Position numbers and translations under genes: made by a program
Notes under the pieces: model-generated
Database searches by the model: none
What the model was told of the DNA's origin: nothing
What the model saw: the letters and a program-made list of their open reading frames with translations, nothing else
In this document: positions 1-285 of the stretch, one piece after another
How positions within the stretch are numbered: position 1 is the stretch's first letter
Layout of the letters: every line of letters begins with the position of its first letter
From: a phage
Reading direction: 5' to 3' (one strand)
Length of the DNA: 285 nucleotides
Sequence record: AF419419.1

Positions 1-285
1 ATGGCTATGTCTAACATGACTTACAACAACGTTTTCGACCACGCTTACGAAATGCTGAAAGAAAACATCCGTTATGATAACATCCGTGACACTGATGACC
101 TGCACGATGCTATTCACATGGCTGCCGATAATGCAGTTCCGCACTACTACGCTGACATCTTTAGCGTAATGGCAAGTGAGGGCATTGATCTTGAGTTCGA
201 AGACTCTGGTCTGATGTCTGACACCAAGGACGTAATCCGCATCCTGCAAGTGCGTATCTATGAGCAATTAACGATTGATCTCTGG
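1..285 (+). CDS. ocr: Ocr anti-restriction protein (T7 gene 0.3 product; DNA mimic that inhibits type I restriction-modification enzymes); 3'-partial, first 95 codons, CDS continues beyond the window
   Basis: Seen in sequence: ATG at 1-3 and an uninterrupted frame-1 ORF to position 285; frame 2 stops at 17-19 (TGA) and frame 3 at 11-13 (TAA); the minus strand is interrupted by multiple stops. The translation matches the N-terminal ~95 residues of T7 Ocr as I recall them ([25 protein letters not shown]...IDLW). Composition is strongly acidic (13 Asp + 6 Glu versus 2 Lys + 4 Arg in 95 residues), as expected for a DNA-phosphate mimic. Codon usage (CGT, CTG, GAC, AAC) fits a highly expressed early coliphage gene. 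No alignment was run. Confidence 0.95.

Follow-up and report, generated by a model that had tools for sequence, protein, structure and literature searches.

The first 95 codons of T7 gene 0.3

The stretch of DNA analyzed here (the window) comprises 285 nucleotides and is open throughout in frame 1 of its plus strand. The frame begins with the ATG at 1-3, reaches the TGG at 283-285 without meeting a stop codon, and specifies 95 residues. In the other frames of both strands, the longest open reading frame does not exceed 31 amino acids. The window gave no match in Rfam at E <= 1, and no sigma-70-like promoter or intrinsic-terminator pattern was detected within it. Nothing besides ocr is encoded in the window. 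The early promoters of T7, A1-A3, are located at 498, 626, and 750, upstream of the coding sequence at 925-1278 (V01146). The features of the window and its differences from T7 are collected in Table 1.

The origin of the reading frame was evident at the level of DNA. When compared by megablast with 50,697 phage records, the window was aligned over its whole length and with no gaps to T7 (98.2% identity, 280 of 285 nucleotides, E = 2e-139), and the best matches among phage genomes were all T7, at the same 98.2%. The matching segment is the start of the T7 coding sequence that is annotated in V01146 as "gene 0.3, inhibits EcoB and EcoK host restriction". At the level of protein, the translation was identical at 92 of its 95 positions to residues 1-95 of the Ocr chains in the structures 1S7Z and 2Y7C (E = 5e-58). 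It also matched the Pfam family PF08684 ("DNA mimic ocr") with 192.2 bits, where the cut-off is 25 bits (E = 2.3e-57, profile positions 1-93 of 101). The translation is strongly acidic in composition, with 19 Asp and Glu against six Lys and Arg in 95 residues and a pI of 4.23; the same residues of wild-type T7 Ocr include 20 acidic and six basic ones.

The fold of the translated protein was predicted with AlphaFold2 from 31 homologues, a method that is insensitive to point mutations. The model has a mean pLDDT of 79.9 and four helices (8-26, 31-45, 50-60, and 78-94). A Foldseek search of the PDB returned Ocr chains as the best eight matches (E <= 5e-8, query-normalized TM-scores of 0.67-0.77), and the first match other than Ocr had an E-value of 0.8. 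The matched Ocr structures include complexes with a type I methyltransferase, BREX BrxX/PglX, PARIS AriA, and RNA polymerase. As the model was made from a sequence nearly identical to that of Ocr, the fold comparison is a weakly independent test. The hydrophobic residues of the dimer interface, F54, A58, and L82 (counting Met1), are all present in the window. The window and T7 Ocr (V01146 925-1278; 1S7Z; PF08684) are co-linear from the start codon and have in common the predicted four-helix fold, the acidity, and these three interface residues, whereas the window differs in carrying D27N, P73S, A84V, and two silent changes.

The window is codons 1-95 of the 117-codon T7 gene 0.3 (ocr). The initial annotation had recognized T7 Ocr in the translation, and this identification was borne out by the DNA, protein, profile, and fold matches. 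Its estimate that about 80% of the gene is covered from the 5' end agrees with the 285 of 354 nucleotides found (80.5%), and the near-identity that it predicted over all 95 residues was observed from residue 1 onward, with five nucleotides and three amino acids differing. It had also described the sequence as a known counter-defence gene and not a novel system; the gene is T7 ocr itself. The designation "T7-type" was too broad. The natural relatives of T7 differ from it by 19-40 nucleotides over this stretch and the window by only five, and therefore the backbone is that of T7 itself. An unrelated acidic protein, or an open reading frame that arose by chance, would be the alternative to ocr. 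This reading is contradicted by the matches to T7 DNA, to Ocr protein, to PF08684, and to the Ocr fold, and it is ruled out by the 98.2% nucleotide identity to T7 gene 0.3.

The remainder of the gene lies beyond the window and consists of the last 22 codons, which encode the acidic C-terminal tail (residues 96-117), and the stop codon. The window opens exactly at the ATG and closes in frame after codon 95, with neither a ribosome-binding site, nor upstream promoters, nor any flanking sequence. The initial annotation had taken the DNA around it to belong to the early (left-end) region of a T7-like podovirus or to a construct derived from such a genome. Such ends suit an excerpt of a coding sequence, an amplicon, or a clone as well as they suit a fragment of a genome, and the boundary of a record, of an amplicon, or of a gene call is the simplest explanation for them. 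The end at codon 95 was also considered as the edge of a deletion that recurs in the early region of T7. This was rejected, as the recurrent 0.3-0.7 deletion has its junction at T7 position 1,253 (PMC8923235). The sequence around T7 1209/1210 recurs downstream only as 7-mers at chance level, and no repeat meaningful for a deletion was found there. Within the window, the sole repeat is a direct repeat of 12 nucleotides at 61-72 (GAAAACATCCGT) and 76-87 (GATAACATCCGT). The substitution G79A raises the identity of its two copies from 10 of 12 in wild-type T7 to 11 of 12, which is probably a coincidence.

Table 1. Features of the 285-nucleotide window and positions at which it differs from T7.
Feature	Position	Strand	Reference
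Partial CDS, codons 1-95 of gene 0.3 (ocr)	1..285	+	T7 925-1209, PF08684, 1S7Z
ATG start codon of gene 0.3 (T7 position 925); first bases of the window	1..3	+	
G>A, GAC>AAC, D27N (D26N in mature numbering)	79	+	versus T7
F54 codon, dimer interface and AriA contact, unchanged	160..162	+	PMC9122126 (role)
C>T, GAC>GAT, silent at D63; in 8-mer ATTGACCT, makes GATC at 187-190	189	+	versus T7
C>T, CCT>TCT, P73S, loop before helix 4	217	+	versus T7
L82 codon, dimer interface and AriA contact, unchanged	244..246	+	PMC10802264 (role)
C>T, GCG>GTG, A84V, helix 4, two residues from dimer-interface L82	251	+	versus T7
C>T, GAC>GAT, silent at D93; in second copy of ATTGACCT, makes GATC at 277-280	279	+	versus T7

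Five substitutions and the natural diversity of ocr

The window is distinguished from T7 by five substitutions, and every one of them is G:C>A:T. Three are missense and two are silent. While the initial annotation was correct in naming T7 Ocr, it had overlooked the five changes, three of which are missense, that make this a mutant allele. All three missense changes are located at positions that are conserved among 120 homologues. Position 27 is D in 95 of the 120 and N in three, position 73 is P in 111 and S in four, and position 84 is A in 114 and V in four. Each of the three variant residues is therefore present singly in three or four homologues; N27, S73, and V84 occur together in none of the 120. 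At the end of helix 1, D27N removes one of the carboxylates that mimic DNA phosphates.

Several regularities in the placement of the changes were observed. The silent changes C189T and C279T affect the same base in the only two copies of ATTGACCT in the stretch (184-191 and 274-281). Each of them adds a GATC site (Dam/MboI), a sequence that is absent from the first 8,000 nucleotides of wild-type T7. Among the four C>T changes, three occurred at [C]CT (the changed base in brackets), a class to which five of the 71 cytosines belong.

The allele matches nothing in the collections that were searched. Among phage genomes, megablast and tblastn returned nothing closer than wild-type T7, and the window had no match whatever in plasmids or in complete E. 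coli genomes. Exact patterns specific for the variant, which carried the changes at 79, 217, 251, or 279, gave zero matches in viral, metagenome, and genome contig collections. The exact protein of the window was likewise absent from the protein collection. Among 5.8 billion proteins, the nearest representative of a 90% identity cluster is 96% identical to the translation and lacks all three substitutions.

Natural variation of the gene was assessed over the same 285 nucleotides in 16 natural relatives from IMG/VR, in addition to the T7 genome itself. The 16 relatives differ from T7 at 19-40 nucleotides. About 70% of their differences are transitions, and neither direction is preferred, with GC>AT making up 137 of the 388 differences (35%); approximately 73% are silent. 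At four of the five sites that are changed in the window, the T7 base is kept by all 16 relatives, the exception being position 189. Under the spectrum of the natural relatives, the probability that five of five differences would be GC>AT is approximately 0.005. The Ocr homologues of Teseptimavirus and other Studiervirinae (for example, those of phiA1122, Serratia phage Pila, and IME390) belong to the same family and to the same length class of 113-123 amino acids. Their protein identity is 87-94%, and their divergence is balanced and mostly silent, unlike that of the window.

These data bear on the possibility that the allele comes from an unsampled wild near-relative of T7, in which case its five differences would be polymorphisms of natural origin. 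In favor of this, the sampling of phage diversity in public collections is incomplete, T is found at position 189 in two of the 16 natural relatives, and N27, S73, and V84 are each present in a few natural Ocr homologues. Yet no homologue joins all three residues, and even the nearest relatives are much further from T7 than the window is. The direction of the changes is also at odds with natural divergence, with GC>AT accounting for 100% of the differences in the window and silent changes for 40%, compared with the 35% and approximately 73% given above. In addition, three of the five changes occurred in AG[G], a context favored in the mutagenised T7 lineages that are described below. A wild origin is therefore considered improbable.

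The comparison with deposited relatives also brought up several peculiarities of annotation. In MZ375235, MZ375236, OL964750, and MH779619, the ocr coding sequence is labelled "protein kinase", "receptor binding protein kinase", or "hypothetical protein". These labels in T7-type genomes look like errors of annotation transfer, probably from the adjoining gene 0.7. The Ocr homologue of Yersinia phage phiA1122 is annotated with 140 amino acids, exceeding the others by about 20 residues, and has a second Pfam hit (PF27024) in addition to PF08684. The extra length may come from a start that was called further upstream or from an extension of the N-terminus.

Comparison with mutagenised T7 lineages

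A strong excess of G:C>A:T changes on a T7 backbone is also found in the deposited T7 isolates K, K115, P, and P82 (AY264775-AY264778; K is AY264775, K115 is AY264776, and P is AY264777). These isolates are taken to be mutagen-propagated lineages from the work of Bull and Hillis (Bull et al. 2003 J Mol Evol 57:241, as cited in PMC8923235). The assignment of K and P to nitrosoguanidine treatment rests on the titles of the GenBank records, the mutational spectrum, and secondary citations. Substitutions in K and P were counted against the accompanying wild type (AY264774) by a BLAST-based comparison of whole genomes. Isolate P carries 305 substitutions (7.8/kb) and isolate K carries 413 (10.6/kb), and in both isolates 94% of them are GC>AT. 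The mutated G is preceded by a purine in 84% of cases in P and in 80% of cases in K, where the background is 51%. AGG is the top context in both isolates, with 18% in P and 15% in K against a background of 6.7%. GC>AT changes have been reported to dominate after the treatment of T7 with nitrosoguanidine or hydroxylamine (PMC6042481), and the nonsense mutations that became fixed in T7 grown in nitrosoguanidine were all GC>AT (PMC5850294).

The window resembles these isolates in its T7 backbone and in the G:C>A:T type of its changes. Three of its five changes are located at AG[G], which reads [C]CT on the plus strand, and the other two follow a pyrimidine; the direction agrees with the context preference of K and P, but this count is to be read as n = 5, with a context that was chosen post hoc. 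In isolate K, the local density of mutations is the same. Its copy of these 285 nucleotides also shows exactly five GC>AT changes, of which three are missense and two are silent, and all of them are at sites other than those of the window. Five changes per 285 nucleotides exceed the genome-wide means of K (2.9) and P (2.2), and only 7-18% of the 285-nucleotide windows in P and K reach five. There are 134 possible GC>AT changes in the stretch, and 59% of them are missense. In the window, three of five are missense, and the allele therefore fits unselected (neutral) drift.

A direct relationship to the sequenced isolates was considered. None of the sites changed in the window is shared with K or P in gene 0.3, and kinship with K/K115 and P/P82 was rejected, as they have no mutations in common with the window. 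The lack of shared sites excludes close kinship with K or P and leaves room for an independent lineage. The window would thus be, at most, an independent lineage of such an experiment. Between K and P themselves, 24 substituted positions are common genome-wide, none of which is in gene 0.3. These could be due to shared ancestry within the experiment, to parallel mutation at hot spots, or to differences between the stocks and the reference. Gaps in the early region are seen in the annotation of two laboratory genomes. In T7_220S (MZ375276), the kinase gene comes immediately after gene 0.3, and in K115 (AY264776), gene 1 comes immediately after gene 0.4. Together, these gaps illustrate that the early region is dispensable in the laboratory.

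From these comparisons, we infer that the window probably originated in a T7 lineage that was passaged in the laboratory in the presence of an alkylating (nitrosoguanidine-type) mutagen, or in a clone or amplicon made from such a lineage. In a mutagen-grown T7 line, the non-essential gene 0.3 would have drifted in the absence of selection. A set of only five mutations does not discriminate between nitrosoguanidine and other sources of the changes, namely hydroxylamine, EMS, the deamination of cytosine by an enzyme, or rare variation in nature.

Could the changes instead have arisen outside the phage? Cytosine deamination, or the diversification of a cloned ocr fragment in vitro or in vivo, would give an allele whose mutations were not inherited from a phage. 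Such changes might be produced by a deaminase-based hypermutator, by mutagenic PCR, by damaged template DNA, or as an artefact of sequencing. In favor of such a process, C>T accounts for four of the five changes when these are read on the coding strand. The window also starts at the ATG, ends in frame, and has no flanks, in the manner of a cloned or amplified fragment of a coding sequence, and it had no match in any of the genome or phage collections searched. However, one of the changes is G>A on the coding strand, and therefore the bias is not strictly strand-specific. On the strand that bears the mutated G, the AG[G] context is the one that is enriched in T7 mutagenised by alkylation. Error-prone PCR normally gives changes at A:T pairs and transversions too, and neither it nor random sequencing error is expected to yield purely G:C>A:T changes. 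Taken together, an origin in a manipulated fragment is unlikely, and inheritance from a mutagen-grown T7 lineage is the preferred account of the allele.

Activity of the variant Ocr and significance of the allele

Ocr is the first T7 protein made after infection. It is a helical and very acidic homodimer that imitates approximately 24 bp of bent B-form DNA through its shape and its carboxylates. Other partners of Ocr are bacterial RNA polymerase and BrxX/PglX, the methyltransferase of BREX, and the PARIS abortive-infection system senses Ocr through its component AriA. By imitating bent B-DNA, the Ocr homodimer occupies the groove in which type I restriction-modification enzymes bind DNA (PMC3439906, PMC2806950, PMC2647291). 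The inhibition of BREX and the triggering of PARIS by Ocr have likewise been described (PMC9122126, PMC10802264). Structures of Ocr in complex with its partners are available for a type I methyltransferase (7EEW, 2Y7C), for BREX BrxX/PglX (9EX7, 8Q56, 8ZEK), and for PARIS AriA (8V45). The functional background given in the initial annotation, which named type I restriction-modification, BREX, and PARIS, is in agreement with these PDB complexes and with the two reports on BREX and PARIS (PMC9122126, PMC10802264).

Engineered variants of Ocr provide a guide to the activity of the allele. The variants Mut1, Mut2, and D12N/D26N (Roberts et al. 2012, PMC3439906) are active and contain D26N in mature numbering, which is the D27N change of the window. 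Mut1 and Mut2 were shown to block EcoKI cleavage in vitro as the wild type does (PMC3439906). In these variants, Asp and Glu were replaced with Asn and Gln by design and in blocks, and the table of variants has neither P73S nor A84V nor the silent pair of the window. The engineered set also includes Ocr99 and Ocr109, and Ocr99, a C-terminal deletion, was shown to behave as wild type (PMC3439906). The Ocr99 truncation is near the end of the window at mature residue 94, and the part of the protein that the window encodes is therefore close to a minimal active unit.

The mutant Ocr has probably retained its activity as a mimic of DNA, as the residues of the dimer interface are intact and D26N is tolerated in the published mutants. 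The residues N27, S73, and V84 are each found in natural homologues of Ocr.

Whether the missense changes were selected was also considered. Selection, whether in nature or in a directed experiment, might have favored D27N, P73S, and A84V for altered recognition by an Ocr-sensing defence such as PARIS AriA, or for a shift of the target range between type I restriction-modification, BREX, and RNA polymerase, with the mimicry of DNA being kept. In favor of this, the missense changes, three out of five, fall at conserved positions, and A84V is two residues away from L82, the mutation of which was shown to escape PARIS (PMC10802264). Against this, the known escape residues F54 and L82 are unaltered, and the PARIS-escape changes F54V and L82R are thus absent from the allele. 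The proportion of missense changes is also the neutral expectation for GC>AT mutations in this stretch (59%), and the same ratio of three to two was found there in isolate K, which evolved in the absence of such selection. A selected allele is accordingly regarded as very unlikely, and unselected mutation in a laboratory lineage is retained as the explanation for the missense changes.

Considered as a whole, the window is very probably explained as T7 ocr with a five-change allele that is likely to have originated in a mutagenised line and that probably encodes a working mimic. The gene and its family are already known, the allele is a trivial variant, and nothing points to a new function. The biological weight of the sequence is small, as Ocr is a textbook example of a DNA-mimic counter-defence protein and the window adds neither a system nor a mechanism. 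The window is better classed as a T7 laboratory-derived sequence than as an environmental phage or as a novel acidic protein. The signature of the allele, G:C>A:T changes with a bias toward AG[G], illustrates that mutagenised laboratory material among deposited sequences can be recognized by its mutational spectrum alone. If the variant protein is functional, Ocr tolerates the loss of a surface carboxylate (D27N) together with changes at conserved positions (P73S and A84V). Such tolerance, if true, would fit the published robustness of Ocr as a mimic of DNA.

Follow-up and report, generated by a model that had tools for sequence, protein, structure and literature searches.

Origin and predicted effect of a D27N allele in a segment of the T7 anti-restriction gene ocr

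The ocr segment and its five differences from T7

The window, by which we mean the whole 285-nucleotide stretch of DNA that was analyzed, is on its + strand a single open frame from base 1 (95 codons, ATG through Trp95). It comprises codons 1–95 of T7 gene 0.3, the gene for the DNA-mimic anti-restriction protein Ocr, and the remaining 22 codons, with the acidic C-terminal tail, and the stop codon lie outside it. In a megablast search against phage records the best match was wild-type T7, at 98.2% identity over the full window length. The translated protein matched the Pfam family PF08684 (“DNA mimic ocr”) with 192.2 bits against a cut-off of 25, residues 3–95 corresponding to profile positions 1–93 of 101, and 92 of its 95 residues were identical to those of the Ocr chains in PDB entries 1s7z and 2y7c (E = 5e-58). 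The sole other open reading frames in the window are two of 31 codons, with no support for either, and no RNA element was matched in Rfam at E <= 1 on either strand of the window.

An AF2 model of the window protein (mean pLDDT 89.7) was all-helical, with helices at residues 8–26, 31–45, 50–57, and 78–94 and loops at 27–30 and 58–77, that is, a four-helix layout (A–D) with acidic loops 1 and 2. With T7 gp0.3 Ocr (OCR_BPT7; 1S7Z; PF08684) the window shares its start codon, its predicted arrangement of four helices, and the residues of the dimer interface, and the two agree without gaps at 280 of the 285 bases and at 92 of the 95 residues; what sets the window apart is D27N, P73S, A84V, and two silent changes. 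The hydrophobic dimer-interface residues F54, V78, and L82 (ORF numbering) are all intact and are conserved in 118 of 120 homologues. The window’s 95 residues have a marked acidic excess, with 19 Asp + Glu versus 6 Lys + Arg (20 versus 6 in the T7 counterpart). The published minimum for Ocr is at least 14 negative charges, at least three of them in the “green” arm region (PMC4872106), and the charge of the window protein is well above that minimum despite the one charge that has been lost.

There are exactly five base differences between the window and T7 (1.75%), all of them G:C>A:T transitions, three missense and two silent. The features of the window are as follows:

1–285, + strand: ocr codons 1–95, with 98.2% identity, ungapped, to NC_001604 925–1209, annotated as gene 0.3
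79–81, + strand: codon 27, AAC (Asn), GAC (Asp) in T7; G79A gives D27N (mature D26N), from the ungapped alignment
189, + strand: C189T, silent, Asp63 GAC>GAT, from comparison with T7; ATTGACCT becomes ATTGATCT, with a new GATC at 187–190
217–219, + strand: codon 73, TCT (Ser), CCT (Pro) in T7; C217T gives P73S (mature P72S), in loop 2
250–252, + strand: codon 84, GTG (Val), GCG (Ala) in T7; C251T gives A84V (mature A83V), in helix D
279, + strand: C279T, silent, Asp93 GAC>GAT, in the second copy of the 8-mer ATTGACCT, with a new GATC at 277–280

The change at codon 27 had been proposed earlier as a possible D27N substitution relative to T7, removing one DNA-mimic carboxylate. In frame 1 of the + strand the window reads R-Y-D-N-I-R-D around this codon, and pairwise alignment to NC_001604 gave AAC in the window and GAC in the reference. 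The Asp that the proposal ascribed to T7 was therefore right, T7 itself does not have AAC at this codon, and the PDB Ocr chains (1s7z, 2y7c, and nine further entries) all have Asp there. At the level of the alignment, the Asp-to-Asn change at codon 27 is confirmed as a real difference from the T7 reference. Asp27, counted from Met1 of the ORF, is D26 in the mature-protein numbering used by the Dryden laboratory, and the acidic residues at ORF positions 13, 17, 21, 26, 27, 30, 32, 33, and 36 correspond one-to-one to the published D12, E16, E20, D25, D26, D29, D31, D32, and D35. In the AF2 model, residue 27 is the first after helix A (8–26), where the short acidic loop 1 begins. In work of 2002, Walkinshaw reportedly fitted 12 Ocr carboxylates to DNA phosphates. 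That residue 27 belongs to the DNA-mimic charge surface, as the original prediction had it, is borne out by the inclusion of both D25 and D26 among the acidic residues neutralised in the engineered mutants Mut1 and Mut2 (PMC3439906). These two residues sit in the part of Ocr that is treated as the counterpart of the sequence-specific arms in the target of EcoKI (PMC3439906) and in acidic loop 1 (PMC4872106). The description of a variant allele likewise stood, as T7 has GAC and AAC on a T7 background was absent from all of the collections that we searched. What had been omitted is the context: G79A belongs to a set of exactly five differences, every one of them G:C>A:T.

Those searches covered DNA, protein, and literature. 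An exact 21-mer with the codon-27 allele had 0 matches in IMG/VR, JGI metagenomes, and GTDB genomes, and exact 22-mers with the P73S and A84V alleles had 0 matches in IMG/VR. None of the seven combinations of D27N, P73S, and A84V, placed on full-length T7 Ocr, was present among ~15 billion proteins, in a look-up that found the wild type on 248 contigs and that assumed the T7 C-terminus, which the window protein may not share. The window had no megablast match in plasmids or in E. coli genomes. The nearest non-T7 phage record among the matches listed (a spread sample drawn from 176) was 93% identical, and, since none of the phage records listed was closer to the window than wild-type T7, none of them has any of the five changes on a clean T7 background. 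No paper was found in a literature search for D27N, P73S, A84V, P72S, or A83V together with Ocr.

Two observations on the database records were made in passing. In many deposited T7-like genomes the annotation of gene 0.3 is wrong, the product being called “protein kinase”, “receptor binding protein kinase”, or “hypothetical protein”. A T7-like ocr, 91% identical, is present in MT350293 (EFA-2), the record of an Enterococcus phage, and this points to a mislabelled host or to contamination.

Predicted effect of the missense changes on Ocr

The substitution at codon 27 has a close counterpart in engineered forms of Ocr. Roberts et al. 2012 (PMC3439906) used a plasmid, pOcrD12N/D26N, and the multi-site mutants Mut1 (D12N, E16Q, E20Q, D25N, D26N) and Mut2 (D25C, D26N, D29N, D31N, D32N, D35N). 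Mut1 and Mut2 behaved as wild type in anti-restriction, anti-modification, restriction alleviation, growth, and in-vitro nuclease inhibition, and their binding to M.EcoKI was too tight to fall within the range of ITC (PMC3439906). The wild-type affinity, roughly 50 pM, is itself beyond what ITC can resolve. The same work found that no effect could be observed for many of the single and double mutants, that ~16 carboxylates per monomer had to be neutralised before affinity dropped to the level of DNA, and that the arm regions that mimic specific half-sites contribute little, the critical block being amino acids 59–91 (PMC3439906).

The D26N of D12N/D26N, Mut1, and Mut2 (Roberts et al. 2012; Stephanou et al. 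2009) is identical to D27N in ORF numbering, and the change from Asp to Asn was likewise made there to remove one DNA-mimic carboxylate. The engineered mutants differ in that D26N was combined with one to five other neutralisations and expressed from a plasmid, whereas in the window it is the sole charge change and is accompanied by P72S and A83V, which are absent from those studies. The published data on D26N-containing mutants come from over-expression plasmids and EcoKI, not from phage infection, BREX, PARIS, or RNAP. No report of D26N as a single mutant was found, in a search that excluded the 2009 BBRC study of single and double mutants.

Comparison with natural homologues pointed in the same direction. 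At column 27 of 120 homologue cluster representatives, Asp was present in 95, Ala in 12, Glu in four, Asn in three, Gln in two, and Gly and His in one each. The loop-1 segment (residues 26–33) had three to five acidic residues in 116 of the 120, and the window has four. The three Asn-bearing homologues (P0093, the “DNA mimic protein” of Proteus phage 309; P0115; and P0119) share a Y/C-D-N motif at the end of helix A, and an uncharged residue at position 27 appears from these proteins to be tolerated in nature. However, they are 55–67% identical to the window, and their Asn is a product of deep divergence, not of a point change in T7.

Ocr also binds the BREX protein BrxX/PglX as well as RNA polymerase, and the PARIS defence system senses it. 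Residue 27 is absent from the published Ocr–BrxX contact lists, from the RNAP–Ocr paper, and from the description of the PARIS AriA–Ocr interaction, and the PARIS-relevant residues F54 and L82 are unchanged in the window. Because the multi-site mutants were active, as assayed from plasmids with EcoKI, the phenotype of D27N is expected to be that of the wild type, with M.EcoKI binding altered a few-fold at most. The earlier view that function was probably retained is thus in keeping with the match of the D26N-containing Mut1 and Mut2 to wild type and with the general lack of observable effects in single and double mutants.

Among the three missense changes, the evidence of harmlessness is most direct for D27N. 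Published data cover P73S less than they do D27N. P73S directly precedes Asp74 (mature D73), the one residue of the critical block to which Roberts et al. 2012 (PMC3439906) gave particular importance, and in the 120 homologue representatives column 73 was Pro in 111 and Ser in four, the close homologues P0008 and P0014 among them. A84V adjoins Gln83, a named BrxX contact, and is two residues from Leu82, which is both a PARIS-escape and a dimer-interface residue. Column 84 was Ala in 114 representatives and Val in four, close relatives included, with three of the Val-bearing homologues (P0019, P0036, and P0059) identical to the window at 78–86 of 95 residues. Since P73S and A84V both lie within amino acids 59–91, the whole allele could differ in its effect from D26N alone. 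Overall, the D27N/P73S/A84V allele most likely still encodes a working Ocr.

Base-change spectrum and mutagenised T7 lines

For a view of natural divergence we took 17 Teseptimavirus ocr loci in IMG/VR, T7 itself among them, and compared the other 16 with T7. These 16 relatives had 19–40 differences from T7 in the window segment, three to nine of them missense, and 137 of the 388 differences (35%) were G:C>A:T. The probability that five of five changes would be G:C>A:T is 0.0055 under this natural spectrum and 9e-5 under uniform random substitution. As far as five events allow comparison, the missense share in the window (three of five) is close to the 62% of nonsynonymous changes for random G:C>A:T hits, versus ~15–20% in the natural relatives. 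Asp>Asn is the commonest missense class that G:C>A:T changes can produce in the window (14 of 83, from ten GAC and four GAT codons), and, as the commonest missense product in an Asp-rich gene, D27N would be an expected by-product of such changes. Among the window’s five derived bases, the silent 189T was the only one found in the 17 loci (in two of them, one of which, L016, has the same ATTGATCT).

A spectrum of this kind has precedent in the mutagenised T7 isolates of Bull and Molineux, K, K115, P, and P82 (AY264775–AY264778; wild type, AY264774). Within the segment that corresponds to the window, K and K115 have five changes (D13N, N22 silent, A41T, D74N, and T75 silent) and P and P82 have two, and in all four isolates the changes there are exclusively G:C>A:T. 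Over 37.7 kb of the K115 genome there are 416 substitutions, of which 88% are G:C>A:T; the mean is 3.1 substitutions per 285 nt, and stretches of that length contain at least five in 19% of cases. G:C>A:T is known to dominate after mutagenesis of T7 with nitrosoguanidine or hydroxylamine (PMC6042481).

The window resembles these lines in having a T7 backbone, substitutions at a level of ~1%, an overwhelming preponderance of G:C>A:T, and Asp>Asn within ocr. It differs from them in that no mutated site is common to the window and K, K115, P, or P82. No deposited line identical to the window was found, and the window shares no site with those four or with GU071091 and MZ375267. As it has no site in common with the deposited lines, the window would represent a different lineage or would not be from those experiments.

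Several features of the deposited T7 sequences are worth recording in their own right. The Asp>Asn changes in the ocr of K and K115 (AY264775, AY264776), D13N and D74N (mature D73), are at window-equivalent positions 37 and 220, and they show how readily ocr accumulates losses of DNA-mimic carboxylates when T7 is passaged in the laboratory. Deposited mutant T7 clones (MZ375267; protein P0122, 18 contigs) have F54L in Ocr, at window-equivalent position 162. The T7 stock GU071091 has C190A (L64I) in ocr, a transversion that is unlike any change in the window.

The sequence context of the mutated sites was also considered as an identifier of the mutagen and was rejected. In the window, three of the five sites have a G 5′ to the mutated G, versus a background of 39% for a 5′ purine, and the known mutagenised lines have two of seven in the window segment; context does not discriminate.

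We also noted that the two silent changes fall one in each copy of the 8-mer ATTGACCT (Ile-Asp-Leu; 184–191 and 274–281), each of which becomes ATTGATCT. T7 has no GATC in the window segment and the window gains two; the creation of GATC is limited to the two silent changes. The whole T7 genome has only six GATC sites versus ~155 expected. The chance that at least two of five random G:C>A:T hits would create GATC in the window is ~0.013. K115 has gone from six GATC sites to 21, about twice our rough expectation of eight gains for that genome, and a context preference of the mutagen may explain the coincidence. Phage ϕA1122 naturally carries 189T and so has the first of the window’s two GATC sites. 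G79A creates no new EcoKI, EcoBI, EcoAI, EcoR124I, BREX, Dcm, or type III site.

Origin of the allele and its meaning

We hypothesize that the window is laboratory-T7 ocr in which D27N is an unselected by-product of G:C>A:T mutagenesis, with essentially no functional effect, and we regard this as the probable explanation. The mutagenesis would have acted on a laboratory T7 lineage through an agent that alkylates or deaminates bases (nitrosoguanidine or hydroxylamine, for example) or through some comparable process. G79A takes away one of the 34 carboxylates that each monomer has, at the point where helix A reaches its C-terminal end and loop 1 begins. The binding of Ocr depends on bulk charge and shape mimicry with large redundancy, and the arm that bears D26 adds little on its own. 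When set against a mutagenised lineage, the window has a G:C>A:T share of five of five, versus 88% in K115 and 35% in the natural relatives, and a substitution density of 1.75% versus ~1%, a signature that rests on five events in 285 bases. The identity of the gene, the five differences and their spectrum, the absence of the missense alleles on a T7 background from the collections searched, and the published phenotypes of D26N-containing mutants are observations; a mutagenic origin and neutrality of the triple-missense allele are what we infer.

It is unlikely, though it deserves weighing, that the differences are an artefact in a T7 sequence, produced by cytosine-deamination damage, by a low-coverage consensus or single-read error, or by deliberate or in-silico alteration. 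C>T and G>A are the exact products of template cytosine deamination, the window begins precisely at the ATG and has no database twin, and the presence of both silent changes in the same 8-mer could reflect a context-dependent error. However, an error rate of 1.75% would be far above that of consensus sequences, and the frame has stayed open, with no stop codon made although four of the 134 possible G:C>A:T changes in the window would have given one. The same spectrum and density are also documented in real mutagenised T7 genomes, and uniform in-silico substitution is excluded by the probability given above (P = 9e-5). An origin in the D/N-E/Q “pocr” selection library of Kanwar 2016 was rejected, as every acidic residue had been neutralised in the gene on which that library was based; in codons 1–95 the window retains 19 of the 20 acidic residues of T7, and it is 98.2% identical to wild-type T7 DNA.

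Natural divergence and adaptive change are less likely origins than mutagenesis. Natural polymorphism would imply a wild T7-like phage ~98% identical to T7, in which Asn27 is a standing ocr allele, and we consider this improbable. In its favor, each missense state does occur singly in homologues (Asn27 in the three named above, Ser73 in four, and Val84 in four), ϕA1122 has 189T, and spontaneous mutation is itself biased toward G:C>A:T. Yet the nearest non-T7 record among the matches listed is only 93% identical. The natural relatives have many differences from T7 that are mostly silent and only about one-third G:C>A:T, and the window is distinct from them in both spectrum and missense share (P ~0.005 for five of five G:C>A:T and ~0.04 for three of five missense). 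The close relatives share no derived allele with the window except the silent 189T, the exact missense-allele 21/22-mers are absent from IMG/VR and that of codon 27 from JGI metagenomes and GTDB as well, and the homologues with Asn27 have only 55–67% identity to the window. Recombination with a natural relative was rejected on the same observation, that among the five derived bases the relatives show only 189T.

Selection is a very improbable cause, whether it acted on D27N alone or with P73S and A84V, with the altered charge of Ocr shifting its target range, for example by evasion of Ocr-sensing abortive infection (PARIS) while restriction inhibition is kept. There is just as slight a chance that all three changes were selected together, such that charge loss in the arm and the changes in loop 2 and helix D retune the binding or triggering of type I R-M, BREX, PARIS, and RNA polymerase. 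PARIS AriA does recognise Ocr partly via its negative surface, single missense escape alleles that retain EcoKI inhibition exist (F54V), and three of the five changes are missense; but the known escape positions, F54 and L82, belong to the hydrophobic dimer interface and have not changed in the window, one charge in 34 is a negligible electrostatic change, three of five missense matches the neutral G:C>A:T prediction (62%), and residue 27 is named in no published contact list that we found. If the allele had been selected, it would bear on the trade-off of a DNA mimic between evasion of restriction and detection by systems such as PARIS, but none of our observations favors selection.

Under the mutagenic origin that we favor, the meaning of the allele is more modest. 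The gene, its mechanism, and the exact D26N substitution have already been studied, and the allele is a private and very probably neutral variant that carries little weight for the biology of Ocr. The exclusively G:C>A:T spectrum marks the source of the window as a T7 derivative, probably mutagenised, or else as a sequence that has been damaged or edited, rather than as a natural phage new to science. Variants called in this source should not be taken as natural diversity of Ocr.

Follow-up and report, generated by a model that had tools for sequence, protein, structure and literature searches.

Ocr, a DNA-mimic anti-restriction protein, is among the best-characterised phage anti-defence proteins. 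The contribution of its acidic residues has been examined in the T7 protein (gp0.3; UniProt OCR_BPT7; PDB 1S7Z; Pfam family PF08684) by mutagenesis. Neutralisation of the acids in mature segments 12-26, 25-35 or 92-99 leaves wild-type activity (Roberts et al. 2012, PMC3439906), a result that includes the mutants Mut1 and Mut2, both of which carry D26N. The most mutation-sensitive part of Ocr for EcoKI inhibition is Loop 2, mature residues 59-73. In Mut12 and Mut3, in which this segment is neutralised, the Kd for M.EcoKI is 20-80 nM and the inhibition of modification is abolished, yet even with five to six of the Loop 2 acidic residues replaced the protein continues to block restriction in vivo. 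Addition of D73C to an already weakened mutant noticeably worsened it further, and this aspartate directly follows the mature Pro72 (PMC3439906).

Related work has described the surroundings of this segment and the contacts made by the protein. The acidic residues of the central Loop 2 are particularly important for the interaction with EcoKI (Kanwar et al. 2016, PMC4872106), and Glu88 of helix D is able to form hydrogen bonds with the Loop 2 main-chain amides (PMC4872106). Of the BREX complexes, the crystal structure of PglX-Ocr shows salt bridges involving R79, D35, D42, D62, D76 and E109, and BrxX-Ocr shows a salt bridge through E67 (PMC11842806); the proline at residue 73 (mature 72) is not among the contacts named in the interface descriptions consulted. 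F54 has a role in dimerisation, and a single change at this residue, F54V, escapes the PARIS system and still blocks EcoKI (PMC9122126).

Two numbering conventions run through these reports. In the present study, residue 73 is counted with Met1, and the same proline is Pro72 of the mature protein, which is without Met1. The Dryden-lab papers number mature Ocr (PMC3439906), so that P73 corresponds to their Pro72, D27N to their D26N and Asp74 to their D73, and mapping codon 73 onto these papers requires an offset of one. The F54V numbering of the PARIS paper counts Met1 (PMC9122126), and the E67 of the BrxX paper is consistent with the same convention (PMC11842806).

Identity of the Window and Its Departures from T7

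The window, that is, the whole stretch of 285 nucleotides analysed here, was compared with 50,697 phage records by megablast, which returned 176 matches. The best of these were more than 40 phage T7 records, each 98.2% identical to the window at full length, in which the matched stretch is annotated as "gene 0.3, inhibits EcoB and EcoK host restriction". Against the annotated gene 0.3 of V01146.1 (positions 925-1209), the window is identical at 280 of 285 bases without a gap. Frame 1 of the plus strand begins with ATG and is open over all 285 bases, with no stop by codon 95; the reading frame continues past the window end, beyond which T7 ocr has 22 further codons and a stop (117 codons in total). 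The translated product matches the Pfam family PF08684, "DNA mimic ocr", with 192.2 bits (cut-off 25; E=2.3e-57) over profile positions 1-93 of 101, and the PDB Ocr chains (1s7z, 2y7c and others) with E=5e-58; PF08684 is present in all 140 homologs found. From the DNA identity together with the Pfam and PDB matches, it follows that the window corresponds to codons 1-95 of T7 ocr (window 1..285, plus strand). At the DNA level T7 is its nearest neighbour, the next-closest cleanly aligned relative being identical at 262 of 285 bases. Judged by these alignments, the window is T7 itself with five private changes and not a related species.

The five changes are listed in Table 1. Across these 285 bases, where the window diverges by 1.75%, there is no difference among the more than 40 independent T7 records, and since all of them differ equally from the window, P73S is a true departure from T7. 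The initial annotation had given proline (CCT) for T7 residue 73 and had implied a one-base transition at position 217; alignment with V01146.1 bears out both, the reference residue being proline and not serine. Proline is also found at position 73 of the PDB Ocr chains (1s7z, 2y7c and others). That the substitution is one of five G:C-to-A:T transitions relative to T7 was, as such, no part of the earlier finding. At the protein level, 92 of 95 amino acids are identical to T7 over codons 1-95.

Table 1. Base differences between the window and T7 (ungapped comparison with V01146.1), the GATC sites they create and the loop that holds residue 73
Feature	Window position	Strand	T7 position	Base change	Codon	Effect or remark
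Difference	79	+	1003	G>A	27 (79..81), GAC>AAC	D27N
Difference	189	+	1113	C>T	63, GAC>GAT	silent
Difference	217	+	1141	C>T	73 (217..219), CCT>TCT	P73S
Difference	251	+	1175	C>T	84 (250..252), GCG>GTG	A84V, in helix D
Difference	279	+	1203	C>T	93, GAC>GAT	silent
New GATC	187..190	+				from silent C189T, inside octamer ATTGACCT at 184-191
New GATC	277..280	+				from silent C279T, inside second ATTGACCT copy at 274-281
Loop 2, acidic connector of helices C and D	181..231	+			61-77	DSSP on AlphaFold2 models; holds P73S

Structural Setting of Residue 73

The position of residue 73 was examined in two AlphaFold2 models. For the window protein with Ser73 (47-sequence alignment; pLDDT 81), DSSP assigns helices at 8-26, 31-45, 50-60 and 78-94, and for a full-length homolog with Pro73 (P0001; 96% identical; pLDDT 87), at 8-25, 31-45, 50-57 and 78-120. 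Both models put residue 73 in the connector of helices C and D, five residues ahead of the start of helix D, so the earlier placement of the proline between structural elements is upheld. A start of helix D at about residue 73, as considered for the crystal structure, is not borne out by DSSP on the models, which gives residue 78. Confidence in both models is lowest in the Loop 2 connector (pLDDT about 66-79), and their helix layout is the same with serine or proline at position 73, a similarity that has to be read with the insensitivity of AlphaFold2 to single substitutions in mind. In Foldseek comparisons of the Ser73 model with 1s7z, 9ex7, 7eew, 8q56, 8v45 and 6r9b, TM scores of 0.66-0.75 were obtained with a probability of 1.00. 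The window protein is thus predicted to have the 1S7Z-like helical fold, with helices A-D and Loops 1 and 2.

In structural terms, P73S would replace the Loop 2 proline beside Asp74, in a connector that mimics DNA phosphate positions, and would lift a backbone constraint just upstream of Asp74-Thr75-Lys76-Asp77, which lead into helix D. Serine at this position would leave the fold and the charge pattern intact.

Likely Effect of the Serine Substitution

Natural variation was counted over 120 cluster representatives of Ocr homologs. Column 73 contains proline in 111 of these, serine in four, glutamine and aspartate in two each and glutamate in one; serine is therefore the commonest alternative to proline, and its carriers are 57-91% identical to the window protein. 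The predominance of proline implies, from sequence conservation, some constraint at the position. The counts at the two other substituted columns are as follows: D in 95, A in 12, E in four and N in three, among others, at column 27, and A in 114, V in four, M in one and S in one at column 84. All 14 invariant and all 19 near-invariant alignment columns retain the family residue in the window protein. The dimer-interface residues F54 and A58 (codon numbering) are present, as are all six of the Loop 2 acidic residues. The 95 residues comprise 19 Asp and Glu versus six Lys and Arg, compared with 20 versus six in T7, D27 being the sole acidic residue lost.

Because serine occurs naturally at the position and every invariant and near-invariant residue is intact, P73S is probably near-neutral, and near-neutrality is the most likely outcome in the light of natural variation and the published mutants. 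The suggestion that loss of the proline would be consequential finds no support here, serine being the commonest natural alternative and Mut12 and Mut3 still blocking restriction in vivo. Given the sensitivity of Loop 2, the substitution may nevertheless cause a small shift in affinity, or shift the balance between blocking restriction and blocking modification. From natural variation and the published mutant data, we infer that the window protein would inhibit Type I restriction-modification, and BREX through BrxX/PglX, by competitive binding; the variant would still form a working Ocr dimer and act by DNA mimicry against Type I restriction-modification enzymes and BREX methyltransferases. 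P73S is an unremarkable point change in a protein that has been studied in great detail.

Comparison with Natural and Engineered Variants

Over codons 1-95, to which the comparison with T7 Ocr extends (the C-terminal 22 codons lie beyond the window), the two share the start codon and the predicted four-helix layout with Loop 2, and the window differs in D27N, P73S, A84V and the two silent changes that create GATC sites. The natural homologs with Ser73, namely the protein of Proteus phage 309 (P0093), those of T7-like metagenomic contigs (P0014 and P0008) and P0110, have the same Loop 2 motif as the window, G-L-M/I-S-D/E-T-K-D-V, but carry many other changes, and none combines S73 with V84. The "DNA mimic protein" of Proteus phage 309 (OL416096.1, a complete 41.7-kb genome with the Ocr homolog at L029 1501-1845) has N27 and S73 together, with the same TCT codon, on a 67%-identical background. 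In P0014 the local sequence GLMSDTKDV is the same as in the window, whereas its serine codon is TCG and that of the window TCT. The ocr gene of P0014 lies in a normal T7-like early region and is followed by a gp0.4 homolog. Its TCG stands where T7-like relatives have CCG, which indicates that the same first-position C-to-T change arose independently. In another respect, one T7-like metagenomic contig with a natural S73 ocr (L028) has an HNH_3 (PF13392) endonuclease gene at 156-632, just upstream of ocr, where T7 has early promoters only; this gene is probably a homing endonuclease insertion.

Among engineered variants, the D26N of the Dryden-lab mutants (Mut1, Mut2 and pOcrD12N/D26N) is the D27N of the window, and the Loop 2 segment in which P73S falls (mature residues 59-73) is the one altered in Mut3 and Mut12. 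These mutants differ from the window in having 5-17 designed replacements of Asp or Glu, with the proline unchanged in all of them. The window is without their other substitutions, D13 (their D12), for instance, being intact, and for this reason it is not one of these constructs.

The combination of changes found in the window was then sought in wider collections. None of the 50,697 phage records matched the window exactly (best 98.2%), and no match to its sequence was found in plasmids or complete E. coli genomes. Exact-match patterns across the S73 codon gave no matches in viral, metagenome or GTDB genome contigs. A collection of 15 billion proteins, in which wild-type Ocr occurs on 248 contigs, does not contain the triple-mutant protein with the T7 C-terminus added. 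From IMG/VR, 26 natural Ocr loci were obtained, of which 24 non-T7 loci align cleanly without gaps, and for every one of these the distance to the window exceeds the distance to T7, by 1-5 bases. The window base at 79, 217 or 251 occurs in none of the close relatives among these loci; T at 189 is found in three loci of mixed divergence and T at 279 in six distant loci. A literature search for Ocr P73S/P72S, D27N and A84V/A83V returned nothing relevant.

Mutation Spectrum and Origin of the Changes

All five changes are of the G:C-to-A:T type (on the coding strand, four C>T and one G>A). Such a uniform set has a probability of about 1e-4 under uniform substitution and of about 0.005 under the spectrum observed between T7 and its close relatives, in which 35% of changes are of this type. 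The coding-strand bias itself, C>T in four of five, is not significant (P=0.23). The ratio of nonsynonymous to synonymous changes is 3:2, and 59% nonsynonymous is expected for unselected G:C-to-A:T changes in the segment; natural variable sites are, in contrast, mostly synonymous (64 versus 40 nonsynonymous). The uniform spectrum together with the neutral nonsynonymous ratio leads to the reading that T7 ocr passed through a G:C-to-A:T process without effective selection.

Processes of this kind are known for phage. According to one report (PMC6042481, citing Springman 2010 and Bull 2013), G:C-to-A:T mutations predominate in T7 treated with nitrosoguanidine or hydroxylamine, and heat increases G:C-to-A:T transitions in phage (PMC8923235). 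In the proposed course of events, a G:C-to-A:T-specific mutational process would have acted on T7 or on a cloned ocr gene, with little or no selection on ocr while it lasted. Candidate processes would include chemical mutagenesis of the hydroxylamine, nitrosoguanidine or EMS type, enzymatic or heat-driven deamination of cytosine, and deamination damage carried into the sequence. The sequence contexts of the five sites show no clean fit to any single mutagen or deaminase motif. On inspection, none of the mutagen context motifs considered (5'-RG for alkylators; TC or WRC for deaminases) accounted for all five sites, a comparison that is uninformative at n=5. Heat-adapted T7 lines (MZ3752xx, PMC8923235) were considered as a match and ruled out, their Ocr variant P0122 being F54L. 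As an observation in its own right, the F54L of P0122 (QZB84632.1 and others; laboratory T7 lines, MZ3752xx) affects the dimer-interface residue whose F54V variant escapes PARIS.

Taken as a whole, we consider it rather probable that the window is codons 1-95 of T7 ocr with five private G:C-to-A:T transitions of mutational or damage origin, and with a near-neutral P73S. For the five changes themselves, a mutagenic origin is most likely, as suggested by their spectrum and privacy in a small sample of five. As a clue to where the sequence comes from, the all-G:C-to-A:T set is more informative than P73S alone. For users of the sequence, this means that it is probably mutagenised or damaged T7 DNA, and the three amino-acid changes are consequently to be read as a random sample rather than as adaptations.

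An unlikely alternative is that the differences are non-biological and were introduced either as sequencing or assembly errors from a deaminated template or by in-silico alteration or generation of the sequence. Cytosine deamination in a damaged template classically shows itself in changes of C to T and of G to A, the haplotype is present in none of the public collections searched, and the placement of both silent changes in the same octamer, ATTGACCT, is odd for independent random events. Damage reaching the consensus at five sites would, however, need low coverage, and the reading frame is intact with all invariant residues kept. The window alone contains nothing that distinguishes such an artefact from real mutagenesis.

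It appears improbable that the window stems from a natural T7 isolate or close relative that was never mutagenised, with the five changes as standing polymorphism. Each of the three amino-acid states is natural in Ocr homologs, as the column counts given above indicate (N27 in 3/120, S73 in 4/120 and V84 in 4/120), the T at 189 and the T at 279 are present in some relatives, and C>T is the change seen most often when T7 is compared with its relatives; moreover, five changes are a small sample, in which a chance run of G:C-to-A:T changes retains the probability of about 0.005. That same low value under the natural spectrum speaks against standing polymorphism, as does the nonsynonymous fraction of 3/5, which fits an absence of selection and not the 64 synonymous to 40 nonsynonymous natural sites. 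None of the three amino-acid changes is shared by any close relative on a T7-like backbone, and every cleanly aligned relative is closer to T7 than to the window. A divergence of 1.75% also contrasts with the identity of more than 40 T7 records over the same 285 bases, and the haplotype is missing from every collection searched.

The mutational or damage origin is also to be weighed against selection. P73S and the other missense changes could be adaptive and alter the target range of Ocr through a reshaped Loop 2, with PARIS escape or a better fit to restriction-modification or BREX enzymes as the outcome. EcoKI binding depends on Loop 2 more than on any other segment, neighbouring residues contact partner proteins in complexes (D62, D76 and R79 with PglX; E67 with BrxX), and the F54V precedent illustrates that a single Ocr change can separate functions (PMC9122126). 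Residue 73 (mature 72), by contrast, is not named as a contact in the interface descriptions consulted. The reported PARIS escape alleles (F54V, delT35, delG209, 247C>T and 265C>T; frameshifts and nonsense changes among them) are all missing from the window, in which F54 is kept (PMC9122126). Silent changes make up two of the five, the share of nonsynonymous changes is that expected under neutrality, and the literature searched makes no mention of Ocr P73S/P72S, D27N or A84V/A83V. Adaptive change is thus very improbable, and scarcely to be expected at all is the specific version in which D27N, P73S and A84V together form a selected separation-of-function allele analogous to F54V. If it were true, such an allele may keep inhibition of Type I restriction-modification without triggering Ocr-sensing abortive infection (e.g. 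PARIS) or, alternatively, may have a changed balance between inhibiting restriction and inhibiting modification; an allele that separates Ocr functions would bring a Loop 2 position into the small set of Ocr mutants that are informative.

Recognition Sites Affected by the Changes

The segment contains only two copies of the octamer ATTGACCT, and each of them is hit by a silent change that converts it to ATTGATCT. The resulting GATC motif (Dam/MboI) is absent from the whole 1,485-nt T7 reference locus examined. Calculated post hoc, the probability of two GATC-creating hits is about 0.01, and that of two hits sharing their context over +/-3 bases is about 0.004; the two silent hits in the same octamer may reflect a context hotspot or chance. 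No site for EcoKI, EcoBI, EcoAI, EcoR124I, Dcm, EcoP1, EcoP15 or BREX (GGTAAG, GATCAG) is gained or lost through the five changes. The C251T change, which gives A84V, removes the overlapping HhaI (GCGC) and BstUI (CGCG) sites of T7 at window 250-253, so that among the sites examined the only ones altered are GATC, which is gained, and GCGC/CGCG, which is lost.

Follow-up and report, generated by a model that had tools for sequence, protein, structure and literature searches.

A T7 gene 0.3 (ocr) fragment with five G:C->A:T transitions, probably from mutagenised laboratory phage

The window as the start of T7 gene 0.3

The window, by which we mean the whole stretch of 285 nt that was analysed, holds the beginning of T7 gene 0.3 (ocr), encoding a DNA-mimic anti-restriction protein. 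Ocr blocks type I restriction enzymes. In a megablast search, and again against the annotated reference, the window aligned without gaps to positions 925-1209 of the T7 genome V01146, in which gene 0.3 is annotated at 925-1278. The two sequences are identical at 280 of 285 nucleotides and at 92 of 95 residues, with the start codon and the frame unchanged. The translation of the window matches the Pfam family PF08684 ('DNA mimic ocr') with E = 2.3e-57 (192 bits, cut-off 25), and it also matches the solved Ocr structures 1S7Z and 2Y7C in the PDB (E of about 5e-58, 92 of 95 residues identical). An Rfam scan of the window returned no RNA family at E <= 1. The ocr reading frame is still open at the 3' end of the window and, because it leaves the window there, a list of open reading frames shows only two off-frame ones of 31 residues each. 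These two are chance occurrences, and ocr is the sole coding content of the window. In passing, we observed that ocr is labelled 'protein kinase' or 'receptor binding protein kinase' in MZ375235, OL964750, JB01, PHB19, PHB20 and other records, a label that evidently belongs to the neighbouring gene 0.7 and has been propagated in error.

The original prediction, made from the letters of the window alone, had listed G79A, C217T and C251T as differences from T7, with C189T and C279T as possible additions, the last of them synonymous, and had named an alignment to T7 as the check. Compared base by base with V01146, the window is indeed not identical to the reference at these positions: there are exactly five differences, and they are the five listed, including the two offered with reserve. 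The features of the window are as follows.

1..285 (+): codons 1-95 of the 117 codons of T7 gene 0.3 (ocr)
79 (+): G79A, GAC->AAC, D27N (D26N in mature-protein numbering), with a T 5' of the mutated G
189 (+): C189T, GAC->GAT, synonymous at D63, in the 8-mer ATTGA[C]CT; creates a GATC at 187-190
217 (+): C217T, CCT->TCT, P73S
251 (+): C251T, GCG->GTG, A84V
279 (+): C279T, GAC->GAT, synonymous at D93, in the second copy of ATTGA[C]CT; creates a GATC at 277-280

On the coding strand, four of the changes are C->T and one is G->A, so that all five run in the G:C->A:T direction; transversions and A:T->G:C changes are absent, just as had been predicted. Three are missense, two are synonymous and none creates a stop codon. 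Compared with wild-type T7, the encoded protein thus differs by D27N, P73S and A84V, and the two silent changes add two GATC sites. The density is 5 in 285 nt (1.75%), the other 280 bases being those of T7, and every T7 record found by megablast is at most 98.2% identical to the window.

The 8-mer ATTGA[C]CT is repeated in the window, at positions 184-191 and 274-281, where it encodes Ile-Asp-Leu at codons 62-64 and 92-94, and in both copies it is the bracketed C that the synonymous changes hit. Under uniform targeting, this coincidence has a chance of about 3%, calculated post hoc, and the recurrence could reflect either a context hotspot or coincidence. The same two changes account for the gain of GATC sites. 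Among the 134 possible G:C->A:T changes in the stretch, 5 would create a GATC, and 2 of the 5 observed changes do so (post hoc p of about 0.01-0.03). From its base composition, wild-type T7 would be expected to have about 155 GATC sites; it has only 6, whereas the T7 isolates K and P, described below, contain 22 and 23, respectively. The gain in the window looks like an erosion of the GATC avoidance of T7, a by-product of mutagenesis in GGTC/GACC contexts.

Other T7 records vary in the same stretch. In GU071091, a T7 record, a C190A transversion (position 546 of that locus, position 190 of the window) adjoins site 189 and lies inside the ATTGACCT 8-mer. The heat-evolved clone T7_260S (MZ375284) has two missense transversions in ocr, namely T162G (F54L) and G181T (G61C). 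By an estimate from 8 of 60 sampled rows, some 20-25 other records, from the MZ3752xx series together with OL964749, have one change here; the ocr changes of that series may represent parallel change during the experiment concerned.

We also searched for the allele itself. Exact patterns spanning the variant bases had no match in viral, metagenome or genome contigs; megablast against plasmids and E. coli genomes gave no match; and megablast of short segments against phages found the variant bases in no record. At the protein level, D27N, P73S and A84V were looked up exactly in all seven combinations (each with the wild-type tail), as was the 95-residue fragment, and none of these was present, while the same look-up placed wild-type Ocr on 248 contigs. 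The allele is thus either unpublished, absent from the collections searched, or synthetic.

Polarity and strength of the transition bias

The direction of the changes was determined with 26 related loci taken from a viral collection. Relatives that are 86-93% identical to T7 have the T7 base at positions 79, 217, 251 and 279 and, in all but two of them, at position 189. Since the close relatives carry the T7 bases, the states seen in the window are derived, and the direction is truly G:C->A:T. At position 79, all close natural relatives have G and hence D, with N in 3 of 134 homologues. Positions 217 and 251 are likewise invariant in the correctly aligned natural DNA relatives, the former with C (P) down to about 60% identity and the latter with C (A); at the protein level, residue 73 is P in 125 of the 134 homologues and S in 4, and residue 84 is A in 128 and V in 4. 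The synonymous positions are less constant: T at 189 also occurs in three natural relatives, and T at 279 is found only in distant ones of about 65% identity. Overall, residues 27, 73 and 84 are conserved in 81%, 93% and 96% of the homologues, and N27, S73 and V84, which occur in 3-4 homologues each, are never found together in any close relative.

We then compared the window with natural variation of the same gene. Natural ocr alleles (JB01, phiA1122, 13a and others) have the same length and align to it without gaps, but they diverge by 3-14%, their spectrum is balanced and 72-100% of their changes are synonymous, whereas only 40% of the changes in the window are synonymous and all five belong to one class (5 G:C->A:T, 0 A:T->G:C, 0 transversions). 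Across 15 distinct relatives, which together provide 367 differing positions in the 285-nt stretch, differences from T7 comprise 35% G:C->A:T, 34% A:T->G:C and 31% transversions, and 72% of them are synonymous. Ten close natural pairs, with 8-12 differences each, showed a higher share of transitions (82%), and both directions were seen in every pair. The nearest natural relative, JB01, is 96.8% identical to T7 in this stretch, and its 9 differences, a mixture of 1 G:C->A:T, 4 A:T->G:C and 4 transversions, are without exception synonymous. The expectation that natural divergence between T7-like phages would be mixed and concentrated at synonymous sites was thus borne out, and the window has neither property. 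Identity to wild-type T7 sets it apart in the same way: in this stretch, 106 phage records reach 99% identity to T7 or more, and in the phage collection the interval of 95-99% holds only JB01 and the T7 isolates K and K115, with K and K115 alone at 97-99%.

Five out of five changes in the G:C->A:T direction would be expected with a probability of 0.0056 under the spectrum of the 15 natural relatives, 0.012 under that of the close natural pairs (natural spectra overall giving about 0.005-0.02), and 9.5e-5 for uniformly random substitution. Under a mutagen spectrum of the kind described below the corresponding value is 0.93^5 = 0.70, which against 0.012 or 0.0056 gives a likelihood ratio of about 58-125. 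The one-directional spectrum is therefore beyond chance at a nominal level of significance, on five events only. The original prediction had called it suggestive and not significant; the caution about so few events was well placed, but the strength of the signal was somewhat understated, with p at about 0.005-0.02.

Possible origins of the five transitions

For comparison with a T7 genome of altered spectrum, we used the T7 isolates K, K115, P and P82 (AY264775-AY264778) and the accompanying wild type, AY264774. The GenBank records AY264775 and AY264777 give 'isolate K' and 'isolate P' and do not state a mutagen treatment; we take K/K115 and P/P82 to be the mutagen-treated lines of Bull, Badgett, Rokyta and Molineux, T7 lines that were reportedly passaged with mutagen through bottlenecks (said to be described in J Mol Evol 57:241, 2003). 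Over the whole genome, K differs from AY264774 by 417 substitutions, 92.8% of which are G:C->A:T, and P by 307 substitutions, with 93.2% G:C->A:T. On average, 285 nt hold 3.0 substitutions in K and 2.2 in P, and stretches of that length with at least five make up 18% of the total in K and 6% in P. In the ocr stretch, K and K115 carry G37A, C66T, G121A, G220A and C225T, and P and P82 carry C5T and G252A, the latter adjoining window site 251; again, all of these are G:C->A:T.

The window resembles these isolates in its laboratory T7 backbone and in its near-exclusive G:C->A:T change (93% genome-wide in K and P), and isolate K matches it in density (5 in 285 nt) and in the 3:2 mix of missense and synonymous changes. 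Spectrum, density and mix all fall within the range of K and P. Chemical mutagenesis would be recognised by at least 90% G:C->A:T changes and a density of about 1% on an otherwise unchanged laboratory T7 backbone, and the window shows 5 of 5 and 1.75%. None of its five sites is mutated in K, K115, P or P82, and with no site in common the window must represent an independent lineage or event. Two further differences are that the signature is known genome-wide for K and P and from 285 nt alone for the window, and that 80-84% of the mutated Gs in K and P have a purine on their 5' side, against 3 of 5 in the window, where the comparison involves five events only. As a separate observation, 24 of the substitutions that separate K from AY264774 are found identically in P, which could be due to parallel adaptation, to mutational hotspots or to shared ancestry.

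The reading we favour, with a probability of roughly 0.65, is G:C->A:T-specific mutagenesis, probably chemical, of the laboratory T7 lineage or clone from which the window derives, while ocr was unconstrained. What speaks against it is that the events number only five and that the allele turned up in none of the collections searched, where a record could have tied it to a mutagenesis experiment. The original prediction had held a one-directional spectrum to be more typical of deamination, chemical mutagenesis or deliberate alteration than of natural divergence, and this general point is supported by all three controls, namely the natural ocr alleles, the K and P isolates and the records at 97-99% identity.

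Cytosine deamination instead of alkylation, whether by an APOBEC- or AID-type enzyme, a base editor or a deaminase-polymerase fusion, or as a thermal or transcription-associated process on the exposed non-template strand, is the leading alternative and still unlikely. It would fit the four consecutive C->T changes on the non-template (coding) strand within 91 nt (189-279), and a targeted process would raise the density locally while sparing the rest of the genome. However, with C->T and G->A at 4:1, the two types do not depart from an even 1:1 split (p = 0.375 in a two-sided binomial test, so lopsided a result arising by chance 37.5% of the time; the ratio is 191:196 in K and 159:127 in P). 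The mutated cytosines lie in the contexts gaC, tgC, agC and gaC and, on the other strand, gtC, and a TC, CC (3' C edited) or WRC motif fits at most 2 of the 5, so that the consistent motif of an APOBEC or AID enzyme is not seen in the window. Spontaneous deamination, judged by Drake's rule, is far too slow to produce 1.75% in laboratory time. Heat is reported to raise the frequency of G:C->A:T changes in phage T4 (PMC8923235), but the heat-evolved T7 clones of the phage collection carry 0-2 changes in this stretch, and the one inspected has two transversions. A variant of this idea would have an in vivo DNA cytosine deaminase, either a bacterial anti-phage enzyme or a host enzyme, hypermutate the first-entering, heavily transcribed left end of T7 on the exposed non-template strand of gene 0.3. 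The 4:1 excess of non-template C->T changes and the recurrence of ATTGA[C]CT would fit such a process but are far from demonstrating it, and we consider it the least probable reading of all.

It seems quite unlikely to us that the T7 sequence was altered on purpose, by design or in silico, for instance to make an engineered variant of ocr or a sequence for testing. The window begins exactly at the ATG and has a length of only 285 nt, D26N has been used in engineered Ocr charge mutants, and the allele was found in none of the public collections searched. Yet uniformly random in-silico substitution would hardly give five out of five, as calculated above, and neither P73S and A84V nor the two synonymous GAC->GAT changes have an evident design purpose. 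Moreover, published variants alter acidic clusters, whereas the window retains all other acidic residues, for example D13 and D26, and both new GATC sites read TGATCT, which to our knowledge is not one of the common 6-base cloning sites. It is very improbable that the changes arose in sequencing or from a damaged template (through bisulfite or enzymatic conversion, through deamination in ancient or FFPE material, or in the consensus of a damaged library), even though C->T and G->A changes are the classic damage signature. Bisulfite or enzymatic treatment would convert nearly all cytosines of one strand, and with 4 of 71 cytosines converted and a G->A change in the same molecule bisulfite is excluded; the end pattern of ancient DNA is reversed here, with the single G->A nearer the 5' side and the C->T changes nearer the 3' side, and no change falls within 5 nt of either end of the window. 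We would give equally little credence to natural divergence, that is, to a wild T7-like phage about 1.8% from T7. T189 and T279 are present in some natural relatives, and N27, S73 and V84 each in a few natural homologues, but this reading has to contend with the low probability of the spectrum, with the absence of any one-directional pair among the ten close natural pairs (0 of 10), with the mixed and wholly synonymous differences of JB01, with replacements at well-conserved residues that do not occur together in a close relative, and with the lack of a natural record at 97-99% identity in the phage collection.

Two further candidates were tried and rejected. A host mutator background, which the original prediction had also listed, does not suit the spectrum: mismatch-repair defects cause transitions in both directions, mutT and mutY cause transversions, and T7 uses its own polymerase. 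Deamination at Dcm sites was dismissed as well, none of the C->T sites lying within CCWGG.

Under mutagenesis of laboratory T7, the reading we prefer, the source would be a T7 phage lineage or else an ocr fragment in a clone, and its DNA would have met a mutagen causing G:C->A:T changes almost exclusively. The likeliest agent would be an alkylator such as N-methyl-N'-nitro-N-nitrosoguanidine, which produces O6-methylguanine that pairs with T, or else hydroxylamine, which produces a modified cytosine that pairs with A. Lesions would arise on both strands and be fixed by replication, yielding the four C->T and the one G->A on the coding strand. Treatment of T7 with nitrosoguanidine or hydroxylamine is known to give predominantly G:C->A:T changes, at about 4-8 mutations per genome per treatment (PMC6042481). 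At that rate, a single heavy dose applied to whole phage would place at least five mutations in 285 nt with a probability of only about 1e-10 to 5e-9, and this regime was rejected. Since the density from a single round is far too low, serial or locally targeted mutagenesis is needed, and the 1.75% would presumably reflect either many mutagenic passages or mutagenesis aimed at an ocr fragment. As to the agent, the bases 5' of the mutated G are, in site order, T, G, G, C and G, i.e. a purine in 3 of 5 cases against a background of 51%. On these five events, the likelihood ratio of nitrosoguanidine to a context-free agent is about 0.6, and nitrosoguanidine is thus not favoured; five events are too few to name the agent.

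Selection, protein function and meaning

The 134 possible G:C->A:T changes in the stretch comprise 51 synonymous, 79 missense and 4 stop changes. The observed 2 synonymous, 3 missense and 0 stop changes match unselected mutation, unlike natural divergence with its 72% of synonymous changes. This would be expected if hits in gene 0.3 were not filtered by selection and accumulated in the ratio in which mutation supplies them. Gene 0.3 is needed only against type I restriction, and standard propagation imposes none. From this aspect of T7 biology we infer that ocr drifts without selection in laboratory propagation.

The protein encoded by the window allele probably still works. The engineered Ocr proteins Mut1 and Mut2, in which D26N is combined with 4-5 other neutralised acidic residues, are fully active in vivo against EcoKI (PMC3439906). 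D26N corresponds to D27N of the window, and because Mut1 and Mut2 are active with it, D27N alone is probably silent. The likeness to the engineered charge mutants (D12N/D26N, Mut1 and Mut2; Roberts et al., 2012, NAR 40:8129, PMC3439906) is limited to this one residue. The engineered designs alter blocks of 5-17 acidic residues, whereas the window alters a single acidic residue, and P73S, A84V and the silent changes of the window occur in none of the designs in that paper.

Both T7 ocr and the G:C->A:T signature left by nitrosoguanidine or hydroxylamine treatment are already documented, and the finding has little biological weight in itself. Were the source an unmanipulated phage population, so dense and one-directional a spectrum would be a sign of in vivo deamination by a process as yet unrecognised, and if the in vivo deaminase reading were true, we would be looking at hypermutation of a phage anti-defence gene and not at chemical treatment. 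The use of the finding is one of provenance: it marks the window as probable laboratory-mutagenised or otherwise artificially altered T7, as opposed to natural Ocr variation. Given such an artificial origin, it would be wrong to regard D27N, P73S and A84V as adaptations of an anti-defence protein.

Follow-up and report, generated by a model that had tools for sequence, protein, structure and literature searches.

GATC sites formed by G:C to A:T transitions in a mutated allele of the bacteriophage T7 ocr gene

GATC avoidance in T7 and identity of the window

Enterobacteriophages reportedly avoid the tetranucleotide GATC, an observation said to go back to McClelland in 1984. The T7 genome shows the classic form of this depletion, and the statement in an earlier note on the present DNA that T7 is strongly depleted in GATC was borne out by counting: 6 sites were found in 39,937 bp compared with 141 expected from a Markov model and 155 expected from base composition. 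The resulting observed/expected ratio of 0.04 was the lowest among the 16 palindromic tetramers, and T7 gene 0.3 contained no GATC site. Depletion is achieved through context-dependent codon choice. Across all T7 coding sequences, Asp codons preceding a C were GAT in three cases and GAC in 128 (3/131 GAT), whereas Asp codons preceding any other base were GAT in 304 cases and GAC in 341 (304/645 GAT; Fisher p = 1.5e-27). Similarly, Ile codons following a codon ending in G were ATC in three cases and ATT in 116, compared with 288 ATC and 190 ATT codons in all other contexts. GATC avoidance in T7 thus takes the form of a sharp codon-context rule. The selective forces behind such avoidance remain unclear according to the authors of a study of phage phiX174, in which restoration of 20 GATC sites lowered the mutation rate with no obvious growth defect; among the forces put forward to explain counter-selection is the cutting of unmethylated GATC by MutH (Deschavanne and Radman 1991; PMC5014478). 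The product of T7 gene 0.3, the first early gene downstream of promoters A1-A3, is Ocr, which blocks Type I restriction-modification and BREX systems at the protein level; no inhibitors acting directly on Type II enzymes are known (PMC12707154).

The window analysed here, a complete stretch of 285 nucleotides, corresponds to codons 1-95 of T7 gene 0.3 (ocr) and is 98.2% identical to T7 positions 925-1209. Overall, 280 of 285 nucleotides and 92 of 95 residues are the same as in T7 gene 0.3 and Ocr (V01146 925-1278; PDB 1S7Z; PF08684). The translated window matched the Pfam family PF08684 'DNA mimic ocr' over profile positions 1-93 of 101 with a score of 192.2 bits (E = 2.3e-57), exceeding the curated cut-off of 25 bits. 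The same 92 of 95 residues agreement was obtained with the structure 2y7c_D across residues 1-95, and 1s7z_A matched the same residues (E ~5e-58). Reading frame 1 begins with an ATG at position 1 and is open through codon 95, the start codon and frame being shared with T7 gene 0.3; the window ends 22 codons short of the T7 stop codon, such that the final 22 codons of the gene lie outside it. Only two off-frame open reading frames were present, each of 31 amino acids, and an Rfam scan of both strands of the window at E values up to 1 produced no match. The edges of the window coincide with the gene 0.3 ATG and in-frame codon 95 with no flanking DNA, an arrangement resembling an extracted partial coding sequence rather than a random genomic cut. 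Features of the window are listed in Table 1.

Table 1. Positions of the gene, the GATC and GACC tetranucleotides and the missense changes in the 285-nucleotide window
Feature	Coordinates	Strand	Basis or comment
ocr allele (DNA-mimic anti-restriction protein)	1..285	+	T7 identity; PF08684; PDB 1s7z/2y7c
Intact GACC, Asp13 GAC followed by C	37..40		T7 state kept; one G:C>A:T step from GATC
G79A, GAC>AAC, D27N (D26N in mature-protein numbering)	79..79	+	T7 comparison
GATC site 1	187..190		Asp63 GAT (187-189) followed by C; GACC in T7; C189T, synonymous
C217T, CCT>TCT, P73S	217..217	+	T7 comparison
C251T, GCG>GTG, A84V	251..251	+	T7 comparison
GATC site 2	277..280		Asp93 GAT (277-279) followed by C; GACC in T7; C279T, synonymous

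Five one-directional changes and the loss of local GATC depletion

Five differences from T7 were identified (G79A, C189T, C217T, C251T and C279T). Without exception they are G:C>A:T transitions, three being missense, a pattern that the earlier note had overlooked. To establish direction, the window was compared with an outgroup set of 23 IMG/VR loci comprising the entry for T7 itself and 22 relatives, the most distant with 64% DNA identity. G79, C217 and C251 were present in 23/23 loci, C279 was present in all close relatives and C189 in most. As the outgroups carry the T7 bases, the T7 state is ancestral and that of the window derived. In the encoded proteins, P73 and A84 were invariant across the 22 relatives, whilst residue 27 was D in 18 of these and A in the other four. 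The proportion of missense changes (3/5) compares with the 62% non-synonymous changes expected for unselected G:C>A:T transitions in this frame and, together with the alteration of two invariant residues, fits an absence of purifying selection. The split between strands of four C>T to one G>A was not significant (p = 0.375).

Exactly two GATC sites are present in the window, at 187-190 and 277-280, each consisting of a GAT Asp codon followed by C as the earlier note had described. That note had proposed that the sites arose by GAC to GAT transitions, and this was confirmed, since the T7 reference reads GAC with no GATC at both codons 63 and 93 and the outgroups agree on the direction of change. 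All four Asp codons that precede a C (codons 13, 33, 63 and 93) are GAC in T7, and those at 63 and 93 are GAT in the window, which therefore departs from the wild type T7 pattern of GAC before C and a GATC-free gene 0.3. The expectation that two sites would be unusual for wild type T7 also held, the probability of at least two GATC in 285 bp at the T7 GATC density being ~9e-4. When judged against the window's own composition, the sites were not in excess: dinucleotide-preserving shuffles of the window gave a mean of 1.66 GATC, with at least two in 98/200, and the expectation calculated as GAT x ATC / AT was 2.46. GATC enrichment over the composition of the window was consequently rejected (shuffle mean of 1.66 versus two observed). 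The window has lost the local GATC depletion of T7 and is not GATC-enriched; it represents a local erasure of the T7 codon bias and adds nothing on the cause of the avoidance. In addition to the GACC at Asp13, two further sites one step from GATC remain intact in the window, GACC at 97-100 and GGTC at 208-211. A T7 record, GU071091, carries a C190A change inside the GACC tetranucleotide that is GATC in the window, and this is probably a coincidence.

The new GATC sites could be subject to Dam methylation, MutH nicking or cutting by MboI/DpnII-type enzymes. Among the motifs checked, Dam/GATC was the only one altered by the five changes, with no motif for EcoKI, EcoBI, EcoAI, Eco124I, Dcm/EcoRII, EcoP15I, EcoP1I or EcoHS BREX gained or lost. 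The earlier note had attached meaning to the presence of restriction targets within a gene that protects against restriction. This suggestion was not sustained: because Ocr counteracts Type I restriction-modification and BREX as a protein, with no known inhibition of Type II enzymes recognizing GATC, the location of the sites within ocr is incidental, and a functional link between their location and Ocr function was rejected on the same protein-level grounds. As regards the protein itself, an Ocr carrying D27N, P73S and A84V may be impaired, judging from the invariance of P73 and A84 in the 22 relatives. In a search of the Ocr literature for the substitutions found in the window, only D26N was described, within designed multi-site mutants; it forms part of the Ocr variants Mut1 and Mut2, neither of which was among three variants inactive in vivo (PMC3439906).

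Comparison with natural relatives and with mutated T7 isolates

To place the allele among known phages, sequence records matching the window were compared. The closest natural relatives were no more than about 93% identical to the window, and among the matches listed the interval from about 93% to 100% identity with T7 in this region contained no natural phage, with all records more than 96% identical being T7 laboratory records. There were 109 records at 95-99% identity, and those listed in this band were all T7 records. A search of phage records for the exact allele gave wild type T7 as the best match at 98.2%. No T7 record was nearer to the window than wild type, indicating that the five changes are missing from every record that matches T7 at all other positions of this stretch. 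In IMG/VR and GTDB genomes there was no match to a 42-mer covering both C189T and C217T, a pattern requiring both GATC sites was absent from JGI metagenomes and the allele was not detected by megablast in plasmids or complete E. coli genomes. The 95-residue protein, also when completed with the T7 C-terminus, was absent from a 15-billion-protein collection in which wild type Ocr was found on 248 contigs.

The spectrum of natural variation differed from that of the window. Over the same 285 nucleotides in 16 close relatives, 36 of 104 distinct variants (34.6%) were G:C>A:T with respect to T7, the remainder being reverse transitions and transversions, and 64/104 were synonymous. Under this natural spectrum the probability of five out of five changes being G:C>A:T was 0.005. 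The earlier note had also considered that the window might derive from a relative lacking GATC avoidance, a suggestion at odds with the presence of only 5/285 differences from T7 and with the close relatives being themselves GATC-depleted (0-7 observed versus 35-58 expected per 11-16 kb). Some more distant phages carrying ocr were much less depleted, with 16 GATC versus 46.5 expected in relative L024 (IMGVR_UViG_638276014) and 9 versus 31.8 expected in relative L027 (IMGVR_UViG_2627853805), and the strength of GATC avoidance differs across this group.

GATC sites were nevertheless observed within natural ocr genes. GATC was present at 37-40 in 8/16 close relatives, at both 37 and 97 within the same 285 nucleotides in relative L008, and at 187-190 in the Yersinia phage phiA1122. 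The distant relative L027 had GATC at both 187 and 277 and was the sole relative with a site at 277. The presence of GATC at these one-step positions in natural relatives indicates that such sites are tolerated in nature. Sites in natural ocr genes nearly always coincided with a GACC of T7, formed by an Asp GAC codon and the C after it, the one exception being GATC at 202 in the distant relative L030, and the Asp-rich ocr gene represents a local cluster of near-GATC sites. The phiA1122 and L008 genes, natural ocr genes of Teseptimavirus, resemble the window in having GATC at GACC one-step positions, but are 91-93% identical to it, contain mixed substitution types and conserve P73 and A84. Their ocr genes differ from that of T7 by ordinary divergence and not by a one-directional spectrum.

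A matching spectrum was found in the T7 isolates K, K115, P and P82 (AY264775-AY264778, with K115 being AY264776 and P82 AY264778). K/K115 and P/P82 reportedly stem from the work of Bull et al. 2003 (J Mol Evol 57:241), in which lines were mutagenised with nitrosoguanidine and then recovered. Genome-wide, K115 had 414 and P82 had 320 substitutions relative to T7, of which ~90% were G:C>A:T, and C>T and G>A changes occurred in about equal numbers. Per-site rates in K115 depended on the preceding base, a 5' purine being preferred (GG 0.037, AG 0.027, CG 0.010 and TG 0.007). Substitutions averaged 3.1 per 285 bp in K115 and 2.3 in P82 (a density of 0.8-1.1%), and 285-bp bins with at least five substitutions made up 18% of the K115 genome bins and 7% of those of P82. 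The window, with five per 285 bp (1.75%), exceeds both means. In the same 285 nucleotides of gene 0.3 there were five G:C>A:T changes in K/K115 and two in P/P82, none of which was shared with the window, indicating that the window represents an independent lineage or event. The allele displays the spectrum of the K and P lines, which is overwhelmingly G:C>A:T at ~1% density with missense changes included. At a G:C>A:T fraction of 90%, the probability of five out of five such changes was 0.59, giving a likelihood ratio of ~119 over the natural spectrum. The mutated G residues of the window lay in GG (three), CG (one) and TG (one) contexts, and for these five sites the likelihood ratio of the K115/P82 context weights over uniform weights was only ~2 (hand calculation).

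GATC sites had also accumulated in these isolates, with 21 in K115 and 23 in P82 compared with 6 in wild type, having arisen from GACC/GGTC. Their gene 0.3 sequences contain no GATC, unlike the window. In the corresponding T7 segment, changes at five positions (39, 99, 189, 209 and 279) among 134 G/C positions would create GATC. Under a uniform G:C>A:T model the probability that at least two of five changes fall on these positions was 0.011. All GATC-creating positions are, however, 5'-GGT-3' by construction, being derived from GACC/GGTC, and this is among the most mutable contexts in K115 and P82. When pooled K115/P82 trinucleotide rates were applied, the expected share of changes falling on the GATC-creating positions of the window was 8.2% and the probability of at least two of five rose to 0.057. 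Since the feature was chosen after it had been seen, two GATC-creating changes among five require no explanation beyond chance. In K115 and P82, GATC-creating sites had mutated at rates of 0.0375 and 0.0416, respectively, compared with 0.0326 and 0.028 for other GGT sites, and 15 and 17 GATC-creating events were observed where 13.0 and 11.4 were expected. A rate at least equal to that of other GGT sites indicates that new GATC sites were not purged from these viable lines and were not counter-selected in them. In K115 and P82, selection acting on individual GATC sites was therefore too weak to be detected, in agreement with the phiX174 GATC-restoration experiments and with a literature in which the effect of each site is small.

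Origin of the allele

Taken together, the most probable reading of these data is that the window is a T7 ocr allele generated while selection was relaxed by a mutational process specific for G:C>A:T, the GATC sites being incidental and probably neutral by-products. Wild type T7 gene 0.3 would have acquired five independent G:C>A:T transitions to give the allele, and candidate agents include alkylating mutagens such as nitrosoguanidine or EMS, hydroxylamine and cytosine deamination. The process most likely acted with little or no selection on ocr, for example in laboratory hosts that lack Type I restriction. T7 avoids GATC partly by using GAC before C, and each such GACC, like each GGTC, is a single G:C>A:T step away from GATC. 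Such sites, lying in the 5'-GG context favoured in mutagenised T7 lines, received two of the five changes and became GATC in passing. The source of the window would be a mutagenised or mutation-accumulation lineage; like the agent, the relaxed selection and the neutrality of the sites, this is an inference.

A related possibility is that cytosine deamination, enzymatic or spontaneous, rather than a chemical alkylating mutagen produced the changes, the GATC sites again being by-products. Possible routes include a targeted deaminase-T7 RNA polymerase mutator or a base editor, deamination of the non-transcribed strand associated with transcription, and growth in a host deficient in uracil repair. 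Although the non-transcribed (+) strand shows C>T at four of the five positions, as such a process might produce, the 4:1 split is compatible with chance (p = 0.375, as above). APOBEC-type deaminases prefer TC/CC contexts, whereas the bases 5' of the mutated C residues in the window were A, G, G and A, with T for the one on the minus strand, and three of the five sites are in the 5'-GG context of the K115/P82 lines. Deamination is accordingly considered unlikely. Changes of non-biological origin, through DNA damage or sequencing artefact in which deaminated C is read as T, or through in-silico base changes, would also be exclusively G:C>A:T. Absence of the allele from the public collections searched, and a window running from the exact ATG to an in-frame codon 95 in the manner of an extracted fragment, would be in keeping with such an origin. 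In degraded DNA, however, C>T changes occur near the 5' end and G>A changes near the 3' end, whereas no end-clustered damage pattern was apparent in the window and the lone G>A is its 5'-most change. An ancient-DNA-type damage pattern was rejected on the basis of these positions. The reading frame also remains open, although this was to be expected in 86% of cases anyway, and an artefactual origin is judged highly improbable.

Ordinary divergence in a natural close relative or wild T7 strain, possibly with relaxed GATC avoidance, could account for GATC at one-step positions, as these occur in the ocr genes of phiA1122, L027, L008 and 8/16 close relatives. Against this stand the gap between about 93% and 100% identity, populated above 96% only by T7 laboratory records among the matches listed, the low probability (0.005) of an exclusively G:C>A:T set of changes with zero A:T>G:C and zero transversions, and the two missense changes at residues invariant in 22 relatives. 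The close relatives examined were, moreover, all GATC-depleted, and this origin is regarded as very improbable. An equally improbable source is a T7 lineage, whether natural or evolved over a long time, that has genuinely loosened or reversed its avoidance of GATC, perhaps on a dam- or mutH-deficient host or on one with different GATC-directed enzymes. Were this the case, Asp63 and Asp93 would mark the beginning of a shift from GACC/GGTC to GATC across the whole genome, and the source genome would provide a direct measure of the strength of anti-GATC selection in T7.

An origin by G:C>A:T-specific mutation of wild type T7 ocr is consistent with what is already established, as the gene, its function, the avoidance of GATC by T7 and the G:C>A:T signature are all known biology. 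The useful outcome is the recognition of the window as a mutated T7 ocr allele; it represents neither a new relative nor a novel feature of regulation or restriction. Mildly useful by-products are the codon-context rule by which T7 avoids GATC and the accumulation of new GATC sites in two heavily mutated T7 genomes.
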